Shown here piece by piece: positions 1 to 64,000 of a stretch of DNA of 64,000 nucleotides. The translations under genes were made by a program, and so were the position numbers. Within the stretch, counting starts at the first letter, position 1. Each line of letters opens with the position of its first letter. This stretch comes from a virus. Location of the stretch: the IMG/VR virus record IMGVR_UViG_3300042311_000577, positions 58,795-122,794 of that record; one strand, given 5' to 3'. The notes below the pieces were generated by a model, which saw only the letters and a list, made by a program, of their open reading frames with translations, was not told the DNA's origin and searched no databases.

Positions 1-3000
1 ATTGCGCTTGAACAGTCATTGTTGAAGGATCCATTTTATTTCTCATATATGTAAGACTAAAATTAGGAAATAATGGATCTTTATATTCTACACCTTTATC
101 ACCAGCAGCTTCAATTCTAATTTGTTCTACGGTTTTAAATGAGTTTTTATATAACTCAACATTCAATAAATTTTTAGCATCCGTAATTAAAGTAATACCA
201 TTCTTTAATACATTATTATAATCATCCTTGTCTTTCCAAATTTTATTATCATCACTTGTAGGTTCCCATTTTTTTAAATATTCTGCTGGTAATTTAAATG
301 TAACAGATGCTTTATCAGATCTACCACCACCAACTGATCCAACAGCTGTAATGAAAGATTTTAAATTCTCATCTATTTTACCTCCAGCTTTCATCATTAA
401 ATCAGAATATATTGCTGCAAATGCTCTGTTATTTTCCTCTGCACCATCCTTAAGATCTGACCAAGGAGTATTTACACCTGAAAATGATACCCTATTGTTT
501 TCAGTATCTTTAAATGATAAATTATTTAAAGCACCTTTTACTTGTAAAAAATGTTCATATGATGGTGAATATACACCAGGTTCAATTTGAACAGCAGCCG
601 CACCTTTATTCATTAAACCACCACCAGCTCCTCCAAATGCGCCTGTAACAGGAGTTTGTAAACTTTCAATAAGTTTAACTTTAGAATCTTTCATTGCATT
701 AAACTCATCTCCAAGATCCATTTCTTCACCAAATATACCTGTTTGAGCATTAACAAGACGCATAGTTTCAACAGGATTACTACTAAACATATTATAAATA
801 CCTTCTATTCCTGAAGCTGCTAAGTATGTTCCTCCAGCTAATAATGCACCTACACCACCTGTAAATGCAGCACCTGGTCCTGTAGGAGCACCTACGGCTG
901 CTCCTGTTCCAAAACCTAATAATGTTTCACTTGCTAATTGTGTAAAACTAAAACCATCATCACGTATTAAGGCATCAGGATTTTTTCTTGCAATATTTTT
1001 ATAAAATTGATCAGCATCTTGAATTGGATTATAATTATGATCATACATATATTCTGCATAGTTATAACCTTGTGCTTTTAATTTCTGAATAGTTTCTTCA
1101 GCAGCTTGTTTTTTATTTGCAATTATAGCGGCTTGTGCACCAGCATAATCATCTAAAGTTTTACTATAATTTCTTAATTGTTCAAAGCTTTTGCTATAAT
1201 ATACATAAGGATTATCTCTTCTTTTTTCCATAACTAACATCATTCTTTTTGTCATGTCAGTAATTTTAGAAGGATCTGTTTTTCCAGGTTCTATTGTACT
1301 GCTATAACCAGAAAGTTTTTCTTCTGCTGTAGGTATATTAAAAGTAGCTCTATATGGTTTTTTAGTAATAGGGTCTGTAAAAACTGTTTTAGATTGAATT
1401 TTATTTTGTCCATCTTTTGCAGTCTTTGAATAAGTACCTTCATTCCAATAAGCTTTATCTTCTTTTTCAAGAGAAGTTTCATATTGACCTTGATTTAATA
1501 AAGCTCCGATTTCTTGATCATTTAATGGTGTACCATCACTATGTTCTAGTGCATTATTAGTACCTTTTCCAAGTTGTGTTCTAGGATTACCTTTTATAAA
1601 TTTAATAAGTTCTGCTTTATTAGTTTTAAAGATATCAGCATTACCTACATTAGGAATTGTACCAGAATTAATAATATAATTTATATCATCATCACTTATA
1701 GTTTTTTCATTATAGAGATCTCTTAAAAGGTTAACAGCAAGATTTTTAGCATTAGAACCTTCTTGAGCATACATATCATCAATACTTTTTCTTACAACTT
1801 CAGGATCTATTTTTACTCTATCCTTTTCTTCCATATTTGTAAAACCATCTAAGTCACCTAAATTAAAAACTTCAGTAAGTTCTTTTTTCTCTACTAAGTT
1901 TCCTTTACCATCAGTTGTATATAATCCGGATTTTAATGCAGCTTGATACTGAATTTTTTCCATTGCTAACTGATGCTTGTATCCTGCTAATTCCATTTGA
2001 CCAGCATGTCTTTGTGAAATCAAGGCAGAATCATACTGATACTTTTGTCTTTGTACAGCAAATGGATTTGGATCATAACTTAATTCATAGTTATTAAATG
2101 CATGGGATCTAATAGCAGCATCTAAATCAGTCTGTAATAATGATGAAGCCATAACAGCATCAACTCTACCTCTCATTTGATTTAAATCATCAAATGATAG
2201 TTTATCTCCACCTTCAGTTAATAATGTCTTATTTACATTATCAGTTATAAGTTTCTCATCACTTTCAGTTTGACTTAGCATCTCACCAATTTTTTCATTG
2301 GCATCTTTATATTTTTCTAATGCACTTTCAGCTGTATAATGAGCAGTACCATTTTTAATAGATTGCTCAATTGAAGATATCATATTATCATTAACTTTCT
2401 TTTGATTTATTAAATCACTTTTAGTTAACTCAGTTTGTTTTTTTAATACATTCAAAGCTTCATTAAGATATGCTTTTTCAGCAAGATCAGCATTACCACC
2501 AAACTCTGGCCTATCTTTATTAGCCATTGCTTCATCTTTTCTTTTTAGATATGCTTTTGCTGCATATACTTCTTGTATCTTAGGATCTTTACCTAGGATA
2601 GAATAAAACAAACTCTGTAGAGGGGGAATGATTTGCTCCCCGTTTTGTTCAGTTATAATCCAGTCTCCTTGAGGTGTAGTCTTTTTAATTTTATAGTTTA
2701 ATTGTTTTGCTAACTCTGCAGCTTTTTTATCCATATTAACATATGGTGTATACTTTACATCACCAAAACTTGTTAATTGCTCATATGGAGTATTCTTAAA
2801 TTCTTGAATTTTATAATCAATTAATCTTAATCCATCTCCCCAATATTCATCATTTGTTTTTTCATCAGTTGAATATCTTTTACCCTCACCTATAGCTTTT
2901 TCATTTGAAGTATTTTTTGTCCATGCCATATCTTTCATAAGATTAGCATCTTCATAAAAAGGTCTAAAAAGCTGAGTTGCTTGTTGAACATTTTGATCTA

Positions 3001-3253
3001 ATGAGAGATCCAAACCTGTAACTCTTTTTAAATTAAAATCAATTTTCTTAAATGTATTGTCTCTTTTTTTTACACTTTCATCATGTGTCAATGGAGCATT
3101 TAAAATCTGACCATACATGTTATTAAGCTTACTCCAATTTTGATCATACTGACTTTGTTTTAATTGTAAAACATTTGTAGTAAAATTAAAATCAGGTTGG
3201 TAAGGTTGATAATCCGGTATAAAATCTGTTACTCCTAGTGGATACTGTGCCAT
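1..3253 (-). CDS. Large probable virion cargo/ejection protein (3' end runs off the window)
   Basis: Not in the ORF track because no stop lies within the window. ATG at 3253 gives MAQYPLGVTDFIPDYQPYQPDFNF...; the same frame is open where checked (~800-960) and encodes a Gly/Ala-rich hydrophobic segment (LLGFGTGAAVGAPTGPGAAFTGGVGALLAGG). It lies downstream of the other large cargo-like genes. Confidence 0.75.
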   Translation of the reverse strand, partial: MAQYPLGVTDFIPDYQPYQPDFNFTTNVLQLKQSQYDQNWSKLNNMYGQILNAPLTHDESVKKRDNTFKKIDFNLKRVTGLDLSLDQNVQQATQLFRPFYEDANLMKDMAWTKNTSNEKAIGEGKRYSTDEKTNDEYWGDGLRLIDYKIQEFKNTPYEQLTSFGDVKYTPYVNMDKKAAELAKQLNYKIKKTTPQGDWIITEQNGEQIIPPLQSLFYSILGKDPKIQEVYAAKAYLKRKDEAMANKDRPEFGGNADLAEKAYLNEALNVLKKQTELTKSDLINQKKVNDNMISSIEQSIKNGTAHYTAESALEKYKDANEKIGEMLSQTESDEKLITDNVNKTLLTEGGDKLSFDDLNQMRGRVDAVMASSLLQTDLDAAIRSHAFNNYELSYDPNPFAVQRQKYQYDSALISQRHAGQMELAGYKHQLAMEKIQYQAALKSGLYTTDGKGNLVEKKELTEVFNLGDLDGFTNMEEKDRVKIDPEVVRKSIDDMYAQEGSNAKNLAVNLLRDLYNEKTISDDDINYIINSGTIPNVGNADIFKTNKAELIKFIKGNPRTQLGKGTNNALEHSDGTPLNDQEIGALLNQGQYETSLEKEDKAYWNEGTYSKTAKDGQNKIQSKTVFTDPITKKPYRATFNIPTAEEKLSGYSSTIEPGKTDPSKITDMTKRMMLVMEKRRDNPYVYYSKSFEQLRNYSKTLDDYAGAQAAIIANKKQAAEETIQKLKAQGYNYAEYMYDHNYNPIQDADQFYKNIARKNPDALIRDDGFSFTQLASETLLGFGTGAAVGAPTGPGAAFTGGVGALLAGGTYLAASGIEGIYNMFSSNPVETMRLVNAQTGIFGEEMDLGDEFNAMKDSKVKLIESLQTPVTGAFGGAGGGLMNKGAAAVQIEPGVYSPSYEHFLQVKGALNNLSFKDTENNRVSFSGVNTPWSDLKDGAEENNRAFAAIYSDLMMKAGGKIDENLKSFITAVGSVGGGRSDKASVTFKLPAEYLKKWEPTSDDNKIWKDKDDYNNVLKNGITLITDAKNLLNVELYKNSFKTVEQIRIEAAGDKGVEYKDPLFPNFSLTYMRNKMDPSTMTVQAQ

Positions 3254-3308
3254 AATTTTTTAATTATAAAACTATTAAAATTTTTTAAGTTTACTAAACA
3301 TAGAAAGT

Positions 3309-5753
3309 TTACATGATAAAAGGATTCCATGAATCTACATAAACATAACCTCCATTTGCATAAAGCTGGCCTCCAAACTTACCTTTTAATTCTTTAAGTG
3401 CTAAGTAATTTGCCTTCTCATAAGTCATACCATTTCTCATATGTTCTCTAACTATATCTTCTTTGGTAGGACCAGTTGCTCCAGTCAATGGTTTTTCAAC
3501 TCCAGTATGATACATCATTCCATAATCATATTCTGTATTAAACTGTGGAGTAACTTGATTTCTATTATACACGTTAGCCATTTGATCATTAGCCTCCATT
3601 ACAGCTCTTGTTGTATTAAAGTTTCTTTTAGTTTTAAGAGCACTACTTAAATTTTGGTCTCTAGCTTGATTTGCTAATCCTTGATTCAATATGTTAGTTC
3701 TAGCTTCATTTACAGCCATATCCATTTGTCCCTTTCTTGCATTGACTGAATTTTGAGTATTTACATTTCTTGCTTGTACATCAGCTACTGCACCTACTCC
3801 AGCATTTAATGCTTTATCTAGTAAGTCACCCATTTGTTTTTGTTTATCAGCTGTAGAACCTGCTTGTGAATACATGATTGCATTTTTCATATTATTAGCT
3901 GCTGAATTTGCAGCATGTAATTTTGCATCAAATGATTCATAAGCACCAGATGTTTTTGCATCAGGAGGAAGAACAACATTTGTACGTGCTACACCTGTAT
4001 TAGCTAAAGCGTTAGTTAAAACATTAAGTTTTGCATTAACACTCCAACGTGGTTTATCAGCAACTTGTCCTTGACTTCCATCTTGACAAACACACTGCTC
4101 TTCATTTTCAATAGGAAATTCTTTTACTTCTCCTGTTACAGGATCAGTACATCTACAAATAAGAGATTCTGTTTCTCCACCACATGATGGATCATCAGTT
4201 ATACAGTTTCCATTTTCATCTTTTTTTGCAACTTTTGGTGTACCATCTTCATTGTTTATTGTATTTCCATTTTTATCTTTACAATAACATGGTTCATCAT
4301 TAGGTTCATTAACTATATGTTCAGCAATTTGTGATTTACCTTTTACACCTTCAATACAATCTTTATATATACCACCAGCAGCAGGATCACTAATTATTGT
4401 GTTTATTGCTTTTTGTTTTGCTTCTTCCCATTTTGGATTTGGATTACCGCTAGCATCAGTTGGTCTTTGACCATCTAAATGACCTGGGAAAACTCTTACT
4501 AACATATCATCAATATCTAATGATGCTTGTATTTTTTTACAAACACCATTTGCAATAGCTACAGGATCACCTCCTCCACCGCCACCACCATGCCAAGTAA
4601 CTGCTTGACCTTTAACAATTTTGTATTGACCTTTTGTTCCTATTGAAGATGTAGAAGGAATCCAATCTGAACCAGAAGAAAGTGAACTAACTTGTTTTGA
4701 ACCAATGTTATTTACAGTAACTTGACTATCTCCGGGACCACCAAACTTAGGCATACCACCGTAAGCCATTTGTTCAGGATGATAAGGAAAATCATATCCA
4801 CCCATTTGCATTCCATAAGCCGCATATGGTATTCCTCCATAAGCCATCATACCAGGTTGTTGCATCATTTCTGGAGGAGGTATACTACCTTGCATTTGAG
4901 CCATTGATTCTGGTGAAGCTACTGGAGCTCCACTAGGCATTTGTTGTGGTGCAGCCGGAGCTTGTTGTGCTCCTTGATTCATCATTGCTTGATCTGCTTC
5001 CATAGCTTGCATAGGATTAGTTTGTTGCATTTCTTCTGCTAACATTGGATTTTGTTCTTGCGGCATTTCAGGATTAACACCTTGATTCATTGATTGGGCT
5101 AATTGATCAGCTTGTTCTTTTAACTCAGGCATTAAATCTTGTTCAGAAATTCCATTAACTTCCATATAAGGTTTAGACATAGCAGGAATACCTTGAGGAA
5201 AACCTTTCATTGATTCTTGAACTAAAGCTAAAGCACCTAACTTCATGATAAAGTTTTTGATCATTATAGTAGCAGTATCTCTTTCTAGTTTACCACTATC
5301 AGGATCTAATAATATAGACTTATATTTATTTATGTTATAAGGCTTTGCAAGTTCTGCTGGAGTATAACCACCTTTCTTAGGTGTTTTATTAAACATAGCA
5401 AGAACATTTGCATCATTTATTTTTAATGAAGCTGTGTCACTAAAGATAAAAGTATCATCAGGAAGATTTAAAGGAACACCTCCTTCATGATGTCTTTTAC
5501 CAATAATCTTTAAATGATCAGGAATTGATTGACCACTTATAGGACCAAATGCAGTTTCCCCACCTTCAGCTTCTAGATTTGCTTTATCTCTTGGTACAGC
5601 ACTTAGTGTATCTTTAACTCCTTCATAAGATCTACCATCTAATTTTCTATAATCAGCTCCACCGAAGGCACCTGGTTTTAAAGACAATGAACCATCAACC
5701 TGCTTTCCGTAAGCAGCCTTATCTAAAGGTAATTTTGTTATTTGAACTCTCAT
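3309..5753 (-). CDS. Probable virion cargo/ejection protein, 814 aa
   Basis: Long ORF with EAEGGE and GKRHHEGG motifs near the N-terminus, a Gln/Met/Pro low-complexity linker and many xxxGG motifs; located after the tail genes. Confidence 0.65.
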   Translation of the reverse strand: MRVQITKLPLDKAAYGKQVDGSLSLKPGAFGGADYRKLDGRSYEGVKDTLSAVPRDKANLEAEGGETAFGPISGQSIPDHLKIIGKRHHEGGVPLNLPDDTFIFSDTASLKINDANVLAMFNKTPKKGGYTPAELAKPYNINKYKSILLDPDSGKLERDTATIMIKNFIMKLGALALVQESMKGFPQGIPAMSKPYMEVNGISEQDLMPELKEQADQLAQSMNQGVNPEMPQEQNPMLAEEMQQTNPMQAMEADQAMMNQGAQQAPAAPQQMPSGAPVASPESMAQMQGSIPPPEMMQQPGMMAYGGIPYAAYGMQMGGYDFPYHPEQMAYGGMPKFGGPGDSQVTVNNIGSKQVSSLSSGSDWIPSTSSIGTKGQYKIVKGQAVTWHGGGGGGGDPVAIANGVCKKIQASLDIDDMLVRVFPGHLDGQRPTDASGNPNPKWEEAKQKAINTIISDPAAGGIYKDCIEGVKGKSQIAEHIVNEPNDEPCYCKDKNGNTINNEDGTPKVAKKDENGNCITDDPSCGGETESLICRCTDPVTGEVKEFPIENEEQCVCQDGSQGQVADKPRWSVNAKLNVLTNALANTGVARTNVVLPPDAKTSGAYESFDAKLHAANSAANNMKNAIMYSQAGSTADKQKQMGDLLDKALNAGVGAVADVQARNVNTQNSVNARKGQMDMAVNEARTNILNQGLANQARDQNLSSALKTKRNFNTTRAVMEANDQMANVYNRNQVTPQFNTEYDYGMMYHTGVEKPLTGATGPTKEDIVREHMRNGMTYEKANYLALKELKGKFGGQLYANGGYVYVDSWNPFIM

Positions 5754-5757
5754 GTGT

Positions 5758-8700
5758 TTATATAAATTTTATTTGACCACCAGCAGCAAGTATTTTTCCT
5801 ATCTCTTCTTGAGTAAGATCATATACTCCACCTTTCCTATATTGAGATTGCCCACCTCTTCTAAAAAATGCTGACTCACCTACATTACCAATAAAAGCAG
5901 TTGAACCTTCACCAGCTCCTTTTGAACCTTCTTTACCTTGTTCTTCATACCCACCACCTACATCTGTTTGTGTAGGATTTACTCTATTATCAGAAGTAGT
6001 TAAATCACCCATCCAATTTTGAGCATATTGATTTTTTCTTCTATTTCCTCCACCAATTAAAAGTCCTGATCCTAATTGTTTAAGATTACCAATTGCTTTT
6101 GGTCTAAGTGTTCTTGCAGTTTCAATTTCATACTTTGTAGTAAAATCTTGTGGTGTTCCTTGAACTTGTTTAGTATAATTTTCATTATAACATATATCAC
6201 CCGGTCTTGCATTTAGCACTTGTTCTTCTGTACACGGACCAGCACCAATATTTGTAACACCACCTGCATTAGGATCAAAAGGTCCTGACCCACTAAATTG
6301 CCCACCTGGATCAAATGAAGGCATATAACCTCCATAAGCCATATAGGCTGGTACATAACCACCTTCTTTTTGTACAAGATTACTATAGCCTTTTTGTTTT
6401 GCCCAGTTATCAAATGACCCATATTGTTTTTTGTTAGGTTCATTTTCCCACATTTTATATACATTACCTGCAGCTACAAGTTCTCTATTTCCAAGATCCT
6501 TTGTATTTTGTACTCTACCTGCAATTTCTTGTACACCTGCACCACTCATACCAAAACCATTACTGTTTCTTTGTTGCTGTAATTGTTGTTGTCTTTGAGC
6601 TTCAGCCATTCTTTGTTGTTCTGCAATTTTAGCTTGTTGAATATCATAAGCTTTTTTGTCAGCTACTTGTTTATCTCTATAAGAACCTTCTGACATACCA
6701 TCCATAGTACCCATCAAATTCATATCATCATTGGTAGCTGCACCTTCCCAAGGATCAGAATATTCTTGAAAATTTCTTGCCATTTCTGGTTGCTGAGTAG
6801 GAATCTCTTGCATACCTCTTGCAGGTAAACTACCAGGATTTTCATACAAACCTTCTGTAAATCTTTTTAAGTCAGTTTGATTAGGATAAATACTATTATT
6901 ACCTGTAGCCTGATTGAATTCATTTCCAACATTTTGATTCATTGCAGCATCAGGTGATGCCCCTGGTCTAGGTGCAATTTGACCTTGCTCTATTAAGTTT
7001 GTATTTTCTTTTGCAATTGCTTGTGGAGATCTATACCCTGGCATACCAGGAATACCTGCTAATAAATTTTCAGCTTCAGCAAATGTCATTTTATTTTGTG
7101 ACGGATTTGCATTTGATAAATCAGCAGTATTAGAAAAAGATTGCTGATTCTGCCAAAACTGAGAAGGTTGTAAATTAGTTTCTGAATTAGATGTTCCAGT
7201 TGCTGGATTAGCATTAACAGCACCTTTATTTCCTGTTGTACCTTGTAAAGCATTATTACCAGCACCTACTGTTATTGGTCTTGTAGGAGCTGGAGTTTGA
7301 TCTTCAATTGCATTCATTGCATCAGTCTGATCTCTCCAACTCATGTTCTCCCATGTTTCTTGATCAAATCCGTATCTTTCTGCTTGTGTTTTTCTTGGTT
7401 GTTCTGGTGCTGTAGAACTAGTTGCACTTGCATCAGATGCGGTTGTTGCGGTATTAGTAGCTCCTTTATTTTCATCACCTGGTAATACCATTGGTGCATG
7501 CCAATTACTTGTATTAGTATTAGTATTTGCTGTATTTGTATTTGCAGTATTAGTAGTTGTTGTTGCATTAGCATTTGGTTGCGTTGTTACAGTTGCATTA
7601 GGATTGTTAGGATCAAACCAACTATTTTTAACTGTTAATGTTTTTTTACCAGACCACCATGGACCTTTTTCATATTTCCATTCACTAGGCATATAACCTG
7701 GTGCAGGACCAGACGCTGTTGAACCTTGTCTTGGTTGTGGTTGACCTGATTGTCCTGGGATATATCCTCCAGGAACTTTAACTATATTTCCTTTAGCATC
7801 TCTAGGAAAATCAATTTGTCTTGCCCATCTAAAATCTTTTTTTATTGGGTTAAACATATCTAATAACTGTTGTCCAACAGATGGAGCAGTTGGATATGCA
7901 TATGATCCTCCACCTTGTGTAGTATTTTGTGTTTGAGTAGTAGTTTTATTTTGGTTATTTATTTCATTTTGTTTTTTAAGCCAGTCAGCTTCCCAAGTTT
8001 TCTTTTCTGTTTCAAGTCTTTTTTTATACTCATCTTCTGTAAGATCTTTCCAAGTAGTTGCTCCAGGATTAGTATTTGCTGTATTTACTTGACTATCATT
8101 AGGACCAGCAAATCTATATAAACCACCATTCCTAAAATAAGGATCCATTACATTTTTAGAGTCATCAGCATATGCATTGTCATATGCAACAATTGGAGAT
8201 ATCGGCATTTCATTACCTCCATAGACAAACTTCTGAAGATTACCATAAGGATCCATCTGAGGATTAGCCACAGGTCCCCCAAATTCTTTACCTGAAATAA
8301 ATCTTTGTTTAGCTTTATTCCAACTATCTAATGAGTATCCTAGTTTTAAATATTCTTCTTCAATACCAGGAGCATCCATCATAGCTGGATTATTTTTTAT
8401 AAGTTCATATAATACTTCTTCATCCGGATCAGGAAATCTAGATTTAAACTCAGAATTATAAACATTAGGATCAGTATTATCAGGAGAAGCAGCATTAGGA
8501 TCTAAAGCATCAACTTGTGCATCTTGAGGTGTCCATAGACCTGTTAAATAATCTACTTGTTCTTCAGGAAATTCTCTAATTACTCCAGCATTTGGATCCG
8601 CAGTTGCATTAAATTCTCCAGGGTTAATTACAGAACCTTTCATCCATGGATACTGAGAAGTTTCAGCTTTTCTTCTTGCAGCTTCATCTGGTGAGATAGC

Positions 8701-10089
8701 TTCTACTTCATTACCTTGTGCATCATAAACCATTTCTGTTCCAGCAGGAGCAGGATTTAATTCCATATAACCAGGATATGATTTAGTACTATTAGCATTA
8801 TTATTAAGAGTAACATTATTATTTTTTGCAGGATCTGCTGCATTATTTATTACTCTAGATTTAGTTCTTATGATTTCACCAGGATAACTTCTTGATGTAC
8901 TCCAAGATGAACTATAACCACCCGGATAACTTCCCGGCATATAACCATAAGAAGGACTTCCAAACATACTCATAGGAACTCCTTTAGCAGTCCATTCTCT
9001 TTTTCCTGTCCACCATGGTCCTTTTTTATATGTTAAATCAATCAAAGGTCCTGTTTGACCTTGTGTTGTTTGACCTGTACCTTGACCAGATGCTTGAGGA
9101 TTTTGTATAATATTTGGACTAATAACTTGTAAATAGTTAGGCATTCCTGGGACACCGAAATAACCAGCAGCTACATCTCCAAACATATTTTGGAAATCTT
9201 TTTGAGCTCTTTTCATTTCTCTACCTCTTCTTGCTTCTGGTATATTTTCAAAACCAGCACCGTGTATTTGATTCATAGGTTGTTTAAATATATTTGATAC
9301 TGTATCAGAATAAGCTTTAAGATGATGTTCACCCGCTTCAGGGTCTCCCGTTTGTACTTGCATACCATCTTGACCCATAGGTATTCCAGATTGTTGCTTT
9401 AAATTATTCATTGTGGTAAATAATTTTTTAGCAATACCCTCATTTCCTAAATCTTTTACACCTCTTCTAAATGCATTAACAAATGCTTGTCTACCATCTA
9501 TTGTGCTATCTAGAGTAGAGGATTGATTTGATTGATCTTGTTCAAGGCCTTCACTAGCTTTTCTTAAACCTTTTACAATATTTTTTACAAATTTTCTTTT
9601 ATTCACAGTTCCTCCTTTTTTTTCTTTATCTAACTCTTCATCCTCTGCAGTTACTTCCTCTTCAGTATCTTCAGCTTCTGTATCTTCATCTTCTTCTTCA
9701 TAATCTGCATAAGGATCATTCTCACTTACCCAAGGTTCATTTATGTTATATAAAGGTTCTCTTTTTACAGGTTCTACTTCTTGATCTTCAGTTTCTTGAT
9801 TGATTATATTTTCACCAGTGTCAAGAGTTTGATCCATGATAAAACTTCTAACTTCTTCAATCTTATCTAAAGCTTCTAATGGATCTAAGTCATATTCATT
9901 TTGTAGAGTGTCAATAATATCTGAGTTGTCTTTATTAGCACCGAGCTCATTCATTATAGTTTCCTCAATGTCATACTCATTCATTTTCATCTGCATCCCA
10001 TACCGTGCTTTTGGTAAACCAGTAAACTTGTTTAGTTTGCTAATAAACTTACCAGTACTTCCACCAGCTTTGTAAATTCTAACTTTCAT
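5758..10089 (-). CDS. Large low-complexity probable virion cargo protein, 1443 aa
   Basis: Long ORF with acidic, Thr/Asn and Gln tracts, a duplicated KGPWW(T/S)GK motif and many xxxGG motifs. Confidence 0.65.
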   Translation of the reverse strand: MKVRIYKAGGSTGKFISKLNKFTGLPKARYGMQMKMNEYDIEETIMNELGANKDNSDIIDTLQNEYDLDPLEALDKIEEVRSFIMDQTLDTGENIINQETEDQEVEPVKREPLYNINEPWVSENDPYADYEEEDEDTEAEDTEEEVTAEDEELDKEKKGGTVNKRKFVKNIVKGLRKASEGLEQDQSNQSSTLDSTIDGRQAFVNAFRRGVKDLGNEGIAKKLFTTMNNLKQQSGIPMGQDGMQVQTGDPEAGEHHLKAYSDTVSNIFKQPMNQIHGAGFENIPEARRGREMKRAQKDFQNMFGDVAAGYFGVPGMPNYLQVISPNIIQNPQASGQGTGQTTQGQTGPLIDLTYKKGPWWTGKREWTAKGVPMSMFGSPSYGYMPGSYPGGYSSSWSTSRSYPGEIIRTKSRVINNAADPAKNNNVTLNNNANSTKSYPGYMELNPAPAGTEMVYDAQGNEVEAISPDEAARRKAETSQYPWMKGSVINPGEFNATADPNAGVIREFPEEQVDYLTGLWTPQDAQVDALDPNAASPDNTDPNVYNSEFKSRFPDPDEEVLYELIKNNPAMMDAPGIEEEYLKLGYSLDSWNKAKQRFISGKEFGGPVANPQMDPYGNLQKFVYGGNEMPISPIVAYDNAYADDSKNVMDPYFRNGGLYRFAGPNDSQVNTANTNPGATTWKDLTEDEYKKRLETEKKTWEADWLKKQNEINNQNKTTTQTQNTTQGGGSYAYPTAPSVGQQLLDMFNPIKKDFRWARQIDFPRDAKGNIVKVPGGYIPGQSGQPQPRQGSTASGPAPGYMPSEWKYEKGPWWSGKKTLTVKNSWFDPNNPNATVTTQPNANATTTTNTANTNTANTNTNTSNWHAPMVLPGDENKGATNTATTASDASATSSTAPEQPRKTQAERYGFDQETWENMSWRDQTDAMNAIEDQTPAPTRPITVGAGNNALQGTTGNKGAVNANPATGTSNSETNLQPSQFWQNQQSFSNTADLSNANPSQNKMTFAEAENLLAGIPGMPGYRSPQAIAKENTNLIEQGQIAPRPGASPDAAMNQNVGNEFNQATGNNSIYPNQTDLKRFTEGLYENPGSLPARGMQEIPTQQPEMARNFQEYSDPWEGAATNDDMNLMGTMDGMSEGSYRDKQVADKKAYDIQQAKIAEQQRMAEAQRQQQLQQQRNSNGFGMSGAGVQEIAGRVQNTKDLGNRELVAAGNVYKMWENEPNKKQYGSFDNWAKQKGYSNLVQKEGGYVPAYMAYGGYMPSFDPGGQFSGSGPFDPNAGGVTNIGAGPCTEEQVLNARPGDICYNENYTKQVQGTPQDFTTKYEIETARTLRPKAIGNLKQLGSGLLIGGGNRRKNQYAQNWMGDLTTSDNRVNPTQTDVGGGYEEQGKEGSKGAGEGSTAFIGNVGESAFFRRGGQSQYRKGGVYDLTQEEIGKILAAGGQIKFI

Positions 10090-10106
10090 AATAATGCATT
10101 ATATAC

Positions 10107-10118
10107 TAATATACTAAA
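10107..10118 (-). promoter_or_regulatory. Late promoter-like motif TTT(A/T)GTATATTA (representative copy)
   Basis: The same motif occurs upstream of minus-strand genes at 24092, 27984, 39581, 49866, 54316 and 58041, with a variant at 32695. Confidence 0.65.
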
Positions 10119-10147
10119 TTTTAATTTAATTGATAAACTTACTAAGT

Positions 10148-12694
10148 TTAATCTAATTCTTCTACTATGTAACCTTGATCTATATATTCTTTTATTTTAC
10201 TTTTAGGTATGTCAAGTTCTATATAGTTATTAGTTGATCCACCTTTCTTTTGTTGTGGTAAGCCATTAGAACCTTCAAATGGATTTGCTAACATAGTTGC
10301 AGTACCAATTATACCAGTTGTTGGAATTGCTATACTATATAATTTTTTTAAATAATCTTTTAATTCTTTTTGATTATATATTTGTCTAAGTTCAGCAATA
10401 TCTTTTGGTATTTTACCTGCTCTATTTAATTCAATAACTTGATTATATGGCATATCCACTAAATCATCAATAGATATACCAGCTTCTTTAGAATATAAAA
10501 TTGCACTTATCCCTCTTTGTCTTGCCTCATCTGGACTACTATAATAGCTTATCAAATCATCATAAGCTTTATTTCCAGATTCTTTACCCCACTTAGTCCA
10601 ATTTTTTAAAGTTTCCTCATCTAAACTTAATTTTGGTAAATTTTCTAAGAGCTTTCTATTTTTATCATCATATAAAGATGTATGCCCATATTCATGTGAA
10701 ACAACATATTTAGAATCCGGTCTACTCAATCCAGTACTTGAAAAATCTATACCTAATTTTGTACCAGAAGCATCTGCACCTGCAGAATACGCCATTGCAT
10801 CACTTTCAAGAGTACCGGAATTTTTAGATTTAACATATCTAGGTTTTGTTTTATTTATAGCATTTATTAAATTATTTTGATAATTATGTGCATCCATAAA
10901 AGATAGTCCAGGTATTCCATTTTGAAGTCTTCTGTTATACTCACCAGAACTATAAAAATCTAATAGTTGTTGTTTACCTGCTTCAATGTTTGCTAATTGT
11001 TCTTGTGTTGGATTATAGGCTGAATTATATGTATCTTCTAAAGCTTTTCCATACTTATCAGGTTTTGCCTCTATAAATAATTCCCAATCTTCTTTTGATC
11101 TACCTGTTTTATTTAATATATCTTCATCAGGTAATTTTAAAATTTGTTCAAAATTTAAACTGTAACCCTTTTTACCAACATCATCTACAGAAGGAATAGC
11201 ATTAGAAACTTCAACAGGTGCTTTTGGCTCTACTTGTACTAGTGATTCTTTATTATAACCTCTTTTACCAAAATCAAAATTACCTGTCTCAAGTCTTTTA
11301 AGTTCATTAAATTGAGCTTCAGTAACCATACCATCTTGTTTTTTACCTGTCTCAATTAAACTGTTATAAAACTTTCTATCACTAATAGACATTTTTTTAC
11401 CATCATAACTATCTAATAGTTGCTTATAGTAATTCATGTTTTTCTTAACCATATTACCACTACTACCAGTAGGCATACCTAACATGAGTGGTCCAGGAGG
11501 TCTATCAAAAAATTGCTTTAATCTATTAGTTATAGATGTATTAGGAGAACCTGGTAATTCAGTTGGTACTTCTTTATATCCTTTTAACCAATGTTGTTTT
11601 AATAATCTTCCTTCAGATACAGGTACTTCAGCCATGTCTGCTATCCATGGTGTATATTCACCAGATGCATTAGCTGGTGATACAAATGGCATACCTTCTT
11701 TATTTACACCTGATGTTTCAAACATAACAGTTGGTCTACCATGTGCACCAGAACCAGTTTGTTCTAACATTGATATATCTTTACCTTCAACAAAATAAGG
11801 TCTTGGATATGTTGCTTGGTCAGCACTTTTAATAACTCCTGTATTTAATGCATCTTCTAAACCTTTATTACCAATCTGTCTATAAAATTTGTTTGGATCT
11901 TCTTTAAATGCCCACGGATTTATTTTATAAGCATTTTTTATAGCTGCTCCTGCAAATGGTGCTGTTTGTAAAACATCCATTCCTATTTGTCCTGCACCAC
12001 TCCAAGATGGATCTTTAGCAAAATCATATACATCAGGAGCTAATCTTGCTGCACCTTCCATAGCTCCTATTGCCATTCCAACCGGAGTCATGTAAGCAGC
12101 AGCTTTAAATACTGGATTATTAACTACTGCAGCATTTCCTTCTATAGCAGCTTGATTGATTGCCTCTTGATTTATTCTATCAGCCTCTTCTTTGCTAGAT
12201 GCATATATAGGTTCACCTGTAATTACATTAGTACCTTTAGCTTTACCAAAAGTTGCTGGATCAAATCCTGCATCTATAATTGATTGTCTATATGTATCTT
12301 CAGACTCCCATTTATTTCTCAGTGCTTCCTGTTGTTTTTTTTCTTTTTCTCTTGATGCTTTAGTTTTATCATCTAGTTTGGTTACTGATTGTGGTTGAAT
12401 TTTATCTAGTCTAATTAAAGCTCCTGATTCTGGATCAAATCCCCATTTACCACTATATAATCTATCTTTTATTTGATCATTGTATTCTGGAGTTATTAAA
12501 TTACGTACTTCATTATTTGTAACATGCATGTCCCAAGCAGCTACACCATCAATATATTTTTTATCATTTTTTAATGTATATAACTTAGCACATTTAGTTC
12601 CGTTCCAATAAGTTCCAGTAGGACAACTTTTTTTATCACCCCCTTTTGCAAATTTATTTAATGATGGTATACTTGTTATTCTATACTTTTTCAT
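10148..12694 (-). CDS. Multidomain probable cargo protein with C-terminal zincin-like (HExxH) domain, 848 aa
   Basis: VSHEYGH followed by YYSSPDEARQR; begins ...FAKGG and ends ...QKKGG plus a YIVEELD module. Confidence 0.65.
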   Translation of the reverse strand: MKKYRITSIPSLNKFAKGGDKKSCPTGTYWNGTKCAKLYTLKNDKKYIDGVAAWDMHVTNNEVRNLITPEYNDQIKDRLYSGKWGFDPESGALIRLDKIQPQSVTKLDDKTKASREKEKKQQEALRNKWESEDTYRQSIIDAGFDPATFGKAKGTNVITGEPIYASSKEEADRINQEAINQAAIEGNAAVVNNPVFKAAAYMTPVGMAIGAMEGAARLAPDVYDFAKDPSWSGAGQIGMDVLQTAPFAGAAIKNAYKINPWAFKEDPNKFYRQIGNKGLEDALNTGVIKSADQATYPRPYFVEGKDISMLEQTGSGAHGRPTVMFETSGVNKEGMPFVSPANASGEYTPWIADMAEVPVSEGRLLKQHWLKGYKEVPTELPGSPNTSITNRLKQFFDRPPGPLMLGMPTGSSGNMVKKNMNYYKQLLDSYDGKKMSISDRKFYNSLIETGKKQDGMVTEAQFNELKRLETGNFDFGKRGYNKESLVQVEPKAPVEVSNAIPSVDDVGKKGYSLNFEQILKLPDEDILNKTGRSKEDWELFIEAKPDKYGKALEDTYNSAYNPTQEQLANIEAGKQQLLDFYSSGEYNRRLQNGIPGLSFMDAHNYQNNLINAINKTKPRYVKSKNSGTLESDAMAYSAGADASGTKLGIDFSSTGLSRPDSKYVVSHEYGHTSLYDDKNRKLLENLPKLSLDEETLKNWTKWGKESGNKAYDDLISYYSSPDEARQRGISAILYSKEAGISIDDLVDMPYNQVIELNRAGKIPKDIAELRQIYNQKELKDYLKKLYSIAIPTTGIIGTATMLANPFEGSNGLPQQKKGGSTNNYIELDIPKSKIKEYIDQGYIVEELD

Positions 12695-12696
12695 AA

Positions 12697-15600
12697 TTAA
12701 ATTTCTTCAAATGTATAACCTAAACTTTCTAAATAGTTTTTAGTAGCTTCATCTACTTGATCACCTAATTCATAATTTACTACACCGCCCTTTTTATAAT
12801 CAGATAATAGTTCATATGGATCTCTATCTGGATTTTCTTCCCATTCAGGTGTTTGATGATTATAAGCGGCATTATTTATATTTCCTATTTTAAACCATTC
12901 AGTATAATACGGTGGTTTTTTTAGTATAGCATTATTAAAGACATAAAAAACTTCTTTATCATATAAGTTTTGTGATACCTTTTTAAAATGATTTTGCATT
13001 TCAGCAGGACTCATTAATAAGTCTATACTATTTGCAGATCTTAAATATACTGTATTTACATCACCTAATTTTCTTTTGTTAAGCATATTTGCTATATCAT
13101 AATCAAATGACATTGGTATAGATTCTACATCTAATGGTAATGCTGATTTCCCATGTTTCTTGAATGTTTTAATTTCTGATGGTATATCTGTAGCAATTAC
13201 TTTAATATTTTTCTTTTTAATATTCGGATTACTTGCAAGTTCATATGTAGATACACCAGCTAAAGCAGGATTAGAGTTTCCTAAACCTGAACCAATATCA
13301 ATAATTACAGAGTTAGCTCCTGCATGATCTGCAAAGAATAATTCAGAGTCTCTGTTTCTTTTAACATCTGTTCTATTCATTATATCCTGACCTTTCTCTG
13401 GGAATAGTCTATATTTTGTATAATCATTGAGCTGTCTATTTAGAACATCTTTATCATTAACACCCTGCCCTTGAATATTTTTATAAGGATTTTCATTTAG
13501 TGATTCAGGATTAACTAAGTTATATACAGAAGGATTATCTGAACCTTTAGTAAAGTAATTTAATGATTGACCTAAATCAGTATCTTTCCAATCTTTTAAT
13601 CTTACATTTGATTTAGGTTCTACTATAGGTAGATTTAAATTTCCAGAACTGTTCATTCTATTTTGAGCTTGAACTTTTTCAATATTCTGACCTTGTGCAA
13701 ATGTACTTGCTGCATTATTTGATATAGGTTGAGAAGATGGTTTTCTAGTTATAGATGGTGCAGGTATATTAGACTGTTCATAAATGTTACCTTTCATCAT
13801 ATTAACTAGCATAGGATTAAGATCACTTTTATTTGCTTTAGGTGCATTACTAGTTTGTACTACTGGTGCAGCAACATTATATGCTTTTGGATCAAATGAC
13901 ATTAATTCTCCTGTTATAGGATTTTTTAAACCAAAAGTTGTTTCTTTTGGTTTTTGTTTTTTTGGTGTTTCTTTTTTAGGAGTTGTTTTTTGAGGCTTTG
14001 GTCTTTCATATGTTTTTGTATTCCAAATAGCTCCTGTCATTAAATTAGAAGATGAACTAGGTTTTTCAGGGCCGGCTGCATATTTTGCAGATAATCTTTT
14101 AGTAGGTTGACTAGGTTTGCTTTGACTTTTCTTATTTGCAAATAGTTCTGGAAATCTATAAATCAAACCTTCTCTGGTACCTATCCTTTCTCTAACTAGT
14201 TGGTCTAAACTGTAACCTTTATCAACTAGATCACCAACCATTTTATTATATCTCTTATCGTCATTCTCATCTTTAGCAACAGAAGTTTTTGGTTCACCAA
14301 ATTCACCAGCTAATAATCTTTTATGTAGTTCAATGTTTTTAGTATAACTACCATCTGTTAATCCTTTCTTTTTAGCTTGAGACCATGGAGTACCTGTAAT
14401 GTTTTCCCATTGTTCAGAAATTGTACCACCTCCTGCAAATTTATTCAATGTAGATATAGCACCACCTACTTTAGAATACTGTGGTATATTCTCATCACCT
14501 TCTTGTTGAGGTTTATTTTTAGAAATATTTTGTAGCATCCAAAGAATCTCTTCATCATTGAAATCTCTTCTTAAATCATTAATTGGTTGCATTGGTTGCC
14601 AATTTTCAGAATCTCTTTCTTTGTTTATATAATTTTGAAATATTTCAGGAGTTATCTGTTCAGTAAATGGATCATATACACCTTCTTTTTTTGCAGTCAT
14701 TCTAATTTCACCAAGTCTTGCTCTAGTTTCATGAGGTGATGATACATAATCATGAGCAAAAGATTTCCAATTTTCTGGTGCTTTTTGCTTTCTAATTTTT
14801 GCATTTTTAGTATCCCAATCTACCCAGTCTTTTAATTTTGTATTAAATTCAGGATCTTCAGGATTTTCACCCATTTCAATCATTTGATTTTTCCAATACT
14901 CTTCACCTTTTGGTAAATAGTTTCCTTTTTTTTGAGCTATTTTATAATCTTCATTATCTTTCCAATTAGAACCTCTATGTGTAGTAATATACATTGAATC
15001 AGAAGGTGGTATTACTCTATTATGCCATTCTGGAGAATCTTGCGGAAATCTTGGATCTTTATATAACATCCAATCTGGATAGTTTTGTATTGTATCATTA
15101 TCATTAACATACCAACTATTTTGTGTACCAGCAGCCATGTTAACAAGTTCAGGTGTTGCATTAGACAATTTTACACCCATATTATATGCAGGATGATCAG
15201 CTTTAAATAACTCTCTTGGTCTATCTGATGAATGGATTAATTCATGTGTATATAAAGTTGGACCATATTCATATCCTCCTGGAAATACTTCAACTTGTCC
15301 TGTATCACTAAAAGACCAGGCTGCTGGTTGTATTCCATCTGACTGTTCTTCTGATTCTTTTTCCATTATGTTTAATGGAGGTAAGTCAGCTAGATTTTTC
15401 TTTCTTAAACTTGTTAAGTAGTCTGCATTTTTTTGATTACCTTGAAAACTATTTAATACCATTTGATTATACATAGGTGAATCATGCCAGTCTTTAACAA
15501 ACTGCAAACCTTCTTCATAATATTTAGGTTCATTTACCTTAGCAGTTTCAATTGCTTGTAATCTTTCTTGTTCTCTATTATATGCATCTATATCAGTTAA

Positions 15601-16425
15601 TTCTTGATCTGTAAGATCTTTAGTTGTAATAGGTTCATAATAAAGTTCTCCTGTTTCAGTTTTTGGTAAATCAAAAGGTTCTTCTGAAGGATTTAAAATT
15701 TCAATAGATTCATTTTGAGTTACTGGTTTTTCATTTTTATTTCTTCTTAATTTTTTAGATTTTTTATCTTTTGAACCACCGTCTATAAATCTATTTAAAG
15801 AAGGTATAGAAGGATCATCTATCTCTTCAACTATATAACCACCTTCAACATATTTTCTTATTTGATCTTTAGTAAGTTCTGCTTCTATAAAACCTGGAGA
15901 AACATCTTTATAATGTTCTGCAAAATAAGCAGCATCTTCATCTGAATCAAATCTCATGGCTTCATTAGATTCTGGACCATAGTCACCTAACATTAACTGA
16001 CCATTTTCATCTTGAATTTGAGGAACAGCATAGTTATCTATACTTGCCATATAGTGTGTACCTGTATTTCCATTTTCAAATTGATATGGATTATCAGGTA
16101 GGTTAATCATTCTTTTTGCAGCAGGATTTCCAAACTCATTAGCATAAGCTAGTCTAGCTTTCATCATACCAGTCATACCATCCTTTTCACCACCATTATC
16201 AAAGTACATGGATGTTGGATCATATATTTTCTTCTTGTAATTCTTTTTTTTAAGCAAAGGATTTTTTGCAAACAATCTATTTGTAGCTTGAAGATTACTA
16301 GAAAACTTTTTACTACCTCCTTTTTTCATCTGAGGCTTATCTAAGTCTGAATCTTTTTTTTTAGCTTCTGGTTCCTTCTTGCCTAAATCATTAAGTGCTT
16401 GAAGAAAAAATTTTTTATTATACAT
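12697..16425 (-). CDS. Multidomain probable cargo protein with zincin-like and SAM-methyltransferase-like segments, 1242 aa
   Basis: THELIH...YVSSPHETRAR (zincin-like); IIDIGSGLG...VIATDI (Rossmann MTase motif I/II-like). Confidence 0.65.
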   Translation of the reverse strand: MYNKKFFLQALNDLGKKEPEAKKKDSDLDKPQMKKGGSKKFSSNLQATNRLFAKNPLLKKKNYKKKIYDPTSMYFDNGGEKDGMTGMMKARLAYANEFGNPAAKRMINLPDNPYQFENGNTGTHYMASIDNYAVPQIQDENGQLMLGDYGPESNEAMRFDSDEDAAYFAEHYKDVSPGFIEAELTKDQIRKYVEGGYIVEEIDDPSIPSLNRFIDGGSKDKKSKKLRRNKNEKPVTQNESIEILNPSEEPFDLPKTETGELYYEPITTKDLTDQELTDIDAYNREQERLQAIETAKVNEPKYYEEGLQFVKDWHDSPMYNQMVLNSFQGNQKNADYLTSLRKKNLADLPPLNIMEKESEEQSDGIQPAAWSFSDTGQVEVFPGGYEYGPTLYTHELIHSSDRPRELFKADHPAYNMGVKLSNATPELVNMAAGTQNSWYVNDNDTIQNYPDWMLYKDPRFPQDSPEWHNRVIPPSDSMYITTHRGSNWKDNEDYKIAQKKGNYLPKGEEYWKNQMIEMGENPEDPEFNTKLKDWVDWDTKNAKIRKQKAPENWKSFAHDYVSSPHETRARLGEIRMTAKKEGVYDPFTEQITPEIFQNYINKERDSENWQPMQPINDLRRDFNDEEILWMLQNISKNKPQQEGDENIPQYSKVGGAISTLNKFAGGGTISEQWENITGTPWSQAKKKGLTDGSYTKNIELHKRLLAGEFGEPKTSVAKDENDDKRYNKMVGDLVDKGYSLDQLVRERIGTREGLIYRFPELFANKKSQSKPSQPTKRLSAKYAAGPEKPSSSSNLMTGAIWNTKTYERPKPQKTTPKKETPKKQKPKETTFGLKNPITGELMSFDPKAYNVAAPVVQTSNAPKANKSDLNPMLVNMMKGNIYEQSNIPAPSITRKPSSQPISNNAASTFAQGQNIEKVQAQNRMNSSGNLNLPIVEPKSNVRLKDWKDTDLGQSLNYFTKGSDNPSVYNLVNPESLNENPYKNIQGQGVNDKDVLNRQLNDYTKYRLFPEKGQDIMNRTDVKRNRDSELFFADHAGANSVIIDIGSGLGNSNPALAGVSTYELASNPNIKKKNIKVIATDIPSEIKTFKKHGKSALPLDVESIPMSFDYDIANMLNKRKLGDVNTVYLRSANSIDLLMSPAEMQNHFKKVSQNLYDKEVFYVFNNAILKKPPYYTEWFKIGNINNAAYNHQTPEWEENPDRDPYELLSDYKKGGVVNYELGDQVDEATKNYLESLGYTFEEI

Positions 16426-19400
16426 TACCTTGGGGACATTTGAGTTTTAGTATTAACAATTTTCAAGATCATATTTGTATCTCTTGAATCATTTTTTATA
16501 AGCTTGATGAAATTAATATAATGTCTAAATTTCTTTCTTTCTAATAAAGGTTTTGTATAATCTAAATTCAAAGGATTTAATATTTTTACATAACCATTAA
16601 CTGATGTGACCCATATATTTTCATCTGAATAGTTTCCTAATAACACTGTAGATTCTGGAGCTGGTAAATAAGGACCTTGTCCAGGAGGATATCCTGATCC
16701 AATTGGAAACTCACCTCTATCTTTTGTTATATCCCAGAATTGATTTATTCTGTATTTGTTTTCCTCTTTAGAGTAAAGGATGTCATAACTTGCTTGATTA
16801 GTATTTAATCTTGGAAACTGTAATGATAATGGTATGTCATTTTTAGGATAAAGATTTAAGTTAAGGTATCCGGATGCTTGTTCAGAATTAAATACTATAG
16901 CTTGATCAAAATTATAATCTAGTACATGATACTGATCCACACATATGTTACGGTCCCTTCTATATGCCTCTAAATAGTATTCTAAACTTTTAATAGTATT
17001 TACTACTTGAGCAGTTACCACCGGTAACTCAACTTCAAAAGGATATTGCACCCCATAGAAATTACAGTAATCATTACAATTAACACTATGTTTCCAAATA
17101 CTATTATCTTTTATAGTAAAGAATGATCCTTTACTTGGCACATAAAAGTTAGGATGCCAATCATGAAATGATAACCAGTACTGCATTTTTGGATCATAAC
17201 TAACTGTCCATGAAGCATCTTCAAAATATCTTTTATCACCAATCTTAGCTTTAAGAATTGTTGATACACCACCATTCTGAGTTTTAATTAAAAAGTTATC
17301 ATTTACATTATCATAAGTTACTAATCCTTTATATTCATCTTTTAATTTATAATCTTTTTTAGAAAAGTATAAAATACTATTATCATTATCATAACTTGCT
17401 GAACAACCAATACCAGCTACAGGATTATCTGTATGTGGGTATTTTGGAAAATCTTCAAGAAGTTTGAATGGTAAAAATTCACTAAACCACCATTTCATTC
17501 CTGTTTGAGATATTTCTTTTAAACCTTCAGCATATGAAAATATTTTACCTTGGTTCTGTGAGATATAAAAAAGTCCAGCCGGAGTTGATACTACACCATA
17601 TTTATTTTGTGATGAACCATACTCATATGGTTTTTCAGCAACAACAACATTTTGAGGAGGTCTTGAAAATAAGTTTTGATCACCTACGGTAACTGCAGTA
17701 CCACTTGTATCTAATTGTAAAGTATCAGTACCTTGAAAAACAAGAGGACTATCATTTTCAAATGTTATAAACATACCTGTCTTAGCAAAGTTTTTAACTG
17801 AGCTTAGAGTACTTTTAAAGTCTACTCTATTTAGAGGAAGGTATGTTAGCCATCCGTCTATAATCTGATTCTCTTGTTGTTTTAATGAATATATAATTCT
17901 ATTTGGATATGATGTATAACATAACTCTGCAACATTTGGATTATATGTTGTACCTTGTAAATAACCTTGTGTAAAGTATTGATTGAATATAAATCTTGAT
18001 GCACTTAATGAATAATCATAAGCATAAAAATTACCTCTAGCTAGTATATCAGGATTTGAATCAAACAATGATGGTAGATCTGTATACTTATATTTACTAT
18101 AAGGTCTTTGCCAAGTAAATGTACCAACATCTCTAAAATCTGTAATTACTTCAGACTCAACAAAGAAATCTCTAATACCATTTGCTGAAGTATAAAAGTA
18201 TGAATTTTTAACAGCTAAAAATCCTGGATAACCTGGAAACCACGTATTAACATTATATGCATAATTTCTATTATCCATATCATAATAACTAGATGGTACT
18301 AAACCATCTCCATAATCAGGGTTATTAGAAAACCAAGTTAGTAAATTATTTAAGGTAAAATCACTTATATCCCATGGTTGACTATTTACTTGAAACTTAG
18401 GTTCAGGAATCATTTGATTTATAAAATAATTCCATTCTGTTTCATCCGGAACATTGTAAAGCCAATCAAAAAAGAAGTTCATTATATTCTTTTCTGTAAA
18501 TCTATTTACATAAGTATCTCCTCCAAAAAATACAGGTGATGATGTAGATTTCTGTGTAAAATCATTTACTCCACATAGAGTACCATAATTTGATGTGGCA
18601 ATAGTATTTGGTCCAGTTAGCGAAATAAAATCTAATTTTTGTTCACATGGTGTAGCTACAACTTGTTGTATTTGTTCTAGTTGACCATATTGATTTTCTT
18701 TTCTATATTTAATTGCAACATAGTGACTTGCAATTTTATTTATAAAGTTTCTTCCTTTTCCTTTTTCAGTCCAACTAACTTTTCCATTTCCTGTAAAAGT
18801 ACTATTCATTGCTGCTGGATTATGCGTTCTAATAGCATAACCTAATGTCATAAGAGATTGATCAGTACTATAACCAGTAGACTCAAGTATAAAATGTGGT
18901 CCTTCAATATCACCTGAACCATCCCATTTAGTAGTTCTTAATACAACTAACTTAGGTCTTTTAATATTATTTATTCTATATTTTACCGGAAGACCTGTTG
19001 CATTATTAATATACTCAGGTAATATTTGAACTTGATCATCTACATATTGACCAGAAGCCATGACAAATCTTTTAGGTTTAGTAGCATCATGTGGATCAAA
19101 TAAATAGTATTCACCATAACCAACTTGTTCTAAAGCATACTGTCTTTTCTTAGCAATTGCATACATTACATCAACAGCAGTTTGTGTACCTTTAATAAAG
19201 TAATACCAAAGATCTCCTCCTACAACTAAAGTATTTAAAAAACCATTTATGATAGGACCAAGCATTTGCTTACCCGTATATGTTTTTTCATAAGTTGGTA
19301 ATGTAAAAGTATTAGAACCCCCAGAAAGTGTTGATTGTGCTGTTTGAAAAAAACCTGCAAGTGTATCACCTGGTGTAAATAAATCAGCTATTGGTGAGTA

Positions 19401-21836
19401 TGTAGCTAATGCTGCATCTAAACCAGTAGCTGCAGAATTAGCTGCAATAACACCTAAGTTGTTCATAGCTTGTCCAGTAGTTGAATTTCCGACAGCAGGG
19501 CTCCAGGTCCATGCTAAACCATAAGGTTGTGTAAAATTACCTGCTGGATAATTTATTTTTAATTCTCCTAATGCATTTAACAAAGCATCAATAATACCAT
19601 TTGCTAAAGCAAATAAAATAATTTTATTTGTTAAGAATTTAAATCTAGGATGTTTACTTGGTTCAATAAAGAATTGTTCTGCTTCTCCTCTAAGTACACC
19701 ATATATTTTTAATTCTGTTGTATTCAAATAAGGATTAACAAAACTAGTATCTGGAGAATGAAATGAAATAATATCTTGAGGTATATTCTGATTTTCTTTT
19801 TGATTATTATTATTTCTTTTAGTAATATAAGGATCATTATACAAATAGTCAAAACTACCTAAACCTGTTGCATTTGTAAGATTATTTAATTCTGGTACAA
19901 TACAGTTGTAAGGATAATTTGCATATAAACCAATTACATCATTTTCAGCAGCACTTCCTCTAAGATTGTAATCTCTAAAATTATTTATAATACCTTTAGC
20001 AAGAATAGTTTTATTACCATGTCTTGAACCTCTTAGTATTTCATAACCTACAATACCTGGTATATCATTTCCATCATTATCTTTTGGCAATATAATATTT
20101 GAAAATTCAACTCCCATTAATCTTATATAATAACCAGAAGATTTTCTTATAAAGTGATTTGTAAGATAACTTGTATTTTGATCAGGAAACTTATGATGTC
20201 TAATTGATTTACCACATAAATCATAATCTGGATTAGTAGTTAATGTCCAGCATTGAGAACTTGAGTTCCAAACATCAGATTGAAAATCTGGATATTTTTC
20301 AGAAGACTGCCAGTAACCCATATCACCTCTTGCAATAACAACACCACCATCAGGTAATGTTTCAAGTCCATTTATTGAACCTGCGGTAACACTTGCTGTA
20401 TTTATACTTTCAAATAACATTGTATTACCCGGTAAAGTAATACCGGCTATATTTGAGAAAGGATCAATTTCATTATAAACTGTACCATTATATGTATAAT
20501 TTCTAGGTGGTCTTCCTGGAATATGATATGATGCAGATTTGTCTCCAGTATCATAAACCCATCTGATAAAAAATGAATATACTTCATCTCTTAAATAAGA
20601 TGTGTTTTTTCCTCCATCAACATAATAAGTTTCTGGATATTCTATTTCAACCCATTGAGTTCTTATTAAGTTTGCTAATGGTTGATAGTTAAAATCAAAT
20701 TTAGAAGTAGGCCCTACTCTTAATAGATAATCCATTACTTCTGTCATTTGTCTTGACTTTTCTACAACCGGGCTTCTTAATAAAAGTTCTTTAGTACTTA
20801 TAGCAGGAGTTGATTCACTTATCTGATCTAGTATAATGGTTTTTATTCTTGTAGAATAATAACCTACTATACGGGCACTAAAATTTTGATCAATAAATCT
20901 TATTACAGCTAACTCAAATTCATCAAAGTTTTCTTCATCTGCTTCAACAGTTATTTCAAGAGAGCCCTTAAAGTTTATTGCATTTGATATTGGTTGTGTA
21001 TATGTACTAGAGAAATAATCAGTTACTCTATATCTATCTTTTGTATAAGCAATAGCAACAGCATATGAACCATTATCTATAGTACCAGGTTGATTAGATA
21101 AGTTAATATCTAAACATGGTGTTTTAACTAGAGTAGCTAATCTGATTCTATTACAATCTAAAAAACCAGGTTTAACTGGAGTACATATTTTACAAACTGT
21201 TGGTCCAGATCCATCAACTTCACATTTTTCTTCCCATGGAATATTCGGCCAAAGAATTGTAACACCCGATTCATTTGAATATAAATTACCATTAGTTGTT
21301 GATGATCCACCTATCCAAACATAATTATCTTCTGGCCATGTTTTTGGATCACCAATATTCATATATCTATCAGGATTTAAGTTATCTGCCCAATAGACTT
21401 GCCAAGTACAATCATTTAATAATTTAGAAGCTCCTGTTATTAAATGAAGTTTATTAAAGTTAAGACACCTATCTTGTACAATTGGTCTATACTTACAGAT
21501 ATCACCTTCAAATAAACCTATCTCAGACATTAAAGGTTTTGTATCTTGTATATCATAACCAACTGTATATATGATCCATTTATCACTAAATAAATGTATA
21601 GCACCTATTATATACTTTTTGAAAGCATTCATTGTTTGTCCAGCAAGTCCACATAAAACATTAGATTCCTCGTTAGAGAGTGTGCCTAAGTCTCCCTCTG
21701 CTGTGTTGTTTACAGCATTCCGGGCATGTGTCCACATTCCTTCTTGTACAAATAAAGGATCAGAGTCTTTATTTAAACCCTTAATAAAGGAGTTTGTATT
21801 CTGTTGGGAAGTATCCTGTTGATTTCTCTTTGCCAT
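16425..21836 (-). CDS. Tail stabilisation / muzzle-type protein (crAss-like, P22 gp10-like role), 1803 aa
   Basis: N-terminal NSFIKGLNKD...ARNAVN and late W(T)VSYDP...WLSFHDW resemble crAss-like stabilisation proteins; follows the ring/tubular genes; TAATG-coupled on both sides. Confidence 0.7.
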   Translation of the reverse strand: MAKRNQQDTSQQNTNSFIKGLNKDSDPLFVQEGMWTHARNAVNNTAEGDLGTLSNEESNVLCGLAGQTMNAFKKYIIGAIHLFSDKWIIYTVGYDIQDTKPLMSEIGLFEGDICKYRPIVQDRCLNFNKLHLITGASKLLNDCTWQVYWADNLNPDRYMNIGDPKTWPEDNYVWIGGSSTTNGNLYSNESGVTILWPNIPWEEKCEVDGSGPTVCKICTPVKPGFLDCNRIRLATLVKTPCLDINLSNQPGTIDNGSYAVAIAYTKDRYRVTDYFSSTYTQPISNAINFKGSLEITVEADEENFDEFELAVIRFIDQNFSARIVGYYSTRIKTIILDQISESTPAISTKELLLRSPVVEKSRQMTEVMDYLLRVGPTSKFDFNYQPLANLIRTQWVEIEYPETYYVDGGKNTSYLRDEVYSFFIRWVYDTGDKSASYHIPGRPPRNYTYNGTVYNEIDPFSNIAGITLPGNTMLFESINTASVTAGSINGLETLPDGGVVIARGDMGYWQSSEKYPDFQSDVWNSSSQCWTLTTNPDYDLCGKSIRHHKFPDQNTSYLTNHFIRKSSGYYIRLMGVEFSNIILPKDNDGNDIPGIVGYEILRGSRHGNKTILAKGIINNFRDYNLRGSAAENDVIGLYANYPYNCIVPELNNLTNATGLGSFDYLYNDPYITKRNNNNQKENQNIPQDIISFHSPDTSFVNPYLNTTELKIYGVLRGEAEQFFIEPSKHPRFKFLTNKIILFALANGIIDALLNALGELKINYPAGNFTQPYGLAWTWSPAVGNSTTGQAMNNLGVIAANSAATGLDAALATYSPIADLFTPGDTLAGFFQTAQSTLSGGSNTFTLPTYEKTYTGKQMLGPIINGFLNTLVVGGDLWYYFIKGTQTAVDVMYAIAKKRQYALEQVGYGEYYLFDPHDATKPKRFVMASGQYVDDQVQILPEYINNATGLPVKYRINNIKRPKLVVLRTTKWDGSGDIEGPHFILESTGYSTDQSLMTLGYAIRTHNPAAMNSTFTGNGKVSWTEKGKGRNFINKIASHYVAIKYRKENQYGQLEQIQQVVATPCEQKLDFISLTGPNTIATSNYGTLCGVNDFTQKSTSSPVFFGGDTYVNRFTEKNIMNFFFDWLYNVPDETEWNYFINQMIPEPKFQVNSQPWDISDFTLNNLLTWFSNNPDYGDGLVPSSYYDMDNRNYAYNVNTWFPGYPGFLAVKNSYFYTSANGIRDFFVESEVITDFRDVGTFTWQRPYSKYKYTDLPSLFDSNPDILARGNFYAYDYSLSASRFIFNQYFTQGYLQGTTYNPNVAELCYTSYPNRIIYSLKQQENQIIDGWLTYLPLNRVDFKSTLSSVKNFAKTGMFITFENDSPLVFQGTDTLQLDTSGTAVTVGDQNLFSRPPQNVVVAEKPYEYGSSQNKYGVVSTPAGLFYISQNQGKIFSYAEGLKEISQTGMKWWFSEFLPFKLLEDFPKYPHTDNPVAGIGCSASYDNDNSILYFSKKDYKLKDEYKGLVTYDNVNDNFLIKTQNGGVSTILKAKIGDKRYFEDASWTVSYDPKMQYWLSFHDWHPNFYVPSKGSFFTIKDNSIWKHSVNCNDYCNFYGVQYPFEVELPVVTAQVVNTIKSLEYYLEAYRRDRNICVDQYHVLDYNFDQAIVFNSEQASGYLNLNLYPKNDIPLSLQFPRLNTNQASYDILYSKEENKYRINQFWDITKDRGEFPIGSGYPPGQGPYLPAPESTVLLGNYSDENIWVTSVNGYVKILNPLNLDYTKPLLERKKFRHYINFIKLIKNDSRDTNMILKIVNTKTQMSPR

Positions 21837-22849
21837 TACAATACTCTTATATTATTACGGTTTCTATAGTAAACATTATTTGGTGAATAACTTTTAAACA
21901 TATCATAATACTTACCATATTGAGCTTTTCTATTAGCCATCCAAAGTTTTTCAAGTTCCTTGAAGTTAGGAGTATTAACTAAACTTAAAGCTTGGTTTCT
22001 AGCTGCTTTTAATTTAGAAGCAATATACTGAAGTTTCTGACCAACATCTTCTCCGTTCATTAATAAATTTTCAAGTATTCTTTCTTTTAATGCATACTCA
22101 TAGTATTCATTAAGAAGTTCATGATCAGGAACAAGTAAATTACCATTATCATCTTCTAAAGTAGATTGATAATTAAGATATACTTTACCTTCTTTAAAAG
22201 TTGTATTTAAAAAACCATGTTTTATCCATCCTTCATTTACAGTATTATAATAAAGATTTGGACAATCACATTCAATTTCTTGACTTGTCTTCATCCTAAG
22301 TGGATAAAGATTTCTATAAACTCTTGTTGTAGAAGGATTTATGATTTGTATTAGTTCATATGCTTCACCTTTACAATTTAAAAATACTCTTGGTTTTATA
22401 GCAGTATCACCATATGGTTGGCCAAGAGAATGAGTTACACATATACCTTCTTGTCCACTATAACAACAAGGTTGATTTACTGGAGCTTCACAAGAATTCA
22501 AATAAGTTTCACTTGGAAATTCTCTGTATGGTACTTCTTGAATATTAGTTCCTCCGGCAAAACCATCATAACCAACATAACCCACATTATTTTGGAAGTC
22601 CCCGCAAATTAATGCATAATTAAATGCATAAAAATTATCAGGCAGTTTAACTTTATTATGGGTGACATCAAGTATAATTTCCTTTTGTTGATTTATTCTC
22701 AACCCTAAATCATAATTAATTTTTCTAACTAGTTTGATTAACTGTTGAGGCTCAATCATATTTTCTAAAGCAAATGTGTACAAATCAATTGTAACATCTT
22801 CTAGAAGTTGATCAAAGGTTCTATATTTCAGAGTATAATTAAAATCCAT
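21836..22849 (-). CDS. Tail tubular / ring protein, 337 aa
   Basis: GKVYLNYQSTLEDDNGNLLVPD...EYYEYA resembles crAss-like ring proteins; synteny with the stabilisation gene. Confidence 0.6.
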   Translation of the reverse strand: MDFNYTLKYRTFDQLLEDVTIDLYTFALENMIEPQQLIKLVRKINYDLGLRINQQKEIILDVTHNKVKLPDNFYAFNYALICGDFQNNVGYVGYDGFAGGTNIQEVPYREFPSETYLNSCEAPVNQPCCYSGQEGICVTHSLGQPYGDTAIKPRVFLNCKGEAYELIQIINPSTTRVYRNLYPLRMKTSQEIECDCPNLYYNTVNEGWIKHGFLNTTFKEGKVYLNYQSTLEDDNGNLLVPDHELLNEYYEYALKERILENLLMNGEDVGQKLQYIASKLKAARNQALSLVNTPNFKELEKLWMANRKAQYGKYYDMFKSYSPNNVYYRNRNNIRVL

Positions 22850-23511
22850 TATCTTAAGATATTTTGACTGTCATCAGTTGGATCAACTGGTATTTGAGCA
22901 ATCATGGTTAATTCTTTTAAAGCAAATTGTTCTATTTCAGAAAATAAATATTCTGGAATATTAAGTGGTTGATCTTGTATAAGTTCACAGTTATCTGAAT
23001 CACATGTAGGAACATTATTTTCAAATATAGCTTCTATTCTAATTGCATCCCAATCTATATTAGGACAGTATATGTAACCATTAAGGTACCAGAAGTATGG
23101 TCTCTTATTATATTTAAATGTTGTAGATTTAGTTATAGAAACCCAAGTACCTGGATCAGTTCTAAACATTTCTATACCGCCATCTATAGAAGATATAGTA
23201 CGTATAATAGGACCAAACATACCATCAAGAATTGTAGGTAACTTATCTTTAGATCTTTTAAAATAACATCCAGAATAAACTCCTACACAACCAGCCTCCA
23301 CTTTATCAACATCAATTAACTCTACATAGGGAAGAACTTTAAAGATCTGACTCATCTTCATTAATCTAAATTGATTGTCTTCTCTTTTTATAAGAGTTTT
23401 AGCATACTTTGTAAGAACAAAATATATCTGTCTATCAGTAAGAAAAGAATCCTCCTTTACAGCTTTTAAAGCATTTCTTACTCTTGATATTGCTTCTCCA
23501 ATATTTGTCAT
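22849..23511 (-). CDS. Probable tail ring / head-tail connector protein, 220 aa
   Basis: D...TDRQI start and YFWYLNGYIY...AIFE; position in the tail module. Confidence 0.55.
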   Translation of the reverse strand: MTNIGEAISRVRNALKAVKEDSFLTDRQIYFVLTKYAKTLIKREDNQFRLMKMSQIFKVLPYVELIDVDKVEAGCVGVYSGCYFKRSKDKLPTILDGMFGPIIRTISSIDGGIEMFRTDPGTWVSITKSTTFKYNKRPYFWYLNGYIYCPNIDWDAIRIEAIFENNVPTCDSDNCELIQDQPLNIPEYLFSEIEQFALKELTMIAQIPVDPTDDSQNILR

Positions 23512-24089
23512 ATGTCAAATTCATTATAGCTTTTTAAAGCTTTTTTTTCTTTATTAAGCGCAATACTTTTATGTATTGCTTTATCATATATTTTCCTAAG
23601 TTTAGTTGTAGCATTAACTACAACATACATATTCCAATTTTCTGAATAGTTTTTAGAAACACTTCTTTTAAATTCTCTGCATGCAACAAAACTCCAAAAC
23701 TCTCTATTTCTCATTTTATGTTTAGGAGCATGACTTGTAAAAAAGATTTTAGCTAACTTACCATCTGTATTAAAATTATTATTTGTTACTTTTAAACCAT
23801 ACTTATTAGACTTTGCATAATCAATATTACTTTTCTTACTTGATTGACATGTCCCAATAAATAACCATCCAATTGTTTCAGGTAACTGAACTCCATCTCT
23901 TTTTTCAATTACTGTATTAAACAATAATTTATTAAAAGCTTTAATAACGGTTCTTAAATAATAATTATCATAGTTTTTATACTTACTATGTTTCTTTTTA
24001 AAACTATCAAAGAACTTTTTGTTCAATACACTATACACTTCAGATCTATATCTTGGTGCTTTTAAATTTGGTTTGTTAAACTCCTTCAT
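23508..24089 (-). CDS. Basic protein, possibly divergent HU/IHF-like DNA-binding protein, 193 aa
   Basis: Lys-rich; helix followed by GVQLPETIGWLFI, echoing the IHF 'V.l.gfG.F' strand; crAss-like genomes carry IHF-like genes in the tail module. Confidence 0.45.
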   Translation of the reverse strand: MKEFNKPNLKAPRYRSEVYSVLNKKFFDSFKKKHSKYKNYDNYYLRTVIKAFNKLLFNTVIEKRDGVQLPETIGWLFIGTCQSSKKSNIDYAKSNKYGLKVTNNNFNTDGKLAKIFFTSHAPKHKMRNREFWSFVACREFKRSVSKNYSENWNMYVVVNATTKLRKIYDKAIHKSIALNKEKKALKSYNEFDI

Positions 24090-24130
24090 ATTAATATACT
24101 AAAAATAAATGATATTAGCAAATATACATA

Positions 24131-24165
24131 AAAAACAAAACCCTCACTAGTGCGAGGGCTTGCCT
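24131..24165 (-). terminator. Intrinsic terminator
   Basis: CCCTC/GAGGG stem at 24141-24158 next to an A-run (U-tract on the minus strand), downstream of the 400-aa gene. Confidence 0.55.
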
Positions 24166-24202
24166 TGTTGTCACAGAAACCAACAACCTGTAACTTCTTT
24201 TT

Positions 24203-25405
24203 TTATCCTATAACTGTTACTGAATAAGTACCTAATCCACCTGGTACAACTTCAACAATTGAAATATTATTACCATCATCAACAGTATATGTATAATCAG
24301 TACCATGTATATATGTAACAAATGGTAAAGGTAATGATGCTGATTTTACAGAGATAATGACATTTGTTGTACCTAGATCATGATTTATTGTTTGATCACC
24401 GGTTAATGCGGATGATGGAAATTTAGCCACATCAGCAGCAATTGTTACAGCAGTAGCAGAAGCACTTAAATTAATACCATTACCAGCAGTTAAACCTTTA
24501 GTTACTAAAGCAGGACCAGTTCCATCATTTACTAAAGTTTCTGTTCCACCAGCAGATGCTAATGATACAGGGCCTTCTGTATTTGTAATTGTAAAGTTTG
24601 GATAGGTTCCCGTAATATCAATACCAGCTCCTTCAGTTAATACTACTGTTTGATCAGGTGCAGAGTTAGTAATTCTAATTGCATCTGTACCAGGTACAGT
24701 ACTTGCATTAAGAGTGATGCCTGTTCCTGCTACAAAGTTTAATGTATCTCCAGGAGCTTCAGCAATTTGAATGTTTGTAGGATCATTAGCTGGTCCCCAT
24801 ACAAATCCTGAATCAGGATTAATTTGAGCTCTGTCAAAATCATTTGGTGGAATAACACTACCTGGTACAACTGAGGCACCTGTAACATGACCAAAAGTAT
24901 CAAATGTAAAAAAGACATCTTGGATAAAAGTATTACCAGAGTTATCACTATTTAAGTTAGCTACACTTGATGTATCTTGATGAGAAACAGTTACTGTTCC
25001 TGCAATTGGATTTTGAGATATTAAAATACCAGGACCTGCAAGAATTGATGCAAGTATATCATTTTGAAATACTGTATCAAAATAAGCTTGTAAGGCAGGT
25101 ATATCAATAGATACAGTATATGTTGTTACATTACCTACTGTATTAGGAACTACATCTATATAAGTAGAACCTACAACCTGAGTTACTGGACCTACTGTAT
25201 TACAAATATAGTTTACTAATTTAGTAATTACTGTATCTAAATAATCATATCTTTTGATTACTGTGTCTGTATTACAAATTATATCAGTACCTGTATATAC
25301 AATGCACTGAGAATTAAATACCTCCGGGCATGCAGGAGGACACGGAGGAGTAACCGTATAGGTATTGTTACATCCGCAGTTTTGATTACATGTGTGAGTT
25401 GCCAT
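24203..25405 (-). CDS. Tail fibre/appendage-like protein, 400 aa
   Basis: Cys-rich N-terminus; repeated AG(P/T/A/N)GI beta-repeats typical of fibre shafts. Confidence 0.6.
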   Translation of the reverse strand: MATHTCNQNCGCNNTYTVTPPCPPACPEVFNSQCIVYTGTDIICNTDTVIKRYDYLDTVITKLVNYICNTVGPVTQVVGSTYIDVVPNTVGNVTTYTVSIDIPALQAYFDTVFQNDILASILAGPGILISQNPIAGTVTVSHQDTSSVANLNSDNSGNTFIQDVFFTFDTFGHVTGASVVPGSVIPPNDFDRAQINPDSGFVWGPANDPTNIQIAEAPGDTLNFVAGTGITLNASTVPGTDAIRITNSAPDQTVVLTEGAGIDITGTYPNFTITNTEGPVSLASAGGTETLVNDGTGPALVTKGLTAGNGINLSASATAVTIAADVAKFPSSALTGDQTINHDLGTTNVIISVKSASLPLPFVTYIHGTDYTYTVDDGNNISIVEVVPGGLGTYSVTVIG

Positions 25406-25469
25406 TTTTTTTATTTTAAATTAAACATATATACATATTCTTGAATTAAAATTAATTCATTTATTGGTT

Positions 25470-27968
25470 TTATAAATTTCTAAGTTTAACAAACCCAATT
25501 CTTATTGCATCACTTCCATTATATGCACCACCAGCATAATCTTCTCCTGTTAAATTTAACATTCTGAAAATTACTTCACTTCCAACATTTAGTGTAACTA
25601 CACATTGAGCAGTAAGAATTATGTTACTATCCATATTTGCAACTATACTTTTTGAAGCTCCTGTAAATATATCTCCAGAATTTGTTCCTCCACTACATAT
25701 ACCTATATCAAATCGTCCATCAGAACCTGTTGTTTTCCAATATGCAGTATTGTCTCCATTAGCTTTTAAATAAGTAGACATTGTTAAAAGATACTCACCT
25801 TTTTGTGTTATTTCAAATATACCCGTAGTATTATCAACTGTTAAGAATGTAGAAGTTGGAGGAGCAGTTACTGGAAATGTTGCACCAATGTAATTAGTTC
25901 CTCCATAAGGGGGGATAGTAACATTTACAACAGTTCCGTTAGAATCCATGTAGTTGTATTGAAGTACATCTTGTACTCTTTGACCAACAGGATAATTATT
26001 ACCACCTTTACCAACCGTTTTTCCTGGTGCATTTACTACATTTGGTATTGTTGCAGGAGCAGTGTTACAATTGTTTGGTCCTCCAATAGTTACTTGAGCA
26101 TAAAAATAATCTAAACCATTATTTACAACTGGTGCTTCAATTGCAATACATCCTGTATCTCCTACTGATATATCTAATGTACAAGAAGTTAAAGATCTTA
26201 AAGCTAAAGTTTGTGTAACAGGATCCCATGAATCTATTAATGATACACAATCACAAGAACCAGTTCCTAATATATTATTTAAATCATCTTCAAATTCTTG
26301 TGCCGTAAAGTTAATAACACAACCTCCACCGGTTGTTGTTTTATTAAGTACAGGAGTCCAATTATAATCCCATATTCCTTTATTTGCTGTTACATATAAA
26401 TTAGTAATTGGATATGTTAATCCACTAAAAGTAGCATCAAAATTTGGACCTAATGCTGAAGATAAACCAGTTGAAGTTATTGGACCATTAGTTGTTGCGG
26501 CATATACCTGCAATAAAAAATTTCTTGATGTAACATCAAATGTATTTGCAGGATATACTACACCTCTAAAAAAGTTCCAATGATTATTATAATCAAGTAC
26601 AAACTCAGCATGATCATTTGTCCATCCAGATGTTGGTTGCAATTGATTTACAGTTAATGAAGGTGTACTATTATTTCCATGATAACTTTGAGAAATCTCA
26701 CTATTATTATTTGCTTCATTTACAAATGCTATATATATTAAACCTGTAGGTGCTATCCAACTTGGAGTATTCCAGTTAGGTGGGATTGTAGCTCCAACAG
26801 GAGTTGCTGTTGAAGGATTTAACCAATTAAAAAAAGTAGGTGCAGGTGATATACCTGTAAAATTACCATTTTTAATTATTCTTGGAAATTTTAAATATGT
26901 TTCAGGAGTTTGAACTTCAAAAATATATAAATTACCAGTATAACTTGGATTTGCTGTTTGGTAATTTGTATACCAGTCAGTAACGGCTGTACATAAAGTT
27001 TGTTTGTTTGTAAGATAAGTTGCACTACAATCTCCTCCTTCAGCATAAGGACCTGAAGAAATATCAATATGAACATATATGTCAGCATTATTTGTTATAG
27101 CTTCACCACATGGACATGGTTCTTCAATTGTTAAAGTATCTCCAGGATTTAAAGTAGATACAAAGTTATATATATCACATAATGCAATCCAAATATTATT
27201 GATTGCATCAGCTACTGTACTATAAGAAGCATTTTGTATCCAATTTGGATTAAAACTAAAAGGAGTACCTGTTGTTAATTGTAAATCTGTATCATCAATA
27301 CATTTTGCATTTACTGCATTTATTAATTCAGATGTGGTACCTGTTGCTGTATAGAATGGACACCAAACATTATTTATAAATTCTTGTAATATTGTATTTA
27401 TAAATTGAGTTGAACCTGTTGGTAAGGAACCAATAGGACAACTAGTTAGAGTAAAAGATGGTATAACATTCTCCGGAGCAGGAGTATTTTCTAATACTGT
27501 AACTCGTATATCTAAATTATTAATTTGACTTTGTAAGTCTCCTATTTGATCTATTAAGTCACAAACTTTTTGTGCAATCATTTGAACATAGTCAACTAAC
27601 TGCATTGTTGTTTGATTGTTCTGAACAAAACAAGGTTTAACTGTAACTACACAATCAGGGCATCCTGAGTCAACTCTAGTTGTATCAGTAGGTATACCTT
27701 CAAGTTCACAAATCTTTTCAATAAGCAATTGAATTAAAGCTTGAAAATCCTTTGGACCACACGCTGTTATACCAAGACAAGATAAGTCATAATTAGTTAC
27801 ATTGGTTTGATCTAATAATGTACAAAGCTCTGTAGCCATTTTAGCTACTACATCGGATATAGTATCTCCAGTACATAGATTAATACAATCTAGTGTAGGT
27901 CCTTGCCATACCACACAATTTGATGATACTGGTGAACATGGTCTGTTATCTAAATTTAAAGGCTTCAT
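25470..27968 (-). CDS. Tail fibre/appendage-like protein, 832 aa
   Basis: Cys-rich N-terminus similar to the 400-aa protein, a short coiled coil (LQSQINNLDIRVTVLE) and a beta-rich C-terminal head. Confidence 0.6.
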   Translation of the reverse strand: MKPLNLDNRPCSPVSSNCVVWQGPTLDCINLCTGDTISDVVAKMATELCTLLDQTNVTNYDLSCLGITACGPKDFQALIQLLIEKICELEGIPTDTTRVDSGCPDCVVTVKPCFVQNNQTTMQLVDYVQMIAQKVCDLIDQIGDLQSQINNLDIRVTVLENTPAPENVIPSFTLTSCPIGSLPTGSTQFINTILQEFINNVWCPFYTATGTTSELINAVNAKCIDDTDLQLTTGTPFSFNPNWIQNASYSTVADAINNIWIALCDIYNFVSTLNPGDTLTIEEPCPCGEAITNNADIYVHIDISSGPYAEGGDCSATYLTNKQTLCTAVTDWYTNYQTANPSYTGNLYIFEVQTPETYLKFPRIIKNGNFTGISPAPTFFNWLNPSTATPVGATIPPNWNTPSWIAPTGLIYIAFVNEANNNSEISQSYHGNNSTPSLTVNQLQPTSGWTNDHAEFVLDYNNHWNFFRGVVYPANTFDVTSRNFLLQVYAATTNGPITSTGLSSALGPNFDATFSGLTYPITNLYVTANKGIWDYNWTPVLNKTTTGGGCVINFTAQEFEDDLNNILGTGSCDCVSLIDSWDPVTQTLALRSLTSCTLDISVGDTGCIAIEAPVVNNGLDYFYAQVTIGGPNNCNTAPATIPNVVNAPGKTVGKGGNNYPVGQRVQDVLQYNYMDSNGTVVNVTIPPYGGTNYIGATFPVTAPPTSTFLTVDNTTGIFEITQKGEYLLTMSTYLKANGDNTAYWKTTGSDGRFDIGICSGGTNSGDIFTGASKSIVANMDSNIILTAQCVVTLNVGSEVIFRMLNLTGEDYAGGAYNGSDAIRIGFVKLRNL

Positions 27969-27994
27969 AGTTTATTCTATTTATAATATACAAA

Positions 27995-30436
27995 TTAATT
28001 TTTACAATTGCAAGTTTGACTTGTATTATTGTTGCATCCACAAGTACATTCTTTACACTTATAATTAGGATCTTTAAGAGCTTGTAAGTCTATTAGTTCT
28101 TTTTGTATTAACCATCTATCATCTTCTTCAGGGCAACAGTTAGTTATACCATATCTTTTTTCAAGAGCTAGTTTATACATTATTTCTGCAAACCTACATG
28201 TAATATTATCATATTTTTCTGGAGAACAAATTGGTGTATTATATCCAGGTTTTACAGTTCTATTGTTTTTGAATACAGGTTGTGGACAAACAAATGCTGT
28301 TGTATCAAGTTGTAAACAGTTACCAAAATATTCAGCATATAAAAATTGACCTTCTGGTAATTCTGGTAATATCCATTTCTTTAAACAAATCTTTTCAGAA
28401 GTTTCTCCTACCAGCAATGTTATTTCTTGTGTATTATTTTCACAATCAATATATTCTATAGTTTGTTCTGTTAGTGTAAGATTGGTAAGTTTAGAACATA
28501 CACATGGTAAATCAACACCACATTCACGACAACCTTCAAATTGTTCTGCTACAACTACATTAGATAATGTTTCAAATGTTCTTGTTGTCTCAATTTCCCA
28601 ACAGGTATCACAGTTTTCAATTTTTATAACACTGCCTACATAGTCTGATAAATCTGTTGTAGTAACAATATCTCCCACTTCACCTGCACAATCTGTAAGT
28701 CTGTAAAATGTAGATAAACAGTCATTACATCTTTTAAAAACATTATCAATTACAACTAATGTTTCAGATGGCGGTACATAATTAATTTGTTGTACAGTAA
28801 AACATCCACAATCGGTTTCTACAACTTGATTTACATATGCTGATAAATTTTGAGTAGTATATTGTACTTCATATATCTTTTCACAATTCTGAAGTTTATA
28901 AGCTATATATGGTTCACAAGTTTCACAAGAACTGAACTCTTGAAGTACTGTTACATCTACAGGACAATCACATGGACCAGGACATTTTTCTGTTTGAACA
29001 TTTATCCAAGGAACTTCTTGAATAACCCAACCTGTTAAATTACCATCACTAATTGTTTCTGGACAATCACCTTGAAATTTACTTTCTGCATAAGTAGTAC
29101 CAGGATTTGCACAACAGTCAATAATTGTGATAACCCAATTAGTAGAAGGATTAGTTGATGCATTCCAAATATAAAAGTCATCTGTACCAACTGTAAATTT
29201 CCATACTCCCCAACCATTATAAGTTCCTATATTAAGTGCTGTATGTTCAGTTACTGATATAAGACCAGATTGTTCTCTAGCTTCTATAGTTACAGTTATA
29301 CAATCACAGCCACTTGATATACTTTCTTCTACTTCCCAACAACCTTCATAACCTAATAATGTAATTACAGAAGATGTATTTACATATTGAGATAAAGTTT
29401 GAAGAGTAGAATAAATTATTTCCTTTGTGTCACAATTTGTTAGTTTATAACATACTGCAGGACATAAACCATCAACACATTCTTCACCTTGAATAATCTG
29501 AAATTGACCAGGTGTTCCTGAAAAAATAGGATATACTCTAGAGCAAAATTTAGTTATAGTTGCATCTTTAACTACTTCATTATCACAATTAACATACTGT
29601 AATGATTTTAAAGTACCGGTTATTTCATAACAAAGGCATGGACATGGTTCAACTGTATCTAAAACAGTAACAGTAATTATAGCATTATCACATTTACCAT
29701 CTTGTTCAATTACAAACCAGGTACCTGTCTTTTCTTCAATTTCTATATATTGCCCTACATATCCTGATAAATCAAACCATGTATTAAAATAAAGACCATC
29801 ACAGTTTACTAAAGTATAACATTGAGGATCTTCACAAGTTGGACATTCTAATTTATATTCTTCACAAGTAGCTTTACCACTATAAGATAGTACAGTATAT
29901 TGTGATTGTAATGGTATTAATGGAAGTGTGTTATATTCTTCAGGTGTTATATTAGATATTACTGATATATCATAACAGAAATTTTCAAATCCATTAGCGG
30001 GAGTTCCTGTATAGTTAATTAATCCACCACTTAAAAAACCTCCTGGTAAAGGACCTTGTGTTTCTATTACACTTTGGCCACAACAACTTGTAAAGATTAA
30101 TTTAGATAAGTCTGGATTACAGTTTATACATTCCGCACAACCATTTTCTATATCAGTAGAACTTAATGTAAATTGAGCAAATTCACTTAAACTTATACCA
30201 GGATAAGGAACTCCTGCATTACCAGGATAAGTTATTAAATAACAACTATCTGGATTAAATATTATTTGACCAGTTACAAAACCAGGACCTGTAATAATAT
30301 AAACACCTTCTTGAAAAGTATTTGGATCAAATCCTTCAATATTGTATATACCTCTATCAGATGTATCACAACAATTGACTATCTCTACATAAGGTATTGC
30401 TACTGCTGATGATATACCGGTTCCTGGAACTGCCAT
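27995..30436 (-). CDS. Cysteine-rich repeat structural protein, 813 aa
   Basis: Repeated (C/A/F)YxLxxC...LSxYV...C(W/F)xV...CxxC units. Confidence 0.65.
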   Translation of the reverse strand: MAVPGTGISSAVAIPYVEIVNCCDTSDRGIYNIEGFDPNTFQEGVYIITGPGFVTGQIIFNPDSCYLITYPGNAGVPYPGISLSEFAQFTLSSTDIENGCAECINCNPDLSKLIFTSCCGQSVIETQGPLPGGFLSGGLINYTGTPANGFENFCYDISVISNITPEEYNTLPLIPLQSQYTVLSYSGKATCEEYKLECPTCEDPQCYTLVNCDGLYFNTWFDLSGYVGQYIEIEEKTGTWFVIEQDGKCDNAIITVTVLDTVEPCPCLCYEITGTLKSLQYVNCDNEVVKDATITKFCSRVYPIFSGTPGQFQIIQGEECVDGLCPAVCYKLTNCDTKEIIYSTLQTLSQYVNTSSVITLLGYEGCWEVEESISSGCDCITVTIEAREQSGLISVTEHTALNIGTYNGWGVWKFTVGTDDFYIWNASTNPSTNWVITIIDCCANPGTTYAESKFQGDCPETISDGNLTGWVIQEVPWINVQTEKCPGPCDCPVDVTVLQEFSSCETCEPYIAYKLQNCEKIYEVQYTTQNLSAYVNQVVETDCGCFTVQQINYVPPSETLVVIDNVFKRCNDCLSTFYRLTDCAGEVGDIVTTTDLSDYVGSVIKIENCDTCWEIETTRTFETLSNVVVAEQFEGCRECGVDLPCVCSKLTNLTLTEQTIEYIDCENNTQEITLLVGETSEKICLKKWILPELPEGQFLYAEYFGNCLQLDTTAFVCPQPVFKNNRTVKPGYNTPICSPEKYDNITCRFAEIMYKLALEKRYGITNCCPEEDDRWLIQKELIDLQALKDPNYKCKECTCGCNNNTSQTCNCKN

Positions 30437-30639
30437 TATTTTACAAATTTCTGTAAGTTATTATACCTATCTTTTCCCCAAGTATCAACTTTAGGAGTTT
30501 CTTTTACAGTTGGTTTTTGTGTTTTTAATGAAGATTCATATTGTGATACACAATTATTACAAACTGTTCTTCCATTAGATGCTGTCTTTCTTTGACATCC
30601 GCAAGATAATTTTTTTCCACAATTTGGACATGCACTCAT
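30436..30639 (-). CDS. Small Cys-rich (possible zinc-binding) protein, 67 aa
   Basis: CPNCG..LSCGCQ...CNNC; AACCAACAA leader; TAATG-coupled to the next gene. Confidence 0.65.
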   Translation of the reverse strand: MSACPNCGKKLSCGCQRKTASNGRTVCNNCVSQYESSLKTQKPTVKETPKVDTWGKDRYNNLQKFVK

Positions 30640-30660
30640 AATTTGTTGGTTTTTAAGTGT

Positions 30661-31203
30661 TTAACAATTTTTACAATCTAATTTATTTAAAAGTTTAACT
30701 GCATAATTAAATAATGTCATACCTTCTTGGTTTTCATGACAAGTTTCTACTTTAGCTTCTGCAGCTTCTAAAAACATTTTTATCATATGTAACTGTTTCA
30801 GCCTTTCTTTTACTTTAGCTGGTGGATCACAATCTGATATACTTATATTACAAAGAATTTTCTCATACTGATTAAGTGCACAAGTCATTCTTAAATGATT
30901 GTACTCTACATAGACTTTACATTCTGGGTCTATTGCGTACTTAATATTATATATACCATCTGGTAAATTTACAAAACTTGAATCACAATTTTCAGTCTGA
31001 AGTCCTAAATCACATGCCGTAAGTGTAGGAGTAGAGTCTGGTACAAATGCTACTTCAGCAGTATATTTAAATCCCGGTGCTACTATGTATAGTTTAGGAT
31101 TAACTATACCCACCAATGCAGAATACACACTTGTATCAAATATCTTCATTACACAAGCATTTGATACAGTAGGGATTTCTAAACTTAATACATGATTTGC
31201 CAT
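30661..31203 (-). CDS. Probable virion structural protein, 180 aa
   Basis: LPDGIYNIKY Ig-like strand motif and a helical C-terminus; structural context. Confidence 0.55.
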   Translation of the reverse strand: MANHVLSLEIPTVSNACVMKIFDTSVYSALVGIVNPKLYIVAPGFKYTAEVAFVPDSTPTLTACDLGLQTENCDSSFVNLPDGIYNIKYAIDPECKVYVEYNHLRMTCALNQYEKILCNISISDCDPPAKVKERLKQLHMIKMFLEAAEAKVETCHENQEGMTLFNYAVKLLNKLDCKNC

Positions 31204-31214
31204 AAGATAATAAT

Positions 31215-31254
31215 AAAAAAAGGAGAGGAGAAATTATTATCTCACTCTCCTTTT
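31215..31254 (-). terminator. Intrinsic terminator
   Basis: AAAAGGAGAG...CTCTCCTTTT inverted repeat downstream of the 461-aa gene. Confidence 0.7.
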
Positions 31255-31274
31255 GAGTTGTTTATAATTTAATA

Positions 31275-32660
31275 TTAATCTGCTACGGTATCACCTGGGA
31301 AAGGTACAATTGGATCTGCACAGTTATTACCTGATACAGTTGGTTTTGCAGTACATGTAGTACATGTATCTAACCAATTATTTATTGCAGCCCATACACC
31401 AGTTGGACTACTAATATCACCTTGTTTAACAATAAGTTCTACTAAGTATTGATCATTGTCAAATGTTCCAGATGGGTTATAGAAACGTGGTACATTATGT
31501 AGTAAATAAATTCTATCATAAAGTTTATTTCTCTCAATAAAACCATTACATCCTACAATTGCATCTCCTTGAGTAATTTCACGAATCCTGAAGTCAGTTG
31601 CAAAGAAGTTTTGTCTGTAAGATTCTGACAAGATAAAATCTCTTGCTACGGTTTCCCCAACTCCGTTAGCCTGTAAACCATAACATTCAACACCTACACA
31701 AAGTGTTTGGAATTCACATGGTGCACCTGTTAAATCTACTTCAGATGCATAGATTCTTACTGGCTCTAATTCATAGAAGTCAGAAACTTGGAATGTACAA
31801 TTACCAAATTTAGTTTCTTCATAAGCACCTGTTAAAGTAAATCCTGCACACATATCTGCTGTATATGCTTCTTCTGACCATGCAGAATAATTTTCATATG
31901 TTACAGTTAGTGGAGGTATTGGTAATGTACCTAAGTCAACATTATCTGGATAATAGTATGTCCAAGTAGCACCATTGTCATTAGAGAATGTTACAATTGG
32001 ATATACAAATGGATTGATGATTGGAGAATTCAAAATTTGATTTGCCCAAGCAAAATATACTTTACGTGGATCTACTGGTACTGGAGCAATAGCCGGATCA
32101 TCTGGAGAATCTGGACAACATCCGGTATATCCCTCAAGAGTCAAGTATGCATTGTGATTTAAATATCTTAATGCTGGAGAACCTTTAACATCTAAACGTA
32201 GATAGTAAGTTTCACCACATAAAAATTCTTTACAACATGTCCCAGCAGTTTCACCTGGATTAGAACTTGATGGTGGATTAAGAACATTCCAAGGAGTGTA
32301 TCCAACATTAGTTACATACTTAGAAGGTGTATTAGCCTCAACATACCAATACTTACTCACATACTGAGGTTTGATAGTTTTAGTTTTGTTAGACTCTTGG
32401 TATCCTCCATGAAACTTACCAATTTTATCTTTTGGATAAATTGAACCTGATGCAACAATAACACTACAACATGGATCAGTATCCGGTGCTGGCGCAACTT
32501 CAAAGTTGTCAGGATTAATAAATGTAATTTGAGCTGCTCCCAACTCATTATAAGTTGTAGCTCCTGGTGCAGTTGGAGTACCTAACTGAACACCATCTAA
32601 ATCAGAAACCCCTCCTGTTGCCAAAAGGACTTTTCTAAAAGCGTGATTAAAATAAGCCAT
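31275..32660 (-). CDS. Probable abundant virion structural protein, 461 aa
   Basis: Has its own promoter-like motif (~32695) and terminator, suggesting high expression; located in the head/tail module. Confidence 0.55.
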   Translation of the reverse strand: MAYFNHAFRKVLLATGGVSDLDGVQLGTPTAPGATTYNELGAAQITFINPDNFEVAPAPDTDPCCSVIVASGSIYPKDKIGKFHGGYQESNKTKTIKPQYVSKYWYVEANTPSKYVTNVGYTPWNVLNPPSSSNPGETAGTCCKEFLCGETYYLRLDVKGSPALRYLNHNAYLTLEGYTGCCPDSPDDPAIAPVPVDPRKVYFAWANQILNSPIINPFVYPIVTFSNDNGATWTYYYPDNVDLGTLPIPPLTVTYENYSAWSEEAYTADMCAGFTLTGAYEETKFGNCTFQVSDFYELEPVRIYASEVDLTGAPCEFQTLCVGVECYGLQANGVGETVARDFILSESYRQNFFATDFRIREITQGDAIVGCNGFIERNKLYDRIYLLHNVPRFYNPSGTFDNDQYLVELIVKQGDISSPTGVWAAINNWLDTCTTCTAKPTVSGNNCADPIVPFPGDTVAD

Positions 32661-32725
32661 TGTTTTTTGTTTTAGTTAATAAATATATATAGTATAATAT
32701 AATCAAAAGTTTTTAAATATCCAAA

Positions 32726-33244
32726 TTATTTTAAGAAAAGTAATTTATATTTAGTAGAATTAATTGAATCTTTTACTAAATCTAAGTTATTTACTATTTC
32801 TGAATAAGGTAACATACCTTGTAGTTTATTTACCATAGCATAAATATCTCTTAGGTAAGCCACACCATCTGCTACAGTATCTAAGGTTCTTGGAGAGACT
32901 TCAGAATACTTTAATATTTTTTCTGCAGCTCCTTGATATCCTTCAATAAGACTATCAGCAAAATCTGGTAAAGCATCATATAATTTATTAAGAGCTTTGT
33001 GAGCTGCATAAGAACCATCACCTGTTACTTTAAGATGTAGCTTATGAAAACTTGTTCTTGCATTCATAAGTTCTGAAACACATGCAGATACCATAGTATC
33101 TAATGAACTACCACCAACTCCTGTATCTGGAGTAGGTTGTGGTTTAGCTGGTTCTTCTTTTGGTTGAGTTACTATAACCTGTGGTCTGCTTATTGTTCTA
33201 GCAGGCTCAGGGTTTCTTTTTAAAAGTCTTGATTTTGTTTCCAT
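32726..33244 (-). CDS. Ferritin/Dps-like protein (DUF5856-like), 172 aa
   Basis: HKLHL...SYAAHKALNKLYD...DSLIEGYQG...YKLLFL four-helix-bundle signature. Confidence 0.75.
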   Translation of the reverse strand: METKSRLLKRNPEPARTISRPQVIVTQPKEEPAKPQPTPDTGVGGSSLDTMVSACVSELMNARTSFHKLHLKVTGDGSYAAHKALNKLYDALPDFADSLIEGYQGAAEKILKYSEVSPRTLDTVADGVAYLRDIYAMVNKLQGMLPYSEIVNNLDLVKDSINSTKYKLLFLK

Positions 33245-33246
33245 AA

Positions 33247-33945
33247 TTAGTTATTTCTTTCAGCACCTTCTGTACCTCTAGAGAATTGATTACCTGATTC
33301 AATATCTCCAGCAATTATACTAGCTGCTTCATCTATTAATAATTCTATTATATCATCTTTAAATTCACATTCTATATTTGCTGTTGAAGCAAGATTGGTA
33401 TAAGGATCTACACAACCATCTATTTGTATCTTAATGGGCTGTCTATAGTAGATAAGCTCAGCTTCATCAATGTTAAATTCTCCGTTTGTGTAGATATTTA
33501 CTTGACCTCCTTTTAATGTTGCAAAAGTTTCTGCCCATTCAAAACTTGGTTGTTTTGCTTTATCTCTAAGAAGTTCTCTTAAGTTGCCTTCTTCAGCAAG
33601 ATATACCATCATAGGTCTTTTATCACAACAACCCTTTCTAGTTAGAACATCAACTCTTTTCCATTGCAAATAGTCATTAGGAAGAGAACTTGTATAATAA
33701 TATTCTTTATCTGCTATAGTTAAATCAAATGTCTGAAGTAAAATTTGTAAATCATCCTTTCTTCTTGTTGAACCCTCATCACCTTCTTTAGTAATATTAA
33801 TACCATGAAGTTGTCTACGGGTCCATTCAACCTGAGCTTTATTAAAAGCCTCAACAATTTGCCAGCAAGTTATATTATCATAATCTTGACTGTCAAGCTT
33901 ATTAAGTCTTTGTTTTATCTTTATAGTGATAGTACTATTAAGCAT
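33247..33945 (-). CDS. Probable head-tail connector/ring protein, 232 aa
   Basis: LNKLDSQ...FNKAQ...YYRQP...ELLIDEA pattern; located downstream of the capsid module. Confidence 0.55.
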   Translation of the reverse strand: MLNSTITIKIKQRLNKLDSQDYDNITCWQIVEAFNKAQVEWTRRQLHGINITKEGDEGSTRRKDDLQILLQTFDLTIADKEYYYTSSLPNDYLQWKRVDVLTRKGCCDKRPMMVYLAEEGNLRELLRDKAKQPSFEWAETFATLKGGQVNIYTNGEFNIDEAELIYYRQPIKIQIDGCVDPYTNLASTANIECEFKDDIIELLIDEAASIIAGDIESGNQFSRGTEGAERNN

Positions 33946-33948
33946 CTC

Positions 33949-34074
33949 TTATTTTTTTTTCTTTTTAAGAATTCTTGTAAGAACATCAGCTCTTGTAATT
34001 TTATTTTTAGGAGGTGCTACTGCAGCTAATTTAGCATTTTTAGTAGTACTTTTTGATGTGTTACTTTTTTTCAT
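33949..34074 (-). CDS. Tiny Lys-rich protein (~41 aa)
   Basis: Likely start is the ATG at 34074 (MKKSNTSK...), right after the previous stop; ends KKKKK. Confidence 0.55.
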   Translation of the reverse strand: MKKSNTSKSTTKNAKLAAVAPPKNKITRADVLTRILKKKKK

Positions 34075-34075
34075 T

Positions 34076-34270
34076 TTATCCTCTTTTAATATTTTTCCAC
34101 ATTGCAGCGGCAGCAATTCTTTTACCTTTTTCACCACCACCTGCGGCAGCAGCTACATCAGCAAAACTTTTACCTTTCTTACCAATATCTTTTCCAGCTC
34201 TTGCTTTTTTAGCAACTGATGACTTTTCTTTTTTTGTTAGTCCAGCTGAAGGTTTCTTTTTAGTTGCCAT
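34076..34270 (-). CDS. Small Lys/Ala-rich basic protein, 64 aa
   Basis: Tightly packed ORF ending GKRIAAAAMWK. Confidence 0.7.
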   Translation of the reverse strand: MATKKKPSAGLTKKEKSSVAKKARAGKDIGKKGKSFADVAAAAGGGEKGKRIAAAAMWKNIKRG

Positions 34271-34272
34271 GA

Positions 34273-34500
34273 CTATCCTCCGTATAAAGGTCTTTCACCA
34301 CACTTACCATTAGATAGTCTTGCTAATCCAGGAGGGCATCCAGTTTTTACTGCTTCTACCATACTTGGTTTAGCTCCACCTTCTTTCATTTGCATTGGAT
34401 TAGTAGTAGCATTATATCCAGGCATACCAACAATAGTTTGTCCACCATTTTTCATTTTTTTCATGGCACCACCACATTTAGCGCAACCTAACTTTTTCAT
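34273..34500 (-). CDS. Small basic protein with xxxGG motifs, 75 aa
   Basis: Contains AKCGG, MKNGG, MKEGG and PLYGG. Confidence 0.7.
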   Translation of the reverse strand: MKKLGCAKCGGAMKKMKNGGQTIVGMPGYNATTNPMQMKEGGAKPSMVEAVKTGCPPGLARLSNGKCGERPLYGG

Positions 34501-34502
34501 AA

Positions 34503-34844
34503 TTATTTCTTTTTAGATTTAACAACACCACCTCTTTTTTGAGTTTTTAATTTATTCTCAAGACCTTTTGTAAATTTTGCGGCAGGTGTATTTTGAGCAG
34601 CTTCTTCTGCTTTTTTAGCAGCAGCTTTTTCTGCAGATTTTTTTGAAGCATCCTTAAATAATTTATTACCTAATGCAGCAATACCTGTAGAAAGAAGTCT
34701 ACCAGCCCATTTTGCACCACCACAATATACACAACCATGACTATTAGGATTACCATCAGGACAATAGTTTGGTGGACATTTTTTTGCACCACCTTCTTTC
34801 ATTTTTGCAACTGACTTAACAGTTTTTTTATTTGTTGTTTTCAT
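34503..34844 (-). CDS. Small basic protein with xxxGG motifs, 113 aa
   Basis: Contains MKEGG and QKRGG; Lys/Ala-rich. Confidence 0.7.
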   Translation of the reverse strand: MKTTNKKTVKSVAKMKEGGAKKCPPNYCPDGNPNSHGCVYCGGAKWAGRLLSTGIAALGNKLFKDASKKSAEKAAAKKAEEAAQNTPAAKFTKGLENKLKTQKRGGVVKSKKK

Positions 34845-34855
34845 TGTATATTAAA

Positions 34856-35137
34856 TTAACAGTTCCACTTTCTTAAAGACTTATTGATCCTTGAATCAGG
34901 ATCATTAGCTGTCTTAGAGCTTGTTAGTTTTTTCTTCATCCCACTCATCCTAGCACAAAAAGATTTTCTTCTTTTAGCAGACTTACTATCTGGATCAAGT
35001 TTAGAAGGTTTTGTAGTTACAGCTGTCTTAAGTTTACTACCAGGATTAGCTGCTCTATAACTTGCCACTCCTTTAGCATTAAGACCTCCTTCTGAATTCT
35101 TACCTTCTTTTCTTTGCCATGCTGGAGACTTTGCCAT
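34856..35137 (-). CDS. Small basic phage protein (DUF6321-like), 93 aa
   Basis: AWQRKEGKN..GGLNAKG...RRKSFCARM...SRINKSLRKWNC. Confidence 0.7.
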   Translation of the reverse strand: MAKSPAWQRKEGKNSEGGLNAKGVASYRAANPGSKLKTAVTTKPSKLDPDSKSAKRRKSFCARMSGMKKKLTSSKTANDPDSRINKSLRKWNC

Positions 35138-35139
35138 AA

Positions 35140-35367
35140 TTACTTACTGAAGTTTTTTAAAACATTCATTTGTTCTTTAGCAAGATTTTGCACATCTCTC
35201 ATTCTTTTAGCATCCTGTCTAATTTCCTCTGCTCTTTTTAATGCATTCAAGTCAGATTCAATTTCCCATTTTCTCATTTCTGCCTTTGCAGGTCCTGAAA
35301 TAGAAATACCAAGTGAAGATGATTTCTTGGCTGGTGCTTTTTTAGTTGTTGTTTTTTTAATTGCCAT
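35140..35367 (-). CDS. Small basic protein, 75 aa
   Basis: Tightly packed ORF with a Lys-rich N-terminus. Confidence 0.65.
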   Translation of the reverse strand: MAIKKTTTKKAPAKKSSSLGISISGPAKAEMRKWEIESDLNALKRAEEIRQDAKRMRDVQNLAKEQMNVLKNFSK

Positions 35368-35543
35368 TACTTTTTCTTTTTAGTAGTTGCTTTAATTTTC
35401 TTTTCCTGCTTAAGCATTTCATCAGTAGGTTTCTTACCAGATTTACCAGCAGCCTTATTTTTTTTAGCAGCATTACGGATGTTATCCCAGAGACCTCTCT
35501 GGGACACACTACCGTCTTTTCTTTTTAGCATTTCTTTTGCCAT
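35367..35543 (-). CDS. Small basic protein (~58 aa)
   Basis: Likely start is the ATG at 35543 (TAATG overlap with the upstream stop); GLWDNIR motif. Confidence 0.65.
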   Translation of the reverse strand: MAKEMLKRKDGSVSQRGLWDNIRNAAKKNKAAGKSGKKPTDEMLKQEKKIKATTKKKK

Positions 35544-36565
35544 TAAGTATTCCAATATTTTTCACAAGCTTGGTTAAGATCCTTTAAAAGATCCTCATGT
35601 AAAGGATTTTTTAAGTGTTCTATAACATCAGATACATTTCTACCTAGTAAGCTATTTGACTTAGCATGGTAGATATATCCATCAGGCTTATTAATAATAT
35701 ACTTAAAAAAACTGGAATCACGTACAATTGATTTAATTTTTAGTGTTTCCATATCTAAATTAACTGCATCAATAAATGTTTTTGCTGCTCTTTCTTTGTT
35801 AGATTCAGCACCATCTCCTGAAATATATCTATCCATATTTTCATAGATAACATCCAATGGTGTTGATTTTCTATACTGTGTAGAGTTTGCATCAACTACT
35901 TTAGCAATGTAAAATAATTTAGTACTGTTTTTATCATATAATTTTTGTAATTCTGAGTAAGCTTTGTTTCTGATTTTTTTGTATTCAGTTCTTACCATTA
36001 CAGTTTCTTCTTCTTTATCTAAATAAAATTTAGGTGGAACAGCTTTAGATCTTGCATCATCATAACTTTTTGATATCATTGCAAATCCTCCTGCTTCAAT
36101 AGCATGAAGTTTAATTCTATCAAATGGTTTAAGAGGATCAAGATATACTGGTTCATTACCACATGACATTTCTATTTTATTCCAAAATTCTGAATTGTCA
36201 GGTTTAAGTAATTTTACTTTGTTCCAAAAATCTTTATCATCAACATCAATAATATTTGCAGCTAACTCTTTTTCTAATTCAGCAATTGAAGTTCTAATTT
36301 CTCTTATTCTTGCTTCTTTAAGTTCTGGATCTAAAAGTTTAATTTCAGGAGCAAATTCATTTAATCCTGTGATATATCTTATGACACCATTATTCTCTAA
36401 ACAAGCAAGTTGCTCATTATGAGTTACTCCGTCAAAAAGACTCATACCATATTCTTCTAACCCCATGTTAGTAGCTTGTTTGTCAAAGTAAGGTCTAACA
36501 GCAATTGATGTTTTTTTGATGCTGCCTACTCCTACTTCAACCATTGTAAAATCTGTTGTTTCCAT
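35543..36565 (-). CDS. Conserved capsid-module protein downstream of MCP, 340 aa
   Basis: Position directly after MCP as in crAss-like phages; double AACCAACAA leader. Confidence 0.6.
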   Translation of the reverse strand: METTDFTMVEVGVGSIKKTSIAVRPYFDKQATNMGLEEYGMSLFDGVTHNEQLACLENNGVIRYITGLNEFAPEIKLLDPELKEARIREIRTSIAELEKELAANIIDVDDKDFWNKVKLLKPDNSEFWNKIEMSCGNEPVYLDPLKPFDRIKLHAIEAGGFAMISKSYDDARSKAVPPKFYLDKEEETVMVRTEYKKIRNKAYSELQKLYDKNSTKLFYIAKVVDANSTQYRKSTPLDVIYENMDRYISGDGAESNKERAAKTFIDAVNLDMETLKIKSIVRDSSFFKYIINKPDGYIYHAKSNSLLGRNVSDVIEHLKNPLHEDLLKDLNQACEKYWNT

Positions 36566-36603
36566 TTTGTTGGTTTTTATTTGTTGGTTATTAAATCTTA
36601 AGT

Positions 36604-36637
36604 AAAAAGGGAGGAGTTACCCCCTCCCTGTTTTTTT
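36604..36637 (-). terminator. Intrinsic terminator after the major capsid gene
   Basis: AGGGAGG...CCTCCCT stem flanked by an A-run and a T-run. Confidence 0.75.
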
Positions 36638-36649
36638 ATATAGAGTAGA

Positions 36650-38269
36650 TTAGAATGATCCTCCTGTAACAGGGTTTCTCATAACAATCTTAAGGACTTT
36701 AGTTGGATCCTTAACCCAGATAGCTGGCATGGTTTGAGACATCATAACTCGGTACCCATTGAATTGTCCAGAAGACTGGAATCCTTGTGTACGTCCCATG
36801 TAGTCCATAGTACCATTTTGATACCACCATTTCAATTGATTATCCCAAGACAATTTCAACAAGAAGATGTTGTCATTTGTATTGTCAGTGATATCAAAGA
36901 TAATGAATGAGTAAGAAGATAATGGGAAACCATCAATGATTGGGTTCTCAATATCATTTGTATGGATGTTGTCAAATGCAGGGTTCAATACAAACTTAAC
37001 ATTTGCCAAGAAAGGAATTACATATGAAGTGTAAGCAAATCCAAAGTTCAAGTCCATACCTTTACCAGTGATTGCACCAATATCAGCAGCCTGAATCAAT
37101 AGACCAGAAGCAACAGCTTCTCTTTTGATAGCTTCATTTACCATTCTCATTCCACCCATACCAGTTTGAACTACTAGAGATCTTTTTGGATCTGGACCTT
37201 GGAATTCAACTTTACCATTGAAGAAGTTGTAGATCTCTCCACGGAATAAATCCAATGTAAAGTTATTTTTGTTGTATACTCTTTTGAATGAGTTATCCAA
37301 CTGTCTCCAAAGACCCACAGATAATCTAATATCATCTGGACCATCTTGACGTACTCTACCTCCTTGTCCCCACATTAAGTAAGTCTCAATGTCAGTTGCA
37401 ATTTTAGAAAGGTGAGCTGCTTCCATTTGAGTTAAGAAAGTTCTTGATAAATCACCATTATCAAATGCTCTTTTAACTTTGTCTTTACCCATTACCTTAA
37501 TCATATCTTCTAATGAAGCTACAGAAGGATCTTGAATAGACTTGTCAAATGTTCTCCAGATCTCAGTTACAGGAACTGTACCATCTGCATTCATTCCACC
37601 TTTAATCATCAAGTCAGCACGAGATGAGATAGAATAGTGAACATGAGCTTCAGCACCACCAACAAAGTTATAGAACTCACGGAATGAAGTTCTTGTTGTG
37701 ATGTCAGAAAATCTTTCACCATATTCTCCTCTAGCAGAACCTTTACGGAAAACTTTAGTACCATTAGTTAAGTACTTGTTATCCAAATATTTGAAGTTAT
37801 CATTGTTTACCAATTGAACTGTGTAAACATAACCATCACCTAATGGAAGAATATCTTCATCTGTGATGTACATCTCAACTCCGTTATATTTGTCATAAGT
37901 GATGATATCACCATGTCCAAATTCACGTCTGTTAAGTTTAATTCTAAATGTAGAACCATCAGTACCTTTGAATGCAATGTTTGGTTCAATGTCTTCAACA
38001 ATGTAAGGAAGATCAATAGAGACAGGAGTCTGCCATCTATACTCTCCACGAGCATTATCTACTTGAATTACATTTTTGCCACCAAAGCTTGACATTTGGT
38101 AAAGAGGCATTTCTACTTTTTGAGCCATAGCCCAAAGGTCTACTGGACCTAAATCCATAGGCTCAGCATCCTTCAGCATGTTCACCAAGTGGTAAGAATC
38201 CACATGAGAACTTGCTTGATAAGCGGTATCCCGGAGGAATATCCCATTGTTTAAAACTGGAGTTGCCAT
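36650..38269 (-). CDS. Major capsid protein, 539 aa
   Basis: Portal-scaffold-MCP order; codon usage shifted toward C-ending codons as in highly expressed genes; followed by a terminator. Confidence 0.8.
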   Translation of the reverse strand: MATPVLNNGIFLRDTAYQASSHVDSYHLVNMLKDAEPMDLGPVDLWAMAQKVEMPLYQMSSFGGKNVIQVDNARGEYRWQTPVSIDLPYIVEDIEPNIAFKGTDGSTFRIKLNRREFGHGDIITYDKYNGVEMYITDEDILPLGDGYVYTVQLVNNDNFKYLDNKYLTNGTKVFRKGSARGEYGERFSDITTRTSFREFYNFVGGAEAHVHYSISSRADLMIKGGMNADGTVPVTEIWRTFDKSIQDPSVASLEDMIKVMGKDKVKRAFDNGDLSRTFLTQMEAAHLSKIATDIETYLMWGQGGRVRQDGPDDIRLSVGLWRQLDNSFKRVYNKNNFTLDLFRGEIYNFFNGKVEFQGPDPKRSLVVQTGMGGMRMVNEAIKREAVASGLLIQAADIGAITGKGMDLNFGFAYTSYVIPFLANVKFVLNPAFDNIHTNDIENPIIDGFPLSSYSFIIFDITDNTNDNIFLLKLSWDNQLKWWYQNGTMDYMGRTQGFQSSGQFNGYRVMMSQTMPAIWVKDPTKVLKIVMRNPVTGGSF

Positions 38270-38297
38270 TTTTTATTTGTTTTTAAATTGTTACTAA

Positions 38298-39557
38298 TTA
38301 AAACCGTTTAAACATATTGTTTTGACGGCTGATTGTTCTTGTTGCTTTAGAATAAGGCTTTGGCCTTTCTTCTTGTTCAACACCATTTGAAGAAGTATTT
38401 TTTCTACTTTCTTCAGTTTTTAATTGCCTTACTGTTTTTTCTACAGCTTGTCTACTACCTTGATCTTTGATTTTAGATCTGTATCCATCTGGATCAGAAA
38501 GTAACCAAAGAGCTTCAGCAATAAGATCATGTCTTGGCTCTACAAACTGATACTTCTCTAACAAGTGTCCAAGTAAGTTTGTAGGTCTACCTGAAATAGA
38601 AGGATAATTAGGTTGCACTAATCCAGAGTATAATGCACTTTGAACTTTTCTATCTAGTCTAACACCACCTAATTCACCAACTGAAAGTGTATTATAAACA
38701 TTATCTTGATAAGCTCTAGCTTGTTCAGCTTGTTGTTGTTTTTTATACTCTTGTTCTGCAAGTTGTCTATTCACTATACTCTCTTGCATTTTATCTAACT
38801 TTGGTTTAAACTGTTGAGCCTTTTGTTGTAGTCTACCTAGTTGGTTCCAGTCTTCAATTTCTTCTTCAATTTCTTCTGGAGTTCCAAAGTTAGTTGCGTA
38901 TAAATACTGTCTTGCTATTTCAGCTTGATCATACTCATTAGAGGGATCTAATTCTCTCATCTCTTCTACCTGTGCAAGAGTTCTAAATAGACCTTTAAGG
39001 TCTTGCCCTCCATCAGCTACATATTTTGCAGCATATTGTAGTTCTTCAGGAAGTGATTGGAAAAATTCTCTTGGAGTATTCTCTCTAATTCTTGCTTCTC
39101 TATCTTGGAAGTTAGCTTCAAATAACTCTCTGAAATCTTTAGTAGTATATTCTTCTAAAGGTTTCTCATCATCAAAAGGCATTAGAGTTCCTTCCTCAAT
39201 CATTTTACTTGCAAGTTCAGCAAGACCAGATTTATCAACCTTTGGTCTTCCTTTATTACCAGCTTCTTCTTCTTGAGAGATAAGTTCATTAAGTTCATTA
39301 ATGGTCTCTTCTACTTCAATCTTCTTTTCTGCAGCTTCCTGTTTTTCTTCAGCAGTTGTTGCAGGATTATCAAAGAACGTCATATCTGTTTTCTCCGCAG
39401 TAAAAACAGATTTTTTTTCTGGTTCTTTTTGATCATCTGGTAACATGATGTTTTCAGCACCAGGTACACCAAAAAGAGAATCAATATCTACATCTACTTG
39501 TTCTACCGTTGTAGAATCTTGCACCTGATCATCAGGTTTGTTGTTGGTTGTTTCCAT
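38298..39557 (-). CDS. Acidic scaffold-like head assembly protein, 419 aa
   Basis: Very acidic and helical; lies between portal and MCP. Confidence 0.6.
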   Translation of the reverse strand: METTNNKPDDQVQDSTTVEQVDVDIDSLFGVPGAENIMLPDDQKEPEKKSVFTAEKTDMTFFDNPATTAEEKQEAAEKKIEVEETINELNELISQEEEAGNKGRPKVDKSGLAELASKMIEEGTLMPFDDEKPLEEYTTKDFRELFEANFQDREARIRENTPREFFQSLPEELQYAAKYVADGGQDLKGLFRTLAQVEEMRELDPSNEYDQAEIARQYLYATNFGTPEEIEEEIEDWNQLGRLQQKAQQFKPKLDKMQESIVNRQLAEQEYKKQQQAEQARAYQDNVYNTLSVGELGGVRLDRKVQSALYSGLVQPNYPSISGRPTNLLGHLLEKYQFVEPRHDLIAEALWLLSDPDGYRSKIKDQGSRQAVEKTVRQLKTEESRKNTSSNGVEQEERPKPYSKATRTISRQNNMFKRF

Positions 39558-39647
39558 GTTGTTGGTTTTATGTTATACTTTAATATACAAAATAAACTTG
39601 GAAAATTTAAAAGCTAAAAAAAAATTTTTTGCACTATATAGCTAAAC

Positions 39648-42398
39648 CTATTTTTTCTTTTTATCAGAAGATTTAGAATCATACTTATTTTTATTAACTC
39701 TTGCTATTTCTAACTGTTTATTTGCAATATCTTGTTGTGCTTGTAATTTTTGTTGTTCAATACTCATTTTTTGTGAATGCATTACCATATTGTCACTTTG
39801 CTTTTGTCTCTGGATATTAGTTTGATCTCTATACTGTTCAGTTTCTCTAATTTCTTTCATAGCATCTTTAAAGTCAGATTCTTGATTTTGATTAACATCA
39901 GCCATAGATCCATATCCAGCAGCTCTAATTTCAGCTACAGTAATATCTTTCTGAATCATCTTATCATCTCTAGCAGCAGCTGCATCAATTTCCATTTGTT
40001 TTTGTTTCTCTTGAGAAGCCAACTGTTCTTGTTGCATTTGCTGTTGCTGTTGCATTTCTTGTTGTTTCTGATCTTGTAATCTTTTCTCAGACATTTTAAG
40101 AACTGTATTAAGTTCAGAAATTGATTCTGATTGTACAATTTTACCAAGATCATAAACAGAGGCACCTGTAGTATTATTCTGCATAGCCATTTGTTTAAGT
40201 TGTTCAAGAACAGCTCTATGGTTTGCAGTTGTGCTACAGAATATATTTAAGTCTCTCATTAAAAGATCAGTGCCATCTACCTGGAATGTTACTTTTTCAT
40301 CAGCTTCAGTAATATATGTAAGTCTTGTTGATGGTTTAGTACTATGATAATACTGAGCTAAGTCTGTTCTCATTTGATGAACTCTTGGCATTAAGTAATC
40401 ACAGTGCTGCATGAAGTAAGTTTCTGTTTGTGCATATGAAGCTGCAGTAGCTTGTTCTACTCCGGTTGCAGTCATTTGAGCTATCTGCTGTCCCATTCTT
40501 TGGGGACTAACCCCTATTACTTCATAAGCTTGTTGCTTAAAGTGGTTAGCTAACTGTATCCTTGACATTAATCTCTCTGTCTGAGATAGATCTAGTTTTT
40601 GAAAATGTTGGAAGTTTAATGCATTCTCTGTATTTGTGATAGATGTATCTAGAGGAAGCATCTGGAAGTTCTTCATTGCTACATAAGCTTTAGCCAAATT
40701 ACCTTTACCCCAATCTTCTCCTAATGAGTGTCTTGGTAAAGTATTCTGGTCAAGCATGATGATAGTACCTAATTCATCTACTAAGATATCCGCTATTTGA
40801 TTATTAACTATGTTATAACCAATCTGGTATGGTTTCATTAAGTCAATAAGTGCAGTAGACTTAGTATTTCTATCTGAAAAAACAGATCCTTCTACTGGAA
40901 GTTTACAACCATATAAACTATTGTCACCTTTAAACTGAAATTTAACAGGTCCTATATTATGTCTATTCACTCCTATATAAATAGGTGTAAAACCACCCGG
41001 ATTATTCATACCCCAGAATGAAGGAATATTAGGTCCAATTTTAATTCCACCCCAGGTTTCATTAATCCAAATCCAATCTATATGTTCTCCATAAATTAGA
41101 TTATCTCTACTCTTGTTTTTAAAGAGTCTAGTATCATATATTGGTTTATCTGTAACTGCATAATCTTCACTAATAATTTCAGTTAACACTTCACCTGTTT
41201 CTGTTACTTTAGTTAGATGACCTACTTTTTTCTGTGACTTCCAATAAGCTTGAGTTACTCTAAGTAGATAAGCAGTACCCTGGTCATAATAGTCTTCTCC
41301 CTCAGACATTATTTGAGTAATAATATCAGAACCATCAAGAACATTACCCGCCATAAAAGATGTATACTGTCTATATGCAAGTGATGGCATATTAGTATTC
41401 CAGTCATGAGGTTTGGTACCATCATAGAAAGCACCATCATTTTGTAGACCTCCTATATTATAAACTGCAGATCTAATTGGATATATAGCTTCTAATGCGG
41501 CTAATTCATCTTCACTCATTAAATAACCAAATCTATCAATTACATCTGAAGGAGTAAACATTTCAGTTTTACCTACCCAGTTAGCTTGGGATACATATCT
41601 TATATCTGGTGACTTATGATAAAATGTAAGAACCGGATTCCAAAGTTCTACTTCATAATCATCTTCCATCATTCTAAAATGCCAGAACTCTCTATCAGTA
41701 ATAAGCATATCTCTAAATGCTCTTTCCTCAAGTTCATCCATTTTAAATCTTTCAACATCAACTTTATGTTGATGACTAGCCCATTGTTCAATTATTGATC
41801 TATAGTCTTTTTGAAAAAACTTTTCAATCTCAGGTAATGATTTAACTTTATCAGGAGCAATTTGTTCTTGTGCTTCTGGTGAATTTGGATCTAAACCTTG
41901 TTGAATTAATGCGGATATAATTTTTGTTTGTGCATCTGACATTAATGTTTCTTCAATCATTGCTCTTTTTTGTTCAAGCATTTCATTATAAGAAATATCA
42001 TCAACAGCTCTATAACTTAATTTAGTTGATCTTTTAGCAAATTCAGCTACTAGAACATTAATAACATTTGGAATGATTGGATAAAACTTTAATTCTAAGG
42101 CAGAAGAATCTTCTTTAGTAAGAAGTTCAATTATATCTCTATACTCATTATCTTCTTCAACTATATAATCTGTTCTATCAATTATACCTTTAGCCAGTTT
42201 ATAATTTTTCATTAGTCTTCTAGCATTTCTACGGATTTGTTTTAATCCTTGCCATTCTAACCAATCAAGATTCCAAGCTGCCCATTGATCATCCTTATCT
42301 TTTTTAGGTATGAACTGTAGAGGCTGTGTCACACTACCTAGACGGTTATGATCTACTTTGGCCCCTTTTTTTATTTGCATTGCATTATATACCTGCAT
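39648..42398 (-). CDS. Portal protein, 916 aa
   Basis: FYPIIPNVINVLVAE and LIDLMKPYQIGYNIV motifs with a Gln-rich coiled C-terminus; directly after terL. Confidence 0.85.
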   Translation of the reverse strand: MQVYNAMQIKKGAKVDHNRLGSVTQPLQFIPKKDKDDQWAAWNLDWLEWQGLKQIRRNARRLMKNYKLAKGIIDRTDYIVEEDNEYRDIIELLTKEDSSALELKFYPIIPNVINVLVAEFAKRSTKLSYRAVDDISYNEMLEQKRAMIEETLMSDAQTKIISALIQQGLDPNSPEAQEQIAPDKVKSLPEIEKFFQKDYRSIIEQWASHQHKVDVERFKMDELEERAFRDMLITDREFWHFRMMEDDYEVELWNPVLTFYHKSPDIRYVSQANWVGKTEMFTPSDVIDRFGYLMSEDELAALEAIYPIRSAVYNIGGLQNDGAFYDGTKPHDWNTNMPSLAYRQYTSFMAGNVLDGSDIITQIMSEGEDYYDQGTAYLLRVTQAYWKSQKKVGHLTKVTETGEVLTEIISEDYAVTDKPIYDTRLFKNKSRDNLIYGEHIDWIWINETWGGIKIGPNIPSFWGMNNPGGFTPIYIGVNRHNIGPVKFQFKGDNSLYGCKLPVEGSVFSDRNTKSTALIDLMKPYQIGYNIVNNQIADILVDELGTIIMLDQNTLPRHSLGEDWGKGNLAKAYVAMKNFQMLPLDTSITNTENALNFQHFQKLDLSQTERLMSRIQLANHFKQQAYEVIGVSPQRMGQQIAQMTATGVEQATAASYAQTETYFMQHCDYLMPRVHQMRTDLAQYYHSTKPSTRLTYITEADEKVTFQVDGTDLLMRDLNIFCSTTANHRAVLEQLKQMAMQNNTTGASVYDLGKIVQSESISELNTVLKMSEKRLQDQKQQEMQQQQQMQQEQLASQEKQKQMEIDAAAARDDKMIQKDITVAEIRAAGYGSMADVNQNQESDFKDAMKEIRETEQYRDQTNIQRQKQSDNMVMHSQKMSIEQQKLQAQQDIANKQLEIARVNKNKYDSKSSDKKKK

Positions 42399-42403
42399 AA
42401 CTT

Positions 42404-44608
42404 TTATTTAATATTTTTGAAAGGTGATCTTTTAAAATTTTGATTATTAAAAGATGCACCCTTACCCATGTTACGGAAAAGACTCTTATTTAATTTAAAC
42501 AAATTTTCTGACTTTTGCAAGTTTTTAGCTACATCATCTAATATTGTTCTTTTATTATAACCTCTATTAGACTGTTGAATTTTCATAAAAGCTACAAGTG
42601 CAGCAAAAGAAACTAATCTATCCACATTGACTCCTGGTGAATATTCTCTCATTTCTTTGATCAACATTGGATCTGGAATTCTTTCTATACCATATGTTGT
42701 TCTTACAACTGTACCATCTGTTTTTAACTCTTGATCTAATTCTTCTTTAGTAAACTCTATAGCATAACTAAGAAGATGTGCTTTAAATAGTGTACCTGTA
42801 TTTTTCCAACCATATTCCTGAAATACATTAGCATTAGATCCAAGATCTTTTAAGAACATGATTTGACTTTTGGGTACTAAATATTTTTGTTTTCTTCTTT
42901 GGATCATATATTGGATAAACAAAGAAATATTATTTTCTACTAGTGTCCATGCATTATAAATTTCAATAAGGAACTCTAGTTGTTTATGTGTTTGATTTAT
43001 ATCATCATATCTACCACACCAAGCAGCTACTATTTTACCTTGCTCTACATAGGTTTCTGTTTCTGTTCCTGTAACTTTAGTAACTTCAGTAGGTGCTTTC
43101 ATTATGTAGATAGAACATAGAGATTCTGAAGTTGTAGTTTTACCTTCACCTACCGGGTCAATAGAAGCATAATAATATCCAAATTCTGGATTATCTATTG
43201 GTCTTTCCCAAACAACAATACAACCGGTTTTATCTTCGGTTTTTTTGTTTATTGGAAATTCCATTATTGGTCTTTTATTACTTTTAATAAAACTTGGTTT
43301 TCCTTCAGCATCAGTGGATATATCTAAATATTCATAACCATACTCCTTATCTTCTATTCTTCTTTCTTGAGCAGTAAGAAGATGTGGAGGAAATACAGAT
43401 ACTGTTCTATGTGCAAATGCTTCTTTAATATTTCTTGGATGCTGTGATATTCTGAGCTGATACTCTTCTGGAGCTAACTCTTCTTTCCACTGTTTAAATT
43501 GTTTTTCTAATGCTTCTAATGCATCTTCTACAAGTGAATTACCATAATCATCTATATAGGGCGGCATAGACCATTGTTCAGGAATAAATAAACCTGATAA
43601 ACCTGTAGTACCTTTATCATCTATAAGATCAGTTTCCACTGCATAGATATCTTTAGCTGTAGGATTCATAATCATATCCTTAAGAGGAAGGCATTGTGAT
43701 AAATCACCTACAGATCCTGCAGCTATAAACATACCTGTTGTGATCATACCAGATCTCATGGCCGGGCGCATGTACTCATATGTCTGATCCATCTTAGGAG
43801 CAATTCCTGCCTCCTCATGAAAGAAGTATTTAACCGGACCCCCTACACCATTTGTTGGATCTTTCTCAAATGACATACCTTGTATTGTACCTTTGAGACC
43901 AACTTCTGTATTTCTATCTCCTCTTCTTACTTGGATCTTTTGTTGCCACATCATTACTTTGTCTGGTGACATAGGTCTATACCATGCTGTATGCTCATTT
44001 AAGAATGCAGCATATTCTTGTAAGAATTTCCAGGATCCTTTCTCATTAATATAATCTTTAAGACTAGCTCCCATCTTAAGAGTAACCCCGGCCTCAAACC
44101 ATTGCTGGTTTATAAACTTACCCATGTGATAGTAAGAAGAAGCTATCTGTCTTTTCTTTAGAATAGCTGCATGTTTATAATTTAGTTCAGACAGTAACTC
44201 ATAAAGAGCTAAGTGATACTGAGCATCTCTGATTTTAGCAAAACCAAATTTTTGTTCTTCCTTATCAAAGATAGGTAGGAAGTTTAACCACATATAGTAT
44301 TCTCTTGCAAGAAACCATGTATCATCACCATCTTTAACTATGATACCTTTGCGGCATTTAATCTTTTGCTCATCCCAATAATTTATAAAGTCTTTGGATT
44401 TAAAGGGAGCTGTACAATATACTCCATCTTTTTTAAATTTTTCTGACTCTGAAATAAATATTTTATTGGTTGTTTCATTAAAATTATATTTTCCAGGTTC
44501 TTTAAATAAATCTCTGATGAATACACTGAAGTCATCTCTGGATTTAAAACTTGTGGTTGTCCAGTTTCCGTTGTCATAGGTTGGTATGTCTTGATAAATT
44601 TCACTCAT
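42404..44608 (-). CDS. terL: Terminase large subunit, 734 aa
   Basis: Walker A-like LKKRQIASSY, Walker B FFHEEAG, nuclease ASIDP and C-terminal NVDRL. Confidence 0.9.
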   Translation of the reverse strand: MSEIYQDIPTYDNGNWTTTSFKSRDDFSVFIRDLFKEPGKYNFNETTNKIFISESEKFKKDGVYCTAPFKSKDFINYWDEQKIKCRKGIIVKDGDDTWFLAREYYMWLNFLPIFDKEEQKFGFAKIRDAQYHLALYELLSELNYKHAAILKKRQIASSYYHMGKFINQQWFEAGVTLKMGASLKDYINEKGSWKFLQEYAAFLNEHTAWYRPMSPDKVMMWQQKIQVRRGDRNTEVGLKGTIQGMSFEKDPTNGVGGPVKYFFHEEAGIAPKMDQTYEYMRPAMRSGMITTGMFIAAGSVGDLSQCLPLKDMIMNPTAKDIYAVETDLIDDKGTTGLSGLFIPEQWSMPPYIDDYGNSLVEDALEALEKQFKQWKEELAPEEYQLRISQHPRNIKEAFAHRTVSVFPPHLLTAQERRIEDKEYGYEYLDISTDAEGKPSFIKSNKRPIMEFPINKKTEDKTGCIVVWERPIDNPEFGYYYASIDPVGEGKTTTSESLCSIYIMKAPTEVTKVTGTETETYVEQGKIVAAWCGRYDDINQTHKQLEFLIEIYNAWTLVENNISLFIQYMIQRRKQKYLVPKSQIMFLKDLGSNANVFQEYGWKNTGTLFKAHLLSYAIEFTKEELDQELKTDGTVVRTTYGIERIPDPMLIKEMREYSPGVNVDRLVSFAALVAFMKIQQSNRGYNKRTILDDVAKNLQKSENLFKLNKSLFRNMGKGASFNNQNFKRSPFKNIK

Positions 44609-45123
44609 TACATGTCATATGCTAATCCTTGGCCACCTCTTACTCTACTTGATTGTTCTTCTTGAAGATCCTTATAAGCACCTTTAAATGATTGTCTTAT
44701 TGCCTCATAGTTTTTAGCTGCAGCAATAAGTGAATTAAAGTTACCATCCCTACCATGGGTAATTGGTGTATGCTCCATGTATCTTCCTAATCTATCTAAC
44801 ATGGAAGCAATACCTTTATATGCTCTTGATGTAGGAGTTTCATACATTCTTTGACAAAACTGTAAGGCTATAAAAATTGTTTCATCCTCGGTAGAAAAAT
44901 CTGCATCAATCTGTTCTAGTATTATATGTTCTTTGTCTACATCCGGTGTAAAGAAAAAAGGATTAAGGTCCGGATTAGGACATGCCATGTAAAATAAATA
45001 AAGATAAATCTTTAAATAATCTTCTGGATATTCATCCATAACATCTTTCAAAGCTTTTAATGTATAACAATGTTCAGTAGGTATTACTACTCCATTCTGA
45101 ACATCAAATAGTTTTGTAAACAT
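44608..45123 (-). CDS. Conserved protein upstream of terL (terminase small subunit candidate), 171 aa
   Basis: TAATG-coupled to terL; helical; ends ...SRVRGGQ. Confidence 0.5.
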   Translation of the reverse strand: MFTKLFDVQNGVVIPTEHCYTLKALKDVMDEYPEDYLKIYLYLFYMACPNPDLNPFFFTPDVDKEHIILEQIDADFSTEDETIFIALQFCQRMYETPTSRAYKGIASMLDRLGRYMEHTPITHGRDGNFNSLIAAAKNYEAIRQSFKGAYKDLQEEQSSRVRGGQGLAYDM

Positions 45124-45953
45124 TATTTCTTTTTAATTTTAGATTTGTTATCATAAAGATAATGAATTATTGCTTGTACTTCATCTATTAAATATGGTAT
45201 TGCAATTGGTATGACTTCTTTTACAACAGGTTCCCCATTTTCATCTAACTTGGTTATTGGATAGCCCCAGTTATCTTCTCTTTCTACTTCAAAGATTATA
45301 TGATGAATAAATATTTTTCCCGGTTTTAGTTTAGGATTATGCTTCAATATAATATACATATAAACACTCAATTGTAAAGCATAATGATAAAAATTACAAT
45401 CTTCAAGATTATCTACTGGTGGTAACATCATTTCTGATTTACCTTCCCAATCTACATATGATTCTGTATCAATTTTTTTATTAGTCTTGTAGTCAATGAT
45501 ATTTACTTTACCATTGACTACTTCAACTAAATCTGATTGTCCACAGATACCTGTTGATCTGAGATAAACCATATGTTCTGGATACACGCCTGGTTCTAGT
45601 TTTTGTGATGGTGCAATTTTGTCACCTTCTTTAAGTTCAGTTGGTTTAAATACAGGTACTGTAACACCTTCTCTTTCCATTGATGCTAAAGAACAGATAT
45701 CATCTTCTCTTTGGTTATGATACCATGTCCCTAGTGTAGTAGATCTGTCAGCTTCATTTGTCCAGATTTGTTGGATAATTACTGGATCAATACCATACCA
45801 TTTTGATCTTTTACTTTTACTAACTCTTTCAGCAACTTTCTTTGCATCAAAAGGTTTCTTAAAATGTGAAACAAGTGTGGTTACACTTATCCAATCAATA
45901 GCTTCTCCATCAATACTGGTATAACTATGATTATCTGCATTAAATTTTATCAT
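45123..45953 (-). CDS. PD-(D/E)xK (RecB/Cas4-like) exonuclease, 276 aa
   Basis: SVTT, GTWYH, GQSDLV, IIDYKT and YALQLSVY motifs. Confidence 0.85.
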   Translation of the reverse strand: MIKFNADNHSYTSIDGEAIDWISVTTLVSHFKKPFDAKKVAERVSKSKRSKWYGIDPVIIQQIWTNEADRSTTLGTWYHNQREDDICSLASMEREGVTVPVFKPTELKEGDKIAPSQKLEPGVYPEHMVYLRSTGICGQSDLVEVVNGKVNIIDYKTNKKIDTESYVDWEGKSEMMLPPVDNLEDCNFYHYALQLSVYMYIILKHNPKLKPGKIFIHHIIFEVEREDNWGYPITKLDENGEPVVKEVIPIAIPYLIDEVQAIIHYLYDNKSKIKKK

Positions 45954-46216
45954 TTCTTTAGTTGTTCTATAGCAAGTATTGCTATGTTAAAATTATCCAT
46001 ATCTTCTGATCTCAGCATTTTAATTAAACTATCTGTTGTATCAGAATCTATCTTACCTTTCTCCTGCATCCATTCTACAAACCCAACAGCATTTTCCATA
46101 GCCATTAAATGTGCTAGTTTATCTGCTATCATAGGACTAACTCTAATAGAATGACCTTGAGAAGCAATACCATCTGTCAGCAAAGATTCAAGCTCTGGTA
46201 AGTTATGCATTTTCAA
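45950..46216 (-). CDS. Hypothetical protein, 88 aa
   Basis: Packed ORF within the operon. Confidence 0.6.
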   Translation of the reverse strand: MKMHNLPELESLLTDGIASQGHSIRVSPMIADKLAHLMAMENAVGFVEWMQEKGKIDSDTTDSLIKMLRSEDMDNFNIAILAIEQLKK

Positions 46217-46541
46217 TAATTGTGTTAGCTAATAAAACAGATGCTTCATCTGCAGACATCATCATCTTTCTGATATTAGTTACTTCTTCTTGACTAAACT
46301 TACCTTCCATGCAAGCTATCTTAAGTCTTAGAAATTTATTCTCAAGCTCTAATCTTTCTAGTCTACCTAGAATTTCTGATAATGTACTTGTTGATGTAAC
46401 TGATGGAGTTGCATCTTGTATCTGACTCCATAAACCAGTTAATCTTGTATTATAGCTATTTGCAGGATTTGTAGCAATAACGTTATTAGGATCTTGAACA
46501 AATGTACCATCTGCATAATATTTATTTGGATCTATATTCAT
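46203..46541 (-). CDS. Hypothetical protein, 112 aa
   Basis: Packed ORF; its C-terminus resembles that of the adjacent 88-aa protein. Confidence 0.6.
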   Translation of the reverse strand: MNIDPNKYYADGTFVQDPNNVIATNPANSYNTRLTGLWSQIQDATPSVTSTSTLSEILGRLERLELENKFLRLKIACMEGKFSQEEVTNIRKMMMSADEASVLLANTIIENA

Positions 46542-46545
46542 AGTA

Positions 46546-46845
46546 TTAATCTTTAAGGTTATCTAATGCATCTTCTTCCTCTTCTGTAGCAATTGCATTC
46601 CATTTATCTAGTGGACATGATGATGATAGTGATCTGGTTTTAAAATTAAGTGAGCATCCGCATTCATTGCAACAAGGAGCAGTACCTTTTACAGCACATT
46701 TTCTACCTTTACTTGGACATTCTTCACAGATAGAATATCTCAATCTTGCTATTTCTTCTACAGTTTCATCCCGAATAACAGAATTTGTTATACCCTCAAT
46801 TATCTGATTCCGGTTCTGCCAAATTAGTTTTAATGTATTTTTCAT
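46546..46845 (-). CDS. Cys-rich zinc-finger-like protein, 99 aa
   Basis: RYSICEECP...CCNECGC...KTR...CPLDKW. Confidence 0.7.
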   Translation of the reverse strand: MKNTLKLIWQNRNQIIEGITNSVIRDETVEEIARLRYSICEECPSKGRKCAVKGTAPCCNECGCSLNFKTRSLSSSCPLDKWNAIATEEEEDALDNLKD

Positions 46846-47200
46846 CTTTTTTCTTTTTAAAAATTTCTTTTTCTAAAGCATCTTCATCTATTTTTTGACT
46901 TAGCTTTTCAAGAGCTTCAACTTTATCTTCAAGCATTTTCTTATTATAATAAGCTTTGAATGTTGATGTGTCATGTGACACTAATCCTTTTTTATACCGA
47001 TCAATAGATTTTTTAACCATGCTTGGTCTTGCTTCAAATAAACCTAATCCTTCAACATTTATCCGAGGATGTTTTAAATTAGTTAGACTACTTCTTATCT
47101 CTTTATAAAAAGTTTGAATTAAATCTTCTACAAGTTCAACAGGAATGTTCATTTCCTCTGCTAATTCTCTATAGAGTAAGTTTGACTTTTTTGGTATCAT
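46796..47200 (-). CDS. HU/IHF-like DNA-binding protein, 134 aa
   Basis: ELAEEMNIP..LVEDLIQTF...INVEGLGLFE. Confidence 0.65.
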   Translation of the reverse strand: MIPKKSNLLYRELAEEMNIPVELVEDLIQTFYKEIRSSLTNLKHPRINVEGLGLFEARPSMVKKSIDRYKKGLVSHDTSTFKAYYNKKMLEDKVEALEKLSQKIDEDALEKEIFKKKKDEKYIKTNLAEPESDN

Positions 47201-47556
47201 TTACCAAGAAATTTATAATCTAACAAAATACTACCCTCTGTTTGAATTTTTAAAACTGGATTAATCATTATTATTTTTTTGTTTTTTGAATCTTTTAAAA
47301 CTAATCCATTCTTCTCACATTTATTTATACAGTTTCTTACTGTTTGTTCTGATTTAAAAATAGAATGTTCTTCTGAAGCTTCATAACAAAATCCAGTTAA
47401 TTCAATAGGTCCAAGTTCACTAAGCAAAGTCAAGCATTGTAAGTCAGACTCACTCATTACTATACGGTTAATATAGCAATGAGTTAATATCTGATATTTA
47501 ATAATGTCTTTTACAGACATTACTACTCTTTTTTGTACTTGATTTACTAAAGCCAT
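47197..47556 (-). CDS. Winged-helix-like DNA-binding protein, 119 aa
   Basis: SEQTVRNCINKCEKNGLV HTH-like segment followed by a wing (IMINP). Confidence 0.55.
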   Translation of the reverse strand: MALVNQVQKRVVMSVKDIIKYQILTHCYINRIVMSESDLQCLTLLSELGPIELTGFCYEASEEHSIFKSEQTVRNCINKCEKNGLVLKDSKNKKIIMINPVLKIQTEGSILLDYKFLGK

Positions 47557-47867
47557 TACACTTCTCTTTTTAATTTTCTTTCAGTAGTTCTTGGTTCAGG
47601 AATTGATTGCTCAATATTTTCTTCTCTTTCATCATCTTCCATTAAACCATTATTCTCTTCATTTTGAACTTGATTCATCATCATACCATACTGCACTTGA
47701 ATACCTGTTCTTTTAAATCTAACCTCATCAATTTTAAAAAGCATCTCTTCATATTGAAGTTGTGCTTCTAAATAAGGTAGTGAGTCTTTGTAAAATTTAA
47801 GCATTTCTTTTCTTTTTGCTTCCATTTCCTCAGGTGTAAAACCCTTTTGGTTTTCTTGATTTTCCAT
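47556..47867 (-). CDS. Hypothetical protein (~103 aa)
   Basis: Likely start MENQ at 47867, just downstream of a TATATTTG promoter element at ~47890. Confidence 0.65.
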   Translation of the reverse strand: MENQENQKGFTPEEMEAKRKEMLKFYKDSLPYLEAQLQYEEMLFKIDEVRFKRTGIQVQYGMMMNQVQNEENNGLMEDDEREENIEQSIPEPRTTERKLKREV

Positions 47868-47889
47868 TTTTATATTTTTAAAGTTTAGA

Positions 47890-47900
47890 CAAATATACAA
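47890..47900 (-). promoter_or_regulatory. Bacteroidota sigma-A-type -7 element (TATATTTG)
   Basis: Matches the TAnnTTTG consensus; similar sites at ~24119, ~56398 and ~56504. Confidence 0.55.
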
Positions 47901-47930
47901 TAAAAGTTTAAACAAGAAATATTTAAAATA

Positions 47931-47960
47931 AAAAATCCAGGCATAGAAAATACCTGGATC
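47931..47960 (-). terminator. Intrinsic terminator after the lysis cassette
   Basis: ATCCAGG...CCTGGAT stem with an adjacent A-run. Confidence 0.6.
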
Positions 47961-47978
47961 CTAGTACTTAGTGTGTAC

Positions 47979-48137
47979 TTATCTATTTTTAATAGTGAAA
48001 TTGAAAATAGTAAAAGAGTAGAAGTTTCTGTTTGGGTCTATCTCTATAGAAAACAAATCAAGCATAGACACTCTAGCTCTAATAGTAATTGTTTTCCAAT
48101 TAGGTTTATGGCTTTTCCAGTTGTTTCTAAATTTCAT
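47979..48137 (-). CDS. Small hypothetical protein (~52 aa)
   Basis: Likely start MKFRNNW at 48137, immediately after the endolysin stop. Confidence 0.5.
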   Translation of the reverse strand: MKFRNNWKSHKPNWKTITIRARVSMLDLFSIEIDPNRNFYSFTIFNFTIKNR

Positions 48138-48138
48138 A

Positions 48139-49017
48139 CTACAAGGATAATAACATATCAATTAAATCAGGATGTGGGTACATGTCTACTTTTCCTCTTA
48201 TTACATTAGTATGAGAATACATACCTGGAGTTTTGTTTGCTCTATCAAGATCCAGTACATCAAATCCATCAGCTCCTTTTGCTTTAACATATTCTACTAA
48301 ACCTACTCTAGGATCAATAGAATATTTATCTGCTATAAAGAGTATCCAGTTTTTAAGAGCTACTAGTTGTTCTTCTGAATAGTTATGCCAAAACTGAAAT
48401 CCTCTAAATGGTTTAGCTAACTTAATTACCTGACTAGGATCAGCTGTAGTATTTACATAAGTTTTACCATTAACTATCTGACCCATACAGCATACTTCTA
48501 TTGCTACAGAATTTCTGTGCATTAAAGAGTTACCTGTACCTGTGTGCCAACCATATCCACCATCAGGAAAACATTGGATTAATTCACCGTCAAATGTTTT
48601 ATTTTTACCATCAACTGATTGTCCACCTAGGACATACTCAGTAGCTACATTACCTCTATCATCTCTTGCCCACATGTCTGCTACTTGATAAGGATTAGGT
48701 CCTCCAGCAGTATGATGTAGGAAGATCCAATCTTTAGGTACGGGGCCCTTAAAATAAGTTCCTTCCATCATGTAGTGTTTCTTAATCTCTAATGCTTTTA
48801 CTACTTCTATATTCTCAGCATTATCAGTATTAAGAATACCCATGTGGGCCCAAGTCTTAGGACCTACTATACCATCTACGGCAAGTCCATTTTTCTTTTG
48901 ATAAGACTTAACAGCTGAATCTGTTTTAGGACCAAAGTCTCCATCTACAGTAATCTTCAAGAATGTTTGTAAGGTCTTTACTGATTCACCCTTACTTCCT
49001 TTCTTTAATACTTGCAT
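48139..49017 (-). CDS. Endolysin: peptidoglycan-binding domain plus N-acetylmuramoyl-L-alanine amidase (Amidase_2-like)
   Basis: LKKGSKG..VKTLQ...VDGDFGPKT...VDGIVGPKTW (PG_binding_1); LHHTAG, WHTG, SH...KVD zinc-amidase motifs. Confidence 0.9.
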   Translation of the reverse strand: MQVLKKGSKGESVKTLQTFLKITVDGDFGPKTDSAVKSYQKKNGLAVDGIVGPKTWAHMGILNTDNAENIEVVKALEIKKHYMMEGTYFKGPVPKDWIFLHHTAGGPNPYQVADMWARDDRGNVATEYVLGGQSVDGKNKTFDGELIQCFPDGGYGWHTGTGNSLMHRNSVAIEVCCMGQIVNGKTYVNTTADPSQVIKLAKPFRGFQFWHNYSEEQLVALKNWILFIADKYSIDPRVGLVEYVKAKGADGFDVLDLDRANKTPGMYSHTNVIRGKVDMYPHPDLIDMLLSL

Positions 49018-49021
49018 CTTG

Positions 49022-49327
49022 CTATTTATTAAATTTTCTTTTCACAGCATTTGCCATAAATGTACCCCATCTTTTGAGTATATTATTTTTAGCATCTACT
49101 ACTACTTCAGTACCTTCTTTAGTTTTAGTAACTGTAACATCTAGTTTTTCTCCATCAAATTTAAACTCTTTTTCTTCTTCATTAGAAGTAAGAATCACAT
49201 CTGTTTTAGGAGTATCAATTACTACTTCTAAATTCTTGTCTTTTTTCTTAACACTTACTTTAGTTTTCTTTACTTTAACTTCAGCATTAATTTCCACTTG
49301 TTTCAGTGCTTTTGCTTTTTTTGCCAT
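49022..49327 (-). CDS. Hypothetical Lys-rich protein, 101 aa
   Basis: ORF within the lysis cassette. Confidence 0.55.
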   Translation of the reverse strand: MAKKAKALKQVEINAEVKVKKTKVSVKKKDKNLEVVIDTPKTDVILTSNEEEKEFKFDGEKLDVTVTKTKEGTEVVVDAKNNILKRWGTFMANAVKRKFNK

Positions 49328-49571
49328 CTTTCTTTTTTTTATTGGTTACTATTTCTTGATCTGGACTATCTACAACAGTTAGTTGAGATAATGTAGCTGC
49401 TACTGTTCCTGCAGTTACTAAATATCCTGCTACAGTTACTACTGCTGTAGGTAATGTAATTGGAGCTGCTATTACTACTCCTGCTGCTGCACCTACTGCA
49501 ATAGCAATGTTCTGTACTTTCTTCCAGAACTTAGGAGTTGGAGCATTCCATCTTTTTTTTATATTAGTCAT
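49287..49571 (-). CDS. Holin-like membrane protein, 94 aa
   Basis: RWNAPTPKFWKKV followed by two hydrophobic segments and a charged tail; near the endolysin. Confidence 0.6.
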   Translation of the reverse strand: MTNIKKRWNAPTPKFWKKVQNIAIAVGAAAGVVIAAPITLPTAVVTVAGYLVTAGTVAATLSQLTVVDSPDQEIVTNKKKKDGKKSKSTETSGN

Positions 49572-49839
49572 GTCTACTATTTACTATGAATAATTTTACT
49601 GCATCTGATAATTCACTGACATTTCTTGCTAAGTTTTTAATTTCAAGTTGTGTCAGTTCTTGTAGTGCTTGATATTTTATTTGACTTTCTTGTTGTACTA
49701 GTTCTATTTTACCTTTTAATTTACCTTGTTCTTCTGTATTTTTTCTAACATCAGAGTGTATCATTTTTAAAAAGTATCCAAATATAGCAAAAATTAAACT
49801 AGCTATAAAAAGAATGAGTGTCATTAACCAGGTTTCCAT
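49564..49839 (-). CDS. Membrane-anchored coiled-coil protein (lysis accessory candidate), 91 aa
   Basis: N-terminal TM helix followed by a coiled coil. Confidence 0.55.
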   Translation of the reverse strand: METWLMTLILFIASLIFAIFGYFLKMIHSDVRKNTEEQGKLKGKIELVQQESQIKYQALQELTQLEIKNLARNVSELSDAVKLFIVNSRHD

Positions 49840-49923
49840 TGTTATTATGTTATAAATATATATTATAATATACTAAAAATAAATGAAACTACAATAGATT
49901 ACTAGGTATTTTTACTTATATTT

Positions 49924-51333
49924 TTAAACTAAGTTACCTTCAAGTAACCATACATTTGTACTTACTTTTGTTATTGTGACTACTCCATATGGAGCTTCAA
50001 CAGAATTTAATCCTGATAATGAATTAACTATTACTGAACCACTTCCTGGTAAAATAGAAACAGAAGAAGGTCCTTCTGTTGAAACTTTAAATACTGAACC
50101 TGTAGTAATATTAACAGCACCATTAAAAGGAAGAGTAATATCTGTTACACTAGGATCTAAAATTAAAACTTGTCCCGCATAACTTTGATTTAAAGTTATA
50201 CTTGGTCCTGTTAAATAACTTACATCAACAACTCCTGTATTTGTAGCAGTAACATCAATAGTGTTTGTAAAAATATTATTAGTTACATCCACATTAATAC
50301 CTGGTGTAGTAATAAAATTAAGTTTTGAAGTTGAACCTACTGTAGTAAATTGTTCTAATATATCTATTGTAGGTATTGAAGATACAGTTCCAAAACCAGA
50401 TTGAAATACAATATTGTCATAAGCAATATCAACAGCAGTATTTGGTGTAGCTGTATTTTTAAGTAAAAATAAGTCAACAGTTCTTATATCTGCAATAGTT
50501 ACATTACCTGTAAAAAGAGCTGTGGGTATTGTAACTTGCTGCCATACTCCTACTAGTGTAGGATTTAATCCATGTTGATCTAAATATCTGATACCTAAAC
50601 TTGTAAGAGATGGGCCTCCTGTTAACCGTATATAAGGTCTTCTTCCAATACCACCATCTAATGTAGCAAAATTTACTGGTAAGTAAACTCTCAAAGATAA
50701 TCCAACATAAGTTGCTCTACTTATTGGAGCAGGTGCCAGAAATGTTATGTATCTTGCAGTTGAATAAGCAGTATAAGTTGCAAGTAAACAAGCTGTACCT
50801 GCAAAGGGTGCTGGTGTTGGACTATTCCAAACTGCTGTTGGTGCAGGGGCACCTCCAATTATACTTCCAACCCAATCTCCAGCTTGACTTTCTCTATAGA
50901 CCCATTGATCTGTAATAGCAGGTGTTATAGCTCCAGCATTTACAAGAACATACTGAACTAATACCTGATCTCCAGGTATAGTTGGTGTAATTGGATTAGA
51001 TGAAGGTACTCCAGGAATAACAGTAACTACTCCAAATTCATCAACTACAATTGCATCAAATCTAGGATCACTTGGATCTCCAACAGAAAGAGTTACTGAT
51101 GTAGCAGATGATGTGTAATTAACTCCATTAATTTGATAGGTTAAAACTGTAACATCAAAGACCATCCCTGTACCAGACCAAGATGCACCACCAGTTAATA
51201 ACTGAGTACCACTTGAAGTTGTTAGTGGTAAGTCTGCAATGGTTGCATATGGATTTATATTAGATGGTGTATTAGCAGATGTTGCTGCATCATATGCATT
51301 ACCAGGTAAATTTCTATTTATGTTAGTACTCAT
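49924..51333 (-). CDS. Fibre/decoration-like structural protein, 469 aa
   Basis: DPRFDAIV motif, a carbohydrate-binding-like beta-sandwich middle and a C-terminal WLLEGNL. Confidence 0.55.
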   Translation of the reverse strand: MSTNINRNLPGNAYDAATSANTPSNINPYATIADLPLTTSSGTQLLTGGASWSGTGMVFDVTVLTYQINGVNYTSSATSVTLSVGDPSDPRFDAIVVDEFGVVTVIPGVPSSNPITPTIPGDQVLVQYVLVNAGAITPAITDQWVYRESQAGDWVGSIIGGAPAPTAVWNSPTPAPFAGTACLLATYTAYSTARYITFLAPAPISRATYVGLSLRVYLPVNFATLDGGIGRRPYIRLTGGPSLTSLGIRYLDQHGLNPTLVGVWQQVTIPTALFTGNVTIADIRTVDLFLLKNTATPNTAVDIAYDNIVFQSGFGTVSSIPTIDILEQFTTVGSTSKLNFITTPGINVDVTNNIFTNTIDVTATNTGVVDVSYLTGPSITLNQSYAGQVLILDPSVTDITLPFNGAVNITTGSVFKVSTEGPSSVSILPGSGSVIVNSLSGLNSVEAPYGVVTITKVSTNVWLLEGNLV

Positions 51334-51896
51334 TAATATGTTTTATTTAAAATAAATATGTCACTATAGATATTGTTTCCTGTAGAAGCAGTTTGCCATT
51401 GAGCTGTTACATCCAATACATTAGGAACGGTTGTATCAAATGTTGCATCATTAACTACATTAAATCCAAATCCTTGAACAGAAGCATTGTTAGTTTTTGT
51501 ATAATGAAATGATCCTAGTGAAACTATAGATGCTACACCCGGACCTCCTATTGCTCTAATAGTAAAATCTACATTTAAAGACCAGACATCATTTATAACA
51601 CTACTTCCTAGATTCTGTGCAAGACTATCTAAAAGGAGAACAGCTCCTGCTCTAACTCTAATTCTAATATTTTGATTATTATTAGCATTCATTACACCAC
51701 CAAACACAGCTCTAAAGCTATCTCCTACTTTAAATCCATTAGCAGGAACAGATAAACTACCTACACCACCATTTATTAATGGTGTCTCTACATCTGTATT
51801 AGTAATAATAGTACTGTTTGCTGTTTGAGCAAATAATCCCCTAGTATAACCTAAAGGATTTAAAGAATACTTATCTATATCAATATGAGTACTCAT
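51333..51896 (-). CDS. Beta-rich structural protein, 187 aa
   Basis: TAATG-coupled to both neighbours; beta-rich. Confidence 0.55.
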   Translation of the reverse strand: MSTHIDIDKYSLNPLGYTRGLFAQTANSTIITNTDVETPLINGGVGSLSVPANGFKVGDSFRAVFGGVMNANNNQNIRIRVRAGAVLLLDSLAQNLGSSVINDVWSLNVDFTIRAIGGPGVASIVSLGSFHYTKTNNASVQGFGFNVVNDATFDTTVPNVLDVTAQWQTASTGNNIYSDIFILNKTY

Positions 51897-53077
51897 TATG
51901 TATTATACGTTATGATAAGTGATGCTCCTACAAAATCAGTATCCCAAGCAAAAGTACTTGGAGGGTATTGATTACCAAGTCCACCTGCATCCATATTAAT
52001 AGTTACTCCAACTGGTATAGTCACCGGTGTTGTTCCTCCATCAAATGAAAGTGTTATAGGAACAGTACCCACATTTGCAAAAGAAATGGAATAAACTGCA
52101 TCAGGTAAAAATCCTATAACACCAGATAACACCTGAATATTTGGTGTTATTTGAACTTGAGCTTGTTGAGTACATAAAGTAACAGCTACTGAATCAACAC
52201 AATTTTGAGGACCTGTAGGACCAACAATAGTAGTATTTGTAGAAACTATTCCATTAGTATCTACTTGAACTGCTGTCCAGTTTGTACCACCATCAGTTGA
52301 TCCGTAAATACCTACTCCATCAGCAGATGGTGTTAATGCACCAGCATCTACTGGTAAAGGATTACCTGAATTTACAGTAGTACCATTAGCACACAATGAT
52401 ACTTCATCAGTACAAACTAATGGTCTAATATCCAAATCAATTGCATCAACAGTAATAGAGTTACCACCATCTTGAATATTCACAGCTGCTGCTCCTGCAC
52501 CATTTTGTACAGTGATATTTTCTAATGCAGTAAGAGTAGCAGTACTTAATGATACTGTACCATCTACTGTAATAGAACCACCATTATCTGTTACTGGTAA
52601 TGCAGTTTGGTTAGATGCAATAACTACAGGCATAGATGCTGCCATTGTTGTCTGACCTAGTGCATCAGGAGTACCTGCCTCTATAGAGATTAAATTAGAT
52701 GTATAAGATACAATCTGAGCTAAGTATGTATTAGGATTAATGTAAGTAATAGGAAATGCAGGAGTACCTGATGCATTATTTCCTGCTTCAAAATATACAG
52801 GTGGTAAGAAAGCTCCTGGAGCAGGTGTGGGATCCCATATCCTTACTTCTAACCATGTAAGATCATTAGCATCTACAACTAAAGCTGCTTCAAAGTCAGT
52901 ACCATCTTGAACAGCAGTTAATATTTGTGTTAATAATGATTCTACTTGATCTGTATTTAAATCTATTTCTTTTAAATAATCACAAGCACATTGTTGACCT
53001 TGTAACATTTTGAGTTGCCAAGGAAAGTTATTTCCCTGTAGTCCACTATTTTTTAAATTTCCTATACTATTTGACAT
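51896..53077 (-). CDS. Fibre-like structural protein, 393 aa
   Basis: Repeated DGG(N/S)SITVD units and LGQTTMAASMPVVIASNQ. Confidence 0.55.
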   Translation of the reverse strand: MSNSIGNLKNSGLQGNNFPWQLKMLQGQQCACDYLKEIDLNTDQVESLLTQILTAVQDGTDFEAALVVDANDLTWLEVRIWDPTPAPGAFLPPVYFEAGNNASGTPAFPITYINPNTYLAQIVSYTSNLISIEAGTPDALGQTTMAASMPVVIASNQTALPVTDNGGSITVDGTVSLSTATLTALENITVQNGAGAAAVNIQDGGNSITVDAIDLDIRPLVCTDEVSLCANGTTVNSGNPLPVDAGALTPSADGVGIYGSTDGGTNWTAVQVDTNGIVSTNTTIVGPTGPQNCVDSVAVTLCTQQAQVQITPNIQVLSGVIGFLPDAVYSISFANVGTVPITLSFDGGTTPVTIPVGVTINMDAGGLGNQYPPSTFAWDTDFVGASLIITYNT

Positions 53078-53102
53078 GGTTTATGTTATTTAACATGTTT
53101 CT

Positions 53103-53303
53103 TTATTTTACAATTCTTACTTCTCCTGTAGGTGTGCTATATAGTTCTCCAACTTTAAGACCACCTGCAATAGCTGCTGCATTATTAGCATACTCTCTTC
53201 TTATATTTGCTAAGAGTGCATTAAGATGCCCAAACTTAGCAGGAGCCATATCATTCTCATTTTTAAGATATGGATCTGGTGATACTGGAACAAACTTTAC
53301 CAT
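53103..53303 (-). CDS. Small structural-like protein, 66 aa
   Basis: YANNAAAIAGGLKVGELY motif. Confidence 0.6.
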   Translation of the reverse strand: MVKFVPVSPDPYLKNENDMAPAKFGHLNALLANIRREYANNAAAIAGGLKVGELYSTPTGEVRIVK

Positions 53304-53305
53304 GA

Positions 53306-53701
53306 TTATAATTCTCTAATTCCACCACCAACTCTATTTTGAACTGCTTGAGAAAGATCCTCACTTGATTTTTTAATGATAACATTTTTTTGTTCAGGAT
53401 CCAATGTTTTCTTAGCAACTACAATTTTTTGAGGAGCTTCATATTGTCCTTTGAAAAGCAATCTTCCAGGAGCTGAATAAAACTCAGATTCAAATTCAAT
53501 AACAAGTTGTGTATATTCTAAACCTTTCTCAGGTGCAGGTAAAGTTCCATAAACTATGCCACCCTGAAAAGTTTCTTTCAGTGCTACTACTGGTTTTTGA
53601 TTTTGATAACTATAAGTAAAAGTAAACTTACCGTCAAATCTAAAGTTTTCTAAACTATTTCCGTATTGGTCTACCAATGTGAAAAGTGTATTTTCTGCCA
53701 T
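53306..53701 (-). CDS. Hypothetical protein, 131 aa
   Basis: Packed ORF. Confidence 0.6.
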   Translation of the reverse strand: MAENTLFTLVDQYGNSLENFRFDGKFTFTYSYQNQKPVVALKETFQGGIVYGTLPAPEKGLEYTQLVIEFESEFYSAPGRLLFKGQYEAPQKIVVAKKTLDPEQKNVIIKKSSEDLSQAVQNRVGGGIREL

Positions 53702-53722
53702 GATTTCTATTTTTTAAAATTA

Positions 53723-54289
53723 TTAAAGTGTACTGTATACTACAGTTGATCCTCTTTCTACTGCAACTTCTATATCAACATTTACAACGGCATTAAATGG
53801 TACACTGTATCCACCAATAACCCAAAAGAAATGCTCATCTGGAGTAGTAATAGTATTATCTCTATTTATAAACATTAGAGTTGCAGCTTCTACAATACCT
53901 GTAGCATCATCTTGCACTAATGCAAAGCTAGTAACCGGTGTATGAGTTTCACCAAAGAAACTATCAATGGCAGATACATTACTTGCATTTTTAACTACAG
54001 CTACTGTAGGAGAAGATGTAGTTATTGAACCTAATAATCTAACATAAGTTGCTGCAGGATCTTGCATCAATACAGTTCCTTGAAGTTTATACACATCATA
54101 TTCAACTCCTCCAATAGTAGTTGTATAGTTGTTTATTAGATTACAAGCAGAAGAACAATCTGGATCAAAACCAGTAGTTTCTACTGGAGCACTCACTATT
54201 CCCAATACTTTCTTAAAATACGGTAGGTTTCTACCTAGATATTGCCACACTTGTGTTAGTGGACTTTTGAATTCTGGATATGTTGCCAT
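53723..54289 (-). CDS. Hypothetical protein (~188 aa)
   Basis: Likely start MATYPEF at 54289, downstream of the late-promoter motif at 54316. Confidence 0.6.
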   Translation of the reverse strand: MATYPEFKSPLTQVWQYLGRNLPYFKKVLGIVSAPVETTGFDPDCSSACNLINNYTTTIGGVEYDVYKLQGTVLMQDPAATYVRLLGSITTSSPTVAVVKNASNVSAIDSFFGETHTPVTSFALVQDDATGIVEAATLMFINRDNTITTPDEHFFWVIGGYSVPFNAVVNVDIEVAVERGSTVVYSTL

Positions 54290-54339
54290 GATTAAAATTT
54301 TACAAATATATACTATAATATACAAAAAATTTTTGAATA

Positions 54340-54376
54340 AAAAAAATCCCCAGAAAAATTTCTGAGGATCTTTTTG
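54340..54376 (-). terminator. Intrinsic (possibly bidirectional) terminator
   Basis: ATCC(C)CAGAAA...TTTCTGAGGAT stem flanked by A and T runs. Confidence 0.6.
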
Positions 54377-54394
54377 TTTGATTAGAGAAAAGTA

Positions 54395-54592
54395 TCAAAA
54401 CATGAGTCCCATAAAGAATGCAATAAACAACATTACAACTAATGTCATGTTAGCATATTTTTTTCCTTCAGGGTCTTCTTCCCACACGTTATGCATTTTA
54501 TTATATAAAGGTTTGCTCATAGCATTATTTATTAAAAACAAAAAGCCTAGAGTGGTAAGACCAATAATAAAAAGTATTCCTTTTAACATCAT
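54395..54592 (-). CDS. Small membrane protein with two TM segments, 65 aa
   Basis: Two hydrophobic stretches. Confidence 0.6.
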   Translation of the reverse strand: MMLKGILFIIGLTTLGFLFLINNAMSKPLYNKMHNVWEEDPEGKKYANMTLVVMLFIAFFMGLMF

Positions 54593-54954
54593 AGTGAATC
54601 AATTCTTCTTTGTAAATATACTAAAGCTTTTTGTAAATCCTCTTTTTTTGTAGAAATATTTTTCTTACCGGCTCTTGCTACATACTTAATTACGTTACCT
54701 AGGTAGAAATCATCATCAAGGTCCCAGGCTTCTAATACGTTGAATACTTCATAAGGATTATCTTTACCGCCATAATAATCTGGCCGGGGTCCTTTATCTA
54801 AGTTTACAACTCTTTTCTGCCAGTCTACTTCTACTGCTGTAGGGCAAGTTGGTTTATAAAGGTTGGTGTCCTTTCCATAAACTCCATCTACCATATCTTT
54901 ATATGGAGATTGTTTATCACTACGGGTGCATGCTTTATATAAATTATTTTCCAT
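54589..54954 (-). CDS. DUF3310-family phage protein, 121 aa
   Basis: PDYY...FYLGNVIKYVARAGKK...EDLQKALVYL. Confidence 0.8.
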   Translation of the reverse strand: MENNLYKACTRSDKQSPYKDMVDGVYGKDTNLYKPTCPTAVEVDWQKRVVNLDKGPRPDYYGGKDNPYEVFNVLEAWDLDDDFYLGNVIKYVARAGKKNISTKKEDLQKALVYLQRRIDSL

Positions 54955-54957
54955 AAC

Positions 54958-55236
54958 TTACCATACTATTGCTATTGCTGTATCCGGAACCAAGATTCTC
55001 ATTTTACCATCTACTTCAATTTTCTCTCCTGATTCTAGAGCATATGTTTGAACATATACATGATCTCCTTCCATAATACCAGTGATCTCATCTCCAATAG
55101 CATACACTTCTAACTTCTGCCATTGTTTCATAGCTTCCATCATTCTTGCATCCTCATCTTTTGCAGATAATTCTACTGCTGTTTTTTTAAGTTCTGGTAT
55201 TGTGATCAATACTCTTTTTCCTCTTAGTGCTTTCAT
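54958..55236 (-). CDS. GroES-like co-chaperonin, 92 aa
   Basis: K.L.GKRVLI...EVYAIGD...EGDHVYV...ILVPDTAIAIV matches the Cpn10 pattern. Confidence 0.65.
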   Translation of the reverse strand: MKALRGKRVLITIPELKKTAVELSAKDEDARMMEAMKQWQKLEVYAIGDEITGIMEGDHVYVQTYALESGEKIEVDGKMRILVPDTAIAIVW

Positions 55237-55241
55237 AGTGG

Positions 55242-55484
55242 TTATTTTAATCCTTTTGCAATTCCTTTTACACCATACATCTGAGCGGTTTCCAATTCAG
55301 TCATTGCCACGGCAAAACATCTTTTAGCTTCCGGATCAGTTGTTAAGTTTGACTCATTGTTCAAATAGTCAATAGCATCTGCCATCATTCTTTTAAATGA
55401 ACCTATCTTGTCATCACTAGACGGGTTGAAATTAATATGACATCTCTTCTCTCCAAGTGTCATCTCTCTTGTTACTTCTTCCAT
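55242..55484 (-). CDS. Acb2/Tad1-like helical hairpin protein (candidate immune-signal sponge), 80 aa
   Basis: FNPS...RCFAVAMTELETAQMYGVKGIA resembles the Acb2/Tad1 C-terminal helix pattern. Confidence 0.55.
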   Translation of the reverse strand: MEEVTREMTLGEKRCHINFNPSSDDKIGSFKRMMADAIDYLNNESNLTTDPEAKRCFAVAMTELETAQMYGVKGIAKGLK

Positions 55485-55495
55485 TGTATTTAAAT

Positions 55496-55765
55496 TTAAT
55501 TTGTTACTTCATCATACATCATTTCAAAGATGTCTGGTTTACATGGGTAATATTCCCCCTTGATTCCTTTGATCACATAATCCCCCGGGGAAACTTTCAT
55601 CTTACCTTCCAAGGTCTTAATGTAAAATCCATTAAAGGTGCCCGCAGTAAAATCAAGTATTCCTTCAAACTGATCTTCACTTGCAATAACTGCAGCCATC
55701 TCTTCTGTCCCATCCCATTGTATTGCCTCAATAGGAATTGGTTTCTTTACAAACTTACGCGTCAT
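55496..55765 (-). CDS. Conserved phage protein (KKP..IEA / PGDY family), 89 aa
   Basis: KKPIPIEAIQW...IKTLEG...PGDYVIKG..GEYYPCKPDIF..MY. Confidence 0.75.
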   Translation of the reverse strand: MTRKFVKKPIPIEAIQWDGTEEMAAVIASEDQFEGILDFTAGTFNGFYIKTLEGKMKVSPGDYVIKGIKGEYYPCKPDIFEMMYDEVTN

Positions 55766-56063
55766 ATTTTTGTTTTGTGTTGGTTAATACTTCTTCTTTT
55801 TCTTCAGGTAATCCTTCAAGGATATTCAGTTTAATTTTTTCTAATAAACCTACTACAGCTAGATTACCATAAGTGGCATCTGCTATTCTTACTTCTAATC
55901 CTTCACCTTGTTCTGTGATTGACAATAAAACTTTATCTGACATATTAATTAATTTACTTAGTTCATCATAGAGTTCCCTGGCACGTAGATTATCCATACC
56001 AGCTTCTCTAACTTCTTTAGTTATTCTCTCCCACAACTTTTTCTGCTGGAGTGTCATCCTCAT
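55755..56063 (-). CDS. Hypothetical protein, 102 aa
   Basis: Packed ORF. Confidence 0.55.
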   Translation of the reverse strand: MRMTLQQKKLWERITKEVREAGMDNLRARELYDELSKLINMSDKVLLSITEQGEGLEVRIADATYGNLAVVGLLEKIKLNILEGLPEEKEEVLTNTKQKYDA

Positions 56064-56379
56064 GAATAATTTGAAATTGTGCTAATGCAAGAGATGCTAC
56101 AGACACAGCATTCTCAAATTCTTTATGATCCATAAAAAACTTCCAGTTATCCTCAGATGATGGATCTGCATATCTATATCTCATCACCGCAAATGTAGCT
56201 TCAAAGATTTCATGACAAATTACATTCCAAACATAATGAGGATCTGTATCTAAATCTCTGGTTCCAATAATTATCTTGTTTACACTTGTTGAGAAGTTAC
56301 CACCCCCATCAGTTGGATCTTGGATGATCTCATATCTATAACAGGAAATGTATATTTCTTTTGGGAATATTATTTTCAT
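56017..56379 (-). CDS. Small zincin-like (HExxE variant) protein (~120 aa)
   Basis: Likely start MKIIFPK at 56379 after an AACCAACAA leader; VICHEIFE plus a later HKEFE. Confidence 0.5.
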   Translation of the reverse strand: MKIIFPKEIYISCYRYEIIQDPTDGGGNFSTSVNKIIIGTRDLDTDPHYVWNVICHEIFEATFAVMRYRYADPSSEDNWKFFMDHKEFENAVSVASLALAQFQIIHEDDTPAEKVVGENN

Positions 56380-56515
56380 ACAGTGTTGTTGGTTGGACAA
56401 ATATAAAAACTTTTTTTGTTTAAACTAAAAACCCCGGAAAATTTTTCCAGGGCTCTTAGCTAATTTTAAACAAGTAAATGAAAGTAATTAATCGAAAACA
56501 GGACAAATATAATAA

Positions 56516-56740
56516 TTATTTTCCAATAGCTGGATCTATTCCTTTTTTTATTTCTCTACCAAAAGTAATATTATTCTTTGCCCGGATATCCTTATGGGTA
56601 AACTGCCAGAATTCTCCAGTGGCTGTAATAATAACTGTGTAGATAGTATCAGTCTCATACCCATAGTCAGTAACTAGCCAGATAACCCCGGGTCCTTTTG
56701 GTGTGTTAACTTCCATTCTATTGGTTGGTTCATATATCAT
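56516..56740 (-). CDS. Hypothetical protein, 74 aa
   Basis: TPKGPG...DYG motif; overlaps the upstream stop. Confidence 0.6.
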   Translation of the reverse strand: MIYEPTNRMEVNTPKGPGVIWLVTDYGYETDTIYTVIITATGEFWQFTHKDIRAKNNITFGREIKKGIDPAIGK

Positions 56741-57404
56741 ATCCTATAATTTTAATTTTCTCATCTCTTTCAACCAGTGCTTTATATAACTCTATATCTG
56801 TAGACCATTCTTTACCGGTCCAAAACTCAAACCCCAAATAGCTTCCTTTATAGAGACAGCATAACTCATAGCCTCCTAATAAATATACATACTCGCAACC
56901 TAAGATCTTGGCAGTTTCACATTCATAGTACTGAGCAACTGTACCCAGGGAAAGTTTTGGATCCTGATAATCCCATATAAACTGATATGCTACAAACTCT
57001 GTTTCAAACTGTCTATATAAACTAATACCTACCAGATGATCTGTCCAGTATTCTATAACTTGGCAATCTTTAAAAGACTCTAGTTTAATATCTCTTTTAA
57101 ACCCATGGTGATTACAGTACTTTTCATAGAGCTCAGTATAAGTTTCTTGATGTGCTAATACATCTCCTATGGCAACAGTAACTTTTTTAGATAATTTCTT
57201 TGTAGTCTTAGTGGGCCTATAAATACTTAGATTTAATCTGGTGCTCCGTTCATTATACCACTTACCCTCCCATGGTATCCATCCTTGGTGTAATGCATCT
57301 GTGGTAGATTCATCAGGATCAAGTATACCATAGGCTCCATTAACTATAACCTCTAGATCACTAACTTTACCAAAGCCTAAGATATGATCAAAGAATACTT
57401 TCAT
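56730..57404 (-). CDS. Aminoacyl-tRNA-protein transferase-like (ATE1/Bpt GNAT family), 224 aa
   Basis: ELYEKYC..H, LVGIS and WDYQDPKLSLGTVAQYYECETAKILGCEYVYL...LYK match the ATE_C pattern. Confidence 0.7.
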   Translation of the reverse strand: MKVFFDHILGFGKVSDLEVIVNGAYGILDPDESTTDALHQGWIPWEGKWYNERSTRLNLSIYRPTKTTKKLSKKVTVAIGDVLAHQETYTELYEKYCNHHGFKRDIKLESFKDCQVIEYWTDHLVGISLYRQFETEFVAYQFIWDYQDPKLSLGTVAQYYECETAKILGCEYVYLLGGYELCCLYKGSYLGFEFWTGKEWSTDIELYKALVERDEKIKIIGYDI

Positions 57405-57844
57405 TTTTTAAAGAACCCTTTCTTAGGTTGTTCTTTTTTATCAAACCCTAACTTTTCAACAATTTTGTTAGCTTGTTCTTCCGCATAACTAATTACCTCT
57501 TCTTCCTTATCCTTTATGTTCCAGTTATTTAGTAATATACTCATGTGCATAGTTTCATGCATAACAGCTGTAGCTTTCTCTGTAGAGGAATATTTTTCAA
57601 AAGGACCCATGTTCAAAAACAAGAATGGTTTATGCGGAGCTTTTGCTGTAAGCTTCTTATCTGCCGGATCATAGTTAGTCCAACCATAAATATAAACCCC
57701 ATTACCTACGGTCTTATCAACCTCTTCTGCTTGAGCATCTTTTCTATTTAACCCATGCATTTCTTCTACATCATAATAATCAAATATCTCGGTAGCATTT
57801 TTACCAACAAGGAGTACATACTCCCCCATGTCAATCTTTTTCAT
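57401..57844 (-). CDS. Small zincin-like metalloprotein (HExxH), 147 aa
   Basis: VMHETMH followed by EEEVI. Confidence 0.55.
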   Translation of the reverse strand: MKKIDMGEYVLLVGKNATEIFDYYDVEEMHGLNRKDAQAEEVDKTVGNGVYIYGWTNYDPADKKLTAKAPHKPFLFLNMGPFEKYSSTEKATAVMHETMHMSILLNNWNIKDKEEEVISYAEEQANKIVEKLGFDKKEQPKKGFFKK

Positions 57845-57853
57845 ACAGCTAAA

Positions 57854-58036
57854 TTAAACTTTATTTTTTATTTCTTCAGCCCAGGCCAGAACATAATCTT
57901 CTATGACCTTTTTATCTAGCTCGGGTACACTTGCTACTAAACTCTCTATACCATACATAACATTATCTGTGTCAGGTTCAGTAATGTTCTTAGACACTGA
58001 GTATGTCTTATCCTTTATCTTTAAACTAATCTCCAT
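57854..58036 (-). CDS. Hypothetical protein, 60 aa
   Basis: First gene of the minus arm, 4 nt downstream of the late-promoter motif. Confidence 0.55.
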   Translation of the reverse strand: MEISLKIKDKTYSVSKNITEPDTDNVMYGIESLVASVPELDKKVIEDYVLAWAEEIKNKV

Positions 58037-58047
58037 AATATAATATA

Positions 58048-58083
58048 CAAAAAAAACCCCAGACTTTTATATCCAGGGTTTTT
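58048..58083. terminator. Bidirectional terminator-like hairpin
   Basis: AAAAACCC...GGGTTTTT inverted repeat; a similar element lies at 56427-56456. Confidence 0.5.
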
Positions 58084-58188
58084 AAACAATAAATCTCTAA
58101 GTAATGATACTTAATAAATCTATACAAACATACAAACTTTTTTTAAAATAAAAAATTTTTCCTATAGGATTTTTATAACATATTAGAG

Positions 58189-58400
58189 ATGGTGTTGGGT
58201 CCTCACTACAAGGCCCCCCGGCCTCTCCGCTCGGCAGGGGTACCCCCTGGTCAAGCCAGCTGTCCAAATGAATTTGTCCATCTGTCTAAAAAAATTTTCC
58301 TGGCAGAAAATGTTTTTGTTAGCCTATGCCATGCTGTGCATGTCATGGCTACTGTCCTAGTCATGCTTCACATGACATATGACAGAGGGAGGGTCTAGCC
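58189..58400. other. GC-rich palindromic strand-switch region (origin or packaging-site candidate)
   Basis: AGGCC-CCCC-GGCCT and CAGGGG-TAC-CCCCTG hairpins, clustered CATG palindromes, and divergent transcription on either side. Confidence 0.45.
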
Positions 58401-58431
58401 CTTGTCATAATATAAAATAAAATTTTATCTT

Positions 58432-58662
58432 ATGAATAGTATTATCATTCGGGTTATATCTAACCCTCATTCTAAAACTAGTTGGATCATCTATCCCAAC
58501 GGCATGAAGCCTTTTGTGATAGCTAAATCCAAGGCCAAAAGCCTTAAGCCTAATAAGGCCTACCTTGTAGACCTTAAGTCTAAGACTTATGGCAATGGCA
58601 CCAAGACCTTTGTCTATGCAGTCAAAGTCCATGGTGAGCTAACAATAAAGAAGGGTAAATAA
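58432..58662 (+). CDS. Small basic early protein, 76 aa
   Basis: Lies between a TCTAGCCCTT motif (58394) and a terminator. Confidence 0.55.
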   Translation: MNSIIIRVISNPHSKTSWIIYPNGMKPFVIAKSKAKSLKPNKAYLVDLKSKTYGNGTKTFVYAVKVHGELTIKKGK

Positions 58663-58678
58663 CCCTTCTTTTTTTTTC
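58648..58678 (+). terminator. Intrinsic terminator
   Basis: AAGAAGGGT...ACCCTTCTT followed by a T-run. Confidence 0.75.
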
Positions 58679-58708
58679 CCTTCTTTTTCTAGCCCTTAAC
58701 TTAATTGG
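58674..58708 (+). promoter_or_regulatory. Repeated early promoter-like motif (TTTCCC-N7-TCTAGCCCTTA.CTT.ATT.G)
   Basis: Near-identical copy at 59325-59358; core TCTAGCCCTT also at 58394-58403. Confidence 0.6.
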
Positions 58709-58730
58709 TTAACCAATTAATTTATAATTT

Positions 58731-59264
58731 ATGCTTTCAGCAAAATTCCTTAAGATGGGCAAAGGCGGAGCCTTAGCCATCTATGAAGTTCGCGGAACTT
58801 CATCTGAGTTGTCTAATTTCATTAGCAACAATTTTAAAGATAGAGAACCTATCTTTAAAAGCACCATTGATGGGAAACCCATCAAAGATGCTAATGGAAA
58901 TAAAGTTCCACTTTATTTCACTTCTTACCCGTTGCCGGGCAAGAATATTTGGCACCCTTTGTACCAAGTCCAAATGGGTGACAATGCAGGTTCTTGGACT
59001 TTGGACAAGTCCGAACTGCAATTTGAGTCTCTTGTTGCCAAGAGCCAAGGCGCTGACTTAGGTCAGGCCATAGCAAGTGAACTTGCTAAGAAGTGGACTG
59101 CAAGCAGTGCCCCTGTATCTTCCTCTGCATCAAACATATTTGATGAAGATGAAGAAGATGATGCTGATGATGATAACATCACAGCAGAGTCTGCATCAGA
59201 AGATGCAAACATGGATGAACTTCAAGAAGTTGCATCCACAGCTAAGGCTTCAAAGAAGCCATAG
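58731..59264 (+). CDS. Candidate single-stranded DNA-binding protein, 177 aa
   Basis: Beta-rich N-terminus and a very acidic C-terminal tail (DEDEEDDADDD); has its own promoter and terminator. Confidence 0.45.
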   Translation: MLSAKFLKMGKGGALAIYEVRGTSSELSNFISNNFKDREPIFKSTIDGKPIKDANGNKVPLYFTSYPLPGKNIWHPLYQVQMGDNAGSWTLDKSELQFESLVAKSQGADLGQAIASELAKKWTASSAPVSSSASNIFDEDEEDDADDDNITAESASEDANMDELQEVASTAKASKKP

Positions 59265-59271
59265 CAAAATA

Positions 59272-59311
59272 ATAAGAGTAGCCACTAACGTGGTTACTCT
59301 TTTATTTTTTT
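59272..59311 (+). terminator. Intrinsic terminator
   Basis: AAGAGTAGCCAC/GTGGTTACTCTT stem followed by a T-run. Confidence 0.75.
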
Positions 59312-59736
59312 GATACCTGAAACATTTCCCTTTCTTTTCTAGCCCTTATCTTGATTTGCATTTGTATTCCTAATGGAATACTGCAAACCTGACAGTTGAT
59401 ATATTAAAATTTTCTACATAGAAAATATAAAGCAGCAGGCTACTTGCTACTTGCTACTTTCAGCTTTCATATTTCTACATTATAGTATTATTCACACTAT
59501 AATTTACACATCATGCATACTCACCCGGGAATGCTTGATACCTGCAGTATAGTAATTGTACATTACTTGTAAATTTCAAAGCTTATTTTATCTAAGCTTA
59601 TGTATGTTATTGTTATTGAGTATCACTCTCATACCAATACTATACTATCTATCTAGAAAACATATATACTATATAATACTTTAGTATTATTATATATTTT
59701 ATATAGCTAAACCTAGTAACCAATAAATATCAATAT

Positions 59737-60012
59737 ATGAAAACAAGAAACTATGATTTACTTGTTATAGGCATTATGATAGGAACATTAGCTACTGTTC
59801 TTATAGATGTACTATTATCTTTTGCTTTCTCTTTAGATAGAGAGAACAAGTCTCCGGAAAAATCCTACAAGGCTGTAGGTGGTAATATTGACATAGAATA
59901 TTACTTGGAAGTATCTGAAGACTCAATTTGGGTTGAAGGTGTACAATCTAAGAAAGTATACAGTGGTAAATACTCTGACTTGGATTCATTAATCAATGTA
60001 GATAACTTATAG
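59737..60012 (+). CDS. Membrane-anchored hypothetical protein, 91 aa
   Basis: N-terminal TM helix. Confidence 0.65.
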   Translation: MKTRNYDLLVIGIMIGTLATVLIDVLLSFAFSLDRENKSPEKSYKAVGGNIDIEYYLEVSEDSIWVEGVQSKKVYSGKYSDLDSLINVDNL

Positions 60013-60019
60013 TTATCTA

Positions 60020-60475
60020 TTCCTTACTGTTAGCAAACAGTGACAAACCTGTGGGGCTACTATTGGGTTCTATATTTCTCCTGCAAAGAGATTTATAGTG
60101 CTACATATCATTTGCAGTGATATAATCCAAAGTTAGTGCAGACTTAAAAATCAGGTATTTTACATATAGCATATTGATAAAGCTATATGAGTTTAATTTA
60201 AACTAGACAGTTTTATACACGGGAGCAATCTGGCAGTGTGATCCTGTTGACCACAGCAGTAATATGTGGTATGTCATTTATCTATTCTCCTACACAAGAT
60301 TCCACTTGGGAGAATACAGCTGACTGAAGTGGAATTCAGTTTTACTTACAAGAATAGAACTCAGCGGTTCTTACTATGATCTAGGAAATCATATGTGCTT
60401 GTATTTTATGTGTAATTGAGCACAACATTATTATCTAACTATGATCTAGTCCTGTGTACCTAGCACAGGCAAGTC
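60020..60475 (+). ncRNA. Candidate large structured ncRNA
   Basis: No ORF; more than ten pairable hairpins, several with GCA-ending loops, and a 9-bp pseudoknot pairing (60299-60307 with 60327-60335). Confidence 0.5.
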
Positions 60476-60499
60476 CTCAAATTAAAAAAATTAAAAGCT

Positions 60500-60736
60500 A
60501 TGATTTCAAATTCAATGATTGCAAACAGAGAGTACGTGGATACTTATATGCATTTTAACACTAAAATTACTGAAGAGTTGATTAAAACAGCTGAAAAACT
60601 ATTCAGAAGAGAACTAACTCCTCATCAAACTAGAGAGATTCATAAAATGGAACTCAAAGATAAGCAGTGGTTACTTAAACAGTATAAATCAGATATCAAG
60701 TTCACTAAAGAACCTGATCTTGATCATTTATACTAA
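60500..60736 (+). CDS. Hypothetical protein, 78 aa
   Basis: ORF with an A-rich leader. Confidence 0.6.
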   Translation: MISNSMIANREYVDTYMHFNTKITEELIKTAEKLFRRELTPHQTREIHKMELKDKQWLLKQYKSDIKFTKEPDLDHLY

Positions 60737-60742
60737 TGACCT

Positions 60743-60770
60743 TTCCTGAGCATGAATTAAAACTGCTCAT
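60743..60770 (+). ncRNA. Small H-type pseudoknot motif, copy 1
   Basis: TTC-CTGAGCAT-GAA...AAACTGCTCAT; second copy at 61883-61911. Confidence 0.5.
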
Positions 60771-60882
60771 TACTCTCATCCAAGCAGGATAAAGATATAA
60801 CCCCAAAATCATACTAGCATTAGTCATATGTACGAAGCAGGAACTTTGGGCAATCAAGGGTTGCAACCTTGTGAGAGTACTA
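60771..60882 (+). ncRNA. tRNA-like structured element (non-canonical)
   Basis: TACTCTCA/TGAGAGTA closing stem stacked on a CAAGG-GTTGCAA-CCTTG arm; no canonical T-loop or anticodon arm. Confidence 0.4.
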
Positions 60883-60886
60883 TTAA

Positions 60887-61054
60887 TGCACCATTCCTGA
60901 TTCCCAAGGTCAGGCAGTTGTAATGTACCTCATAGATGTTCATATGCATGAGGCAAATGACATACATCACTGGTTGATTGGACTATAAATCCATGATGTT
61001 AGAAAGTGTCAGATACGTAATAGTATAAGTACATTACAACTGAGTGCAGAGGGG
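60887..61054 (+). ncRNA. Candidate pseudoknotted multibranch ncRNA (~170 nt)
   Basis: TGCAC/GTGCA and CCTGAT/GTCAGG stems, a perfect 14-bp stem (60915-60928 with 61029-61042), and loop TCCC complementary to the 3' GGGG. Confidence 0.55.
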
Positions 61055-61100
61055 TAATTAACTTATAGAAACTTAATTAATAACTTAAAATTAAACTCAA

Positions 61101-61877
61101 ATGAAAATTCATTTACATTCAAAACAAGGTCTTTATGAAGTAGAGACCTATGGTAGAGAAACAATTACTTGTTCTACTAAGCATAACTTATTTCAAGTAC
61201 CAACTAGTGACTTCAAGTCATTTGCCGGTGGTAATTGGAACTTTAATATCAGCAAAGAAAAGATGGATTTATTTCTATCTGTTGTTCAACCTGAAAAATA
61301 TAAACTTCAAGTTGAGCAAGAAAATGAAATCATTACTCTTGCAGCAAGAATGGATATGATTAAAGAAGCTGTCAAAGCTTCATCTATACAATCTGTTGTT
61401 GAAGAAGAAGATGGTCCAACCAAAGAAGATTATGAAAAATGGTGGAGACAAGAATCTGATAAGAATTCTGAATTGAATAAAAAGATGAGAAAAATTGCTC
61501 ATGAAGTATATTCACAAAAACTTGATTTTAGCAACTTTCAGGTAACTAAAGGTATCAAGTTCATCATACAGCAGGATCATTATGATGATGATTCATATAG
61601 ATTCTGTTGGGATCCATATGGATTTGTATCTAATGGTCACAGTGATATCAGTAGTATTTTTTATGCTGATGATTATGGTACTGTTAGTGGTGGTTGGATC
61701 AAGATCTTTGAAGATAACGTGATTCTATACTACAAGTCAGGTGACTATGGAGTATATGATGATGCTATTGCTATGAAGTGTGCAAAGAAACTATTTCCTG
61801 GAAAGAATATACATTCTTATGCAGGAAGACAATGGGATGAAGAACTTGATAAAATGTTCTTTGATCTTCCATTCTAA
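61101..61877 (+). CDS. Protein with C-terminal Janus/Ocnus (PHPT1 phosphohistidine phosphatase)-like domain, 258 aa
   Basis: GHSDI...SGGWI...VILYYKSGDYG...AKKLFPGKNI parallels PHPT1 YHADI...GGGRI...IHVYGYSMAYG...IKAKYPDYEV. Confidence 0.5.
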   Translation: MKIHLHSKQGLYEVETYGRETITCSTKHNLFQVPTSDFKSFAGGNWNFNISKEKMDLFLSVVQPEKYKLQVEQENEIITLAARMDMIKEAVKASSIQSVVEEEDGPTKEDYEKWWRQESDKNSELNKKMRKIAHEVYSQKLDFSNFQVTKGIKFIIQQDHYDDDSYRFCWDPYGFVSNGHSDISSIFYADDYGTVSGGWIKIFEDNVILYYKSGDYGVYDDAIAMKCAKKLFPGKNIHSYAGRQWDEELDKMFFDLPF

Positions 61878-61882
61878 CTAGA

Positions 61883-61911
61883 TGTCCTGAGCAGGACAAT
61901 AAACTGCTCAT
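61883..61911 (+). ncRNA. Small H-type pseudoknot motif, copy 2
   Basis: TGTCC-TGAGCA-GGACA hairpin whose loop is complementary to TGCTCA at 61905-61910. Confidence 0.55.
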
Positions 61912-61955
61912 TTACTTAAAAATTAATTCAAAAATCAATTTAAAACAAAAAGCAA

Positions 61956-62867
61956 ATGAGAAATTTAGCAAACAAAGGGTTGAGCATGTCCCAAGCACAA
62001 AGTATTAGTAATCTTTGTAATCAAAATGCACAAGAAATCCAAAGAGAATTGGATTCTTACAACAACTGTAGTAAATCTATTACAGTTGAAGGTCAGGTAT
62101 ATTCATTACAAGATGGAGCACCTATGCCGGATAACATCCTTGACTTATTGAAGAATAAGGGTGACTTGCATGCTTGTCAGGCTTTCTTGATGGAATCAAT
62201 CAAGAGCAAAGATGCTGAACTTTCTAGACTTAAGTATAGTCAACCTGATTTATCTCACTTAGTTAAACCTGAGAGAGAGTTAGTAGATGACTATAAGATA
62301 GAAGATGGTGTTGATGAATCATGGGGTTGGTCTCAATTATCTGATTCTTTATATGCTGAATACTTACAAGCTGAAGCAATGGCTTCACACTTGGGTCAAT
62401 TCATCCATAAAAGTGGTAAACTAACTCAATTGAGAAAGGAATTACCAAATACTCCTAGTATTGAGTGGTTTGAAGTTGAACAAGGTAAGAAGACACCAGT
62501 GAAGGTGACTAAGCATCATTTAGCTCCTGTCTTAATGAGTATTCATGAAGACATTGCTGAACAGCATAGAGTCTATGAGCAGAAAGTAAATTACTTTAAA
62601 GCCAAAGTTAAAAACTTGGTGAGTGATGAAAATGCTAGAATCCAAAGAGTTAATGCTGATAAAGCTGCTGAGTACTTAAAGCTTGAGAAAGAAGCTCATG
62701 AGAAGTATCAGTTATCAATGGATGCATACAATGGTGAAGTTCTTAGACTTACTATGGAGTTTAATTCTCAGAGAGAGTTAGACATCAAAAATACTGCAGC
62801 ATTGAGAATCAATGTTGATCCTAGATTTCAGCATGTAATTGACATGTTCATTGCACCTGAAAAATAG
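61956..62867 (+). CDS. Helical/coiled-coil protein of unknown function, 303 aa
   Basis: Long ORF with an A-rich leader; GLSMSQAQSISNLCNQ start; heptad-rich C-terminal half. Confidence 0.8.
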   Translation: MRNLANKGLSMSQAQSISNLCNQNAQEIQRELDSYNNCSKSITVEGQVYSLQDGAPMPDNILDLLKNKGDLHACQAFLMESIKSKDAELSRLKYSQPDLSHLVKPERELVDDYKIEDGVDESWGWSQLSDSLYAEYLQAEAMASHLGQFIHKSGKLTQLRKELPNTPSIEWFEVEQGKKTPVKVTKHHLAPVLMSIHEDIAEQHRVYEQKVNYFKAKVKNLVSDENARIQRVNADKAAEYLKLEKEAHEKYQLSMDAYNGEVLRLTMEFNSQRELDIKNTAALRINVDPRFQHVIDMFIAPEK

Positions 62868-62876
62868 TGAACTAAT

Positions 62877-63182
62877 TAGGTGAGTAAGAGATAAGCACAA
62901 GCTGATTCTCTTACTCTTTATACCTAGTGACAGAAATTTAGATAAAATTCAATGGTTGATAACCATTATAACATTATGGAATGTACTTTTAATACATAAA
63001 CCCAGAAACCGCTTCTCTTCAAAACTTATAAAACTGAGATAGAACTCACCGTTAGACAGGTTACTGCATCATAGATATGCTGTTGGCTAACATTGAGACT
63101 TGGTATTTGTATTTGCCTTTGTAGAAGAGAAGGTCTTTGAATTTGTATTTGAATTGGACTTTAGCTATATATTTCTGTCACT
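62877..63182 (+). ncRNA. Candidate structured ncRNA with hexamer-periodic tracts
   Basis: 10-bp hairpin (62882-62891/62907-62916), 12-bp closing stem (62926-62937/63171-63182), 9-bp inner stem (63012-63020/63124-63132), and GNNTT(T/G) repeats at 63097-63162. Confidence 0.6.
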
Positions 63183-63210
63183 CGGTAACTATTTACTTAA
63201 AAATTATTCT

Positions 63211-63957
63211 ATGGAAAAACTTCAAATTTTAGATGGAGGTTATAGTTACAATAACTATAAAGAAATAATGCAGTATTCTGAAGAAAAACAACGCATGTTG
63301 TTTTATGGAAAGCAGGTTTATGACTGTAGCTATATTATAAGAAAAGAAACCGATACTCATATTTATTGGAAAGTTGTAAATAAAACACCAAAATTTTATA
63401 ATAACAAGTTATTTTATAAAACTGAGAATAAGTCAGGTATAACTTATGATAAGAAAACAAAATCAATTAAAATATGGTTTGGTTTACCTTATTACAGATT
63501 ATCTAATATTATTCTTGATGATGTTTATTCAACATTCAAAAAGAAATGGGTATTAAAATGTTCTACTGGAATTGGTTCATTGATTAACAATACAATATTT
63601 AAAAGAATACTTAAAGATAAGGTTCTTAATGAAAAGGATATTTGTAGAGATTATTTAAAAACTTGTCCGTATAAGCATAAAGAGATTGATCTTGATCAAT
63701 TTAAAAATTTTGCTTCTTCTCTATATACTTCACCAAAAACATATAGTGATTATTTTCTATGTGCAAAGGACTGTAGTGATTTAATGAAATTTCTTCCAAA
63801 TAACACATACAATCCGGTAGTAGATAGTTTAGTTAATAAGGCTCTTATGTTAGATGAAAAACTTGATTTTAGTTTATCTCAGAATGAGTTTGATAATTTA
63901 GAGATAAAATGGACAAAATTAGTTTCAGATAAAAATATAATACTTCAGTTTATATGA
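63211..63957 (+). CDS. Hypothetical protein (~248 aa)
   Basis: Likely start MEKLQ at 63211 after an A-rich leader; ATGA overlap with a further ORF at 63954 that runs off the window. Confidence 0.65.
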   Translation: MEKLQILDGGYSYNNYKEIMQYSEEKQRMLFYGKQVYDCSYIIRKETDTHIYWKVVNKTPKFYNNKLFYKTENKSGITYDKKTKSIKIWFGLPYYRLSNIILDDVYSTFKKKWVLKCSTGIGSLINNTIFKRILKDKVLNEKDICRDYLKTCPYKHKEIDLDQFKNFASSLYTSPKTYSDYFLCAKDCSDLMKFLPNNTYNPVVDSLVNKALMLDEKLDFSLSQNEFDNLEIKWTKLVSDKNIILQFI

Positions 63958-64000
63958 AAAATACAATTTTAGAAATAGAAAAACAGATTGCTTTGTGTAA

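Follow-up and report, generated by a model that had tools for sequence, protein, structure and literature searches.

A phage gene for a 303-amino-acid protein is followed by a stretch of repeated hexamers and possible stems. Is this stretch a structured RNA, does it belong with the gene, and what might the two do together? The questions were addressed in a stretch of 64,000 nucleotides of viral DNA (referred to here as the window) and in relatives of the locus. A reading of the sequence made beforehand (the original prediction) had proposed a protein–RNA system here, and all of the features that it named were found in place.

The structured RNA and its architecture

A structured non-coding RNA of about 320 nt is encoded on the + strand at window positions 62872-63195, behind the 303-amino-acid gene. 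Covariance model R1 matched it with 313.6 bits (E 2.2e-71) and matched nothing else in the 64-kb window; nhmmer found the RNA in single copy in the source genome. The gene, the RNA and its parts lie as follows.

61956..62867, + strand: open reading frame of the 303-amino-acid partner gene
62872..63195, + strand: whole structured RNA, full-length match to covariance model R1
62882-62891 / 62907-62916, + strand: 10-bp stem of hairpin P1, which spans 62882..62916
62894-62896 / 62901-62903, + strand: inner 3-bp helix of P1 (AGC/GCT), with a conserved loop
62926-62937 / 63171-63182, + strand: 12-bp core of closing stem P2, AGTGACAGAAAT/ATTTCTGTCACT
62921-62937 / 63171-63187, + strand: P2 as extended (5' strand / 3' strand)
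62938..63011, + strand: variable 5' strand from P2 to P3, here with hairpins at 62951-62967 and 62981-62997
63012-63020 / 63124-63132, + strand: 9-bp stem P3, CTTCTCTTC/GAAGAGAAG
63051..63091, + strand: P4, with GTTAG/CTAAC at 63051-63055 / 63087-63091
63057-63059 / 63083-63085, + strand: upper part of P4, CAG/TTG after an A-G mismatch
63095..63123, + strand: tract 1, a conserved GAGAC lead-in and then four NNNUUG-type hexamers
63133..63170, + strand: tract 2, GG, five NNNUUG-type hexamers and a conserved CTATAT
63097-63162, + strand: eleven in-phase hexamers beginning with G

As evidence for RNA structure, comparative data were given more weight than fold z-scores, which were -3.5 on the + strand and -4.7 on the - strand (0/100 shuffles as good). 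In a model-based alignment of 65 rows, all 46 modelled pairs had changes on both sides. Compensatory cells in this alignment numbered 584 compared with 138 in shuffles, and none of 500 shuffles reached 584. Paired cells made up 97.5% of the total, against 77.8% after shuffling and 38-49% with partners slid, and 97.6% in P2 (helix 3) and 100% in P3 (helix 4), pairing figures that are somewhat inflated by the fitting of the alignment to the covariance model. An independent MAFFT alignment of 34 copies, folded with RNAalifold, gave 50 pairs, 17 of them with compensatory change. G-U and U-G pairs filled 194 cells, compared with 32 for A-C and C-A, and this excess identifies + as the RNA strand. 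The claim of a real structured RNA was thus borne out by the compensated pairs, the paired cells and the strand asymmetry, and the three stems named in the original prediction all covary across relatives.

The strand asymmetry and the compensated long-range stems also bear on whether the locus works as DNA (an iteron origin or a promoter array) or as a small coding gene. The fold is equally good on both strands, the sequence is AT-rich with short repeats, and the tract of the window is in frame with the next ORF. However, the cumulative GC-skew minimum lies at window position ~59731, 3 kb upstream, and a 6-nt period misfits the helical repeat of DNA. Strand asymmetry and reading-frame results contradict a DNA-level or coding role, which has scarcely any credibility left. 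In the coding test, the best frame was open in just 13 of 62 copies, and the longest ATG ORF inside the RNA had a median length of 16 amino acids; the protein-coding reading was rejected. The idea that the tract is a short ORF or the N-terminus of the next protein fell with it, because frames are not kept, the two tracts are parted by a 1-nt indel and relatives have different genes downstream. A role as a template was likewise set aside; no reverse transcriptase was noticed in a general reading of the neighbourhood.

At the 5' end of the RNA, P1 adjoins a long rod that is closed by P2 and has P3 and P4 stacked inside. Compensated pairs number 13 of 13 in P1 (helices 1 and 2 of the 65-row alignment), 9 of 9 in P3 and 8 of 8 in P4 (helices 5 and 6), and in P2 all 16 pairs changed on both sides. 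A conserved ACCGC stands just 5' of the P3 strand CTTCTCTTC. P4 is topped by a variable distal hairpin, where the insert measures 3-87 nt across copies. Variation is tolerated on the 5' side of the rod: the strand from P2 to P3 is 53-92 nt long in 62 copies, and its hairpins are lineage-specific and differ between relatives. The 3' side carries two length-invariant UUG tracts. The mini-pseudoknot proposed upstream of the gene does exist, but it occurs in some relatives only.

The RNA matches no Rfam family and is absent from RNA catalogues. GOLLD and ROOL are large structured non-coding RNAs of phages and bacteria, both in Rfam, whose function was long unknown. The present RNA resembles them in being conserved, intricately folded and phage-borne; it differs in its smaller size (~320 nt), its architecture, its strictly linked protein gene and its lack of an Rfam match. 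A search of Rfam 15 gave no match within 62868-63210 at E<=10, and among eight relatives searched at E<=0.01 only flanking tRNA genes scored above the gathering score. In the relative L061, RF04354 reached 32.7 bits (gathering score 65.7) at a site that overlaps a flanking tRNA gene on the opposite strand. ARAGORN, run for tRNA and tmRNA genes, found none in the window or in the whole genome. GenBank phages searched at the DNA level with 61883-63250 gave no match. No description of the RNA was found in a full-text literature search, and the passages on Crassvirales in PMC9226505 concern matters unrelated to it.

Inheritance of the RNA with the gene

The link between the RNA and the 303-amino-acid gene was examined from both ends. 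Starting from the protein, 78 of the 80 loci examined had an RNA profile match 3' of the gene; the remaining two have only -3 and 205 nt of downstream sequence. The covariance model also picks up a truncated copy of the RNA in L051. Starting from the RNA motif, 118 loci were obtained, 94 of them with the RNA, in a set that partly shares contigs with the protein-first set. The same-strand gene was present in all 90 of the RNA loci with enough upstream sequence, and the 4 others are end-cut contigs. The proposed tie therefore held in every testable relative and in both search directions.

The original prediction had also suspected similar pairs in other phages, and this was correct: 126 relatives were found in IMG/VR, and the protein family has 789 representatives at E<=0.001. 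In tblastn searches of GenBank phages, the window protein and P0112 had no match; only the remote member P0150 was matched, in two gut records. The gut phage PQ006092.1 encodes a remote member with 29% identity to P0150 and has the same RNA architecture downstream (26 bits, E 7.5e-6). Small 'hypothetical proteins' annotated at the position of the RNA, as in PQ006092.1, are probably mis-calls over the RNA gene. Among prokaryote genomes, the gene was found in only 5 MAG contigs, so no host can be named.

The genes on either side are not conserved: the 303-amino-acid gene occurs in 168 loci, its upstream neighbour in 37 and its downstream neighbour in 6. PHROGs recognised a single HNH endonuclease among six conserved downstream proteins. 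These comparisons are best explained if the gene and the ~320-nt RNA are one inherited module of a large group of phages, crAss-like and related. The module spans protein divergence to below 30% identity and genomes from ~98 kb to contigs of more than 600 kb, was found in lake, river and gut samples, and is among the few parts of the early region kept across relatives.

Strict adjacency would also be expected of a cis-acting part of the gene's mRNA. As a 3' UTR element, the RNA could stabilise the message against 3' exonucleases, terminate or insulate the unit, or mediate autoregulation by the protein. P1 starts ~7-18 nt past the stop codon in most copies, and a contig from an RNA library (62761-62911) bridges the stop codon and P1. 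In distant relatives P2 is followed on its 3' side by a U-run, as in an intrinsic terminator, and the variety of downstream genes suggests that the RNA belongs to the gene upstream. Against such a role, ~320 nt with conserved loops and with periodic tracts invariant in sequence and length far exceed the needs of stability or termination. In L044/L045, L067 and L073, moreover, the RNA lies ~150-220 nt from the gene, with a small ORF in between in L067 and L073.

Metatranscriptome data also speak against a purely cis-acting element. In X15 and X18, two of four RNA runs examined, contig depths on the RNA were 604, 272, 230, 104, 58 and 46, compared with 2-3.3 for the flanking coding contigs of X15 and 4.3 for the only partner-gene contig of X18. 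The RNA depth in X15 was 14 to 300 times that of the coding part, a contrast that only hints at abundance because contig depth pools related phages that have the conserved blocks of the RNA in common and because DNA may be present in RNA libraries. From runs X16 and X17 came only short pieces of relatives, on 63022-63065, and the stretch that they leave uncovered is uninformative. With these points on both sides, a cis-acting role is judged to be distinctly unlikely.

The hexamer tracts

The conserved unit of the tracts is better written NNNUUG, in which U4 and G6 are the most constrained (entropy near 0, against 0.8-1.7 at positions 1-3). The tract 2 strand is 38 nt long in 61 of 62 copies, compared with 53-92 nt on the opposite strand, and 192 of its 202 TTG occurrences share one phase. 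The tract 1 strand measures 33-36 nt in 60 of the 62 copies, and 151 TTG occurrences lie in one phase compared with 41 shifted by one; some relatives have a 1-nt insertion between this tract and the inner stem P3. A strict hexamer phase had been predicted. Its 6-nt UUG period is conserved, but the unbroken run of eleven hexamers is limited to the window and close relatives of it. In the 561 pairs formed by 34 close copies, the pairwise difference was 0.044 for UUG, 0.28 for the spacer NN and 0.35 for the gene's fourfold-degenerate sites. UUG is kept every 6 nt, and the spacers change at a nearly neutral rate; in tract 1 the variable bases are partly conserved among close relatives. The result is an unusual design, in which invariant 38-nt periodic tracts face freely varying strands.

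Are the tracts paired or free? The proposed pairing with A-rich facing strands did not survive comparison, since predicted pairing ranges from 0 to 0.75 between copies and the facing strand varies in length. The length invariance of the tracts suggests that they are displayed single-stranded. Thermodynamic folding leaves only ~40-45% of the tract bases unpaired, which counts against a docking role such as the one proposed below. A candidate GAGAC/GUCUU pseudoknot between the tract starts was also seen; both of its sides are nearly invariant, and by eye it is broken in L049.

The idea that the tracts resemble repeated binding sites gained from these comparisons, in which a periodic 6-nt constraint of the expected kind was found. 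In formal terms, the TRAP site is the closest model for a possible mode of action of the tracts. In the Bacillus trp leader, this site consists of 11 GAG/UAG triplets with 2-3-nt spacers, bound round an 11-mer beta-sandwich ring, and HutP sites are similar. The likeness is one of design only: a conserved triplet of fixed period, unconstrained spacers, and a fixed number and spacing of units. By this design, one binding unit per UUG would be predicted. The present RNA differs in having UUG at an exact period of 6, in two tracts inside a folded RNA of 320 nt and not in an mRNA leader; the neighbouring protein is without any Pfam match and was modelled as a dimer, with no ring. TRAP protein was not recognised as the binder, no Pfam cut-off being reached by the 303-amino-acid protein or by 55 relatives.

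The partner protein and possible roles of the pair

Neither a family nor a fold could be recognised for the protein. PHROGs and Pfam gave nothing above cut-off for three local proteins, and Pfam searches of the 55 relatives gave sub-threshold coiled-coil noise only (for example XLF_CC in 16/55). No RNA-binding domain was recognisable in the 303-amino-acid protein. A profile search against PDB sequences found nothing below E 0.5, and Foldseek against PDB found no match at E<=0.001. VIA-align wide returned generic helical bundles (best Z 6.9), BFVD a single match that is an uncharacterised family member, and the ESM Atlas unnamed clusters only (best score 0.78). Such empty fold searches do not make the fold new. 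The AF2 model (pLDDT 86.8, pTM 0.77) shows the series helix, beta-hairpin, long helix two times and then a helical hairpin. With a pI of 5.7 (the median of 64 homologues is 5.8), the protein is mildly acidic, and it has conserved basic residues on its long helices.

Oligomer modelling had been suggested in the original prediction, and the homodimer model passed its controls, with a score of 0.54 (runs 0.54, 0.46 and 0.55) against 0.00 for the best of 3 controls. The mark of 0.54 was reached by 20/30 same-chain-pair structures and 1/23 single-chain structures, counts that apply only approximately because the model was built on an alignment made in this analysis. Contacts shared between the runs amount to at least 54%, with a partner pLDDT of at least 78. 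The protein is accordingly predicted to be at least dimeric. For its candidacy as the binder of the RNA, the homodimer model is the sole structural support.

What might the pair do? Tentatively, and with slightly less than an even chance, the gene product and the RNA form a trans-acting ribonucleoprotein with the protein on the periodic UUG sites. The RNA would be transcribed with the gene or just behind it and would accumulate as a stable, probably processed species. Large internal loops would present both tracts as a regular series of about nine docking sites with one UUG each. These sites may be occupied by an oligomerising protein, and the co-inherited 303-amino-acid product is the most economical candidate. 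The particle would act in trans, probably early in infection, a timing suggested by the position of the gene at the start of the + arm and by host-type promoters in two relatives. In these two, a sequence of the form TTTG-N19-TAtaTTTG, which we take to be a host-type promoter, was read by eye before the gene. A scan for sigma-70 promoters and terminators gave sites no commoner than in shuffles, with a model unsuited to Bacteroidota. The acidity of the protein and its lack of a detectable RNA-binding domain count against its binding the RNA. If the two do assemble, the particle would represent a novel type of phage ribonucleoprotein, in which an RNA absent from the catalogues is joined to a protein of no known fold.

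The same features of the protein would suit a decoy. About nine UUG sites could soak up a host RNA-binding protein, for instance a Bacteroidota protein of the RRM or KH type, or the RNA could mimic 6S RNA towards host RNA polymerase. The neighbouring gene would then belong to the same early takeover programme and would not encode the binder. 6S RNA is abundant and rod-shaped, with conserved single-stranded bubbles flanked by covarying helices; it binds the RNA polymerase holoenzyme and templates product RNA. The present RNA shares the rod shape and the conserved loops between covarying helices, and its large asymmetric loops, its periodic conserved triplets and the high contig depth on it would fit a decoy, as would transcription by the host polymerase from the host-type promoters. 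It differs from 6S RNA in having two periodic tracts and not one promoter-like bubble, and in being tied to a protein gene, and the Rfam 6S models give no match. The Bacteroidota -7 motif is TAnnTTTG, and the tracts hold no such motif in register. A decoy would also leave the inseparability of gene and RNA in 90/90 testable loci unexplained, and the host factor is hypothetical. A decoy is thus considered unlikely, with a chance that is still worth weighing; if the RNA is one, it points to a host target in Bacteroidota.

Returning to a ribonucleoprotein of the two products, could the variable triplets carry information? In the VIPR system, phages encode the RAMP protein Vipr, whose fold has an RRM core, a G-loop and a thumb, and a vrRNA with 9-16 tandem YNNGG units, a conserved GGY and hypervariable NN positions by which targets are specified (bioRxiv 10.64898/2026.04.26.720920). 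As the Results of this preprint describe the system, the likeness lies in a phage protein gene with long non-coding flanks, motifs that alternate with variable bases and a structured constant part. A guide with such a discontinuous code would have UUG held by subunits and NNN reading a DNA or RNA target, and the variable positions are indeed the least constrained of the RNA. The vrRNA features given there are not matched, however: the unit here is the 6-nt NNNUUG and not a YNNGG pentamer, and 4 + 5 units are parted by P3 where vrRNA has one run. The variable bases are not hypervariable, changing no faster than fourfold-degenerate sites, and their partial conservation in tract 1 also argues against a guide. 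The protein model, helical with two beta-hairpins, lacks an RRM-like beta-alpha-beta core, and the fold searches listed no RAMP, which leaves room for families that they did not list. Contiguous blastn-short matching of the tracts to the phage's own genome gave no convincing complement, the best match to tract 1 being 17 nt with 1 mismatch (E 0.03). A guide of the VIPR kind is therefore held to be very improbable. There is a small chance that the (NNNUUG)n tracts are rulers on which a new, non-RAMP protein assembles at 6-nt steps, with the variable triplets reading a DNA or RNA target discontinuously. Such a ruler-guide particle would be an independent invention of VIPR-like logic, used early in infection by crAss-like phages of habitats as different as lakes and guts.

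The module is found inside a phage tRNA gene cluster or next to one in many lineages, which would be compatible with the ribonucleoprotein proposed above and raises a further possibility. The RNA could be a stable product of the tRNA cluster with a role in translation or tRNA biology, for example by presenting codon-like UUG triplets to tRNA-Leu anticodons or as a decoy for a tRNA-directed host defence. The tRNA region of phage T4 gives rise to the stable 'species 1 and 2' RNAs (rnaC and rnaD). The present RNA, if the ribonucleoprotein reading is right about its stability, is likewise a stable phage RNA, and in many relatives its place is within a cluster of tRNA genes or next to one, but it is larger and has a partner gene; we know of no relation in sequence or structure between them. 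The link from UUG to an anticodon is the triplet alone, the source genome is without any tRNA gene, and in close relatives the nearest one is 1-2.7 kb off, which makes a role in tRNA biology improbable. Same-strand tRNA genes nevertheless lie within 3 kb in 46/80 loci, and directly upstream in several distant lineages. In the L060/L061/L067-L078 lineages and in L068, the 3 kb upstream of the gene contain arrays of 5-12 tRNA genes, the last of which ends ~30-1450 nt before the gene; two of these arrays include tRNA-Leu(UAA). In L199, the gene is preceded by two tRNA-Arg genes, the last of which ends ~30 nt before it.

Conservation and fold of the RNA behind the 303-aa gene

All features listed in the original prediction were located where it had placed them, including a 10-bp hairpin, a 12-bp closing stem and a 9-bp inner stem in the gap behind the 303-aa gene.

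Features of the locus (window positions)
61956-62867 (+): 303-aa ORF of no recognised family
behind this ORF, to the next ATG at 63211: ORF-free gap of 344 nt
62872-63195 (+): the RNA, about 320 nt
63097-63162, within the RNA: eleven hexamers, in phase

No tRNA lies in the gap, and no Rfam model matches it at E<=10. Scanning IMG/VR from the protein gave 126 relatives, and 80 loci were retained. In nearly all 80 the gene is followed by about 300-450 nt poor in ORFs, though the next gene differs. The 34 distinct RNA copies of closer relatives (protein identity 69-97%) were aligned with MAFFT. In this alignment the RNA blocks are conserved more than the protein, compensatory changes are visible, and RNAalifold gives 50 pairs with double changes in 17. 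Its profile matches the region behind the gene in 78 of the 80 loci, the other two having downstream sequence of just -3 and 205 nt, and finds one copy in the window's own genome.

A covariance model was built with four helices: the 5' hairpin with an inner helix (P1), the closing stem (P2), the inner stem (P3) and a distal helix in two parts, placed by eye (P4). The search set held 64 sources, the window and 63 of the 80 loci, after omission of L027, which comes without downstream sequence, and of 16 loci that duplicate another locus exactly in the gene or the downstream stretch. Each of the 64 gave one plus-strand match, full length in 62 and clipped by contig ends in L003 and L051; L018 gave an additional weak minus-strand match. 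In the resulting 65-row alignment, whose fitting to the model favours pairing figures, standard pairs make up 97.5% of cells against 77.8% in 500 shuffles (0/500 reach the observed value) and fall to 38-49% on shifting the 3' partners by 1-3 columns; both-sided changes occur in 46/46 pairs and in 584 cells, against 138 in shuffles. The RNA structure is nevertheless secure, given how large the effect is and that the MAFFT alignment supports it independently. The predicted stems were thereby found, with compensation, in the downstream regions of homologous genes.

The fold belongs to the plus strand, which the flanking genes share, as indicated by the excess of G-U and U-G cells (194) over A-C and C-A cells (32). 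Compared with shuffled sequences, the gap folds more strongly on both strands (z = -3.5 on plus, z = -4.7 on minus; 0/100 shuffles equal). The short reading frame once offered for the hexamers failed, the best frame being open in at most 13 of 62 copies. Beside these results, the view that the region is a DNA-level element or coding sequence is scarcely credible. A full-text literature search found no description of the RNA in published papers. It is a new structured RNA with a wide distribution.

Periodic UUG tracts

Two runs of NNNUUG hexamers, tracts 1 and 2, lie on either side of P3. In 62 rows, after dropping the two clipped rows and the minus-strand row, constraint follows a clean 6-nt period in both tracts. 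Within the hexamer, positions 1-3 have an entropy of 0.8-1.7 bits, position 5 a low one, and positions 4 and 6 (U and G) one close to zero. Geometry is the clearest result. Tract 2, which runs between P3 and P2 on the 3' strand, is 38 nt long in 61 of the 62 copies and 39 nt in the other, and the 5' strand opposite it varies from 53 to 92 nt. Likewise, tract 1 (3' strand, P4 to P3) is 33-36 nt long in 60/62 copies against 13-49 nt for its opposite strand. The predicted pairing of the tracts with these strands ranges from 0 to 0.75 depending on the copy. The tracts behave like periodic platforms of fixed length rather than like strands of a helix. The common hexamer phase expected among relatives held for tract 2, where 192 of 202 TTG occurrences share one phase; in tract 1 it is split (151 in one phase, 41 offset by one) because some lineages carry a 1-nt insertion beside P3.

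Per-site difference across 561 pairs of the 34 close copies
UUG positions: 0.044
NN spacer positions: 0.28
fourfold-degenerate sites of the adjacent gene: 0.35

By this measure the spacers evolve nearly neutrally and are not hypervariable. The nearest design analogue of the tracts is the TRAP site in the trp leader, where triplets are spaced at a short, fixed interval and the spacers are free; 6S RNA, GOLLD, ROOL and the T4 stable RNAs are looser likenesses. The vrRNA of VIPR, a system of phage protein and RNA, likewise has conserved bases alternating with variable ones and an adjacent phage protein gene (bioRxiv 10.64898/2026.04.26.720920). The present RNA departs from the defining vrRNA features of unit, unit number and hypervariability, and the modelled 303-aa protein does not appear RRM-like. 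A VIPR-like discontinuous guide is very improbable.

Linkage, distribution and expression

The RNA and one protein gene are inherited as a unit. When IMG/VR was scanned with the RNA motif alone, at least 118 loci were obtained. Among the matches listed, 94 contain the RNA, and the gene lies on the same strand in 90/90 with at least 1 kb upstream, the other 4 ending at contig edges; 24 are chance matches with neither RNA nor gene. These counts and the protein-first counts are not independent, since several contigs are common to both sets. Flanking genes are weakly conserved: 168 loci have the 303-aa gene, but only 37 have the upstream 258-aa gene and 6 the downstream 248-aa gene. The gene and the RNA are 3-30 nt apart in most loci; a few lineages carry an insert of 150-740 nt between them, and two inserts contain a small ORF. 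A cis-acting 3' element of the gene is an improbable account of the RNA. In L044 (3913-4069), and likewise L045, a G+C-richer insert of about 155 nt with its own hairpins lies between stop codon and P1.

A profile search of 1.84 billion representatives assigned 789 members to the protein family at E<=0.001 and 141 at E<=1e-30. The remote member P0150 matches PQ006092.1, a 98.6-kb rodent-faeces phage, at 29% identity. Directly behind the family gene of this phage, the covariance model finds the RNA (26 bits, E 7.5e-6), with P1, P2, P3, UUG hexamers and a terminal U-run recognisable. The annotated 58-aa 'hypothetical protein' XHH63432.1 (L199, the PQ006092.1 locus, 3385-3561 = PQ006092.1 88046-88222) lies wholly within this match, so that an RNA gene has probably been mis-annotated there as coding. 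Among 185,579 prokaryote genomes, the gene was found on just five contigs, all in MAGs. Very large viral contigs of 327-676 kb (L050, L053, L064, L065, L079) carry the module too, so it is not limited to phages near 100 kb in size.

The window's own genome lacks tRNA genes. Same-strand tRNA genes were found within 3 kb in 46/80 loci (32/48 closer, 14/32 distant). Closer relatives carry a single tRNA-Arg(UCU) 1-2.7 kb downstream, for instance at L001 3121-3195 on the module's strand. L060, L061/L063 and L067-L078 bear arrays of 5-12 tRNAs in the 3 kb upstream, ending from about 30 nt (L068) to about 1.45 kb (L067) ahead of the gene. In PQ006092.1 (tRNA genes at L199 2158-2423, same strand as the module), the last tRNA likewise ends about 30 nt ahead, and in L060 a suppressor tRNA (anticodon UUA) ends about 75 nt ahead. 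A tRNA- or translation-related role is quite improbable.

The stretch or part of it was found in 20 of 23 listed public runs, mostly lake or freshwater DNA samples; six are recorded as RNA. Four metatranscriptome runs were examined as contigs.

Contig depth in metatranscriptome runs X15 and X18 (depth pools related phages sharing conserved blocks; RNA libraries can include DNA; contigs give neither ends nor strand)
X15, 62875-62924 (P1): 604
X15, 63022-63063, two contigs: 58 and 46
X15, flanking coding sequence contigs: 2-3.3
X18, 62904-62939, two contigs: 272 and 230
X18, 63088-63192: 104

These depths are a hint, though no proof, of RNA levels far above those of the mRNA. One X15 contig (62761-62911) spans the stop codon and P1. 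About 38-70 nt ahead of the gene start in L062 and L079, TTTG-N19-TAtaTTTG (TTTG-N19-TATATTTG) was seen by eye, which we take to be the Bacteroidota housekeeping promoter consensus. It suggests that the gene is transcribed there by host polymerase and that the host belongs to the Bacteroidota.

Partner protein and genome context

The 303-aa protein matched no Pfam or PHROG family. Nor did Foldseek against PDB (E<=0.001) or a profile search of PDB sequences (best E not below 0.5) give a match. An AlphaFold2 model with 55 homologues is confident (pLDDT 86.8, pTM 0.77) and predicts two rounds of helix, beta-hairpin and long helix, then a long helical hairpin. Two-copy modelling scored 0.54 (runs 0.54, 0.46, 0.55; best of three controls 0.00), a level reached by 20/30 proteins whose solved structure pairs two copies of one chain and by 1/23 proteins solved as a single chain, a rough benchmark only, since a custom alignment was used. 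The runs had at least 54% of contacts in common, with partner pLDDT at least 78. The protein is mildly acidic (pI 5.7; median 5.8 across 64 homologues), and basic residues are conserved, several on the long helix 190-243. A decoy for a host factor is an unlikely role for the RNA. On the leading reading, tentative as a whole, the tracts would be periodic docking sites, their binder would be the partner protein as an oligomer, and the RNA would be stable and act in trans, early in infection.

The source virus is a tailed phage. The window is the final 64 kb of one 122,794-bp contig whose termini share a 127-bp overlap, which makes the genome a circle of 122,667 bp (G+C 31.7%). A large terminase, portal and major head protein are encoded, the portal having relatives in crAss-like phages of Bacteroides, Flavobacterium and Cellulophaga, and a long minus arm bears giant ORFs of 2,020-4,028 aa. 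The gene-RNA locus lies about 3.5 kb inside the plus arm, whose start is marked by a switch of strand near window 58,400. Cumulative GC skew reaches its minimum at window ~59,731. GC- and AT-skew cumulative minima lie in the ORF-poor start of the plus arm, at window 59338-60500 (genome ~118,500-119,250), a candidate replication origin region.

The mini-pseudoknot predicted ahead of the gene (window 61886-61911) is present here and upstream of the gene in L001, L006, L007, L012, L015, L019, L024, L033 and others. By eye, part of the close relatives share it, with a compensatory swap (GAGCA...TGCTC vs GGACA...TGTCC), and others, e.g. L004, L013 and L016, lack the element, which is therefore not obligatory to the module. 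An exact 16-nt direct repeat, ATTTACTTAAAAATTA, occurs at window 61910-61925 and 63191-63206, with only these two exact copies in the whole genome. One copy follows the upstream mini-pseudoknot and the other the RNA 3' end, each shortly ahead of the next start codon; the repeat is a possible start signal for transcription or translation in this phage and in L001, its closest relative.
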